Part shown: piece after piece, positions 1-64,000 of the stretch
Layout: every line of letters starts with the position of its first letter
How positions within the stretch are numbered: the stretch's first letter is position 1
NCBI GenBank assembly: GCA_020891255.1
Contig: BQFW01000013.1
Location: 62,001 to 126,000 of the forward strand
From: Entomortierella parvispora E1425
Taxonomy: Eukaryota > Fungi > Mortierellomycota
DNA length: 64,000 nucleotides
Reading direction: 5' to 3'
Made by a program: the position numbers and the translations under genes
The notes under the pieces: model-generated
What the model saw: the letters and a program-made list of their open reading frames with translations, nothing else
The model's database searches: none
What the model was told of the DNA's origin: nothing

Positions 1-1550
1 GACCTGACGACTGGTCACCATCGAGGGGCGGTTCTCCTTGACGTCCCAGACCTTGACGGATCCATCAGTCGATCCAGTGACAATGCAGCCCTTGACCGTG
101 GTGTTCACGTCCATGGCCGAAACAGCCTTATCGTGAGCATGAAGTCTGAAAACGGGCTGAGCGCCTCCCTGACGACCATCAAAGTACTGAACCATACCGT
201 CGTCCGTTGAAACATAGAAGCAGTTGGCATCATGAGGATCCCAACGCAAGCACTCGACATCAGCCTGCAATCTCCAGGTAGCACGCGCATCTGGTGCTCT
301 AGAATCAAAGACGGCAACAGTCTTGTCGTAGGATCCTGTCACCAAGGCTGTTGATTCGATGGGGTTCCAAGCCAAGGCCTGGACCTTGTCTGTGTGGTGG
401 TGGAAAGAGTGTGCGCATTGCTGGGTGGTCAAATCCCACAGCTTGACAGTGGTATCAGCGGAGGCAGAGGCCAAAATGTTGCGATGCTGTCTGTTCCATG
501 CCAACGACATCACAGCATCAGTATGGTATTCCTTGTTGGCCTTCTACTCGCACAAGGAAAAAAAAACTCGGTGTGAGAAGCATATCATTGCTAATTGGGG
601 GTGCACCGATATTTCAATGTATATCGCTCTTGTTACCTTTGACTTCTTGGCGCCCTTCTTCTTTGTCTTTTCTGGGGCTCCCAAAACGGCGTCTGGGTAC
701 ATGTTGTCGATTGTGTCAAGATCCCAAATCTCAATCTCAGGGTCGAATGTTCCAATGGCGACATAGTTGCCAGGACCATCCATAGCGCTCTTGCGTCCAA
801 CGCGGAAATCAAGCCACTCCAAGCACAAGGGGAAGGCGGGAAGCATAATGTCGTGGTGAACGTACATATTGCCCTCGTTCTCCTCAGATTCGTCGTACAA
901 GTAGATCTCCAAGTGGGAAATGTCGTCCTCAGTCTTGGCGGCGAGCAACAAGGTATCCGTGGGCTGGATCATAATATCCTCAATATCCTCGTCTTCCTCA
1001 TCCTTCAAGGTGATGTATGGATCCTCGCGGTTTGATGTGTAGTATGTGAGTCCCTTCAAGTTGCTGAAAATGCTGGCCTCTGTAAAAAGTTTGATCAAAG
1101 CGAAGTTCAGATTAGTGCCGATCCCATTTCTTTTTTAAGAAAGCAAAAAGCAGTCTTTTGAAGGTTCGCACGAACTGTACCTTGAGCCTCAGGCTTCTCC
1201 TCATCATAGTCATCCAAGTTGTACTCGGCGAGCTCGGGGTTCATTTCCTTGATAGTCTCAACGGCCATTCCGTTGGCACTAGAGGGACAACGAAGTTAAT
1301 ATGTAAGCTGCCATTCTAGTTTTCTCGAATAATGGCACCATCCAAGTCCTAGTTCTATATCAGCCGCACTAGTGGCGTTACACACTTACATGTCCTCGGC
1401 TCTCTGGGCTTCAGCAAGCTCCTCTTTGGCATCGGCGAGATGCTGGGCAGCAAACTCATTGATGCGCTTGAACTCTTTCTCGTCCAAATCGTACTTGTCG
1501 GGTCTGGCCTGAGCAGCACCACGACGAACCCATTGCAATGCTGAAATCAT
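1..1550 (-). CDS. PWP1: Periodic tryptophan protein 1 (WD40 ribosome biogenesis factor); 3' end runs off the window
   Basis: Exons 1550-1390, 1278-1181, 1079-637, 543-<1, GT-AG, phases consistent. N-terminus MISALQWVRRGAA, the motifs LEIYLYDESEENEGNMYVHHDIMLPAFPLCLEW and YVAIGTFDPEIEIWDLD, and WD repeats (HTDAVMSLAWN, HTDKVQALAWNP) match Pwp1. Confidence 0.95.
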
Positions 1551-1976
1551 TGTCGAATGTATATGTGTTTATAACTGTGAATGGGGCGGGAGAAAAGAAG
1601 GGATGAAGGTCGCCCGAGATTCGAATGAGCTGGTGGGTGAAGAGAGAGAGGGCGGGGACTAATGGCGACAAACACGACGATGCGGTGCAGCACAACTACA
1701 AAAAAAAAAAAAAAAGTGTTTTTCGTGACTGCATTTTCCAAGCCACGCTTTGTGCTTGACCCCCCACACGCAGGCACAATCCCGCAGAAATACTGAGCTG
1801 GGACAAAATGAATGGTACAAGTCTTGAATAGTTGATATCTTCAATGAGAACTGTATATTTGTAATGCGTTACGAGACGGTAGGGTGGAGAGGGGGTGGAG
1901 CAGGGAGGGAGTGGGGTAGCCAGAGGAGGTATTAAAGTCGTTTCTCTATTTTAAAACTCTTCGGTTGAATTTTTCT

Positions 1977-3113
1977 TTACAGATCAGGGCGCAACATGAA
2001 GCCTGGTCCGGTTGGTTCGGAGGTCAAGGAGGTCAAACCGCCCTTGGGTTCGCAAGTATGACGTCCAGACTGGGGTCCGGCCTTAATGGGCTTTCCAGCC
2101 TTCAAGGACTCGAGGACCTTGATTGTGGTCTCCGAGGTCAAGTCTTCATAGTAGTCGTCATTCACAGCCAACACGGGGGCGTTCACACAGGCGCCGGCGC
2201 ACTCGACCTCCACGAGCGTGAACTTTCCATCCTTGGTAGTCTCTCCAACCTTGATTCCCAAGTCCTTCTCGATTGTCTTCAAAATCTCTGTTGATCCGCA
2301 AAGCTGGCAAGGGGTGGTGGTGCAGAGCTGGAGGAAATATTTGCCGACGGGTTCACTATGAGAGTCAATGAAGGGGAGGTATCGAGTTAGTCGAAGCGTT
2401 CTTTTGTATGATGTGTATAGATCTAGTGTCGAGTCCAGCGTAGGTCTCCCTCCAGTACAGACGATGGCAATTCATAGTGGAGTTGCTCCTGATTTTCAAT
2501 GACGATATCGAGAGGCACCAAAGATCCGAACAATATCGAGCTTCCGGTGAACCGAAAGCCCTCTAGAAATCCATGTAGATCAAAGGACAGGGGGACGTAC
2601 CGGTTGTACATGGTGTAGAAAGTGGCGACCTCATAGACACGCATAGGGGGGACCTCAACCATCTTGGCGACGGCGTTCATGACGGGCAAGCTGGTCCAGC
2701 CGAGCTGACGCTGGCCAAGGTCCAAAAGAGGCATGATGGCTCCCTTCTTGTACTGGGGAGGGTACTTGGCCATGATCTCCTTTGCACGCTCCATGTTCTC
2801 GGGTGTAAATTCAAACTTGACGTTGGCATTGTTGTCAGAGGTATCGCGGTGCTGTTATAAGACGGGAATGATTGTCCTTTAGTTAGTGTTGATGCAATGG
2901 ATGAAAATGAGAAAGTGATCCAGGTCCATGGACAAGGATGGGGTAGGTGACACCCCCCTCGGACAAATTGTGCCTAGGTCCGAGGTGCGTCCTGATCTCG
3001 CGCCTTACCACAAAGAGCTTGTCGGACAAGGCAACGCGCGATGTGCTGATGGTACGCACGGCGGAGCGAGTGGTGGGGATGGCAGCACGCTGAACAAGGG
3101 ATCTCGCGAACAT
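1977..3113 (-). CDS. NDUFV2: NADH:ubiquinone oxidoreductase 24 kDa subunit (complex I, 2Fe-2S), 244 aa
   Basis: Exons 3113-3009, 2851-2601, 2355-1977. Arg/Ser-rich presequence; [46 protein letters not shown] and [12 protein letters not shown] supply the Fe-S ligands. Confidence 0.97.
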
Positions 3114-3276
3114 TGTCGTAAGTGGTAAAGGGAGGGGAGATGGAGAAATGACTAGATGATGTGCGAAGAATATGATGTCGGCAATGTCGCTCTCTCCGGA
3201 GCTCCGAAGGGAAATCCCAAAAAAAAAAAATTGAAGTGTCACTGAAGAAATAATAATCGCACGTCTTACGACGCCA

Positions 3277-3299
3277 CCAATTTAGCAACAATGGCCAAT
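3277..3299 (+). promoter_or_regulatory. Two CCAAT boxes upstream of NDUFV2 (possible HAP/NF-Y sites)
   Basis: CCAAT at 3277-3281 and 3295-3299, 165-185 bp upstream of the ATG of a respiratory gene. Short motif; function is inferred only. Confidence 0.3.
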
Positions 3300-3429
3300 G
3301 GATGCGATGCGTTCTGCTATCCTTTTCTTTTTTTTATTTTTTATGAAGATGCGGATGCTGCGTGTATGGGGTGTATGGGTTTCTTTTGGAGTGGAGATAA
3401 CATAATAACATAGGGTAAATAGTATCAGT

Positions 3430-6234
3430 CTATGCAGGTGCGGTCTGACCGTTGAATCCAATCGAGTTCAGTGCAATTTCGTACAGTGCCCGGTATTGAT
3501 CCACAGGCCCGCCTGCGCGATCCCATCCCATGGACAGTGCACTGTCCACCAGTCGGTTCAAGAACAGTTCGTGGCTCTGGGGATCCCGTTGCAGCTGCCT
3601 CCATTCCGTAATAGCATCGGCGACAGCTGCTGTCAACTGGAGGTGGGAGTCAGAGGCAAAGGCATCAAAGAGGTAGCTGTTGAACCGATCTTTACGTGGA
3701 GCAATCTGAACTTGCTGGTCCAGGGGAACAAATCGTTGCTCTTCAGCAGCTTCTGCCAACTCTTGCTGCTGCTTCTTGTCATTAGGGTTGGGTCGGTCTA
3801 CCAAAAACTCTGTGAGACCGCCGACGCCAGATGAGATGACGGTTGAACCAAAGAGGAGACCTTCGGCAGCCACCAACCCAAAGCTCTCTGTCAATGATGG
3901 CACGAGTAAGAAATCAGCAGCGGCGCGCCAGTACACACCCCAGTCATCCTGTGTCTTTGCGTCCGAGATCACCTTGACCGTGCCCTTGAAGAGGCGTTCC
4001 AGGTTATCCACAGACTTTACTGGAAAGTTATTGGGCTGGCCCATGATAACAAACTTGCCGCCGCGTTCCTTGATAGCAGAGCTCGCAGTGTTAAAAAACT
4101 CGAGTCCCTTGTTGTACTGGAATCGACCAATGAAGAGAACCAGAGGCTTGTTGAGATCCTGCTCGGTCAAGAACCCCTCGGTATACAAATAGTGCTTTGC
4201 TGCTTCTTTCGCTGACCTAATCGTCAGGTTAGGAGTGCCCGTGCCAGCAGGGGCTTCGTTGCTTGAGATTGTCTTCGCGGAGGCTGAGGGTGGGAACGTG
4301 AGATCATGTTCCTGGAGAGCAGGCATGGTCCATGGGTTCAGCTTTCCAAAATCAACTCCGTTCGTGATACCGACGAATAGATTCTTCTCTGCTTGCTTTA
4401 AAACACCACCGAGGACCAGCTCCTTCAGGTAGAAGTCCAATCGACCCTCGACAATGTCCTTGGCCATGGTCTTTGAGACAAATGTTACAGCATCCGCAAG
4501 ATCGACGCCCATGGCCGAAGTGAACATGCGATGACCGTGACAATAAGTTGAGATGCCATCCATTTGCATAAACATGTCCTCCTCGTCATCTTCAGAGAGG
4601 ACTCGCTTATCCATGAACTTTTGTACGTTCACAATCTCATTCGAATACTGGAGTTCATCCAGATAATCGTGCATCGTGTAGATCAGAGCTGGCGGCTCTT
4701 CACCCATACGGCCCTTGTCGATGGATTGTTGAACATAATGGAGGACCAATGCGTTGGTAGCACCATGGACATGAATCACATCGATCGATCTTGTCACTGT
4801 CGTAGCAAAGAGGGAGATATCGTTGTTGTTGTTTTGGTCCTGAAGGAAAATGGCGACCGCTTTAGAGAAATAGAGATCCTTCCACTCGGCCGGTAGCCCT
4901 TTGGGTGACGAGTAGATGTCCTGAGTACTCTTACTCTGGAAGGCTCTGTCGAAGGGGTAGGCATCCGCAGGGCCAATCAGCCAAACACTCACAGGTGTAA
5001 TTGTTCGCTTGTCCTTCAAGAGGTCGCTTGGTTCATATGGCACAGAAAGTTTGAACCTGTGAATATTGAAGACCATGGACTGGGTGCGTCCACGACTGTC
5101 CTTGATGTCGATCGGAAGACTTTTGTGAAACTTGATGTCGGGATAGCTGTTCAGCATCGAGTAAAAAGGGAGGACGACGTTCACTTTCTGCGTTCTTGCC
5201 TTCTGCTGGGCTTTTGCCAGTGCAGTAACAACCATGCCGAGGCCACCCATCGATGCAGGACCAAACTCTTTGGTGACATGGTACACCTGAATTTGCTTCT
5301 TATATACGGCAGTTGGATCAAGTGCTAGACCTTGATACTCGACCTTGCGAAAGTCGCGTGAGTCTAGTAGGGTTGAGAAGAAGAGACGCTGCGTGAGTGA
5401 AGGATAGTGCGATGCATCGTACTCTGGTTAACAGATCCCATGGGCGTGTCATAAAGATTGCCCCTTGTGTTCAATCCAAGAGGAGACAGGCGCAACAACA
5501 CCAAGGGTCACTCCAGTCTCCTTGGCTTTTGTCTCCTGCGTTGACCTGTGTCCCCAAGTTCAAATTATATTGTTCGTGCCCTTCAGATTTGCTGTGTTCT
5601 TCCTCACTTTGGTGTCCAGTTCCACATGCATTGCATTCTTACCAATTTGAATTTGATCAGGCATGGAGTAGAGGGCTTTGGAGCCAATGAGGAGGATCAG
5701 ACCCTCTATCAATGCAAAGACCAACAATGCTGACGCAGTATAGTTCCACCACTTCCAGCGTTTCCCAGACAGCGACGATGAGTAGAGTCCTGCACCCCCA
5801 CGGGATCGCTTTGAGTACCCGCTATTGCCAACAGTGAATGAGTGATCCAAAGTTGATGATGACGTTGGCGGAAAATAAGAATCGCTCTTGCCACCTAGTC
5901 CGCTGTCGTAAGCAGAGAGACCCAAACCGGAGCCGTTGCCAACTGAACTGTTGTGGCTATGGCCACCACCACTAATGCTGTTACTGTTGCTGTGGCTGCT
6001 CAGGCCAGATGGTGTCGAGACTGCGTTGATGCTTGTGAGGCCAGAGATGGACCCTTGGACTGTCGAAGGCGATCCCGGACGACTGGCAGAGTTGCTGCGA
6101 TTCAGTAGATTGGAGCTTGAGCTGTAGTGGTGTACATGAGAGTGGTGGTTCTCGGATGTGGGAGTGCCACTACCGCTGCCATGACCACCGCCATTGCCGT
6201 TGCCATTGGAGAAAGAAAACGACCGCTGCGACAT
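3430..6234 (-). CDS. GT-B glycosyltransferase, GT5 (starch/bacterial glycogen synthase)-like, with N-terminal Ser-rich tail and one TM helix, ~841 aa
   Basis: Exons 6234-5643 and 5363-3430 (GTAAGA...TAG, phase 1 matches). Motifs: YHVTKEFGPASMGGLG, GITNGVD, LFIGRFQYNKG, PSLTESFGLVAAEG (E-x7-E). TM segment YTASALLVFALIEGLILLIG follows KRWKWW. Confidence 0.8.
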
Positions 6235-7838
6235 TTGTGGCTGCAGTCTTTGATGAATCTACTGGCTTCAGTGAAAAGTTGTCGCTTGACAATGAATGGA
6301 AGCAGAAGTGAGGGAGAGAAGGCTATTCACGAAAGGGATGTATACCAGATTAGATGGATACTGGTGAGGAGTAGCGCATGAATAAAATGGAGAAATGGAG
6401 GGGAGGAAGGGAGAGGATGCGAGGTGCAAAGAGGCGATAAATGAGAGATATGGTCGGGTGGACATGCAACCATGGGTCCATGGGTGAGACAGACTCAAGG
6501 ACTCTCGGGAATCAGTGTTTCATCATGCCATCCTATTCTTATCGCTAAGTGGCATACCTGCTGTGGATATAATCTCACGTTGGAGACAGGGAGATGTGAA
6601 TGTTGCAAGGGGATGGAAGAAGAATGAAGGAGCGGACAGAAAGAGAGATGAAATAACGAATGATGATGGGAGGATGGACTGAAAACGTGATGGTGTGGGA
6701 TCAATGATGACACGCTCGAGGTGTCACTGTGCGACTGTGCGACAATCGGACGGCCAATTATTTTAATTAAGATGGGAAATGAGAGTAAAATTAGTCTAAC
6801 TTTCTAATTGAAGAGTGGCTCAGGTCACATGGACAGTTGGGGCGATGGTCCAGACTTCGTGTTGCAAGTATGGTTGTCAAGCACACCACTCCCGTGTGCG
6901 AGTGCTCATCTTGTCCTCCGAACTCCCCAGGAGAACCGTTGTTCGATCGGGATTCAAGATCCTGGCCAGACCAACCCAGGGACAGGCGAACCTTGATGCA
7001 GGTAAGCATCTGTCCCTCTCTTCCAATCGTGTGGCCATGCCCCCTTCCCTGGCGTGCTGTTTGCTCTCAACCTTTTGTCGACCCTTGTTGTAACTTGTAA
7101 CCCTCAGAGATCCCTCTTTCTGTGGGGGCCAGTGTCTCATCTCCCGGCTCAGCCCTCTTCCCCCTTTGAAGAATGAAAGCCGACGTTCTCGTTCTTTCCT
7201 CTGGCCCTTTTTTTTGCCTCCCCTCGCCCTTCAAACTGGGCTGTCTGCCCTGTATTTATGACGGCTTTGATCAACGAAACTCAGCTTTTTGTTTCTTTCA
7301 CGCAACTTGCTTCCTCAATTTTCATCTTAACCCCACCCCTTCTGTTTTCTTTCTCCAGCCCCTTCGACCTCTCCCTTGCTCGCACTTTCTTGCCCGCTCC
7401 TTCTTGGACATAAGCTCAAATTTTGCGTTCCCATACCTCACAACCCGAGGATCTATTGTTGTCCTCACTTTTTAGTGTCCTCGCTTTGCGGAGCGCACTC
7501 TCTCTTCATTTACTGGTTCTTTTATTCCTCCCAGGTACGAATATATTCACCCTTGAGATCATCTCGAGGCTTTTGCCAAGAATATCAATTGAGGTGCAAT
7601 TGATATCTGGACAGTGTCCTGGGTGCGTCGAGTCATCCACTAACTGAAAACGGCAGTTGTGGTTGGCACACGCCCACAATCCTACAGCCCAGCAAGCCTT
7701 CAAATTACTTTAAAAGACAACCGCGCGTCTGGAGTCGTCGTTTCTCTCTTCTCACAATCGCTGCCATTGCATCCACCTATTTGATTCTTTTGATTGACAG
7801 TATTCATTGTCACAGTCGAACGCACAGAGTAGAAAAAC

Positions 7839-9329
7839 ATGTCCAGGGAAACAACGGACCAATCTGTCCTGACAACAGAGTCTCGAATCCAAATCAATGA
7901 TGATCTCTCCACATCCCTTCCTGTGAGACTCCGACCCACGGCGTCGACTTCTCCGTCAAAGAAATACGCCCAGTTCTGCTGTTGTTGCCCGGTAGTTTCT
8001 GGTGTCTGGATCCTGGCTTTTTTCCTCGCTGTAAGTTGGACAGGGACTAGGCAAGAGACAACAGATCGGACGTGCTCATTGTACGACATGTTCATCCAAT
8101 TCGTCTCTTCCACGTAATAGATTCCTTCGATTGCGCTGGTGTTGTGTTTTAACATTGCAAACCTTCAAGCGTACATCCAGTTCAATGCCCCAGCGCCTGT
8201 GAAGGTTGTGTTCACAGTCATCTATGCTCTCTATGCGCTACTCGGACTGACCGTGGTCATGGTACTGCACAAGATCGCGCCTCATCGACGGTTCAAGTCG
8301 TTGATTGCTTTATACTGGATTCTGATAGCAATGACGTTCTTGGAGGGCATCTATGTTGGGATTATCATTTCAGAGCAGAAATCAAAGTTCGTCAGCTACT
8401 GCAACAACAATCTGCCGCCACCCCCACTCACCGCCAACAACGGAACGATAAGTGCGGTGGAAGTTAGCAAAGAAGCCAAGAAGCCTCCACATCCAGTCAT
8501 ATGTCATAATGGCCAAGCCTTGGTTGGTGTTTTTTACATCCTTGGCCCTGGAGGTTGGATCATGTTGCACATCGGCTGGATCCTGTTTGTAGTCCTTTAC
8601 TCCAAAGCCCTCCGAAAGATGTATCCTGCTGAAAACGACGACGAAGAAAGGTTCGCCCCAAGACCGCAGTCTCGAATTATTCTTGCTTTTCCTCCTGCCT
8701 CTGATCAACAACAGCAGACTCGACCAAGATCGGTATTTCCTCTTGTTGGTTCAAAAGCTTTCCATGGTGGACCCAAAGATAACCATGATAAGGACAAAGA
8801 CTTGGACTTGATGTTTAATACCACTCGACGGTTCTCATCTGGTCTGTCACATACAGGGCCGTTTCGGCAGCCCAATAAGGGCAGTCCGTCACACAACCCA
8901 TCGATCCACATGCACCCGATGAGCTCCATCGATGGCAACGATGCGCTCAGAGGCGCAAACTTTTCTAGCAGACACGAAGTTGAAGGGTCAGACGCAGATG
9001 AGGATCTCTCGGATGAGGATGATGACGCTGATCAAGATCGGCTTTCGGATCTTTCAGCTCCTCAGCGCCATAGACGAGAAGGTGGAGCTCATAGCCCTGA
9101 AGGATCAATGTCCTCCAGAACCGACATACCAGCTGATGGAAAGGGTTGGTGGATTCGACAGATTGAGGGCAAGAGGCGTGGTGAGATCTGCCCTTGCACG
9201 CTTGGCAACTCAGCGCCTTGTTGGTGTGGCAAAGAACGAAGGATCAGCCACGCCATTGGCACATCCGACTCACAAGGATCTTCTTCTTGCACGGCCAATA
9301 TTCTGCCAAAAGCTCGCGACCAACTGTGA
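7839..9329 (+). CDS. Uncharacterised four-pass membrane protein (tetraspanin/LAPTM-like topology) with long disordered C-tail, ~466 aa
   Basis: Exons 7839-8030 and 8121-9329 (GTAAGT...TAG, phase 0). FCCCCP precedes TM1; four hydrophobic segments; two Cys in the loop between TM3 and TM4. Confidence 0.7.
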
Positions 9330-9490
9330 GGGTCAACTTACAATTTTCAATGTATAATACCATAGCAATTTGTAGTATAAAATCGTGTATAACAGCAGTG
9401 TTGCCCTTTTTTTTTATTTCGAAAGGCTCGTTGAGACGACGCAAAGTGTAGGCGCGGATGGAACAGCGCCATAGAGAGGTTTTGAGAGTC

Positions 9491-10289
9491 TTACTTCTTG
9501 GCGACAGCTTTGGCAAGATCCTCCAATCCCTCTTGTCTCTTGTACCGGCTGTCCTCGATCACAGCTGTTGAATACGGAAGGAAAGAATAGTAACAAAAAG
9601 GTGGTCAGAAAACCACAAAGCACTGATTTGGAATGCAGAGACGTGATAACCTACCCAGCTGAGCATCTGAAGAGAAGTCTGCAGTCCACTCGACAAAGGT
9701 CGTGTTGTTAGAGGTGACTCTACGAAGCGAGATGGTGTGGAGAGCCGACATGAACCCGACTGGCGGCTGGGCTTCGATAAAGTCAAAGCTGACAAAGTGG
9801 GCCAAGTCTATTCATCATGATCACAAAACCCAACCAACATCAGTCAAAGGAAGGCAACAGCGCGGTCTCTGCAAGAGGTGCCAGTTGATAAAGCCCTCTC
9901 ATTACCTGACAGCTCGACTACTTTGACCTCCTGAACGGCACCGTCGTTGAAGGAGATCGTGCGAGTGCTACCGACTGGGTTAGCATGTTGAAAAAAGAAG
10001 GTTAGAACAAGCGCACAGCTACGAGCTTTGAGCCATGGGCTACTGGAACGCACCTTCGCCAAGTCCACCCTGAACAGCAACATGCTTCACAGCCTTCCAG
10101 AACTTTAGCTCGACGGTACGAACATGCTTCCAGACAATCTCAATAGGCGCCTGAGTGGAATACGCAAAAGGGTGCAAAGTCAGTTGAAAAGGACAAAGAT
10201 CAATCGTCAAGGCAGACACACACACACAGAGAGAGAGGGTATTGGCTTGCCTCGATGATGCGGGATTCGACAACTCTGGTGACGGACAT
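9491..10289 (-). CDS. Bet v1-like / SRPBCC (polyketide cyclase-like) small protein, ~143 aa
   Basis: Exons 10289-10251, 10150-10054, 9974-9906, 9807-9655, 9564-9491, all phases consistent; intron 1 is GC-AG. Product MSVTRVVESRIIEAPIEIVWKHVR...VGSTRTISFNDG...TFVEWTADFSSDA...YKRQEGLEDL fits the START-like fold. Confidence 0.85.
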
Positions 10290-11027
10290 GATGGGGAAAA
10301 TGTAGATGTGGTGGATGTGGTGAAGAGAAAGATAGTTGAGGAGAAGAGAGTTAAAAAGACGAAGGAGAGAAAGATGCAGTGTGGGAAAGAACGACTGGAG
10401 GAAAAAAAAGAATGACCTGTTTCTCATCCTCTGCAGCCCGTGCGTTTCGTGCCGTGCTTCCTTGGATCGGTGGTGCGTCCGTTCTACAGTACGATGATAA
10501 TGTCGATATATCGATGCGTAGGTGACCGCACCATGACGCGTGCTCGTGGTGTGGAGGGAGGGCGAAAGAGAGGGCGAACGCGCTGTCGATGAAAAAGAAA
10601 ACACCGACGGCTGCAAGGGCAGATCTGATCACATGCCAGTGCCAGCATAGAGCGAGAGGGAGCAACCGCGGCCAGTCTTGGTCATCTGGAGATGAGCATG
10701 CGCGGTCAATTACAGGTCGAAATGTTACCTGTGCCCCTCGTAATTGGCAGTCTGCTCTCTCCCCACATGTCATCTTCCCGCGCAGCCCATGCGATCTGCC
10801 GTCCTTCTCGGTGTTTTTGCATCCTGTCCTCTCCACTCAATGCCTTCTCCTTCTGACCTTCTCCCTTTCTTCTCCACTCATCATTTCCGTCCTCCTCCTC
10901 CTCTTCTCTCTCTCTCTCCTCTCTCTCCTCTCTCCCCCTCGCCGTCTATTCTCATCTCCTTCTTCTCCTTCTCTTCACTCATCTCGGTCATTCCTTCTCT
11001 TTCCTAATTGTTCCTGGATCTCCCATA

Positions 11028-13277
11028 ATGTCCGTCGCCTCGCGTGCCCTGCGCGCTTCGGTCCGAGTCGCCACCAACAACGCTGCTCCGAGACGTTCTT
11101 TCCTTACCATCGCTTCGGCCCTGCAGCGTCAGCGCCCTCTTGCTCTTGCTGGCCGTGTTGCCTTCAACAGTGCCCATCGCGCCACTGGAAACTCTCTTCG
11201 TGCCTTTTCCCAGTCCGTACCCCGTCTTTCCGAAGAGGGCGAGGGCGAGGAGGAGGACCCTACCAAGGCTGAACGTTTTGCGGACGAGACTGATGTTGTT
11301 ATTGTCGGTGGCGGACCTGCTGGTCTCAGTGCCGCCATCAAGCTCAAGCAGCTCGCCAATGCCGACGGTCGTGAGCTCCGAGTCGTTTTGCTCGAGAAAG
11401 CCGGAGAGATCGGTATGATGCTCAGCCCCTTATTCCTCATAAAGTCGACTAGATCACTGTTGCATGCCGAGGATCAGGGCTAACACACCATTCTATTGCC
11501 TTCCTTTAACCCCTCGACAGGTGCCCACACACTCTCTGGAGCTGTTCTCGAACCCCGTGCCTTGAACGAGTTGATTCCTGACTGGAAGGAGAAGGGTGTA
11601 GGTTTTCTGCCGGTGCTTCTTTACCTGATTTAGTTGCAACCCTCACGCCACAATGGGGCCATCTGTTGGGGGATAGTCCGGTTGATCCAACAAGTGCCTT
11701 GTTGTTTAACCGTTTTACATCTTCTGGTATTTTTTAGGCACCCCTGAATCAACCCGCCCTCAGCGATCAGATGAAGCTCTTCACCAAGAACTATGCCATC
11801 CCCTTGCCCCATCCTCCCCAGATGAACAACAAGGGCAACTACATTGTTTCCCTCAGCAACTATGTCAAATGGCTTGGCGAGCAGGCCGAGGAGGCCGGAG
11901 TGGAGGTCTTCCCCGGATTCTCTGCCAGTGAGGTAAAAAGGAAAAAGTGACTCTTTTTGATTTTTTTTCCCACGGCCGACTCACTCGAAAACAACATTGC
12001 TCACGGTGCGACCTTAATTTTGTTGTCATTAGATCCTCTACAACGACGATGGCAGTGTCAAAGGAGTAGCCACCTGTGACGTTGGATTGGACAAGAACTT
12101 CAAGCCCAAGGATAGCTTTGAACGTGGCATGGAGTTCCACGCCAAGGTGACTCTCTTTGCAGAGGGGTGCCACGGCTCCTTGACGAAGAAGCTGTTCCGT
12201 CAATTCAACCTCCGCGACGAGTGCGATCCCCAAACCTATGGTATCGGAATCAAGGAGGTGTGGAAGATTGACCCCAGCAAATCCAAGCCCGGCACTGTAG
12301 TTCACGGTTTGGGCTGGCCCATTGACAACTCGACCTACGGAGGCTCCTTCATCTACCACATGGGCGAGGATATGCTGAGCTTGGGATTGGTTGTAGGTCT
12401 TGACTACGAAAACCCTTACATGAACCCCTACAAGGAGTTCCAGCGTTTCAAGCACCACCCCTTCGTGAAGGATCTTTTGGAGGGCGGAGAGTGCATGACC
12501 TACGGTGCTCGTGCTATTAACGAAGGAGGTCTTCAATCCATCCCCAAGCTGCACTTCCCCGGTGGAGCTCTCATTGGATGCACTGCTGGTTTCTTGAACT
12601 TGATCAAGATCAAGGGCACCCACACTGCCATGAAGTCGGGAATGTTGGCAGCAGAGTCTGCCTACGCCGCCATCACATCCGACAGCTACTCCGAGGAGAA
12701 GCCTATTGTGATGGAAGACTTTGACAAGAAGGTCAAGGACAGCTGGATCTGGAAGGAGTTGTACGAGATCCGTAACTGCAGACCCAGTTTCCACACTCCT
12801 CTCGGAAATCTCGGAGGTGTCATCTATTCTGGTATCGATACTATCCTCCTCAAGGGTCGCACCCCATGGACCTTCCACAACACTACCCCAGACCATGCTC
12901 GCCTCCGTGTCGCCAAGGAGTCGGACAAGATCGACTACCCCAAGCCCGATGGTGTCATTTCATTTGACCTCTTGACCTCAGTTTCCAGGACAGGAACCAA
13001 CCATGCCGAGAACCAGCCTGTACACTTGCGTTTGAAGGACAAGGATGTGCCCGTGAAGCGCAACTTGAAGTATTTTGACGGACCTGAGGGACGTTTCTGC
13101 CCCGCTGGTGTGTACGAGTTTGTGGATGACGAGAACGGTCCCGCTGGAGCCAAGCGCCTTCAAATCAACTCTCAAAACTGCATTCACTGCAAAACGTGCG
13201 ATATCAAGGATCCCAGCCAAAATATCGACTGGACCGTGCCAGAGGGTGGCGGAGGACCCCAGTACTCGTACACGTAA
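11028..13277 (+). CDS. ETFDH: Electron transfer flavoprotein-ubiquinone oxidoreductase, mitochondrial, 633 aa
   Basis: Exons 11028-11412, 11521-11597, 11738-11932, 12033-13277. FAD motif [37 protein letters not shown], and 4Fe-4S motifs RFCPAGVYE and [13 protein letters not shown]. Confidence 0.97.
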
Positions 13278-13465
13278 ACAATCACGCTGCTGTTGCGTCC
13301 TTACCCCCTATCATCACAATAGCCCATCACTGCACATAGTCAAAGCACACAAATACAACTTTTTTTAGACAAATTGATGAAATGATATGATATTGGCCTC
13401 ACTCTATTCAGTGATTGCGGACAATATTCCTTCGACCATTACTCTTTCCATTTCGATTTCTCAAA

Positions 13466-14613
13466 ATGACGCAGTCGATTCTACTTGTAGGTCGCAAGTC
13501 TTACCTAGGCCACAATCTCTGGAGTCAGCTCAAGGATTCGCACAGTTTTGAAATCTATCCTGACAATGACGACAAACTGAGTGAAAATGATTTGAAGCGG
13601 GCCTTCCGAGAGCGAGTAGCCACTCAGGGTATCAACTGGATTCTCATCATCCCAAGCCCAAACTTGCTTTGCCGCGTTAAGGTCTTCCAGGCTCTGAAAG
13701 AAGTCTTTTCCGAGGCTGTAAGGGATGGAGCTGACAAGTTACCGAATGTGATGTTTTTCTCTCATGTTGGCGCAGACGAGATGGCCCGAAAGGACGATCG
13801 CAAGATCTTGGCCCAGTTTTTTGGTTTTGAAAAATTTCTCTTTTCTACTTTCAAGGACGCCAGACAGGCTGTCATTGTGATCAGGTAATAATACGCCGGT
13901 TTGGGGAGCAAAGGAGCAAAAAATACAAAGATACTATTCTAAAGAAGAGCCTCTACCCCTCCGCGCATGGTGTCTAGGGTAGCCATGTTTCAAGAACAAC
14001 TGTATTTCCTGTGGCCAGGCTTTTTGCAAGGCATCCTGCCCTGCCCACTTGCTTGCAACATCAATCCCGTGGCGGTCCAGGACGTGATTGATTTCGTCCG
14101 CGAGGTGGTTGATCCCAAGAGTTGTCGATATGTCCTTCGACAGATCTTTACGATCACGGGGGATAAATGGTCCCAAGAAAGAGATCGCCTGCTTCGAATC
14201 CTCAAAAACCACAACATTGACCAAGGTTCTGGGTCAAGCAATGGTTTATTTCTGACCTATGATCCGATGGTAAAGCAGTGCTATGAAGACGCCTTGCCTT
14301 CTTTCCACCACTATGATCGCCGGACTGTGCAACCACCACTCTGGCCATCGACTGCTGAGATACAACTGATCGAAGGTAAGGCAGGAAAACGGAGGAGGGG
14401 AAAAAAAAAAAAAGAAAAAAATCAGAAACGGAAGAGGCGGCTGATCATTCGTTTGTTTTCCTGGCAACAGAATACATTTGGTTCGCGAACTGGAGCGGTG
14501 GTCCTGCAGCTGCGACCAGCCCGCATCTCGAGTTTGTGCTCGGTCGAAAGCCAACATCTGCTCAAAAGGTTGTCGATGTGCTTATCAGCGCGCTCTCCGT
14601 CATCTCATCGTAA
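13466..14613 (+). CDS. NmrA-like / atypical SDR Rossmann-fold protein with degenerate dinucleotide motif, ~319 aa
   Basis: Exons 13466-13884, 13978-14375, 14471-14613, phases consistent. N-terminal ILLVGRKSYLG, PVAVQDV and terminal LEFVLGRKPTS resemble the NmrA family. Family call comes from remembered motifs. Confidence 0.6.
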
Positions 14614-14713
14614 TTCAGGCCCTGGATACATTGTGATCGCATGCTCGAAATAAAGCGTGTGGATGCTATACAGTTGGTTTTATGGTGCTTTCTATGATGT
14701 TCTATGATAACCT

Positions 14714-16065
14714 CTACTTCTCCATTTGTCTCCGGACCTCCTCGGCAAAGTCAACAGTCTCGGCCTTGACCATGCCCTCGCCACGCTCCCACCGGATAGC
14801 GTCGACGACCTTGATTCTCAATCCCTCCTCCTTGGCAATCTTGGCAATCACCTGCTCGACCTTGCCGCCGCCAAACACAAAGGGTTGTCTCATCAACACA
14901 CGCTCATCCAACCAAGCATCGACCTCTTCTGGGGGAGCATGACCACCGTTCGAGATCTCCAATGGGATCTTGCAGTCCTCCTGATGAATGGTCACTGAGG
15001 GGGAAGCAATCAAATGGCGGGTCAATTGTCTCGACAGCTTGGTAATGTTCTCAGAAGGCACGACCTTCTTGGATCCTCCTTGCTTGGAGACAAGGGTCAA
15101 GACTGAGAGGGCACCCATCTTGCCAGCATAGGGGTGCTTGTCACCGCCATGGGTGGCTCCACCAGTCAAGACCAATCCACGCTGGTTCTCTGGAATGTGA
15201 ACGACGGCGCAGCGGCGAAGAGAGATGTTCTCGCCCAACTTTCCAATCATCTTTGTGATAGATCCCTGAACAGTGTCGAATTCCTCAGTGGATGATCCAG
15301 CAGCAGCAGAGGGGTCGGGAAGGAGGGGAGCCTGGAGCAACTCCTCGACAGAAACATCCTGAACAAGACCCTTCTTCTCACCAGAGGCAGCGGCAGAGCC
15401 GTCAACGACCAAAAGAGCGGTGGAGGCGATCTGGCTCACGAGACCCTTGAAGAGGTCGTTTCTGGAGACAAAGTCGGTCTCGCAGTTGAGCTAGAGGAGA
15501 AAGAGATGACGCGACGTGGATTTGATTGTCAGTCAAAGAACGTTCAGAGGGTTCCTTGTACTTTTGCGATACTATCCAAACGATCCAGTCCTTGTAGGTT
15601 GGCGAGATCCGACTGCCCATGCTCCTTGGTAAAAAGCCCATCAATGTAGATGTCTGTCTTCCTGACGTCGACTCTTTCTCAGCATTGGATCCTGATTTGA
15701 CTATTCAAAAGTGAGGAGAGGCTTACCTCAACAATGGCTCCACGGTTGCCATGCTCGCCCACGTTTCCAACAACGACGCCGACAAGACCCTCCAGAGCCT
15801 GGCGGTCCTTGAGCTTCTCAGCCTTCTTGATTCCGGCCTTGGCCTCGTCCTCTCGGACCCATTCAAGAGCCTTCTCGAGATCATTGTTGGTTTGAATGAG
15901 TGCCTCCTTGGCCTTCATCATGGAGATGCCCTCGATCGTCTTTCTAATCTCGGCCAACATCTTGATGTTGGGCTTGATCGCGGTGGTGGCAGCGGTCGAA
16001 TAAGCGGAGGCGTTGCGCAAGAGAAGGGCCCTGGCGGGGGCAGCAGCAAAGACGGAGCGGAACAT
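14714..16065 (-). CDS. TSFM: Mitochondrial translation elongation factor Ts, ~371 aa
   Basis: Exons 16065-15727 and 15490-14714. Presequence, UBA-like MLAEIRKTIEGISMMKAKEAL, signature VELNCETDFV spanning the junction, IGKLGENISLRR, RWERGEG. Confidence 0.95.
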
Positions 16066-16371
16066 GGTCGCTGAAAGAGATAGGGAGTGGTCTGTCTGCA
16101 GTCGGAGGGGTGAAGGAAAAGAGAAGAAAGGAACCGGAAAGTACTGCACTGGTCGTAAGGTGTGGGAGAGTTTCCCGATCCAGCACACAGTGACACAGGC
16201 ACGAACGGAGGGATGGATGGATCATGTGACATGACTGCTTTTCATCGATCTTTTTTTTTTTTTTTTCTGCTCTTCTCTTCCTCTCCTCTTCCGACAGCCC
16301 CTGCCCTGCCTGCATCTGCATGGCATGGCATATCATATCATTCAATGTCCGTGTGTGCCGGACACAGCGGC

Positions 16372-16373
<2 letters not shown>

Positions 16374-16405
<32 letters not shown>

Positions 16406-16529
16406 TAACAAGCATGCATTGCATGCTCTTTGTCATCTTTCTCTTCTTCTCTCCCACTCGCATTCATCCTTGGCCCATCCCTCTCTCCTCTCCTCTCCTC
16501 TCCTCTCCTCTCCTCTCCTCTCCTCTCCT
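16374..16529. repeat. Microsatellites (CTGG)8 and (CTCCT)~9 in the TSFM/thioesterase divergent promoter
   Basis: Direct reading: 16374-16405 and ~16485-16529. Confidence 0.9.
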
Positions 16530-16617
16530 TTCCTCCTACCTTCACATCCACTCTTCCCTAATCTCATTCAGTCATTCATTCATTCATTCCCGCACTCTCA
16601 CATCCCTTCTATACACC

Positions 16618-17897
16618 ATGCTCAAAACTGTCCCCAGCCAGCCTCTGAACCGGGTCGCTCGGTGCTTGGTCGTCTCCGCCAGGTCCCGATCAACGACCCC
16701 TCTTCAACATCCCCGCCGATCTGGCCTCTACTCCACTAGCTCCCACAACGCTTCCACCACCAACACTGTCTCTCCTCCTTCTCATCAGTCAGGCGGCGAT
16801 CCTTCTAGCCCACCAACCGCCACCGGCGGAAGCTTTTCCCGCTGGATTCAACGGTTCACCCTTATGTCCACGTCTGCCGCCTTTGGTGCGTTTGCCTACT
16901 CAAAGATGGATCCCGCCAGCATGGGAGGATTTTCGACAATGCCTGTGGGCAAGATGCAACCCACCATTCTTGGAACCGAGGCTCCAGATCAGCCCTTCCC
17001 TTCTTCGAACAACAAGCCTACACCTGAAAAGGCTGAGGAGTTGAAGCGATCCGTGGTTTTGCAACGTGAAATGATGGAGTTGGATCTGGTGCATGAGTAC
17101 AAAGTCAAGGTCAAGGACGGCGAATGGAAAGAAGCCGACCCATATTGGTACCTGACCAAAGTGACAGAACCCCATCATTTGACTGCGGGCACGTTGAGGG
17201 GCGAAAACATGTTGAGTGTACACCCATTGAAGTTTGAGAGAAAGGACAAGAAAGCGATCGTTTTGTTTATGCATTTGGGACGGAGTCTGTGCGGTCATGA
17301 TCGGATCATCCATGGTGGTCTCTTGGCGACCCTTCTTGGTAAGACGGAGAAGACCGAATCGTGTTTTTTTTTTTTTTTTTTTTTTTTTGTAGATTTGGTG
17401 GCGTTATCATTCGTGATGTCTATCCATCACAGACCAACTCGACTGACCCCTGGCATTCCTTTATTCTTTATCTATAACTGCTTGATTATCTTTAGACGAG
17501 GCCACTGGCATGGTGGTAAGTGGTGCTTTCTTTCGTACCTTGATTCTTTGCTGCCGTGAAACCAGCTGTCGAGATGACTCTACGGCCTCGTGGCTCACGC
17601 TTTCGAATGCTTCATTCATTCTTTTTCTAGGCTCTCCCTAACCTCCCATACCACATTGGATTCACCGCCAATTTGAATGTCAACTACCGCAAGCCTGTCA
17701 AGGCTGATCAGTTTGTGATGGTCAAGGCCGAGTTTGAAAACATTGAGGGTCGCAAGGGCTACACCATCGCCAGCATTCACGACTTGCATGGCAACACGTT
17801 GGTGGAGTGCTCTGCCCTCTATATTTCGCCCAAGAACCCCATTGGAATGGTCGCCAACTATGTCAAGAACTCTCTTGGTCTCAATGGGTCTTCGTAA
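16618..17897 (+). CDS. PaaI/hotdog-fold acyl-CoA thioesterase (THEM4/Fmp10-like), probably mitochondrial, ~335 aa
   Basis: Exons 16618-17338, 17496-17515 (20 nt), 17631-17897. LGRSLCGHDRIIHGGLLATLLDE and FTANLNVNYRKPVKADQFV; Arg-rich N-terminus. Confidence 0.9.
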
Positions 17898-20800
17898 GAT
17901 CAATGGCTACCAGGATGGGTCAAAAGATATATTTTTTTTTTCGCGTTGTAGAGCAGAAAAATTATTCAACAACGATAGAAATATAGAACCATAGACAAAT
18001 CTACAGGTGGATATGTATTGAGAAATAGAAGGGAGATGTGCAGGATACGCGACTAAGCCGGCTCACACATTGCTTACATCAACAGCTCTGCCCTCTCTAT
18101 TTGAAGGCACAAGGTCAAGTTGCCCTTATAAGGAGTGCTTGGACTGAGGGGTTATTTCAGGTGGATCATGAAATTCGCTAGGAGGATTTTTTTTTAGCAG
18201 GGCATGCAATTGTACTGTACTGTAGTCTAGTTCATGAGAGCTGGTTTCCCATGAGCAGCGAGGTGGCACCACTAGGATTATGATTTCAAAAACATGCGAG
18301 TTTGTGAGCGCTGAGCTGGCGAAGTTTTTAGTCTGCTAGTTGGTCCCTTGTCTACAATTGCTCCTACCGGTACATAAAGCAGGAAGGACCTGTTTGTAAA
18401 AACGGATCCAATCTCTTCAAGATCTTTAGAACGTTGAACAGACTTTTAGAGTCGGTTGCCAGCGTGGGAGGAGCAGGGGGCAGCCGTTATCTCACTCTCT
18501 CACGCTCGTCCCCACTTTTTTGATCCGTCCATCTTTGGTGGACATGCATGTCGCTGCAGGTTTTCCATTCATTGGACCCATATCGGATCAAAAGGTCCAA
18601 GCTCAGACAACACACTGCATTGCTACTGAATGATGCGTTCATTGCATTTGGTACAAAGTGGAGCAAAATTGTTTTAGTAAGATGTTATTATTGCGATTTG
18701 TCGAAAATAATCTCGCAGAGCGACCATGGTTGGCTGTCTGGGTCCAGAAAAAGAAAAATAGTTGGCCAAAAAGTAATGGCTGGATGTGAATATCTCACTT
18801 GTTTTCTTCTACTGCTGCTGCTGGGGAAGAAGCTGGGGTAAGGAGCTGGGGAAAAGTTATTTATACAACGTGCATGCCGTTGCAATGAAGAGCTACAAGG
18901 TTTTAACGGTAACGAGAAAAGACGGGACCAGAGGGGAGGGGGAAAGGCCCCTTGGCCTTGAATTCTCGGCTAAAGATCATGTCGGGGAATAATTCGAAAA
19001 AGCTGGACGTGAATGACGATCAGATCTTTGGGCACAAAAAGAAGAATGGTAACCAGGAGGGTACGCGATCTCAACGGATATGTCGTTTCTAGAATGAACA
19101 CCGCGAGGAGCACGCCACCATAGTCGAAAAGAAGAAATGTTGCAATCTGATCTGCCGTTTGGGGGTAGAGTGTTTCCCCCCACTTTCACTTGCAGTTAGC
19201 TGTTGAGAAGAATGTGCCAGTGCAGATGGAACCTGTTGTGTACAGTACATTCCTGGTTTTCCTGATCTTCCGCGATGTTCTTTTGATCCGAGCCTCGGAA
19301 GCGCTTCCATGCTCGTGTTCGCCCCCCACTCCCCCGCACAGAATGATCACATCCCGAGGGCTGACCGACGAGAAAACACAACACAGGTATGTACAGTACA
19401 TGTATACTCTGAAGTACCGGTACTGCGAATACATGCTAGATTGCCCCTTCTTGAGCCAATTATCCACCGGGGACTGCGCTCTTACCTTATGACTTGATTG
19501 ACACGCTCATTATTGGTCTACTTGTCAAAAGAAGCTTACCTGTCCATGTGCCAGTCTTCTGTCGCAAAAGGAAGAAAACTCTTTTTTTTTTTTTTTTTTT
19601 GGTTGTTGTTCATCTCGGGAGTTGGATCCGAAGGGGCGCAATATCGCTTTTGTGCAACCAAGAAAACTCACACAGCAGAAAAAACATTGAAGAAAGACAA
19701 GGGTCGACCCATTGTGAGTGAGGGCGAATTCCTCTTGGCGTCAAAATAAAAAAGTAAAAAAAATTGAGGCAAATCAAATTGCTGCGTGTCGAGCCAGGGG
19801 TGAAAGAAGAGGGCATGCGCCATTGGTCGCCATCGTCCTCCGTTCCCAGGACAGTTGCTGGCTACACATGATCCCCCTGTGCCTGTGGCCCTAAGCATCA
19901 AGACTAAGGATTGCTGGCGACAGCACGGTCGATGCGACAAGGCGACCTTCCACCTGGAAAAGGAAGCCAAACAGGGAAAGGTGAGTTCAAAAATAAGTCA
20001 ATTTGATCAACCAGCCAATAGGAAACAGCGGCAGCAGGCGTGTGTCTTGTGTGACGATGAAGGGCCAGGAACCCAAACCCTGCGGTCTGAAGGTGGACAA
20101 TAGGCCGATTGGAGGAGGCGACAGGTGGCAAGGAGCCGCAACTTCTTTCAGCCCTGCTGCTGCTGCTGCTGGCCTTGTCGGCTTTGGTGCCCGGTGTTTG
20201 TTGTTGTTGTTGAGTTTAACTGGTCAGAGCTCTTGTCACTCGTTGATCCATCCATCATATCAATCACAAGAGTTGCGTTGCTGCTGTGGGGGAGGACAGG
20301 ACAGAGGTCAAGACAGAAGGCAAGACAGTGCGCCAGAGAGTTGGGGGTGGGGAGGATTGCTAGCACTCTGCGCCCCAATTCATGACCAGGGTAGGAACAA
20401 CAGACAGGAAAGAGACCAAAGAAAGGAACGAGGGATTTATTTGCGGCGGAGTCGAGTTGAACGAAGTCGTCCTCCCCTCTCCAAGCCCAGTGCGTCTACA
20501 ATATATTCATGTACATCCCACCCTGCGGTCCCTGTCTGGCCATCGATGCTCCGTCTGCGTGTCGGATGGACTCCGTGGCCGCCGATTCAATTGCAAACTA
20601 AACACAGAAGTCTATTGCAATACGACTGTGATCTGTGCCGAAGTCAAGAGAGGTGAAGAGAGGTGAAGAGAGTCCGTTCACCGTGGAGATCGCCCTCTGG
20701 CTATTTTCGCATGCCATTTATCCCCCTCTTTCATTCACTCAATTCTTTCTCCACAGATTCAATACTCGTTGCACCCCTGGCTCCAACATGTTCAGCGCTG

Positions 20801-21439
20801 TGTGATATGGGATGGCACCCTTCCTGTCGTGTCGTTTTCTTCTTTCTTCCTTCTCTGTGTCGCTGCTTCTCCTCTGGTTCTCTTCCTTTTCCTCCCCTTC
20901 TTGTCGCTTCCATACTCATTCTCATTGCTGTCTCCTCTCTCCATTCACTTCTCGTCCTCATTCCACTATTCCTTAACCGATGCCATTGCATTCAAGATCT
21001 ACTTGTTCAACCCTTCCTTCACTTTTTTACTTTAGTCACCAACTGTAACAACCTGCCAACACGTTGCTTCCAGCCTAAAAAACAGGATAGCAGTGCCCAC
21101 CTTACTTCCTCTTTCCTCTTGCCAATTGCATCCCACATAGTCGTCATCAGACGTGTTGTTTGTGCTCCCCTGTTAGAAGCAAGTCCAAATCATATCTTGT
21201 CTTCCACAAAAGGGAAGCAAATCCACCTCCCGTTCATCATTTCCCAAACTGTTCCTGGCGTTTGATCCTTGCGTGCGCTCTCGGACACTTCTTTTTTTCT
21301 CTCTCTTTTTTTTACGCCAAACATCAACAACTTCATTCTCCTTTGTCTGCCTACTTCTCCTCCTCGTGCAATTGACGGATTGGACTGTCTTTGTTGACCT
21401 GGCCTTGGTTATATCTTTGCTGCAGATTTTTTGATTTGA

Positions 21440-24125
21440 ATGCCAAGCATCCTTGCTCCTTCCCAGGCCTTGGCACCGAACCTACCACAAAAGTCAGCCA
21501 CTATGACGAGTCCTGCCTCTCTCCACTCTACATTCGGCATCAAACACTATCCTCGCCATGATTCTCCTCGTCAGCAGCAGGAGCAACAACAATTACCCTA
21601 TTATCATTCGCAACCGAGTCAATACCACTTTAATGAAGCTCAGCAAGAGATCAATATGGAGCAGGTAGAGGAGCCTCTACCTGATCAGCTCAATCACTCA
21701 CCTCGCAATGAAAACCATTATCCTCACCACTACCAGCATTACCATCAGCAGGGGCAGCACCGTCAATACGCGCACCAGCCTTACCATAATCTTCCTCAGT
21801 CTACGGACGAGAGCAACAAAGAGATAGAAGGGAACGATGGTCAAGATCAGGATGAAGAAAACGAGCACGGCGACGATCAATATCATCACCCATATGGTCA
21901 TGGCGCACGCAGTGCATACAACAGTGCCTACAATAGCGAGAACGAGGATATCAACATGGACGGTGTGGCGCTTAGAGGGGACCTTGATTTGGACCATGAC
22001 ATGACAGACCTTCCTTCTTCCTCTTCTGCATCATCGTCTTCTTGTTCGCTCACAACCACCCCCGCACTCTCCAGCAAAAACTCAATTGCTGCCACGCACA
22101 AGCATTGCCCCTATCCTCCACAACAACTGGATCACTCTCATCGACCACAACACAGTTTGCTTCCCGCACCCTCATCCTCACCTTCCGCCACTTCCCCTAA
22201 TACTCCCTCAAAAGCAAAGCAGTCCAACTCCTCATCCGCAGCAGTAGGCGCCTTGGCAATTAAGCCCCGACCCGCTCTCCGCCCTCTTCTCCCTTCTCGC
22301 CCGACAAGTCCACAGCCAATGATCCCTTCACGGTCAAACAACGATTCTGACAATACCATCCACGTCGGCTCTGGTCCCTCTTCGAGCTCCATGTCGTCGT
22401 CCTCAAGACCACAGAACAGCGCTGTGCCTCTGTTTGGGAGCACAAACACAAGCACAAGCCAAACCGGCGAGGCCACTAGCAGTGCCAGTAACAATGACAG
22501 CACCAGCAGCACCACCACCGTCAAGACGCGTCAATCCGCGTACAAGATCAATGGCCTGAACATTCTTAACCGTAACAGTCTCGACAGCCGTACTGCCCTT
22601 GAGATGATTCGTCGTCGACGTGAGAACCACAACCATGTGGAACGCCGTCGCCGCGACACACTGAACTCGACAATATTGAACATTGCCGAGATCTTGCCCA
22701 ACTGTACCCCGAGTGCCAAGCTAAACAAGGGCACAATCCTCCGCCTTGCACTGGATCATTTGCGGGTAATGGAGCAAAAACTTTTTTTTTTTTTTTTTTT
22801 TGCACTGTCGCTTGTTTTCCATCTATCGCCACCAACAACGCCGTGAAGCTCATTGACTGATAATCTTCCATCCATCTCCTTTGTGTGTCGCACAGTCTCT
22901 TCACGCCGAGAACCATTCGCTTAGATCCGAGAATGCGGCACTGCGGTTCTTCTACCAAGGCCCGTCAACGAAGCGCCCAGAGTCGCGCTCATCTGGCCCA
23001 TCGGGTCCTTCCCCGCCCTTGCTGTCATTATCGTCCTCAAACACACCTGCTGCCGCACCTTTCAGCCTCTCCCACAGCCATCCTTCATCGCGTGGGTTCT
23101 CCATGTCTACACCTTCGTTGTCTCAGATGTCAAATACGAGCATTCCACCTATTATCCCTGGTCCTGGAAAGGGCATGATCCCCGCTCTGGAGGTCCGTCC
23201 TGGCTCGGCTGCCAACAGTCCTCCAGGCCAGCATTTACCTTTTCCCGCTGCCAGTGCAAACATCAGTGGTCATTTCATCGGTGGAGCCAAGCGATCCATG
23301 TCGGCCAATGGCCATTTGCAGCCGGTCTCTTTCAGAAACCAGCAGCCATCCCCCAGAATGTCGCCTTCTCCTGGTGCCCACTCAAGGAAGGGTCCTGGCA
23401 GTGGCAGTGGGATAATTACGTCAAGCCCTTGTCCATCCCCCACCATGGAAACGATGTCCATGCCATTATCAGCACCTCAGCCAGTATCGGCACCTATGAA
23501 TGCCATCCATGCCATGGCCAATGCACTACCCAGTGTCCCTGCCAGTCATCAGCATTCAGCCGCTGTCTCTGCAGCTGCCGCAGCTGCGGCCGCCGCGGCC
23601 AGTCGCGCCTCGAGCGGGACTCCTCAGCCATCGCCTCTCGTGCGCCATCAAAAGAGCCACAGTGGAGAGAGCAGCAGCAGCAGCCACTCTGGTGCTGGTT
23701 ATAATCCACTGACGATGCATCATCATCACCATCATCACCATCATCATCATTCTCCACAGCAGCAATCTCAATCGCTTCAGATGCAAACTCAACAGAAGCA
23801 GCCACCACTTCAGCTCCATCCACTCGGTCCTGGCAGCCATGGCTCGTATCCGGGCCATGGCACCAGACTTCCCTCCCTTGAATCTTTGACTGACTCCTCG
23901 AGTCCGATGACCTCGCCCCGTCAAGGACCAAACAGTTCTTTGAGTCGAGCCTCTCCCTCCCTCAACCTGCCCGGGCCAATGGATTCTTTAGGACAACATC
24001 AGCATCAGCAGCAACAGTTGCAGCGTCAAGCTCCAAACGGCCAGGGACAGCCTCCTAGCTATAATCGCGTCCATCCTCTGGAGAATCTCAATCATCCTAC
24101 GTTGCCACCAATTACACGTCCGTGA
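21440..24125 (+). CDS. bHLH-ZIP transcription factor (Cbf1/USF/Rtg3 class), ~851 aa
   Basis: Exons 21440-22765 and 22896-24125. RRENHNHVERRRRDTLNSTILNIAEILP...KLNKGTILRLALDHLRSLHAENHSLRSEN; flanks are low-complexity. Confidence 0.9.
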
Positions 24126-25259
24126 TGGTTCCAACTTGCCTATATACCATCCATTTCCTCCTGCATTGTTCTTTTTCTATCATTCTTCTTTTTAGTTGTT
24201 CCTTCCCTAATGTCATTTTCCTCTCGCATTTCTATAAACAAAGCCCTTTCCCAAAAGAGAAAACATGGATGCACGAATCTGTGTGAACGTAAGAAGATAG
24301 ATGAACCAAAAAAAAAAAAAAAAAAAAGAAGCGACACGCGACGCGCTGCTGTGAAACCAAAGAAATGCACGCTTCTGGCTTGCGGGAGTGCGCTGCTGCT
24401 CTGGCACAGACACAGGCACAGGCACAGGCACGGGGATCACGCAGGCACCAGCGAATGTTCGCGTGGATTGATTGGGTCCCACGCGCGAAGGACAGACACG
24501 ATCGAGTTGCAAGAGATCGACAGAACAGGGGCAGGTTCTTCTCTTTTCTTCTTCTTCCGTGGGTGGTGTTGATACGACGGTACGATATGTATTCCGCATC
24601 CCCTGTTCCCATTGTGGCTGTGTGCTGTTTGTTGTGTGTGTGGAAGGGAAGGGGATGTGGCTTTCCCTTTTCTCAAAGTTCAAAATCGATGGAGATTGAT
24701 GCCATGTTGCTCACGCACCATGCACGGGTGTATGTGGTACACATACACATACACACACAACAGTAACAGTTTGACCACGGTATCTTGCGATGGGACAATC
24801 TGGCAGGGTCACTCCACTCTCACTCTGGAAGAAGGAAGACCATCCAAGCTAGCACCAAACAGACACGTTTGCTCTCACTCATCTTTCTCTCTCACTTTGA
24901 ACCGGGACCCATGTCCTCTTTTTCTTTCCTTCTCTTCCATCATCCCCTCATCCCCTCATCCTCTCTTCTCCTTGTCTCATCCCCCCCTCTCCTCTCCTTG
25001 CATCCTTTCCTTCCTTCCTGTCTTCTTTCTGCATCGCTGTGGACACACGCACTCCACCCTTCACTCACCACAGCCACGTTGCGCAGGCAAGCCAGCCAAG
25101 GCAGACACACAGGCCCACAAGCACAGCATACACACACACCCCCTGTGCATCCGTCATCCCTGTCTCATCATCATCTTTCATCATCCTTGACATCTCTCTT
25201 CTTCCTTCATTGCATCATCTGCCATATCCACCTGCGGGTCTCAACCATTTATCCCCCAA

Positions 25260-27979
25260 ATGTGGCAGGATCTTGACCAGGACCACTCCTCGCCCGCCTC
25301 CAACGCTGCCGCCCCCTCGCGTGCATCCGAGCCATCCTCGCCTCGCCCAACTGTTGCTCTCCCATCTTCGGCCATCCCCACGACCTTCTCTGCCAGACCT
25401 GCCTACACCATCGGCACAAAGAGCCACTCGTACTCGACTGACAACCGCAAGTCGGTATCGCTGCTGCAGCCGCTGTCGCTGACACCACCCGCCACACCCG
25501 CTTACATGTCCGAGTCTGAGGACTCTGTAACAGGTCCAAGGACGGTGAGCGAGAGTGGATCCTTGACAACACCGTTGTCGCCCTCTACCCCGGTATCCCC
25601 ACCGCCTTCTTCCACAAGCAAGCGCTCCTCCACTCTCAGTCGTAACTCTAGCCTTCAACGTACCCATGCCACCGCCGAGTCGCCTCCCAAGGCCGCTGGC
25701 CTGACTCTTCTCCCCTCTGGCGGACCAGCCTCATCCAACCTCAGCCGCCACTCGTCGCTTTCCAAGAAGCAGGCAAAGCAGGCCGAGCGCGACTCTGCGG
25801 TGCCCCCCTCCCCTTCCTCGACTCATCTGCCCGGAAGACATGTCATGTTGAACCGTCGAAGTATCTCTCAGGATTTCCAGCTTCGCCTGCAGCAGCAGCA
25901 GCAACGACAGGAGGATCTGGGAGAGGAGCTCTCAGAGGCAGGAGAAGATCAGACCCCCGGAACTCCTACCTCGGTATCCTCGTTCGGTTCTGGCACTATG
26001 ACAAGCAGTGAACGAGATCGGGACAGATCCTTGCCTGGTCGCCCCAACAGGATGAACAGGGTAAGCAGCACTCCCAGGAGTCGGGAAGAAGACAAAGCAA
26101 GGGCAAGCAAGGGCAACCTTTGGGGAAATTACAATTGTCCACTAATCCTCCTTCCTTTCTTCACTCTCCCCTCTTTTTTTTTCGTTTGGGATGATTAGAA
26201 CTCTGTGGCCCTGATCGAAGCCCGAAACACTCAGACGCTGAGCAGCAATCTGGCCATGGTCCAGTCGCCCACCGATAGTGAATTCCCGCAACAGACCAGT
26301 GACGCGCTGTTATCAGTCATTGCACAGAAGGAGGCCAGGATTGCCCAGTTGCGCGAGGATCTGGAAACCAACTTGTCGGAACTCGGACAGCTTAAGGAGC
26401 GCTGGTCCCAGATGATGATCGAAGAACGGTCCAGACAGCAGGCGGAGGCAAGCGCATCGATCCAACAACAGGAGCAGCAACTCTATGGTCATAGCAGCGC
26501 CCATTCTGTCTCTCACCGAATCTCCACCACCGGGGCTGGCATTTGGGGTTCCGTTGTGGGCAGCGTGAGCGGTATCAGCGGCGTCAGTGGAGGTATCAGC
26601 TTGCACCAGATTCATGCCCTTCAGTCCCCAACCCCAGGCTCTCCCTCGACTTCTGCACCGAACGGCCTTGCTAGCGGCCGTACGAGTACCAGCAGTGTTG
26701 GAGGCCGAGGCGAGGGCGGCGTTCAGTCTTCTAGTCGACCTACCAGCCCTCTTCCGACTTATCTCAACGGACTGAACAGCTTGAATGGATTGAATAGTAC
26801 GGGACCATCTTCTGCCAGCGGTGCCGGTGGTCGACGAGGCGACCGTGCCTCACTTTCGTCTCTCTCGACATGCTCTTCCTCTCAGTCCAATGCTGGCGAC
26901 CACCCAAGTGCATTTGAGGCAGGCCATTCCAGTCAAAGCAGCTTCAGCAGTGCGGGACACCCGGATCCTTCCTCTTTGCAGATGCAGCTGCACCGAGATC
27001 AGCAGCGCGAGTCCCGAAAGATGAAGCGAGAATCGAGTGGATTGTTTATACCCCCAGAGGCCGAGGAAGTGCTCGTCAACACAGGACGTGCGCTGTTCAA
27101 GGGCTTTGGATCACTCATTGGAGGAATCCGTACTGTCGTGAACGATGTTGCAGAGTCGGATAGGTAAGATCCCTTTTGTTTTTTGAAGGAGCATCTTGTT
27201 TGGTGGCGCGTGAATCCAGATACAGAGAAAAGCAGCTCATATCCTCTGTGATTTTTGACTCTTTACTTTCCTCTAGGTTCCAACACTCAAGACAGCGAAC
27301 CATGGATATGGTGTCAGGATTGGCACAGACCGCGGCGGATGCGTTGCCCTTGCCCAGCCACGACGATATTTATTACCATCACCAACGACTACGACTCTTG
27401 GATGAAGAGGAGGAGCAACAGCAGCCTACAGAGCAGCAAATACAGCAGCAGCAGGCCAAGGAGCAAAGGCGACGAGAGCGACTCCGAGAGAAGGAACGTC
27501 TTCGACAGCTGGAGAAGGGATCAGACGGGTCGATTGAAGGAGGAGGGTCATCGCCCAAGTCTGGAGGTGTTGCTCGTTCCCCTAGCTTGGTTCGTCGTAC
27601 TAGTCGCCAAAAGTCGTTGAAGGGTGCTTCCTCTAAGGCCAGCCTGGAAAACAACAGCAGTACATTGTCATCCTTGTCCAAGACTGTTTCCCTTCTCGAC
27701 ATTGAGGATGAATCCCAGGAATCCAAATCAGCCTTCAAAGTAGGGATGAGTGCATCTACAGAGGGAGCTTCGGGTGACTGGGAGATGGAGGACAAGGATA
27801 TTTTGGAGAGCCTTGAGGCAGATGTGCGCCGTCAAGAACAAGAAACAGCGAGATCCGGAGAGTCTACAAAGTCGGGATCCGCTTTAGATACCCCCCAACA
27901 GCAGCAACATCATCTTCAGGACGAGGACACAGTTTCGGCTTTGCCCTCCATCAGCCTTGCATTGAAGAAGAACGACTGA
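25260..27979 (+). CDS. Uncharacterised Ser-rich coiled-coil protein, possibly DUF4048/Tda11-like, ~822 aa
   Basis: Exons 25260-26060, 26199-27163, 27277-27979, phases consistent. Coil LLSVIAQKEARIAQLREDLETNLSELGQLKERW resembles fungal DUF4048-containing proteins (from memory, not searched). Confidence 0.65.
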
Positions 27980-29030
27980 AGATTTGGGCCACCACAGACA
28001 CCCATACATACTAAAAAAAAAAGATACATCTTGAAAAAAATAAATAAAACTGTCAAAGCCAAAGAGCGTAGAACCATTCTTGGATAGAAAGGAAGGAATG
28101 CGCGTATCATGTTCTTTACAAGATCCTTCACTCAAATCACGAGGTGGCGAAGGGAACGCGTTCAAAATCGCGAATCCTAGGCACAGCCACCAATCGCCCT
28201 ATCTACCTACTCTCCCTATCCCGATCCGTTTGCCCTCCACCACAGAAAAAAGGAGGCGGAATGCCGGCGCGTGCGTGCTTTCCTCCCAGTTGACTACTGA
28301 ACTTCAGAAAAGCCAAAAAGGGGGGAAGGAGAGGGCACACGAAAAAGCAAAATTCCACTCCCCTCGAACAGGGAAGGTGGATAAACTGCTGGAATGGACG
28401 TCCATACCAAAACCCAAAAAATATACATGTTCCTTGGACGTTCAAGATGTGGTTTTTATTGTGTGCTCCTGCTTTCTTGTTTAGTCGGGTCGGCTGCGAG
28501 GGGGAAAAAGGGAAGAATAAGGAGAGGAAGGAGGGGCAGCAGTGGTTTTTTTTGTGTATCCTCTCCCACATCACCCATCTCCCAGGGTTTTTTTTGTCTC
28601 TTTGGTGCATTGACAGGGGGGGCAATTGAGATGTGAAAGGGGTGTTTTGATGACACCGTCGTGCATTCATCGGCAATTGAGCGGCTGCAGTGCACAGCTT
28701 TGGAGGTTCTTCCAGATTGTGTTCCACTTTGTGCCTCTTCCCCATTCTTATCTTCTTTCAGGGAAGGGAGAGCGAGGGGGACGGATAAATTCTCTCTGTT
28801 GGGGGGAGGGGCTTTGGGGGGGACGCTTTCTATACTTACTCCTGCCAGAGTCCAGACAAATAGACTACCGAGGGCGCGAAGGAAGTGAAAGAAGGAAAGA
28901 GAGGAAATACTAAAATCGAGAACGCCACCCACGCCAGGGACAGCCCGCTAAAGAAAAAAAAAGATTTCGATTGGGCGTTGCGCTCGGTGGATGTGGTGTG
29001 TGTGTTGTGCGTGTTGTAGACTAACATGGG

Positions 29031-29072
29031 TGTTGTTGGATGTTGTTGGATGTTGTTGGATGTTGTTGGATG
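29031..29072. repeat. 10-bp tandem repeat (TGTTGTTGGA)4
   Basis: Direct reading. Confidence 0.95.
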
Positions 29073-32000
29073 AAAGGTTGAGATGACGGATGATTGTTGT
29101 GTGTGTGTTTATTGTTTGGCGTCCCCTTGTCTTGCGCACTAAAGGTCAGCAGGTTTGAGGAGAGGCCAGGTTCAAGTTCAAAGAAAAACGGCACAAACAT
29201 CAATGAATTGCCTTCCATGTGCTTTTTCAGAGTCCAGCTGCAGCAAAATAACAAAGCAGCATGGTGAGCCAAGAGAGCGGACAGGAGAGAGACACACAGA
29301 TAGACAGGCAGGCCTGACCGACAGAGCCAAGGGACAGTTGGGTGGGAGGATTGACGATCGTCCCGTTGCTCACTTTTTTTTTTGTTTTGGAAAAAAGGAA
29401 CGTCGAGAGAGACAGAGACAAAGTAAAAAAAAAGCGCGAGAAAAAAAAAGTAAAGCGCTTCGCTCCCTGAACACAAGGTTCATTCTTGACGGCGTGTAAC
29501 ATTGGGAGCTCAGGAACTGGGAGGGTTGTATACAATTGTTTTCGTACGCAGCCCCCACCTCCACTCGCCCTCCCCCAGCTAACCCTGTTTTATTCATTTT
29601 GTTTTTTTTTGCGATGCACAAACTTGTGCTGCACGCCTGCACAAGGGCAAAAAAAAAAAAAAGAAAACTAAAAAAGCGGGCCATTAAAAAAAATAAAATC
29701 ACTGTGCAAGAAGCAAAATGTGCGATGCCCAGAGATGGGGCGAGGGGGCGAAAGAGGTGTTTCTTTTTTGCCTCGTGTGTGTGGTGCATTGCAGCAAGGG
29801 GTGAAGAGGTGCACGACAGCAAGATGCATTCACCAACTCTCAAAAACAATAGAAAGCAAGCAAGCAATCAACAGGCATGCGCAAACATGAGAAAAAAAAA
29901 GTGAATCGGAAATGAGATACCTCTGCAAAAATTTCTGTCCATGGTCCGATCGATGGGCTGCAGCACAGGTTTGCAGGTTGGGTCCTAATTTCCTTCTCGA
30001 TTATCGACAAGCTCATTCGCCTAGTCGAAGGGAGGAGCCGGCCATGCGGATTGCAGCATGTATCCCACTCATTCGCCCATTGGGTCATTTTGGATGCAGA
30101 GTAGCTAATAAGACCGTGCCTAATTCATGGTTGGCATGCAATTGCGAAGGGCACAGGAAAATATAAACATAAACAAAAATACAAGAGCATCCGATATAAG
30201 ATAGGGTTGTCCGAAGCGGTGTCCAGCTCAGGGTGTTGCTGAGGATAGTGGGGGGTGGAGATGAGAGAAGGAGCATCGGTGATGTGAGCCTGATCACCAT
30301 CTTCCACTCTCAAAAAGGAGACAATCCGGGCCTGTCCACCACTTTGGTCGTTATTTTTCAAGGTTAGGGCGATTTTTTTGTATTTTCTCTTGGAAAGTCG
30401 AGTTGTTCCAATGGATATTTGCTCCGAAGGCCCAGGCCCTTGTACGACGGGTCCATGAACATGGCCTCTCATCCCTTCTCTTTGGTTTCCCTTCATCTTT
30501 CTTCATATGAACTAATTAATCCTTGAAGAAGGTGAAGCAGAACAGAGGAAAAAGAACACGATGCGCTACTGTTTTTTGAAGCTGGAAGGGGAAGTAATTG
30601 GCAAAAAAGAAATGGGATGATCTCTTTTTTTTTGAGAACAGCAGGGCAAAAGAGTGAGATTGGAGCAATGTCCTCAATGGTCCCACTGAGGTTCAACAGG
30701 TTCTGGAAGAACATGAGGAGAATGAACAAAGTGAAATAGGGATGAGATCGATGAGTTTGTTGTGTTTGTTGATGTTGCATGTGTATGTTGATCGATATTC
30801 AGCTCTCGATTGTTCAGTAGTACGCTGCTGGGTGAATATGAATGAATTGCTTGGCTTGCACACGGACTGAGCACACATACACAGACATCCCTTTGTTCTC
30901 TTTCTCCAGCCAAACTCAACCACACCCATGCTCTGCTTACTAACTCTTTGGGTCACTCACAGCCACAGAATAGAACGATAAAACGGATTTTTTTGACGAG
31001 AGCCGCAACAGCAGCAGGGAGATCGAAGAAAGTTTGACTTTGTCTCTTTTGTCCGCAGTTTGTTGTTTTTGTTGTGTTGTTCTTGCGTGGAGTGGGAGCC
31101 AAAGGCGAGGCGCGAATGACAGAGAGCGAGAGAAAAAGGGAAAGAAAAGAGGATGAACTAAACTAGGTGCACCTTCTTGGTCACCGCGCCTGCTGCTACT
31201 GTAGCACTCTCGCCATTTTTTTTTCTTTTTGTTCTCTCGCCCCAAGACCAAAGAGGCGGCGTTTGCCCAGTGCCTCATTCTCTTTTTGCCAAGTTTATTC
31301 CCCGGAGGAATTCAATAATAATTGAACGGGGAATGAACCAGTTTTGCTTCCCTGTTCTTCTTGGCAAATGGCGCTGACCACTCATTTCTCCATCTCGTTT
31401 TCTCTCGCTGGCTAACGAGCGAAGCGATAGTGCTGTGCAGTAAAGTCCATCGGGGGAGGGACCATGACGTTGCATCCTGCATCCAATTGATCAATTGAGA
31501 CAACCACCTTTGCCCCGCTCGGCACTCCATCCGCCCGGCCCTCCTCGCTCAAGACAACTGAACAGGGCAAAAGAGATGACTGAGAATTTGATATTAAAAT
31601 ACAAAGGAACACAGAGACACACAGCCACAGTCTGCAATCCACCCCTCTCTATTCATTCCCGTTTCAATCAGAGAGCAAAGAAACGAAGGAGGAGCATCCA
31701 AACGCGCGCCCACACAGCTCTCTCCCCAGGCAGGAGGGACAACGCGTCCGTCCGTCCATCCGTCATCCCCTGCCTCAGTCCTCAGTGTCTGTCATTCAGT
31801 CCCTGTCTGCCGTCTCTGTCTGTCTCTTTGTCCGATTCAATGGCTGCGTCGGGTCTGCCCGTCGTCCCTGTTTTTCCCATGTTGTTGAGCGTGAGTGTCT
31901 GGTCTGGTTGGTCTTTTTTCAACCTTGTTTGGCCGTCCATGGGCCTAGTCTGGTTCTGCTCCCCTTCTCTTCCCTTTCCTTCTCTTCCCTTCCCTGTTCC

Positions 32001-33190
32001 CTTTCCTCTGGTTTGCGTTGAGGTTGCTATGCTCCACTCTTTCCTTCCTTCTGTCCTCTCGTCCCTTCTTCCTTCCTTCCTTCCTCTTGCCATTCCATCC
32101 ACCCACACGCTCCCATCCTCTTCCTAATCCGTCCTTCCTCGGTCCATTCCTGCTCCACACCCTCGACAGCACAGCAATTAGCATTCACATACAACACGCA
32201 CACACACACACACACCACCACACATTCACATACACTCCACTGCACAGCTGCATCGGACCGTTCCTCTCTACTGGTAATCCCTTCTGCATCATCATCTTCA
32301 TCCTGTCCATTCCCACACTTGTTTTATTTTTTTCGTTTTTTTATATTTATTTTTTTTCACTTTCTACGCACGTCCAAACACAACAGAGTCACCTCCTTCG
32401 CCCCTCCTCTCCTTGATGCGACCTTTGTCAGCCCAGTTGTCTTTCTCTCTTTCTCTCTCTCTGTCTCTCTGTCTCTTTCTCGGTGTTGCTACCATCTTTC
32501 CCTGTTTTACTGCCGTCCTCGCGCTCGCTGACATGTTCACCCGTTTGTTATTTGTTCTGCCCTTCCTTTTGGATCCCTCCCTCTTTTCTTTACCACCCTT
32601 CATTTTTTTTATTCTTTTTACTTTTGCTCCCCAACCCGTCCTCGTGTCAACTCTAGTCCGTATCCAGTCAAACATTGCCTTGAGGCTGTGTTTGGACCTG
32701 GGTCTACATCATTTTGCCCTTTGCCCGTTGTTTTTCCTTCAACTGTATCTAAACAGCCTGCGCCTGAACCCTCTTTTCGTGCGTATCTTCTTGTACGCCT
32801 TTGATCTCACGTTGCCACTGATCCTGCACCCGTCCACTCGTTGTTTTAATACAGCAGTTTTTTTTTGACGACGTTCATATCTCGTCCTGCGGACGTCCCT
32901 TGGTCCCTGTGGCTGAATGGATGCGCGATGCGCGTGGTTTTTGTCGTCCTTTCTTTTCTCTCTGTCTGTCTCTTCCGTGCTCCTCCCTTCTTTGCATCAC
33001 TCCTGGGCCCTCCTGGGTGTCCCCTCGGTCCCATCTTTCGGACTCTCCTCCTGTATTCCACCCCCCATGAGCTTGTTTTTTTTCTCCTCTCTTTCTCTTT
33101 GTTTCTTCAAGTCTCGGCTAATAGCTCTCCTTCTTTGAGGATACGAGAAGCAGCAAGGGAAACAAGAAAGAGACGAAAGAGAGAAAAAAA

Positions 33191-33222
<32 letters not shown>

Positions 33223-34533
33223 AAAAAAGAACGGCCTGGAATCATGTTGGTTCATCCTCTCCATCCCCTTTTCCCTGTCCCGTCTCCTCGCTGACATTCC
33301 CTACCGCCCATCCTCAGATCATAGCCTATCTCTTCGTCATTTATCTCATAAGCAAGGCCCACTCACACGTTTTTTCGCATCTTTGCATCCTCGCAGAAAA
33401 AGAAAAAAAAAAGACAGGATACAACCAAAGGAAGTTGTCGCTAGGGACTCTGTAAAAATAGAAAGGGGACAACATAGCCATCGACCCCCAACGACACATC
33501 CTACGACCTCTTGCAGTCCTCCAGGGGCCTAGCAGAAACGCGCGGCAACAGTAACACCACAACAACAATAGCAGCAGCAGAGCATCGTCATCCCCTCGAA
33601 CGCACGCGAATCAGGAGTTGACCTATGCAATCCACTCCAAACCGTCTAGGTAGGGATAACAAAAAAAAAAGAAGATATGATCCTCAATGCCACCCATTTC
33701 AAGAAACAGGGGGAGAGAGCAAGAAAGAGTGAGCCTTTGTCTCTCTCTCTCCAACTCTACAGTGCAGTGAATCTGCAGACTTGCAGCGGCAGAAGAAGTG
33801 GGTGGATCTTACTGCCTCCCCGCCTCGCCTCCTTCTTTCTTTCTGTCTGTTTGTCTGTCTGCTTGAATGCTTGAATGCCTCAATGCCTCTCTGTCTGCCT
33901 GTCTGTTGTGCCTGTTCTCCTCCCCCCCCCCCCCACGCTCCCTGTCATCTTCTTGTGTGTTTACCCCCCGTCCTGTCCTCTTGCTCCCCCACCCCCTTCT
34001 CCTGGCCCTCTTCCCACTCACCCACCACCACCACTCCCACCCTGTCCTTCTTTCTCTACGTCTCCTTCATTCCCGCACACAACGACGGAATAACAGATAC
34101 GAGAACAGGGACAGGATCGATGGACGTTTTGTGGTCACTTGTTTATTGTTTTTTCATCCTTCTTCCCGTTGTCGTCGCTGTGCGCTGCACCGCCTGCATT
34201 GCACTGACCGCGTCGCACTGCACTGCAACTGCACCGCATCGCAACTCTTGCCGCGCACTGCCCTTCCCCTCCTTCGTCCCCATCCACCCTCCCGTCCTTC
34301 CTTTCCTTTCCTTCTTCCCACGATTGTGAGCTAACCCAAGTCTCCCTTCCGTCATCCCCACGGTAGATCTCCCACAATCCCCTGTCTTCAGACCTCTCGC
34401 CGTGACAATCGCACAGTCTCCCCTGACCCTGTCCTCTTCAAGAGAAGAGTCCCGGTCAGCACCCTTCCACAAGAGGCCCATTGAGGGCTACATAGGCCAC
34501 AGCATCCCTCGATCAGATACCAACTCTACTGCC

Positions 34534-37500
34534 ATGGGCCCAGTCGGTGCCGCAGATCATCCTAGCCACGCAGCCGACAACCAGAGCGACCGTCCCACAG
34601 ACAGGACTCGTTTCCATGCAGTAGGTCAGGATATGGATCAGAGGTCCAAGCAAGGAGGCTTTGTGCATCAGACACAGAGTAACGATCGATACCCCAGCCC
34701 ACGCGACCCACATCATAAAGACAACAGTATGGATGTAGAGGACAGCCTCGGCGACGAGAAAGAAAGGGACGAGGACAGCGAGGAAAATGTGGATGAGCTG
34801 ATGGAAGATTTCGAAGACGAGGGCGATTACCGTCAGGGCATGGGCCCTCACCACAACGGCAACAACAACAACAGCAGCAACAGCAACAGCAGTAGTAACA
34901 ATGCCAACCGCCCTCCCAGTACCTCCTCCCGACCGGGAATTTCTTCGCGTCCCGAGTCAAATGGCAACCAAAGCCAAAAGGACATGCCACGCCACCAATT
35001 CAATAACGGAGACAATGTCAGCAACGGCGACGGGGGTCAGCCACAACAACGCTGGGAATATAGGCCCTTGGGCTCAGAGTCATACGGTCGTCGTCTCAAG
35101 GTAGAAGAGGAAGATCCAATGAACAATTCAGCAGATGGCAACGGGTCCGAAGAAGAAGAGGGTCAAGCCGAGGGTGAAGGTGAAGGTGAAGGTGAAGGTG
35201 AGGGTGAAGGCGAGGGTGAATCGGGCTCTGCTACCAACTCGGGAGTCAACAATGGAAGCAGCAAGAAGAGAACCACGCCTGCAAGGCACAAATGTCCACA
35301 GTGCGACAAGTACTTTACTCGTCCCTTCAACCTAAAGTCGCATCAAAGAACCCATACACAGGAGCGACCCTTTGTCTGTTCTTTTACTCACTGGTAAGGA
35401 ACATGTCTGTCCTTTGACAAGAACCAATGCAGAGATTGAATGTTGACCTTCACTTTTTACCTAACCCTTTCTCCTCCTATAGTGCCCGTGCATTCTCCAG
35501 ACTTCATGACTGCAATCGTCACATGAGAACACATTGGAGAATCAAGCCCTACAGCTGCCCAGAGTGCCACAGGAATTTCGTCCGCCAGGATGCGTTGACG
35601 CGCCACCTGCGATTGGACTTTGGGCACAACAGATGCAGCGGCTATCCAGGACCATCCTCAGGAGCACCGGCAGCCCATGGAAATGACGCGAGGACACCTT
35701 CGCCAGAGGACGGATCTGGTCATTCGAACGATGGAGCGGCGGACCCTTCCAATGGCGGCTCATCATCAGCAATGGATAGGGGTCATGGAGAATCCAACCC
35801 CTCTTCTGCTTTCACGCGGTCCCCCTCGCCCACCTCACCCATGGTGGTGTCACCCACCACCCAAAAACCAAAAGATTCAAAGTCCTCCGTGATGATCCCT
35901 CGTGCGGCACCCAATCTGGCCCCTGCACCTATTGGCATCCACAACCGGATACCTCCCAGAGAAGTTGGAGCGCCTTACCCCCCTCGCGAGTCAGAAAGTC
36001 ACCCTAGATACCCAGGCACGTCAACTGCGCCAATGAGCTTTGTGCACCGAAGTAATACAGCGGATCGACGTGCAGTTACACCTCCAGGTGTCGTGAAGGA
36101 AGAAGCCAACTACCATGGACAGCATTCACGATCTTACTCGCATTCGTCCTACCCTCAAAGCCAGCCACCAAGTGCTGGCCCACATTCTCCTACATCAACA
36201 TTCCCTCCAAGGGCTGGGTCAGGACCAATGGTGATGGGGGGACCTGGTGGCTCGGAGAAGCGACCACTTGTGCCATCGGTGCCAAGACATGCCGCGTCAT
36301 GGTCGCATCAGGGACATCAGGGCCACGAGCCTGTAGAGATCTCCCCGGCAGATTACCCATCACATAGCAGTCCACACTCTCGTCAGTCTGTCGATGGAGG
36401 ACCTTTGGCCGCTGGACGGTACCCCGAAGGTTCTTACGCGCCCGATCAGCATCGACCCACCTCTCGACCAAGACTGATGCACTCTCAGTCAGACTATCCA
36501 GCACCTGGACAGGATACGAAGCGTCCTTCACCAACCTCGCCGCGGTCAGAATGGCCCCCTCAACGCGCAGGATCGGATGGCACCGGACCATGGGGACCAG
36601 AGCATCAACAACGACCCCAAGATACACGTATGCGTCATCCAAGCTGGTCTTCACCCTCGACGGGTCGAGGTCCTCCATCATCATCGTATCCTCCAGATCA
36701 TACCGCGCCCTCATCTATGCCACCCCCTCGCACCATGACCATGGACGCGTGGCATCGTAGCGGAGGCGGCGCTTCCTACCCTCCTCATGATAATCGAGGA
36801 GAACAGCCAAGCCCGCGTGAGATGGTTGGAGGTGAAGGTCCCAGTCGCGCCATGAGTCGTCCCCTCTCCAGCTACGGAGCTCCACCACCACAATACCTAA
36901 ACGACCCTAATGGTCGCGAGTCATTGCCACCATCGGGCTATCCTTCAGGACCACCACCACCTCCTAATTCGGATCCCATGCCTAGAGCGAGTTCCAATGG
37001 TCGTCGTTCAGAGTCTGAACGGGAACCGATGCGCCGGTCCACAACAGAGTTTGATCGTTCCCGACCTCCTGTGAGTCCCTGGGGCCCTGGTGGCAGTGGT
37101 GGCGACCAGCGTTCAAGATCATATCAGCAGGATCCAGTGGACCCTCGAGGAGTGAGCAGGCACGAGGCCTATGGGAGAGAGAAAGGATTTATTCCAAGGC
37201 CTTTTGATGGGCCTGGCCCTCCACCTTCCTCTAATGGTACACCTGCAGCTTCAGGAGCGCTACCTCCTAATGAGCGTGGACATGCCTATGGAGCAGGAGG
37301 CATGGTCGGAGTCGAAAGAGTACCCTCTCGAACCAATTCCTACCATGAGCGGGAGCCGTCTCGTGAAGGAATCCCTGGCAAGGATGGAATCAATGGAGGA
37401 GATCCAAGAGAGTACATGCCAACACGGTCCTACAGCTCTATGGATTACGAGACAGAAAAGAGATCTCAAGAACGCCAGGTGAGATACGGAGGTGGTGCAC

Positions 37501-37830
37501 CCCTGCCACCCAAGGTCATGACACGCGACCTTCATCGGCGGTCCATGTCCCCTCCTTCACAACGCACGCCAACGACAGCAGAAAGTCCAAGATACCACTA
37601 TTCTGCAGGCAGTGGTCACGGACCTACGGATTCGTTTGGACGGGAAGAGATGTCTTCCTCTTTCCGTTCTGTGCGTCCACCTCCACCTCATCATGAACCA
37701 GCATCCCCTCGGGGCCGAGAGGACTTTGGCCGTGATCAAGGAGGATACTTTGGAGAGGCTGGTTCACGTTCTGGACCCCCCACGCCCTATGGCTCTGCAC
37801 CTTATTCATACCCTCCAGGATCGGCAGCGT

Positions 37831-37874
<44 letters not shown>

Positions 37875-38105
37875 GGCGTTCCAGCCATGTATAGCCGTCG
37901 ACTAGCTGATGGACTCCCTTCACAGCAACAGCAGCACCATCACGATCCCAACGGTATGCGTCGGGATCGTGGCTCGATTGATATGGCCATGGTGGCACCC
38001 TTGTCGATTTCGACGCCTCCTGGACCAGGAGGACCGCCTCCTATGTCGGCCAAGCGGCCTCCTCTTCCTCTGCTCCATAACCAACCAGTCAAACTTGAAA
38101 ATTAA
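34534..38105 (+). CDS. C2H2 zinc-finger transcription factor, three Crz1-like fingers; true start may lie upstream
   Basis: Exons 34534-35393 and 35483-38105. [61 protein letters not shown]. The frame is open back to 34330. Confidence 0.88.
35170..35220 (+). repeat. Coding hexamer repeat (GARGGY)n encoding EGEGEG
   Basis: Direct reading within the C2H2 TF. Confidence 0.9.
37833..37871 (+). repeat. Pure (CAG)13 polyglutamine tract
   Basis: Direct reading within the C2H2 TF. Confidence 0.9.
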
Positions 38106-38880
38106 AAAGAGTGTCCATACAAGATAAGAAAAACTTACCCCATGGCAGTCTTCTATCCATCTTTTTGGTTTTCTAGTTTTTAAACATGCATCGTAATGGC
38201 GACCTGATGTGTCCAATGCGGTGGGAGCAAATTAGGGAGAGTCCATTGACTCGCTTACAAGACACTTTGCAAGACTTGTCAAGCAGGGCAAGGAGGGGGT
38301 GTGCTCATATCTTGTTTGTTTGTTGTTTTGCATGCTTGTTTGTTTGTTTTGCTTGGAAGGGGGTTAGCTTACGAAAGAGAGAAGGAAGAGGTTGCTGTTC
38401 AGAAAAGGCAAGACTGCATACGTTCAAATGGCCAGAGAGAGAGAGGTAGAGAGAGAGAGTCGGCTGCGCGTCATCCTTGTGGGTTGATCAACTTTTTTTC
38501 TCTTTTTCAATTAGACTTTTTTCTGCATCCCTGTGTGTTTCGGCTCCCATTTTTTTTTTTTTTTTTTTTTTTTTTGAACGAGATCAAAGTAACGAGTAAC
38601 GGGGGGGAAAGGTGAAAAAGAATGGAGAGGGGTCAAGGAGGAAAGGCATGCACAAAGTCATCATAGCCGCCGAGTCATGGTAAGCAAGAAAATGGACAGA
38701 AAATATCTATAAAATCCTTTAAAAAAAAAGAAAGAAAAGTAGGGGGGAAGCAAGGGGGTGAAGGGATCTCTGGGATTGTTTGTTGGGAGGAGTGGGGGGT
38801 ACCGTGTCAAGGAGTAATGGGATATTGTAGAAGACAATAATCATTGAATGAGGGATTTTTATTTCTTTTTGGTTGCTTTT

Positions 38881-41466
38881 TCAGATGTCGTGGATCTTTC
38901 CCGATATCATTCCGCTGCTGCTGCTGTTGTTGTTGTTGTTGTTGCTGCTGCTAGCGTTATTTCCGAGATTGTTCAAACTACTACTGCTACCGTTATGACT
39001 TCCACCGATCGCAGCTGCCCGTCGATCCAGTTCCCGCCGGACATGGCTCATTCCTAGCTCATCCCCCATCATATCACTGGACATCCGTCGACCTCCACCT
39101 GATACCCCTGTTGAAGAATTGAAGGTTCCCACGAGATTACTGCTGCTTCCGTGGCCATTCAAAAAGCTCCCGAGCGTATTTCCTGTCGTTCCCGCTCCTC
39201 CAGACACGGTTCCGTTGGCAGATGTAAATCTGGAATGGCGCCCACCACTAGTCGCAGTCGTCATGCCCGAGGTGCCTCCTCGCATGGCCCCCAATGTCTG
39301 AGCAGTACGGTGACTCCTGTGTTGTTGAAGAGTGGGGCCAGAGAACTTTCTGCGGCTACGATTCCATTGTCTGGATCGCGAGAAGATGGGTTTCAGGTAC
39401 CGGTCATCAAAGGACAGGAACCAATGGGTATCGTCTGGATGGTTAGCGGACGCCACTGGGAGAGGCATGATATCCCGCTGGTATTGATGGTGGTGATGAC
39501 TGTACGAACGCTCCGCCGCAGATCCTGTTGACGATCCTGATGATCCACTTCCATTTCCGCCTCCCACATACTCGTCGTCCGAGGGCCGGGATTGCAACGA
39601 AAGCTCAGAGTTTGAAAAAGACGCTTGCAAGTACAGAGCCTGACCGTCAGATCCCCGTCCATAAGGATCATCGGCCAAGTACATCTCTCTCTCCCGGTCC
39701 CGATCATAACTGTCGTCGCCTCCTTCATCATCCTCACTCTCACCCTCGGAATCGACACAGTTCATCTTGACGCCCAAAATCGCCAGCATCCTGGCGGTAG
39801 TGCCTCCAAAGACAATGACCGACAAGACCACAACGACCAGAATCGTCGTCTTCAACGCTGCCTGTTCCTCAACTCCGTCCAATCCTGCTGCCAACGCAAA
39901 TGCGACGGCACCGCGCAATCCTGCCCAGAACAACATGACCTGATGAGGACGCGAAAGAGTGTCGGATCGCTTGAAGACATAGACAGAGATCATGTTGATC
40001 AAGGACGACAAAGGGAATACCGCCGCGTAACGAGAGATGCAAATGAAAACCTAAAAAAATAACCAGGAGAATAGAGAAAAAAAACAGTGTCAAAATTCCA
40101 TGTTCCTTTTTTTCTTTCTTCCATCCATCGAACAAAGCGTCCAAGAGACATAACAACTTACAAAAGTGAAAAAGATAAACAACGGCTTGTAGTCCAAGTC
40201 CATCTCGGTGAAGAGCGTCAGGCCCAGGTAAATAAAGATAAAGTTCTCAGACAATTGTGCTAGAACCTGGAACAGGCTCTTGGTCGTCCGTTTGCTTCTC
40301 AAGGACATGCTTTCGTAGGCGTAATGCTTGAGGGTGATACCACAGAACAACAGCGATACAATTCCTGAGAGGTGGATACTGTTGGAAAAGAAGTAGGATG
40401 CGTAGGCCATCAAGGCAATCAGGCATGACTCCAATCCAGGATACAGGTGAATGTTGGTCTTCTTCAACGCCAGCGCCGCAATCAGTCCAATCAATGCTCC
40501 GATCATCAACGACACAATAAAGACAAAGAAGAAAGTCCACACTCCGTGCACAACGTTGCCCAGGTGAAAGTCTTCTCCACGGTACTTTTTCAGGGTCCTA
40601 AAGGGTTGACCCACGGGGAAAAAAAGAAATTGCGCAACGACATAGAGTTGGTTAGCGTCAAATATTCCAGATGCGCCAAGGCCCGGGTTATCTTTCAGGT
40701 TGTTTGAGTGTGCATGAGGACTTACTCAAACATGACAATCGAGACGGCATCGTTGAGGATACTCTCTCCAAAAATGACCGAGTACAGCTTGGGGTCGACC
40801 TTCAATTGATTGAAGATGGCCAAGATTGTAACAGGATCCGTCGCGGACAAGACCGATCCAAAGATCATGCTGTCCAGAAAGCTCAGCTGCAGACTCTCCA
40901 ATCCTGTCAACGACAATAGGTAGACCAACGTGCCCACGACCAAGGCCGAGATGAATGTGCCCACGAATGCAAAGGTGAGGATTGACCCGAGGTTGCGAAA
41001 GAACCGCGCCTGTTTCATCTCGTAACCGGAATTGAGAATGATGGGCGGCAGAAGCAAGTTGAAAAAGACTGTGTGTTTGAAGGTCACCATCTCTTGGACC
41101 ATCTCTCCTGGTGCGACTCTAATGATAAAGCCGACTATCATGCCTATAGATAGATAAAGTAGACAAACGGGAATGAGGGTTAGGCAGTGTATGTATGCAA
41201 GTCAGGGCACGGGGAACCCATTAGCCCATTTGCCTTGCAATGAAGCCCTTTGCCGCTACTGCATCCAAAAGAAAAGGCGATGCAGTTGTGTCTTTACCAG
41301 TCATGATAGAGATGACGGTCTCGTGGATAGAGGTGACCTTGCGGACCTGGAGGTAATAGGATGTCCACATGGCACCGATCAGCAGCACGGTCAGGATCAG
41401 CAAAGCCCAGCTCGAGTAGAGTTCCTCGACCTCGGCGGGCTGATGCTGCATGCCCGCATTGTTCAT
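38881..41466 (-). CDS. NHX1: Endosomal Na+(K+)/H+ exchanger Nhx1 (CPA1 family)
   Basis: Exons 41466-41298, 41143-40726, 40597-40162, 40050-38881. FFNLLLPPIILNSGY, ATDPVTILAIF, FGESILNDAVSIV, LSGIVSLLFCG, WAGLRGAVAFALA. An additional upstream exon is possible. Confidence 0.95.
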
Positions 41467-42854
41467 GCTGGGTTAGAAAGGAGCGTAATGTGTGCCTGGA
41501 GGGGAGTAAAAGAGAAGGTGCCTGTCCGTGGGTGTGGATTTGAGTGTGTGTCGCACACGGCAAGGATGGGGATGGGTGGGTATCTGAATCTGAAGGAAGA
41601 GAGAGGAAGGAAGGGGTAAAAGAGAGTGCAAAAACAAAGGGTGCTGTGCGTCAAGAGAAAGTGGGGATGCAACGGTGTGGTGGCTGCAGGACGGAATAAA
41701 GAGAAGAGAGAGGAGAGAGGAGAATGAAAAAATAAAAGAATGAAAGGAAGGAAGGAAGGAAGGAAGGAAAGAAGATGAGAATGAACATGCGACCTTTCCT
41801 TCCTTTCTCTCTCGCTCTCTCTTCTTCTGTCCCTTCTCCGGGCCTGGTCTCTTTTCAGTGGTTCCAAAATCATTTCATCATGAGGCGGGCTCGAAATGAA
41901 TCGCTCGATCCTCCACTTCTTGGGGCTCTCAACCAGCATTTCACGTTGTCTTTCTGATTGAACGTGAGCCTTTATCTTCCGTCCAACCTTGCGTTCCTGC
42001 CTCCGCCAGCTATGCTCGACCTCTCTCGTTCACTGGATCATCGTCCGGCGACGCTCTTTCTTCCAAAGTCACTTTTTCAGTCGCTGAAAGATGACCCAGA
42101 GACCAGGTCTTGCTCACACCTAGCAATCCTGCCACGACAGTGGCCATCTTGGCCAATTCCAGTCGCGTCCCAGGGGTGCAAGTCATCTGAACAACCAAGG
42201 TGTCTATCCCTCCTCCCCCTGTTCTTGTTCTGTCACTTGCTGGCTCCGAATCAAGGCTCTTTTTCTCAGCGACCTGCCCTTTTTTTTCTCCTCGACTGTC
42301 GGAAATGACTGCCTTCTCGCATGCTCCCCATGCCACCCCTATTGTTCTAGTCAGTCTAAAATATCGCCGATGACCATTAAAGTAAACTGGCTGTGTTTGG
42401 CCCGCAGTCCACTGACAGGATCTTGAGCTCGAACAAAGAGCCCTGGCTTGCATCTGACGGTCATTGCTTTGAGAACCAAATCGGGGGTCCTGTTACTTTT
42501 CAAGCTGCCTTTATTCAAAGTAAAACTGGATGATCGATGCCACCCTTGACTCGCCATGTTATTTTTGTAGCACTGGACCAAGAGTGTTGGTAAAGGAAGA
42601 AAGAGAAAAGGGAGCCGAAAGAACTAAAGGACATGGATGAAATGGATGAAAATTGATGAAATGGTGGCGCGTGTCTCTCGCCACCAAAGGCGGTTCCAGG
42701 ACTGCTGTGTGTGGAAAGAGTCGTTGCATCGCCCTGAGGCAGAGACCATGCCTCTTCACCAGGAACAGCACAACCAAACTCTTTGAACGCACTCGAGGAA
42801 CGCTCATCCCTCTGCAAACACCACTCTCCTCACACATATACACGCACTCCTATA

Positions 42855-44056
42855 ATGACATCAGTGGTTACCATGGCCACATCGTCAGGAATAACAACAC
42901 AGGCAGCAACATCACAACATTCACTACGCCAACAAGTCCGCTCACAGATCACCGAGTACTCACGTCTGACCAATGCCCTCTTCACCTCACTCGACGTCCT
43001 CGCCGACGGAAAGGCAGCACCAGCAGCACCCAATGACATTATGAAGCAGATTGTCCAATTAGACGCGACATTAATGGGCGCTGTTGAAAAGAGTATGTTT
43101 CCAATCAGGACCATGGGCATGATGATCACCATTTTGGAATGATAATGAATCAGACCTCGTTGTTCAATCCTGCATCTGACCAAAGAGTAATCCTTTTCTT
43201 TTGATGAACAACTAGTCGAGCTGCACCAGAAACAACAACAACGGATCCGACAAGTACGACAGCAGATCGAGGAGCAGAACCAGGCTATCATGTCCGTGAT
43301 CTCCAATTTGCTAGAAGCCAAGCAGGTCGTGGAGTCCAGTCTCGAGAATCTGGACGAGAAGCGAGCCGCATCTGCTGACGCACGTTCAGGTAAAAAGAAC
43401 AGAGGATGAGAACCTCCCCTTGAAAGTACCTTGCGAAAGACTCCTAGCAACCGACACCATAATGCTGACCAAATGTTTTTTTCTTTTCCATCTTTTTTGT
43501 TCCGCGAATAGCTACTGTCTCTGTCAGCGAGATCGTGTCATACGCCAACCGCCTAAGCTCGTTTACATCCGCACCTCCCAACTTCAACCCAGCAGATCCC
43601 AACCAGGCATTCGAGCCGCCATATCCACGTGAAGTCAGCATGCGTGCCGGTATCCTCAACCAACAGCACATCCCCGCAGCTGCTTTGGTGACTCTGGATG
43701 GAAGCATCATGCCAGGTGCGACAGTACCTTTGAGCACAACGAATGCAGGCGATGCAGGAGCAGATGCAGGAGGAATCAGGGATGGTCTTGCCATCACAAA
43801 CCCTAGCATGGGCGATGGCCTTCCTCAGGCTGTCACCAATGGCTATGGTTCTCATGCCATGGAGCAGGAAGAGGACGAGGAGTTTGATTCTGGATCGAGC
43901 TCTGAAGACGATACGTACACTTCTTTTGGAAGGATAAAGGAGGAGGAAAGATTGCGTCAAGAACAGCAGCAACAGCAGCAACAACAGCAGCAACAACAGG
44001 ACATTGGTCAAAATAGGGATGAGGATGAGGACATCTTTGACCTGGATTTGAATTAA
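42855..44056 (+). CDS. MED4: Mediator of RNA polymerase II transcription subunit 4, ~318 aa
   Basis: Exons 42855-43092, 43216-43389, 43512-44056. Coiled coil followed by EIVSYANRLSSFTSAPPNF...FEPPYPREVSMRAGIL; acidic tail ending IFDLDLN. Confidence 0.88.
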
Positions 44057-44124
44057 AGGTGAATAAATAGACTGATATTTTTTACCTGCACTCCTAAATG
44101 GAAAGGAAAGCGGCAAAAGGACAT

Positions 44125-47100
44125 TTATTGTGACTCCCACCGAGTCTTCTTTCTTGCTTCAGAAGCAATTTGGTCTCCTTGTGCATTATGTCTAGACGAA
44201 TCCCTTTGCTGATAATCACCACTACTATCGCGCTTGCCCAATTGGAACTGGTTCGCTCCAGTAGAGCTACCAGCTGCAAAGCTTTGGTGGTCCATGCCCA
44301 TGTTCATGGGTCCTCCACGTCCTCGACCACGACCGCGGCCTCCTCGCTCGCCACCAGGGCCACCACGTTTCGTCGCCAAAGCCTCGCGGCCGTCCGGTCC
44401 GACAGCTTCAATATTCGGTTCCAAGATCCTGACGCCACCTCGAATAGGCTCCATGGGTCCAAATCCTCCAACGACACTGTTGCTCAACCACCTGCGATCC
44501 GTGTCTGTCAACTTATCCAATGGGATCACACTGGTTCCAGTTGAATAATCGAAACAGTCTCGGGGACCGAAGCCGCATCCCCAACCGACCTTCATGGTCT
44601 CGCCTTGAACTTGCTGTTGATTCAACTCCCGTTTGGCGACCTCGGCTGAAGTTCGAGAGACCATTTTGATGAAAGCATTGAATTTGGCCTGATTAACCAT
44701 CAAAGTGGCAATTGGACCTTTTGGAGTGAAGATGGCCTCCAGGTCGCGTTCTGTGATCGTCGGGATAAAAGTACCGCCCACCCAAAGCGTCCGACTGATG
44801 ACTATTCAAAAGGAAACGCGAAACAACAAATAAAAAAAACCGTTAATAACTTGAATGGTGTAGGTGGTGCAGAAAGGGAGTCTTCATGAAAGTATCTCAA
44901 CTTCTTACCTCGGATCTGATCGGGTCCTACACTGGGGTCCTCTTCAACTGTAATGTTGGTTTGTGGCGCCGCTGCACCTCCTCCACCACCTCCGCGAGGA
45001 TCCATCGGGCGCGGCCCTTGGTTCCCACGACCCATACCGTTGGTAGCCCCACCTTCAGCCGTGTTAAAGCTTCCGTTCATAAAAGTCGCGGCCTGGGACA
45101 TGGGTCTTTGTGGAATGCCTGCATTCTGTTGGTCCATGATGCCTTGTGTGCTACCATTCCGCTGCATGCCGCCGGACAGATGAGGGGGTGGTGGCAGTGG
45201 ATGCACTTGACCTCCCGCAGTTGAGCCCTTGTTGGGTCCGGCTGTAGTCGAGCTTGCTCCTGGTGTTGGAGGAAGGGGCCAGCGTGTTGTTGGTGGCGGT
45301 GGCAGTGCGTGCCTGAGCTGTGGCTGCTGTGATGGTTGATTTGGTGGCGTTTGTGCTTGATCCCTGGCGGCCAGTCGGGAGTCAACTCTTGCACGAGGAT
45401 CGCGAGCCGGCAATCCAGGCGCCATTGCTGTTGTCATTGGAGCTCCTCCCACTGTTGCCCCTACTCCTGCTCCTGAAGCAGCGGCGGGTCTGGGAGGCAA
45501 TGGGTGCGTCATGGGTCCTCCAGGCACAAGTGGGACGGCAGGTGGTCCCGGGTTTGTACCTCCCGCCGTTCTTCCGGATGAGGATCCTCCAAGGCCAAAA
45601 GTATTGCTTGAAATAGGAGATGAAATTGCAGGCCCAACGGATGAAGTCATGTTGCTTTTGATGCCGCCGCCTCCACTCCTAAAAGAGGACGAATCTACTC
45701 CTCCAGAAGAAGACGAGGCGTGCGTCGGCATCATGCTATTATTATTGGGACTGATGAATGCTTCCTGATTCGTGGTATAGCTATTCGATAAGAACCCTTG
45801 CAGCTGCTGCAACACCGGGGGTAGATCCGTCTGAGAACTTCCACGGGGATCGCTGGGCACTTGAGGCGTCGTCGGCTGTGAGTAGGAGGTATTCATGTAA
45901 GGTGAAGCTGTCGTTGATGCTGTCGCCGCATTGACATGTGAGACTGTGGCCAGAAGTGTCTGCAAGGCCAGGGCAGAGGAAGGATCTGCGATACCGCTCA
46001 AAAACGCGCTCGCATTCGCAGTAGGAGCGGCTGGAGAGCCAGCAGATTTGGGCATCCTGGGATCTGAGGGTGCGACAGGAGAGTTTGAGTAAGGGGGGTA
46101 AATTCCAGTGGATGTCAGAGAAGTGGCGGGAGTAGGATAAGCAGTTGCTGCTGTGGATGCAGCACTGGAGGTATATTCACTTGTCAATGGCGAAATGTTG
46201 AGGTTGGTGCCATTCTGAGCGAGTGATGCAGCTAAGGATGAAATCAAGGAAGCTGCTTTGTCCGCCTCGCTTTGTTCAGGTTCTACATTATAAGCACCAA
46301 GGCGGGTTAAAAAAACGTCCGTCATTAAACGAAGCTTGATCTGACAACAACATTGCAAAGCCTTCTGTCCTTCTAGTTCTTACCTCTTTGAGGGGAGGGT
46401 GACCGCACAGGGGGCGTCGGTGGGGGAGGAGGCGTTGTTGATTTCTTGGTCTCCAGAAGAGGAAAGTAAGTCTTGCGGATGTTCTCGACAACAGAAGTTG
46501 AAAACGTCGATGACCGATCCCAGATCTCGACCACTCGCTTGACCTTTTCCTGTTCAAGTAAATCCAACAGCCAAAAGACACGAGACGATCGGGTACAGTA
46601 GACAGGCACGCGACGTCAAACACGAGTGGATCAAACATAGAGATATAGAAGAGAATAAAAGAGGGCACAGCGTTTAGATTCCATCCAGTCATTCATTTGC
46701 GGCTTCGTCTACGTAAAAAAAGCCTTTATTGCAAGGGGTGGTTGTGGTTGTTGAGGGATTGGCTGTTAGGTATTTTAGTCCTGTGCTCGTGAGGATATAG
46801 TCCCGTAGTTTAGTCCAGCGTAGTCCATTTCACGAGTCCATGTCGGTTTGTTGACATCCACGATCATACAAACACAGGGGGTAAAATGAAAGGTAGTATT
46901 ATTTTGGACTTTTCTTCCACAGTCATCCGCCTGGGTTAGAGGCAAGGATGGGCACTGGGATCTAGCCAGAGTCAGAGGAAAAGGTGTTTCTTTCACAACA
47001 TCCAGAGATACCTCTCTTCAACATAGTTATTTCGCCCTCCCGGTTCGGTCCGGTTCTGCTCCCGATCCCGAGAATCCTGTCATGGTAGCCATATGGCCAC

Positions 47101-47773
47101 CGTTGCTTCTTGACACCAATGTCGGCATGGGGGGGGGGGACTATCTTTCTTTGCTTAAGGCACTGAAAAATGAATATAGCTTTCGTTCAAATAGATCCAT
47201 ACCTTCTCCTTGTCTTCCTGAACCTTGCAAAACTCTGCAAACAAGGCCTCGATATTCTTTTCAAACCGCCCAACGTACTCTGCTCCAGTCAAAGACCCTC
47301 CTGATCCTTTCTGCTTGATAGAATGTGATGTCCTGCAAATCGAATCCAGTACGTACAATCCTGTCAACTTGTATTCTGGTACACATCTGGTGATAAACTT
47401 CTCCGTGAGATAGACGATATTTTTGTAGTGCTAATGATGAAACAATAGGAGAAAGGAGTCAGCATGTCGAGTCAACAAAAAAAAGCTCCACAAGGGCCAC
47501 AACCGAGATTGTAGGACAGGCACGAAAAGTTGTAGTCAACGAGATTCCAGGGGACTTGTGAGGACATGTGTGGGCCGTCAGTGTGACGAATAGAAGGTGG
47601 AAAAGAGGGAAAGGCGATGTGGTCCGATGGTGGTTTACCTTTGCAGACTTGATGGCCATCTTTGTGATTCGTTCAATCTTGGAGGCAGATGCACTCTTTG
47701 AATCAAACAGACTGTAGAGCTCCTTGTTGAAGTCGGTGACCTCTTGCGGCTCCTTGCTGGCGTCCTTGGACAT
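44125..47773 (-). CDS. NRD1: CID-RRM RNA-binding termination/3'-processing factor (Nrd1/Seb1/SCAF4-8 family)
   Basis: Exons 47773-47639, 47430-47203, 46549-46384, 46282-44909, 44801-44125. CID motifs SASKIERITKMAIK, YKLTGLYVLDSICR, KVKRVVEIW; RRM start VISRTLWVGG and MKVGWGCGFGPRDCFDYSTGTSVIPLDKLTDTDRRW. Confidence 0.93.
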
Positions 47774-48039
47774 TGTGTGCTTCTAGTATGTTGATCGAAG
47801 GCTGCGTCGGTGTGAGTGTTGTGATGGTCGGTCGGTTGAGAAGCGAAGGAACAGGATGGATGGATGCAACGGACGGGGCCCTTTTGGCACTTTCCGCGCT
47901 TGGCCACAAAAAAAAGTGTCTACGTCACCATTTTTTTTTATCATTTTTGACTGTGTCTGTCGCACCTGTCCGTCCCGTCGTCTGAGTCTTTCACGTTTTC
48001 CCTCCACCGCCTCGCCACCCCAAAAGACACAACCCTCCA

Positions 48040-49043
48040 ATGAGTGACACGGAACGCGGCAACAATGAAGACGACCTGTCGTTGCCAAAAGGCAAGTGCC
48101 GGCATCACTCGCTTCCAGGAAAACAGGAAAACGGGAAAACAGCGGCCTGTCTTGCATTCACTAACATGGCTCCTGTCCTTTTTTTTTTTTTTTTTTTTTT
48201 GTGTTGTCTTCCTCCCGCTTCCGGCTTGCTTCATGTCCATGCAGCAACGGTGCAAAAGCTTATTAATGAAATGATGCCCGACGACATTGCATGTGCCAAG
48301 GACACTCGCGATCTCTTGATCGATTGCTGCGTCGGTAAGGTGCTTTGTTTCTATCAAGCTTTTTTGCATGGGTCGCCCATGGGTCACGAATTCTTGTTTT
48401 TTTTGTTCCAGGCTGTTTCTAAACTTTTTTATTTTTTATTTTTTTTCAACCTTGAATAGAATTTATTCACCTGCTCGCCTCTGAAGCCAACGAAATCTGT
48501 GAGAAGGAAACAAAGAAGACGATTGCTGCCGAACATGTCATCACAGCCCTCAAGGTATTTGTCGACATTCTCACTTGCTGCCACACCCTTCTTCTTCCTC
48601 TCTTTCTCCATGATTCAAAACAGGAGAAGCAAAAAAGGACAAGTTACTACCAGAACGATCTGGGAATCGCAGGAAAGCGGGGCTTTTTGTTTGTCAACAG
48701 GAGCAGGATCAGGCGCAGGAGCAGAGATCACCCCAATCTCGGCAAATACACTAGCAACCATTCCATATCACAGGAATGAAGCCCTGTGGATTTACACTAC
48801 CTTTTTTTTTAACATCATGCATTTTGTTTTTGCTGCGGAATCGTGTAGGCACTCGGATTCGATGCTTACCTGCCAGAAGTCGAAGTTGTTCTTCAGGATC
48901 ACAAGACCCAACAAAAAGTCAAGGACAAGGATAAAAAGTCGGGAAGATTGGAGAATTCCGGGAAATCTGTCGAAGAGCTCTTGGAGGAACAGACCCGACT
49001 CTTTGCAGAGGCCAAAGAAAGACATCAAACCTTGCAACAATAG
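48040..49043 (+). CDS. NCB2: Negative cofactor 2 beta subunit (Dr1, histone fold), 143 aa
   Basis: Exons 48040-48091, 48245-48334, 48460-48554, 48849-49043; intron 1 is GC-AG. EDDLSLPKATVQKLINE, CCVEFIHLLASEANEICEKETKKTIAAEHVITALKALGF, EELLEEQTRLFAEA. Confidence 0.95.
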
Positions 49044-49230
49044 GGACATTTTTGATGCCAAAAAAGCAACCCCCTGCCCTCTCCCCCCATCCTCCCGTTA
49101 TTGTTCTCTTTTCCACTTTTTTTCATATTCTCAGATCTCACATTGTACAAAAATTGCCCAATTGTAATAAATATATTCTCATACACTGAAGTATTTAATG
49201 CGGTTTGCGAAGCGGACAAAGGGAAGCGAT

Positions 49231-52200
49231 TTAGAAAGAGTGATCGACAACTATACTATGAGGATGCTGTTGCTGCTGTTGCTGCTGCTGTTGATGTTGA
49301 TGCTGTTGCTGTTGCTGTTGCTGCTGTTGATGATGGTGTTGCTGCTGTTGTTGCACATGCTGCTGCGGGTGCTGATGCGGATGAAAATGCAGTTGCTGTT
49401 GTTGCGCGGATGAAGACGAGGAAGGCGCAGAGGACGAGGCTGGACGGAAGCCTGTCGCCGTTGCCATGCCAGATGGTAACGTATGGTGGTGTGGATGTGG
49501 ATGTGGTTGAGAGGTGTGGTGGTGTGTGTGATGATGTTGTTCTTGAGGTTGGTACTGATGATGGTGATGTGGTTGCTGTGGCTGTTGTGGCTGTTGTGAC
49601 TGAGTCGGGGGTTGTGCATGCTGCGAACCATGGTGATGGTACCCTCCTGTCGACATCATCAACATCCCAGAAGCTGTAGGATCCAATCCACCTGCAGCAG
49701 CGGCAGCAGCCGTCATGTCCAAGTGGTTCATCATCTGTGTGGCGCTCATGGCGGCTGCAAACGAAGGTGGTTGCTGCTGTGCTTGTTGGGGGGTAGGCGT
49801 GGCCCCATGGCGCGTGAAGCACTCTTCACTTAAAGACCGTTTCCGGTCGTTCATCGGTGACATGCCCAATCCCAAACCATAGCTAGAGTCAACCATGGGC
49901 GATGAAACGGAGGAAGGACGGCCCTTTTGGTTGGGCGTGTTCTTGACCGAGATGACACACCCTGGATAGGTCACCATGTAATCCGAAGATCCCAGGGGAG
50001 AAGTCGATGTGGAGGAAGGACTGAATCCCGGACTGGCCGCCGTGGGAGACGTCATATTCATCGAGGAAGTGTTATTCGTCCCTGAGCCACCGACCAACGA
50101 ACCGACGAGCCCTCCTCCTCCGCCAGCAGAGGGTGGGGGTGAAGTCAGGACACGGGAACTGGCCCCAGCAGGGTCAATTCGCAGCTGATCACAGATCTCG
50201 GACAAGACATTCTCCATGACAGAGATGACCTTGTTTGACATTGTTGGATCAGCACTGGACAAGCTGGCAACGCGCGCAGCCAAGTCCATTGTCGTAAACA
50301 CTCGACTTTCAGAGTCACGCAACTTCATCTGCTTGCGTTCTTCGGTCAGACGATTGTAGAATCGTCTCTCGTCCCAGACCAGGTCCGGGAACTCTTCCTT
50401 GATCCGCTCACGTGTCTCGGCTGTGGTCAGGTTCCGCTGATTGGCGTAATACGCGATTCGGTCAAAGACAATGGTAGGCCAGGGCTGACGGATATCGTCT
50501 GGAGAGATCAAGGGATGGTTGTGGACCATCGAGGCGGGGTTCATGGCCTTTCGGAAGATCCAGAGCTTGGTGTCTTGTTGAAAGAGAGTGATACGCCACT
50601 TGCAATCGCAGCGCATCGACAAGCGTTTCCGCTTGATCTCCTTGTTATTCTTGACAGAGTCTGGCACACCTTCCCTTGAGCAGTATAGATAGACGTTCTA
50701 TGGATGAAAAAAAGAAAAAGACAGAAAGAAAGTGAAGGACAAGAGGTGAGCGAGCGTCCATGTGGGCGTTAGTCAGCAGAAAAGCCTAAACGGACCCCCG
50801 CTCGGGCCATGGATAGAGCAGTACGCCACGATTTCCGAGCCACATCCCCGCGTGGTGGTTGCTTTTTTAGCAAACAACACACTCTCCAAAAAAGAAGAAA
50901 AAAATCGACTCTTTAGCAATGAGAGCATTGCATTTCCGTTCTGTGCGAGTCAGGAACGTGGGCCATGGTGTAAAGACACAGGGGGTGGTGCAGCAACAAA
51001 CAAAAACACCATGCACACCAGACAACCAGACAGATAGACCGATGGTCTTGCTCTCCCCTGTCTCCAAAAGTATAAAAGGATATGCACTCGCTCTCCCCTC
51101 CCCCCCTTTTTTTCCTTGTTGTTGTTGTTGGCGCCATTTTTTCCGAAGAAACATTTGTTGTGGTCACGACCCACGTCCCCCCCACCCCTCGTCCTCCTTT
51201 CTCGTTTCTCAATTCGCTTCTCTTTTTTTTCCTGTCACGATTTTGCACAAATACAATTGTCCTGGCCTGGGCTAATCTTCTGTGTGATCAATGAACCTCT
51301 ACTGCTTTTCCTCTCTCCCATCCTCTTTTTCTTTCAGCTCTTTTTTTTTTTTTCTCTCTCTCTCGCTTGATCAAAAATCCGATCGCTTGGTCAGCGAAGG
51401 CGGTGCAGCAGAGAGAGTCTCTACCCACATCACAGTACACCACAGCGCCCCAACACGTCTTATATATCATCACCCCATTGCTACGTTACCTTGTTCGAAC
51501 TGGTCTCTTGCTTGACTGTGAAACCGTGTTCCCGTGCCAGGTCGCGACACTTTGTGATAGCATCGCTCGATTGTTCAAATGACATACTCAGTAGTTGCTC
51601 ATAAAAGTCGTCCATCTAAAACAAAAGAAAAAAAAAAGTAGTGTTAATAACAGCAGCGGAACAGACCAAAAGAAAAGAAAGTCGAGAGGGCAAATCATGG
51701 ATGGACCTCTGTGAACATTGACAGTGAAAGAAAATCAGAAAGAAACAAAAAGAGAATTGGCACGGTAAGATGGGGTGGCTGTGTGTCAAAGAGTGATGGA
51801 CAGGGATGAAATAATAAAGTGACGACGAGTAAAGAAAAAGAAAGAAAGAAAAGAGAAGAGGCGGTTGTGAAAAATCTGCAATGGTGATATGGATGTGAGA
51901 AAAGAGCTGAAGAAAAGGGCGAAAAGGCAGGAAAGCAAATTCAGAAGGATAAAGAGGAGGGAGGCCAGCAAGAGTGAACGGAAAAGCGAAGGAAAAGAGG
52001 TAATGGACTGTTCGTCCTTGAAAGCGCGGGATGGGACAAGAAATGGAAGAAGTGCGTGGACGGCAGGACAAGGGGAACAAAGAGCGGGATGAAGATTGGC
52101 TGCAGTGTCCACTCTTGAAGATCGGGTATTGTTTTTTGTTTGCTGACGATACTGCTGTTCCTGCTTGATTGTAATGGTTTGAATGGAGTACAAAGGAAAC

Positions 52201-54343
52201 GGTAGAGTGCACAACTGCGTCCGTGTCGTATTTAAATCAAAAGAAAAAAAAGAAAAAAAAAAGTAGAAAACGCACGGCCATGAAAGAGTAGTAAAATGAG
52301 GGAAAGAAAAAACACAATTGAAGAAAGGCAAAGGAGAGAAGAAAAAGAAAGAAGTGGAAACAAAGCTGACAGGGACAACAGAACTACAGACACGGTAAAA
52401 GTAAGGGTGTGGATTTGAAGTGGTGACGAACAGTCTGGGGAGAGAGAAAAAGACAAAGAAAATGACGAAAGGGGTGCCGATGACGAAGGTGGAGAATGGG
52501 ACGTGAGCACCAATTGAGCGAGCGGGGCAGAGGCAGAGGGAGAAAGAAGGTGATCACGAAGGAGGACGGAAGGGGGCGGCCACGCAGCACAGGGGAGATA
52601 TATGTCCGAGGGAGGGGAGACGAGACACTGAATAAATAAAGACAACAAAAAAGTATTCAAGGTACCAAATACCCAGAAAAAGTCCTTCCCGCGCTCATGA
52701 TCGAGATCACTCTTTCTCGAGCGCGATCCTTTTTGTCCTCTCGTTTCGTTGCCCCTGGATTTCTTTCCTCCCTCCCTTGCCCTCTCTCCTCACCCCTCCC
52801 ACTCTCTCCCTCCCATGCCTCTCACTCACGTTTCAATTGCTTACCCCAGGACTCTTTACCCTCTCCTCTCTCCCCTTCTCTTTCCGATGTGTCCCGTCCC
52901 TGACATGAGCAAAAAGGGTCCGAATGACGCTGTAGATTCGCAAGGGGCATGCCACGATCGACCACCTGGGGAGGATCAGAATTGAGATCTTGCTGGTGGC
53001 AACCATCACTCTCTCCTTCTTTCTCTCTCTCTCTCGCTTTCTCTCTCAGTGCTGTCAACAACAACTCAGCAGTCGTTCTCACTCTTGCTCACTTTGTCCA
53101 TTTTTTTTAGATTCTTCCCGCGCACCCAGCCCAGTTCTCTTCATCTATGCAAGCTGCAAAGACAAATGTACCGGTGCTACTGGTGCAACCAAACAAACAA
53201 ATAGATAGGACAGAGCGTCTCCCCATTGACCCATCGCTGGAAATGAAAAAAGGGTAAAAGGCAAATCAGCCATCTTGCATGAATAGAGAACAACGGAAGC
53301 CCTGTCCCTTCCCTCCGTTTCCCTTGTGATGACCTCTTATTTTTTGCGCCCTGTGTCCAGTTCAGTTCAGGGGTGGAAATTGTTACGAGCCATACAGGCT
53401 GGAGAGAGTGAGAGAGAGAGCCGCGCAACCCAAGACATGACATAAAACGATATCCTTTTGAGGAATTCATCACAAACCCCGAGACTGCAGCTCAAGCTCC
53501 TTCAAGTACCCTGCGCAGGGTCCATGTCCCCTGGTTACTAACCAAAGAAACAAAGTCATTGTTGAAAAAAAAAAGTAAAATAACCCGCCAAAAAAAAAAA
53601 AAAGCGCGCGCGCGCGCTCAGTCGAGTCCTCGACTTGACTCGACTCCTGCCCCACGCTCTCTGTTTTTAATGTTACTGCCCATCCCTCACACAAACACAG
53701 ACAAGACATACACTCACACACACACACGGTCCACCCTCTGGATGTCACCACCCCTTTGTTTTTTTTCTGTTCGTTTTCCCGCCCTTCTGGCCTGGTCATG
53801 TATGTCGACTCCAAAAGGGTAAAATAGAAAAGCAGCCAAAAGAGAACAAAATGAAAACAATCACCCGCACATGCATTAAAGAGTACCGTTCAAACCTTGA
53901 ACAAAAAGAAACGAAAGGGGGGGATGTGTGGGGAAAACGGAAAAGTCAAACTTTTTTCCAGTCCCTTGGTTTCTTGGGCCTACCTTTTCAAACGTCATGG
54001 TTCCAGAGCCCAGGTCGTGGTCCGCGGCCAACGCTGTATGTGGGGAGGGATGGGATGCAGTAGTAGAGGGTATTGAAGGAGAGGGCAGTAATGAAAATGC
54101 AAATTGAGGTGGAACAGTCGACGACAACGACCCCATCATCAACGGAAAAGACATGGATGCGTCAGTGCCACCAACTGAGAGCAGGGGCTGCCTTTGATCT
54201 GGACGAGAAAAAGCTATCATACCTGAGGACGTAGATGACGACGAAGACGAAGACGGACCTCGGGCCATCAGCATGGCTGCCTGACGCTGTTGTTGTTGTT
54301 GTTGTTGTTGTTGTCTTTGTTGCTGCTGTTGTTGCTGCTGTTG

Positions 54344-54378
<35 letters not shown>

Positions 54379-55135
54379 GCTGCTGTTGTTGCTGTTGCTG
54401 TTGCTGGGGTGTCGTATAGAGCGTCCCAGTCTGATCATAAAAATACTGATCGTGCGTGAGCAATCCTGGCGACTGGCTGGAAAAGAGACCGTGGTTATTC
54501 ATTTGCAAAGGGGGCGGCGGGACTCTGCTGTAGCTGGAGATGTTTTGTGTCTTGATCGGGACCATGTCTCCCGTCATCAACTCGCTCAGATGTGCAAGGC
54601 CGTAGGGTTGGTGCTGGGAGAGCCCAGTTGCGATGTTGGACAAGGACGACACGTTGCTCTGTGCACCGCTCTGAAGTTGCATCTGAAGAAGTTGCCGAGA
54701 AGCTTGTTGCTGTTGTTGTTGCTGCTGTTGGTGAGCTTGCTGCTGTGAGGGTGTGGGTGTGATGGAAGGAGGGGGAACGGGTGGCAATTGTGAACTTTGG
54801 TTGGTCGTATTTGCGAGAGTGGAGGTCAGGTTGAGAGAGGATGAGGTGCGAGCAAGGATAGAAGGTTGCTGTTGCTGTTGCCGACTGTTTAAAGAGGATT
54901 GGAAGGCAGTGTGCGATGGGGGTGCCTGGAAGGACTGCTGCTGTGTGTGTTGCATTGTTTGCTCGTCTGCCTGGGCCTGGACACTCAGACTCAGACTTAC
55001 TCCTCCAAAGGGTGACAGGGGCTCGGTCTTGAGCTCTGCTGTGGAGCCTTCAAAGTCGTCCCAGGACTCGACGGCAGCCGAGGGAGAGGACGAGTCGTGA
55101 GTGAGGCCAGAGTCCTGGAAAGAGATGGATGCCAT
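49231..55135 (-). CDS. PolyQ transcription factor with FAR1-like (WRKY/GCM1-fold, Mutator-derived) DNA-binding domain, ~914 aa
   Basis: Exons 55135-53984, 51615-51490, 50697-49231, all phase 0. Spliced domain FEQSSDAITKCRDLAREHGFTVKQETSSNKNVYLYCSREG...RLSMRCDCKWRI...HNHPL. Intron 2 has a GCTGACTAAC branch site. The exon 1-2 junction is inferred from the GTAGGC donor and the TTTTAG acceptor. Confidence 0.75.
54288..54408 (-). repeat. Mixed CAG/CAA polyglutamine tract (~40 codons)
   Basis: Direct reading in exon 1 of the FAR1-like TF. Confidence 0.9.
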
Positions 55136-55233
55136 TAGGTAGATGTGATTTTCGATGGGTAAGTCCGATGTTGACGTCGATTGCTGTTGGATAGTACGAA
55201 TTAACTGAGGTTGGGCCGGACAGGTGTATGTGC

Positions 55234-55327
55234 TGTGTGTGTGTTGTAAATGTTGTTTGTTGTACGGGTGTTGTATGTGTTGTGTGTGTGTTGTATATGT
55301 TGTTTGTTGTATGGGTGTTGTGTGTGT
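55234..55327. repeat. Imperfect 47-bp tandem duplication, TG-rich (CA-rich on the minus strand)
   Basis: Units begin at 55234 and 55281 and differ by a few substitutions. Confidence 0.8.
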
Positions 55328-58300
55328 GTGTGTACGAGTGGGTGGTGGTAATACAAAGCAAAGAAAGAGAGAAGGAAGGAGAAGAGAGTCGGCCGATCGA
55401 TGCGTTTGCGCTGAAATGAAAGGAAAGAGAGAAAAAAAAGGGTTAACAACGTCAAGTGGATCGACTTGCATGGATGCTTATTTTACTTGGGCAACTGATG
55501 CACCCTGTCCCTTGTGCCCACACTTGTTTCCATTGACCCCCCCATGGAAATGTATCCGGGAAAACAGTGAAGGAAGGAAACAAAATACTCTCGCCCTGAC
55601 TTCATCATGATCCCCAGTGGAAAAGAGAGAACATGGAGGGATGGGTGGCGAGTCCAGACTTTGAGAGCCATCTCAACGCGGAGGACTCGTGAACGTGCCT
55701 TGTTGTCTTCGACGACTGCTCAGGGACAGTATCGACGCAAGAGCAGAGACAGACTGGAGCATGTTTGCCAGACACATACACACACCACGGAGTCAAATTC
55801 TCTTATCAAACACAAAAGGGAGAGTTGTCCACTGTACGAGGAATGAAGAAAGAGGTAGACAAGTCATCTCGGAGAGAAGACTTCAAAGAGGGCATGTGAT
55901 TGTGCATGGGGGAGGGTGGAGGAAAGCCACTGAACTCAATGTGAAGTAAACTGTCAAAGACTGGCGTGATCGACAACAGAAGGGTGGGTGGTCAATGCAC
56001 GCAAGAAAGATAGGTGGTGGCACAGAGCGCACAAAAAGGCTGAGCAGGTATAAAAAGAATTGAAGAGTGGCGTACCCGAGATCTCGGCGTAGGGATCTGC
56101 GAGAAGCGAGCGGTCTCTTGTCGTTATTATTACAGACGATGCCGCCGCTGCGTGGTGGTGGTAGTGGTGGTGGTGGTGGTGGTGGTGGTGAATAATGATG
56201 GGACAGGAAAAAAAAAAAAGGCAGAGGATGGACAAGTATACAAAATGTAAGGTGGAGAAGGAACCAAATGAAAAGCGTGGCAAGCCAAGAAGCGGCAGGC
56301 GGCAGTTGAGACCAAATCTCTGAAAGAAAAAGACGCAAGAGCAGAAAGGTAGCGTGCGCGTGTATGAGGGCAACCGTGCGTGCGTGCTTTCAAAGAAAGG
56401 ATTGATGAGAGCTGCGATTGGAGAGGATGTGACCAAGAGAAAAAGTCAAGGAAAAGGAGTGGGTCCAGGTGCATCCTACTCGGGCCTCTTTGTACATCTA
56501 CCCGCCAAACACACACACAATGAGCTGCAGAGAGCAATAGTAGATACACGGACAGAAAGAATAATGAATAAGGAAATGTTCTGAGGGAGCCAGGTCCCTG
56601 TCATGGCGGCCATGACAGCTGCAGCAGCACTTTTTAAAAAAAAGGGCGCGAGTAAGTGAGCCTTCGAGGGGAGAAGCAGAGAGACAACAAGGAGGAATAA
56701 GACCAAAGAACCCGGTCGATTGAACCCAGAGACAGGACAAAGGGGAGCCATAAGCGGCCATCACCAACCCAGCGCGTTTGCCAGTTGGAAAGCCCTTGCA
56801 AAAAAAAAAAAAAAAAAAAAAAAAAAAGATCGAGAGCCGATCAGGAGTGATGATGATGATGCTGCTGGCAGCTGGTTCGGATCCAGACAGTGAAGAAGAC
56901 GACCTCTCAAGGGAGAGCTTCAGAGAACTGAGAGAGTGCAAAATGCCATCTTGAGAGCAGGGTGGTGCAGAGTGGGTGCCGCCGCGGCAGTAACGCTGCT
57001 CAGTACAGAGGCAGGGACCCGACACTCAATAAGACGCCTTGCAGCAGGCGCACTTCAATGGCGTCTCTCAAGCTCTCAAAGGAGTCGCCAGAGACAGCAT
57101 CGTGTTTGAAGTTTGGGCAGCAAAAAGCACTCTGCACTGAGGCCACCCATGACGCGAGAGAGCAGGGAAGACAGGCGCGATGTTTGTTTGTTTGTTTGTT
57201 GTGATGTTGCATATCAGAGGCTGGGTGTAAAAGGAGTAGACGGGAAGAACCCACGCACCAACCCAACGACAACGATTGAAAGGAAAAGGAGTCAAAGAGA
57301 AGGGGGGGGGGGGGGATGTAAAGGGTTCACTTGTCTCGTCGTGTTCTCAACCAAACAGGTCCCCAGGCCAAACTGGGGTCATGTCATTTCAAGGCGGATC
57401 AAGGAGCAGGAGAGACGGAGGGAGCAAGGGGTAGACTCTGAGGCCAATGGAGAGAGAAAGAGAGAGAGAGGAAATGATAGAACATAGGACGGATGGTGAT
57501 CCAGGTTTGAGAATACCCTGCTGCAGTGCATCGCGTGCGGTCGCAAGTGCTACAGTATGCAGGGAAGCAAGGGCTGAGAGCCAAGAAGGAGACAAGGAGA
57601 GGGTGAAGGGAATGTCGGAGGGAATGCTCAACAAAAACAGAACGCCATGTCCGGCTTGTTGCATGGTATGGTGTGCTACATCCACTGCAGTGTGCTTGCA
57701 CGCGAACATGCTTTGAAGGAAACAGAAAAGCGCGGGTAGAGAATCTAACAGGTGCATGCAGGGAAACAACAAGAACCTCCCAAGGGCCAAGGCCAGTGCA
57801 CTGGGATGACGTGCCGACAACAGTCTCATCAGCATGCAGCGTTGCCCTGCCCTGTGTGCAACCACACCGACTCCACCCCCTCCCCCACACCTGAGCACGT
57901 TGTAAAACACCCATGTCCATCCACCCGCTCGCCAGTCCATGATTTCTCACCCTTTTGGATTCTTTACTTACATGCCGAACCTTGAGGAAAACACAGACAG
58001 GTTGTAAAGAGTCACACAAAAGCTTAGACCTCAATGTGTGAGTGGATGTGGCAAGCTGATCTGGAATATCGCAGATGGATAAAAGTAAGAGGTTGGCAGA
58101 GATGAAGAGATGACTTAAAAGAGTCAGCAAAGACAGTTGGCCGTTTGGTGTAAAGTAGCAGAGTAGAAGAAAAGAAGAGGAAGAAGAACGGACCTTTCAA
58201 AGAGACGAGTTTAAGATGGATAAAACAGAAGGCTGGGCACACGGAGGTAAAAAGGAATGGTGGACAAAGATGGCAAATGCCCACTGCGTTGGTGGATTGG

Positions 58301-60054
58301 ATGGGGAAATATAAGTGGAGGGATAAAAGCTCTGCCTCCTGTCCAAAGAAATCAAGAAGCAAGTAAAGGCTGAGTGTGGAGGGAGGGTGGGAGGGTGGAA
58401 GGAAGGAAAGGAAGGAAAAGAGCAGAGTCAAGAGGAGTGAACAAAGAGAGAGCAGCGAATAGCGAGGGATGGTACAAAGGGAAGGGACAAACACAGGGAC
58501 AGGGGGCGATGGGAGAAGCAAAGACCGAGTGAGTGCGTCTCTCCCACTGCTGTCCGACAGGCACCCATCTTCCTCCACGCACCACCCATGCTTATTTCAT
58601 TTGCAGGTCCCAACATTCGCCGTGCGATTTGCAAACACCGTTGCATTGGCAGAACAACAATCGATACGTCTTATTGCTCGTGTTTTCCCTTGCAAATCAT
58701 TTGCATTGGGATCAGCACCATCGCCGCTGCGCTCGTCCAGTCATATCCAATGCAAGATGATTTTTCATCACCCCCAAATCCTATGCAGGAACGTGGTTCC
58801 TGCTCTGAGCATGTCGTTCAAGCAGCACGCAGCAAAGGAGCTCAACTGTCCTCTCGTGGACGGCTCTGACAGCGTACAGAGAGGTTTGATCTGTAATCTT
58901 TTTCAAGAGCAGCCGAACACAGGCGTACACTCGGCCGCGATCAAAGACATCAAGAGAAGGCCTTTTATTTTATTTTTTTACCCCGCAACTCGCAACCTGC
59001 CTTTTTGGTGCATTCTAAATCTCATGATCATCTTTGAGCCGAAGGATTGGAGCCGACAAGGACGACGAGAAAGCAGGGACGGGGTGCACGTTGGGTACCA
59101 AGAAACCGGCCATTGTACCTCTTGGTTTCATGGCGATCTGATCTCTAAAACCAAGCCGAGCCACTCAGGATCAGGCTGAGGTCAGGTCAAACCACCGTTC
59201 TTTACTCTACTTCACCACGGCCATTTCCTATAGCCGGCAGACACAGAAACAAAAAACAAAGAGAAAGCAGGTATGGGATGGCTCAGACAGTCAATCAACA
59301 GGTTGACCGCAGGTGGCCGCCCAACACTAAAGCTATTTTGCGTTCACTCTCAGGTCCTTGTATACGAGAAATTCGTGAGGTTGGGAAGGATTACTCGAGC
59401 CATTGTAACACTTCTTTTTTCGCCTTCTTCTTGGAGAGCCAGCTCAGTTCTGGAACGAGAAGACGCCGGGTGGTTGTGGGAGAACCATCACTTGTTCTTG
59501 CAGGTTCTACTGCTCTGCCCTGCTACAAGAAAGGTCTTACGAATGCAGGTACGTAAAATCGTGGATCTGACCAGGCTGCGTGATCAGTTCCTCCTATTAC
59601 AACCCCAAAGGATTCAAGGGCCCCCATGAACTGCTAAATAATGAAGAGGGGTGTGGGTGATGAGGACAGGATAAAGACCTTTCTTTGCCCTTCCTCCCAG
59701 GCAGTAAATTCCTCCGAGAGACGAAACCGCAGCTCTTCCTCTCTCTCACTCTTACTTCCATCTGTCCCCTTCTCCTTCCATCCCAAAACCCCACCCCCTT
59801 GCCATCACGTCGCTCGTGTCCAACCTCCTTTCCCGATACTCCGGCCGAAAAAAAGGGCGGGAAACATGTTTTGGCGACACCTACAGAGATCAAAAAACCC
59901 GAAAAAACCTATGATCATGTGACAGAATTTTAAATTGGTGGCGTGCATTACGTCAAGGTACGGGTTTGACAATGCAGATACAACGTTTTTAGACTCTTCT
60001 TGTCCTCACATGGCATTGCTCGTTCTCTTCCAATCAGTTCAACCCAACATCGCC

Positions 60055-61812
60055 ATGTCCGACACCGTCGCTTCGACCTTCATTAACGCTGCCTCAGGCC
60101 CTCTTGGAGGCGCCGAGATTCTCCAGGGAGCCAGCGACACCGACCGCAGGGAGGTACATACTTCGATTCATAACTCTTGGTCTCGTTTTCATGGTGCGAG
60201 CTGATCAGCGGCGCGAAATCAGAGAGTTTGAGGGCATGCCATATCGACCAGAATGAAAAGAACCTTCTGTCACCGGAACAAAAGAGAGATGCACCTGGGT
60301 TTTAATAACGGGAGTTATTCGGCGACAGCAACTTCCAGAGACCATAGGTCCGCCTTATCACCATTGCGTTCGCGTACTGATGCTATTTTACCTGATACTA
60401 TTTTACCTTTATTACTTGTAGGTCAAGGAGTGGATCGAGCGCTTCGAGAAGGATCCCAGCATTCTTGCCAAGGTACAGCCATGTTCTGGAAGAAAAGGAA
60501 TAATTGGATAGTGTAATAATTGGATAGTGAAGAAGCGGGAGAGATCGAATCACAATGTGTCAAGACACCTACAGATGCGTTGGAAGGAGGAAGTCTTGAC
60601 AATGGAGGCGTAGCATGGATCAATTGAATGAGTCAATATCACAGGGGACCTATGACATAATGTTTCTCTAACTCGGTCGTCTCTTTTCCGCCCTGTTTTA
60701 ACTCAATGGATTCCAGTCCTTGAACGAGCACTTGGAGACCCGCACCTACATTGTCGGCCACCACATCACCAATGCCGATCTCTGGTCCTTTGCCAAGGTC
60801 CACGAGCAGCTCGTATGTTTTTCATCTCTATGAAATGAAGCCGGTTGGAGAGTCTTTCAAGTTTCCAGCTCATTCTAACAACATAATTGTCCTTGTTTCC
60901 CTTTTCAAGACCACCATGTCCCGCGACGGACAGTTGAAGCGTGCTCACTTGACTCGTTGGTTCGATTTGATCCAGGACCAGGCTGGTGCTCTCGGACACT
61001 TTGTCCCCGTTGACATTGATTTGGAGGCTCCTGAGTTGAAGCTCGCCACCAAGGAGAAGGCTGCTGCTCCCGCTGCTGCCGGTGCTGATGACAAGAAGGC
61101 CAAGAAGGCCAACAAGAAGGAGGCCAAGGCCGAGGAGAAGAAGGCCAAGAAGGAGGCTAACAAGGAGGCTTCTGCCGCTGCTGCTGCCCCTGTTGCCGAG
61201 GTTGCCGCCCCCGCTGCTGCCGCCCCCGCTTTCAACACCCAGAAGAAGGAGAAGAAGGTCAAGGCTCCCAAGGCTCCCGCTGTCCCTGCTGGACCCGCTA
61301 CTCCCCAGCCTTGGCAGATTGATTTGCGCGTCGGAAAGATTCTCAAGGTCGAGAAGCACCCCGATGCGGATTCCTTGTACGTGGAGACTGTGGATGTGGG
61401 TGAGGCTGAGCCCAGAACCGTTGTCTCTGGATTGGTCAAGCATATCCCTATTGAGGAGATGGAGAACCGTTGGTTGGTCTGTGTCTGCAATTTGAAGCCC
61501 GCTACCATGCGTGGTGTGAAGTCATTTGCCATGGTGTTGGCCGCAACGGATGACTCTGGAAAGCTCGAGTTGGTTGAGCCCCCCAAGGGATCTAAGCCCG
61601 GTGACAAGTGCTATTTCGGAAACTGGAAGGAGGAGAAGCCAGAGGAGGTCATGAACCCCAAGAAGAAGATCTGGGAGACCATCCAGCCTGGTTTGCATAC
61701 CACCCCCGAGTGCCGCGCTGCCTGGAAGTCGGACGAGGGCGAGATTCACGTCTTGCAGTCTGAGCACGGTGACTGCACCGTGCCCTCAGTGGTCGGCGCC
61801 AAGATCAAGTAG
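60055..61812 (+). CDS. ARC1: Aminoacyl-tRNA synthetase cofactor Arc1 (GST-C-like domain + Lys/Ala linker + EMAPII-like tRNA-binding domain), 382 aa
   Basis: Exons 60055-60153, 60422-60472, 60717-60812, 60910-61812, all phase 0. LNEHLETRTYIVGHHITNADL, HLTRWFDLIQ, IDLRVGKILKVEKHPDADSLYVE, RTVVSGLVKHIP, NLKPATMRGVKSFAMVL. Confidence 0.95.
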
Positions 61813-61987
61813 AGGTGAAACGAAAAGAAAAAGAACAGGGAACTAGCAAAAAAATATATCAATCAATATTCTTACAACAGCATGCCAACAAAAAAAAAAA
61901 AAAAAAAAAAAACACGACTCGTGTAGGAAGACTTCGTGTTTGAGAGCAAGCTGGGCGGCGGCTTCTGTTTTAATGGTTCAAGGTATT

Positions 61988-64000
61988 TCAGTGCTCGTTA
62001 CGACTCGGAGTCGGGTGATGGACGGGGGGTTGATTCTTGTGAATGGAAGAGGACGACGTTTGTTCCTGTGAGCCGTCATTGGGAGCCGTTGAGGACGTTC
62101 CGTCCACGACACCCTCGCCTCCAACTTTGATGTTCTTGTTGTACGCGACCAAGCCACGGAGCATATTACCCAATCCTGCCATCGCTCCTGGTTTTACCAC
62201 CTTCTTGGATTCCTCGGTCGCACTGTTGCTGTGAGTGTGATCTCCAGCAGAAGAGGAGGAAGGGAGAGGTTCAGTTCCCAGAAAATCATGCTTGATGTTC
62301 ACATTCGGGGTCGGCGGTGTGAACGTCATGGCGGGCGACTCTAGCATACGGGCTCCTTGCATGCTTGCCTTTGACAATGTTGGCGGCGCAGAGACAGACG
62401 ATGATGACGATACTGAGAGAGAAGTAGTAGATGGAGGATGAATAGAGCCTCCTTGATGATCCAGAGACGGTCCTCTCATATTGTGACCATTGACATGATC
62501 TCTTGACTCAGACACCCCAAACGTTTCTCTTCCTCCCTCGCGCCAGTTAGAATCTGAACCGCCCGCCAATCGAGAAGGAGGAGCAGGGGCGGTCGTACCA
62601 TTAGCCGCAATAGCAGTAGAGGCGCCATACTTGCGATCCAAAGTCGGCGACGGTATGGGCGCCGCCGCAAGCGGGTGGGCGCCACCGGGCTGTCGCGCTT
62701 TTGATCCACTTCTGCTCTTGGAGGAATGACCGCCCTCGTTCCAGTGGCCATCTGAGCGTTGCCATCCCATAAAATCACTCTCTGTGCCACTAACGGGTCT
62801 AGGTGAAGCACCGCCCGCGTTACTGACTGATCGGCGCTCATGCCAGTGAGGCGGATGATAGACGTTGTCTCCTTTAGCACCTCCTCCAGAACCATCCTTC
62901 CCTTCCTGTAGTCTGTCCGTGAGTCGACTCTTCATTGGGGAAGTAGCCGTGGCGGCAGCAATGTCTGCTGGGGGTTCCAACGGGTGAATCAATTTAAATC
63001 CTGATGACCGATTCTGACGATCGTTTGAGTTGCCACCATTGCCGCCAGCCTGAGACCTCGTCTTTGGGATCATTGGTGTCGCCGGTGTTGAAGTAGAGCC
63101 AGTTGTTTGTCGCCAAGGCTGGTTCGTGGCATCCAAGCCCCGTAGGTCCACAAGACTTTTGTTTCGTTGTCCTGATAATTTAGAAATACCAGAAGCAGCG
63201 CCTGCCACAGGCATCATGGCAGCACTTCCAGAGTTGGTTTTGGCGTGTGTTCTCAACTGACTGTGCTCATACTTAGGTCCGTCTCTCGGAGTGTTGTCCT
63301 TCAGAGTGGGTTTGGCAGAGTCTGTATGGTTGGGCGGATTGTGTTGCTGAGACCAGGAGGGTCCATTGTCAAACACACTGCCAGATCGGCTCTGGTGACG
63401 CGATCTAGGCGCTCCTGCGTTACCAAAACCGCCACCACGCGCATTAGGGGGTGCTGGTGGAAGTGCAGAAGATCCAGTATTGGCAGGATATCGACCACGG
63501 CCCTGACGGTAACGTGGCGGTCGGAATTTGTTCTCTGCACGCGGTGGCAGTCCTCCAGGTCCGTCGTCTCTATCATCCATGCGGGTCCGAGCCCTTCCAG
63601 AGCCCGCCCGATAGCCATCTCCTCTATACCGGTCTGTGGACCCTTTGCGGACCTCTGAAATGTCGTCGGGGGTCCAGCTGCTTCCACGAGCATGATCGCC
63701 TCTCCAATTGTCCTTGCGGACTCCACTTGCATACGCCGCAGGATTAGATTCGGTAGATCGGAGGGGGCTGGGTCCAGCCCATCCACCTTGAAGTGATCGC
63801 TTGGGGATCACATAGATGCCTTGCTTATTGTTGGAACCCGATGGAAGATCCTTCGCCAAACCCAGATTCTTACTCTCGGGTTTGATAAACGGATTCGAAA
63901 TGGGCTGACCAGACTTTGAAGTGGGTGATTCCAAAGCGTGTGAGGTATCCGCGGTCGCAGGTTGGAGATTGGGTGCATTTGTCTTGAGTGGTGGAAAGAC
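61988..64000 (-). CDS. Uncharacterised low-complexity Gly/Ser/Arg/Pro-rich protein; 5' end outside the window
   Basis: Frame is open from the window end to the TGA at 61988 (>660 codons). No domain recognised. Confidence 0.7.
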   Translation of the reverse strand, partial: VFPPLKTNAPNLQPATADTSHALESPTSKSGQPISNPFIKPESKNLGLAKDLPSGSNNKQGIYVIPKRSLQGGWAGPSPLRSTESNPAAYASGVRKDNWRGDHARGSSWTPDDISEVRKGSTDRYRGDGYRAGSGRARTRMDDRDDGPGGLPPRAENKFRPPRYRQGRGRYPANTGSSALPPAPPNARGGGFGNAGAPRSRHQSRSGSVFDNGPSWSQQHNPPNHTDSAKPTLKDNTPRDGPKYEHSQLRTHAKTNSGSAAMMPVAGAASGISKLSGQRNKSLVDLRGLDATNQPWRQTTGSTSTPATPMIPKTRSQAGGNGGNSNDRQNRSSGFKLIHPLEPPADIAAATATSPMKSRLTDRLQEGKDGSGGGAKGDNVYHPPHWHERRSVSNAGGASPRPVSGTESDFMGWQRSDGHWNEGGHSSKSRSGSKARQPGGAHPLAAAPIPSPTLDRKYGASTAIAANGTTAPAPPSRLAGGSDSNWREGGRETFGVSESRDHVNGHNMRGPSLDHQGGSIHPPSTTSLSVSSSSSVSAPPTLSKASMQGARMLESPAMTFTPPTPNVNIKHDFLGTEPLPSSSSAGDHTHSNSATEESKKVVKPGAMAGLGNMLRGLVAYNKNIKVGGEGVVDGTSSTAPNDGSQEQTSSSSIHKNQPPVHHPTPSRNEH

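Follow-up and report, generated by a model that had tools for sequence, protein, structure and literature searches.

In vertebrates, the PCF11 gene carries in intron 1 a conserved poly(A) site (PAS1) with conserved flanks that gives rise to a short non-functional isoform and is in general sensitive to the dynamics of elongation and splicing (Kamieniarz-Gdula et al. 2019, PMC6458999). Autoregulation of S. cerevisiae NRD1 by premature termination has been described (Arigo et al. 2006, as cited in PMC7471841 and PMC6458999). The S. pombe protein Seb1 promotes poly(A)-site choice and binds (A/U)GUA(A/G) at a distance of 50-100 nt past the cleavage site (Lemay et al. 2016, PMC4949328), and autoregulation of seb1 is not mentioned in that paper. 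Promoter-proximal or intronic poly(A) feedback sites are present in the genes encoding CstF-77 (CSTF3), Drosophila su(f) and Arabidopsis FCA and FPA (PMC7471841). Early or intronic poly(A) sites are where human SCAF4 and SCAF8 act; both proteins bind RNA upstream of such sites and suppress early ones (Gregersen et al. 2019, PMC6579486). Among the papers searched, none reported a site of this self-limiting kind in Mucoromycota or for a Seb1/SCAF-type gene.

The 64-kb window, by which we mean the whole 64,000-nt stretch of Entomortierella parvispora DNA that was analysed, includes an Nrd1/Seb1/SCAF8-like gene (Table 1) that we take to be essential in Mortierellaceae. The spliced five-exon model was open throughout and encoded a protein with a CID, an RRM and Nrd1-Seb1_dom2. 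Exon 2 alone matched the Pfam CID profile at positions 30-96 of 120 (E 4e-10), a full-length orthologue (P0016) matched it over residues 14-144 (E 1e-19), and the translation of exon 5 matched RRM_1 (E 1e-7) and Nrd1-Seb1_dom2 (E 2e-20). An N-terminal CID and an RRM followed by Nrd1/Seb1 domain 2 are the features of the Nrd1/Seb1/SCAF4-8 family. The name given to the fungal protein in several public records is SR- and CTD-associated factor 8. Positions homologous to the exon 2/3, 3/4 and 4/5 junctions were spliced in transcript contigs from a related Mortierella (L006-L009). Introns 1, 3 and 4 measured 208, 101 and 107 nt. As given in the initial annotation, intron 2 was the longest of the four, split the CID and had a canonical acceptor (46550) without an obvious CTRAC; none was present within about 70 nt.

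Table 1. Coordinates of the gene and of the features of intron 2 within the window
Feature	Position	Strand	Description
Nrd1/Seb1/SCAF8-like gene, coding region	44125..47773	(-)	five exons, product 859 aa
Nrd1/Seb1/SCAF8-like gene, exons	47773-47639, 47430-47203, 46549-46384, 46282-44909, 44801-44125	(-)	
Intron 2	47202-46550	(-)	653 nt, GTATGG...AACAG, GT..AG, phase 0, splits CID
Exon 2 read-through into intron 2	47155..47202	(-)	15 codons, TAA 47157-47155; ORF 47155..47367
Second internal acceptor, CTGAC 46975-46971 and TAG 46964-46962	46962..46975	(-)	branch A about 7 nt from AG
Main internal branch and acceptor CTAACCCAG	46931..46939	(-)	present; probably a chance motif
Constrained block, candidate intronic polyadenylation region	46625..46802	(-)	A/C-rich upstream part, hexamer, T run, about 100 nt downstream
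11-mer GCAATAAAGGC with AATAAA hexamer at 46730-46725	46722..46732	(-)	inside intron 2
T7 run (46721-46715), AC, GTAG (46712-46709)	46709..46721	(-)	identical in L001
AATAAA overlapping the stop codon (TAA 44127-44125)	44124..44129	(-)	candidate signal, full-length mRNA

A poly(A) hexamer was located on the sense strand inside this intron of the factor's own gene, followed by GGC and then seven T residues, where the initial annotation had placed a U-rich tract. From the sequence comparisons below we propose, with moderate confidence, that intron 2 holds a conserved cleavage and polyadenylation site that attenuates the gene's own mRNA, with homeostatic feedback as the likeliest logic, and the block around AATAAA probably forms a conserved attenuator that works by intronic polyadenylation, a counterpart of PCF11 PAS1. 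Both loci are genes for a CID termination or 3'-processing factor with a conserved poly(A) signal in an early long intron, and use of either site would cost full-length mRNA, which on the fungal side is predicted from sequence. The two differ in that the fungal gene is of the CID plus RRM Nrd1/Seb1/SCAF type and belongs to an early-diverging fungus, in that the PCF11 intron is intron 1 and about 3 kb long whereas the fungal intron is intron 2, about 0.65 kb long and inside the CID, and in that the fungal site is known here from its sequence. S. cerevisiae NRD1 encodes a member of the orthologous protein family and shares the early termination of its own transcript that is proposed here, but the yeast gene relies on Nrd1/Nab3 sites, non-poly(A) NNS termination and an intronless 5' region, whereas the fungal site is an AAUAAA-type signal in an intron where GUA is not enriched. 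S. pombe Seb1 has the same domain architecture, although no such conserved (A/U)GUA(A/G) motif was present at the fungal site. CSTF3, su(f), FCA and FPA resemble it in having a conserved poly(A) site in a 3'-end factor's own gene but are unrelated proteins of animals and plants, and SCAF4 and SCAF8 are the closest animal homologues of the fungal protein.

Intron 2 occupied the same position in all orthologues examined, which represent about five Mortierellaceae lineages, and was 593-1115 nt long where complete. AATAAA was found in intron 2 of every orthologue at 399-547 nt from the 5' splice site, with its orientation and its distance to that site kept across lineages. The flanks varied by lineage (GC-AATAAA-GGC, CC-AATAAA-CTGC, CT-AATAAA-AGCC), which indicates that the hexamer itself is the invariant core. 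The exact 11-mer GCAATAAAGGC was common to six of the nine taxa compared and was found once per fungal locus, solely in intron 2. An additional contig, L028 (labelled Podila minutissima), shared 99.3% identity with L003 over the intron and so added no independent lineage. In some lineages a second AATAAA or ATTAAA was present further along intron 2. Intron 1, with 1488 nt summed over the nine taxa, contained no AATAAA.

Taken singly, the hexamer could be a chance motif in an ordinary long intron, since the probability of one AATAAA in an intron of 653 nt is about 0.2-0.27 and the range per intron across orthologues was 0.09-0.33. In dinucleotide shuffles, AATAAA was common to all nine taxa in none of 300 sets, and an 11-mer was shared by at most three taxa, once, against the six observed, although these statistics treat related lineages as independent and so overstate independence. 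The AATAAA is far beyond chance once orthologues are compared, and with the hexamer present in all lineages within a block more conserved than the exons, a chance origin is hardly credible.

The region from -70 to +105 around the hexamer (46802-46625) was 85-93% identical to L001, the closest relative, while in the same comparison the coding exons were 80-88% and introns 3 and 4 were 54-62% identical. Part of this block aligned with Gryganskiella at 70-73%, and GGCTTTTTTT, from the post-hexamer region, was present in Gryganskiella too. Identity between the two Linnemannia orthologues was 87-88% from -50 to +50 of the hexamer, compared with 89% in exon 2 and 40% in intron 1, and the Mortierella pair showed 71-80% identity downstream of the hexamer versus 36% for intron 1. 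The site and its flanks are hence conserved above the intron background, and the intronic poly(A) signal of the initial annotation gained strong support from this comparison, with a hexamer in every orthologue and a block exceeding the coding exons in conservation.

Conservation reaches some 70 nt to the 5' side of the hexamer and 100 nt to its 3' side, which is more than a minimal signal needs, and the shared 11-mer is longer than a poly(A) hexamer, so that the block might be another intronic element that happens to contain AATAAA. Such an element might enhance or silence splicing and be required for removal of so long an intron, or it might work at the DNA level as an enhancer or a site of protein binding; cleavage at the hexamer is itself read from the sequence. 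This alternative we consider rather unlikely because solely the hexamer is invariant across the five lineages while the flanks change, its orientation and spacing from the 5' splice site are kept, T-rich sequence follows it as at real 3' ends, and some lineages have the second hexamer further down the intron. PCF11 PAS1 and other regulated poly(A) sites typically have conserved flanks as well. Three further candidates were discarded. A structured RNA element in the block was not indicated, the fold z-scores being +0.56 and +0.49 on the two strands with no stable fold, and a search of Rfam at E values up to 10, made to detect a snoRNA or any other known RNA in the intron, gave three sub-threshold matches that were all outside the conserved block. 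The lack of a structure signal and of an Rfam family in these searches is as expected of a linear processing signal. A hairpin (GGCTT...AAGCC) past the hexamer was found in the window lineage and Gryganskiella and not elsewhere and, with no covariation available to support it, was dropped. A metagenome scan for TTGCAATAAAGGCTTTTTTT returned 11 loci (L016-L026), none of which encoded the Nrd1/Seb1 gene by tblastn, and these were regarded as chance matches.

Within the window AATAAA was over-represented 2.3-fold (43 found against 18 expected), and the 3' ends of transcript contigs L006-L009 were 24-46 nt past an AAATAAAA. By these observations AATAAA marks real 3' ends in these fungi. Cleavage at the intronic site would likely occur 10-30 nt past the hexamer, a position estimated from the sequence. 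At the canonical end of the gene, a hexamer was missing up to about 260 nt past the stop codon in five of the ten orthologues with a readable stop, and by this sequence measure the hexamer of the full-length mRNA is less conserved than the intronic AATAAA.

A search for sequencing runs with the whole gene listed no RNA run for this genome. The four contigs L006-L009, from four RNA runs of a related Mortierella (SRR6256862, SRR6256863, SRR6256866 and SRR6256867), showed canonical splicing of exon 2 to exon 3. All four opened with 29 nt of exon 2, no more and no fewer, followed directly by exon 3, and were unbroken through exon 3 and two later junctions. As we understand the construction of Logan contigs, a 29-nt start is where a k=31 assembly graph would be expected to fork if some other path departed from exon 2 by way of G and a non-A base. 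Intron 2 starts with GT, which fits such a path. A fork at this place hints indirectly at read-through into the intron, and plain unspliced pre-mRNA would fit nearly as well. A word search for intron-path transcript contigs with an ORF from the intron of L010, which is about 94% identical to the genome behind these RNA runs and has the AATAAA at 2181-2186, returned the query only. At least seven public genome annotations contained a CID-only model of 123-149 aa ending just past exon 2. These short models are mostly ab initio predictions that fail on the long intron 2, to which the breakage can be attributed. Public Mortierellaceae annotations repeatedly split the gene into a 'CID protein' of this size and a separate RRM protein, and some leave the rest unannotated.

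A more elaborate short transcript had been put forward in the initial annotation, namely a hidden terminal exon spliced from exon 2 to 46930 (or 46961) and ending at the same AATAAA, with a 172-aa (or 133-aa) product or an unstable RNA. The motifs were confirmed: the 9-mer CTAACCCAG recurs at 9983-9975 in the Bet v1 gene, splicing to 46930 keeps phase 0 and adds 51 codons up to a TAA (46777-46775), and the second acceptor leads to a TGA after 12 codons. The 3' part of this exon and its AATAAA fall within the conserved block, and the exon at 46930 begins with GC, so that the fork at exon 2 fits it as well. The exon itself fared less well than the signal that ends it. In L001 CTAACCCAG is replaced by CTCTTGTATCCGG, without an AG, and the internal 3' splice site at 46939-46931 upstream of the poly(A) signal is accordingly not conserved in the closest relative. 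Over its first 100 nt and the adjoining flank (46953-46853), the hidden exon showed 40-64% identity to L001, which is the neutral rate, and a 1-nt indel in L001 breaks the 51-codon frame, the L001 contig starting about 10 nt downstream of the second acceptor. A coding role for the 51-codon extension was rejected, with no Pfam match and the frame not kept in L001. The branch A of the main motif is 4 nt from the AG, which is too close, and for CTGAC, the other candidate branch, the distance to its TAG is 7 nt. Sharing of the 9-mer with the Bet v1 intron says little because a better-placed CTAAC, about 30 nt further upstream in that intron, more likely serves as the branch, and no acceptor-like site conserved at a fixed place was evident in other lineages. 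About 1.3 CTRAC motifs are expected by chance in 653 nt, and on this sequence count the acceptor-like motifs of intron 2 are not beyond chance. We therefore regard the hidden exon as quite improbable. An unspliced extension of exon 2 is a simpler form of the short transcript.

Under such an extension, the short RNA ending at the intronic site is predicted to hold exons 1 and 2 and about 490 nt of the intron and to encode a 136-aa truncated CID without the RRM. Of the 120 positions in the CID profile, exons 1 and 2 reach to about position 96, so the short protein would be without the last CID helices, and its read-through tail varied from 1 to 76 codons among orthologues and is thus not conserved.

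GUA(A/G) is the recognition core of Nrd1/Seb1. In the 150 nt past the hexamer GUA occurred 0-4 times per taxon against about 2.3 expected, without enrichment, and no GUA motif was conserved across lineages in this interval, in which GUAG, UGUA and GUAA were absent from Linnemannia and Mortierella. A cluster of GUA(A/G) as in an NNS-type attenuator was thus not found by this count of GUA-type sites. With no conserved Nrd1/Seb1 motifs downstream, and with PCF11 PAS1 also responding to elongation and splicing dynamics generally, the intronic poly(A) site may be real and operate without self-feedback, as a constitutive leak, a sensor of elongation or splicing speed, or the source of a useful short CID-only protein. 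This is unlikely, as the short protein would be without the last CID helices, its tail is not conserved and the host gene, being one for a termination factor, fits an autoregulatory pattern that recurs.

In the favoured attenuator model, Pol II would cross the long intron 2, whose canonical acceptor is without a consensus branch site, and the 3'-end machinery could cleave the transcript and add a poly(A) tail ahead of the splicing of exon 3, giving the short RNA. Each premature event would cost one full-length mRNA, and the site would in this way set the level of the factor. Homeostatic feedback, with either the protein itself or the overall activity of 3' processing and termination as its agent, appears the likeliest logic because the protein family acts on poly(A)-site choice and termination, and the role of Seb1 in promoting poly(A)-site choice would make negative feedback via an intronic site workable. 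Feedback by the protein itself is suggested by analogy. We infer cleavage at the site, the unspliced exon 2 extension as the short RNA, and the feedback and its sign, which may be either negative or positive since human SCAF4 and SCAF8 act against early poly(A) sites, not in their favour (PMC6579486). If the fungal protein shared this SCAF-like suppression, the loop would be positive and not homeostatic.

One practical consequence is that the broken Mortierellaceae gene models should be merged. The family-wide block of about 180 nt could serve as a compact system in which to follow how splicing competes with polyadenylation in fungi whose introns are short. If cleavage is confirmed, the site would be a third independent case of self-limitation of CID-type termination factors, beside yeast NRD1 and vertebrate PCF11. 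More tentatively, and as a possibility that we would not yet call probable, a contest between splicing and polyadenylation in the CID-splitting intron, tipped by the protein or its machinery, may hold the level of the factor throughout the Mortierellaceae. Self-limitation would then be an old and recurring property of CID termination factors, built anew from different signals in budding yeast (NNS sites), vertebrates (PCF11 PAS1) and early-diverging fungi (this intron 2 site).

The rebuilt Nrd1/Seb1-like gene consists of five exons that splice into an 859-codon open frame, with exon 2 matching the Pfam CTD-interaction domain (CID; profile positions 30-96 of 120) and exon 5 matching RRM_1 and Nrd1-Seb1_dom2. 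The full-length orthologous protein P0016 has the identical trio of Pfam domains. Introns other than intron 2 were 208, 101 and 107 nt long, versus 653 nt for intron 2. A search for sequencing runs on this gene listed none of RNA. Orthologues were gathered by word searches with exon 5 and exon 2 peptides, a cluster look-up and contig look-ups. Exon mapping by tblastn placed intron 2 at the identical codon in all orthologous loci and, wherever complete, it ended GT..AG and measured 593-1115 nt, so a long intron 2 is a family-wide feature. The intron of L028 (GCA_016098005.1, labelled Podila minutissima) was 99.3% identical over 593 nt to that of L003 (GCA_015679405.1, labelled Mortierella antarctica) and L028 is therefore not an independent lineage, the identity suggesting one species, a mislabel or cross-contamination.

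Four of six similar Logan contigs were read (L006-L009, approximately 2.1 kb each, from SRR6256862, SRR6256863, SRR6256866 and SRR6256867) and represented mature mRNA of a species approximately 94% identical to L010. Introns 2, 3 and 4 were cleanly missing, so the join of exon 2 to exon 3 is confirmed at the corresponding position. In at least seven Mortierellaceae genomes the public annotation divided this single gene after exon 2 into a 'CID' model, 123-149 aa long except for one of 205 aa and one of 390 aa, and a remainder that was either a separate RRM/Nrd1-Seb1_dom2 model or unannotated; the sole full-length annotation was the 868-aa P0016 of Mortierella sp. AM989. Upstream of the gene, a run of about 22 A (about 48170-48192, minus strand) was located inside or beside a divergent CBFD_NFYB_HMF histone-fold gene, the position of which was conserved in all loci.

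Features of the Nrd1/Seb1-like gene and its orthologues; positions in orthologue rows are those of the split gene models
Feature	Source	Position	Strand	Remark
Exons 1-5	window	47773-47639, 47430-47203, 46549-46384, 46282-44909, 44801-44125	minus	rebuilt model
Intron 2	window	47202-46550	minus	653 nt; interrupts CID
L001	close relative of window species			genomic, partial
L003	Mortierella antarctica	3630-4088		genomic
L004	Linnemannia gamsii	2922-5308		genomic
L010	a Mortierella			genomic
L011, L012	L. elongata, two assemblies	5001-5596		genomic
L013	Gryganskiella cystojenkinii	5001-5694		genomic
L014	Mortierella sp. AD011	5001-5462		genomic, partial
L015	Lunasporangiospora selenospora	4116-4603		genomic
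L027	Entomortierella chlamydospora	4001-4629		genomic
L028	contig labelled Podila minutissima	3390-5114		genomic
Hexamer context	window, L001, Gryganskiella			TTGCAATAAAGGCTTTTTTT
Hexamer context	Entomortierella, sp. AD011			CAGCAATAAAGGCCC
Hexamer context	Linnemannia			GAGCAATAAAGGCC
Hexamer context	Mortierella			CCAATAAACTGC
Hexamer context	Lunasporangiospora			CTAATAAAAGCC
Second hexamer	L004; L011; L027; L015	740; 599; 789; 1028		intron 2 position
Second hexamer	L003; L010	548; 592		intron 2 position (ATTAAA)

The AATAAA that the initial annotation had placed at 46730-46725 was recovered, with GGC and a run of seven T directly after it, and a sense-strand AATAAA was present in every orthologous intron 2. 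In all taxa the principal hexamer was 399-547 nt away from the 5' splice site, and its distance to the 3' splice site ranged from 89 to 583 nt; between lineages it was constant while its flanks drifted. None of 300 dinucleotide-preserving shuffles had AATAAA in all nine taxa at once (per-intron chance 0.09-0.33), and the most widely shared intron 2 11-mer, GCAATAAAGGC, occurred in six of nine taxa compared versus a maximum of three in the shuffles, reached once, although these figures overstate independence because the taxa are related. This 11-mer occurred once per fungal locus, always in intron 2, and intron 1 of the nine taxa (1488 nt) contained no AATAAA. Across the window AATAAA was 2.3-fold commoner than in shuffles (43 vs 18). 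A second AATAAA or ATTAAA was present near the canonical acceptor in several lineages; in Linnemannia (context ACAATAAATCGTYTGAAC) and Entomortierella it preceded the AG by 22-24 nt.

Between the window and L001, coding exons were 80-88% identical and introns 3 and 4 were 54% and 62% identical, while positions 401-578 of intron 2 (46802-46625) were 85-93% identical and the flanking sequence dropped to 40-64%. Identity peaked at 87-88% from -50 to +50 of the hexamer in the Linnemannia pair (exon 2, 89%; intron 1, 40%) and was 71-80% over the 100 nt after it in the Mortierella pair (intron 1, 36%). Part of this block was alignable between the window and Gryganskiella (70-73%), and outside it introns of different genera ceased to align. 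Open reading frames of the block were not conserved, neither strand gave a significant RNA fold (z +0.56 and +0.49) and no Rfam family was matched. The proposal of a poly(A) signal in intron 2 was thus borne out by the hexamer conserved in all orthologues and by the block itself, and judging from this conservation the intronic AATAAA is very probably functional. Inside the block, 33 nt upstream of AATAAA, CCTAACAG (46763-46770, minus strand), a branch consensus with AG immediately after it, was kept in L001 and not in Gryganskiella. In its 5' half, which is not conserved, intron 2 included a run of 11 C (47129-47139, minus strand) and a short CCGGACCGAACCGG-like direct repeat (47042-47061, minus strand).

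At the full-length end, L006-L009 terminated 24-46 nt past AAATAAAA, itself preceded by ATATATAG. In the window the stop codon was embedded in AATAAA (44129-44124, minus strand; CAATAAATG) with a convergent gene within about 100 nt after it, and the 3' UTR of the full-length mRNA may be very short. Among 10 orthologues with a readable stop, five had no canonical-end hexamer in the roughly 260 nt that follow it, which makes this signal less conserved than the intronic AATAAA.

The initial annotation had also read a hidden terminal exon into intron 2, and the sequence observations behind it were confirmed in full: CTAACCCAG at 46939-46931, a 9-mer repeated at 9983-9975, a 51-codon frame to a TAA at 46777-46775, CTGAC...TAG at 46975-46962 with a TGA after 12 codons, and a canonical acceptor without a nearby CTRAC. 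Alignment across Mortierellaceae upheld the AATAAA and not the acceptor at 46939-46931, where L001 reads CTCTTGTATCCGG, without CTAAC and without AG. Identity to L001 over the initial 100 nt of the putative exon was 40-64%, a neutral level, and a 1-nt indel shifted the 51-codon frame; with the acceptor lost, the exon start neutral and the frame shifted, this exon is probably wrong. The branch A of this acceptor is also just 4 nt from the AG, too close, and in the Bet v1 intron sharing the 9-mer another CTAAC about 30 nt upstream is the likelier branch. The L001 comparison covers this acceptor; the second one (CTGAC...TAG) sits just outside L001. A simpler short transcript would be exon 2 extended into intron 2, which here adds 15 codons to a TAA at 47157-47155; the tail was 1-76 codons in other orthologues and is thus not conserved. 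CTRAC was lacking from the canonical acceptor region both in the window (46561-46552) and in L003, L004, L011 and L013 (final 30 nt of intron 2). A TTGAAY-like or TGAAC motif common to several genera preceded the AG by 4-20 nt and may represent a retained, sub-optimal branch site.

All four mRNA contigs started at the same base, so that each opened with the last 29 nt of exon 2 joined to exon 3, and were continuous through exon 3 and two later junctions. In a k = 31 graph, with G first in both exon 3 and the intron, a contig starts at this base when exon 2 has another exit path reading G plus non-A, and intron 2 begins GT. The shared start therefore indicates a second path out of exon 2 common enough to fork the graph, and the unbroken run into exon 3 indicates no fork entering exon 3. 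On our understanding of the assembler, this pattern fits transcripts that enter intron 2 and end there, a point of modest weight as plain pre-mRNA could also produce the fork.

In Schizosaccharomyces pombe, Seb1 recognizes (A/U)GUA(A/G) at 50-100 nt past cleavage sites and favours the use of those sites (PMC4949328). The human proteins SCAF4/8 instead bind on the upstream side of early sites and repress them (PMC6579486), so the two models would give opposite signs for any feedback here. Over the 150 nt that follow the hexamer, GUA occurred 0-4 times per taxon versus about 2.3 expected, and Linnemannia and Mortierella had no GUAG, UGUA or GUAA in this stretch; GUA(G/A) 13-16 nt after the hexamer was common only to the window lineage, Gryganskiella and Lunasporangiospora. 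The literature searches turned up neither an account of intronic polyadenylation for any Seb1/SCAF-type gene nor work on alternative polyadenylation in Mortierella; autoregulation was not mentioned in the S. pombe Seb1 paper (PMC4949328) and appeared as speculation only in an Aspergillus NrdA study. Conserved early poly(A) sites or attenuators have been described in the genes of the termination and 3'-end factors NRD1, PCF11, CSTF3, su(f), FCA and FPA (PMC6458999, PMC7471841). The Mortierellaceae site is classed as a candidate attenuator of this intronic poly(A) kind, already known elsewhere, in the gene of a termination factor; feedback by the encoded protein, a candidate reading drawn by analogy, is argued from this recurring pattern.
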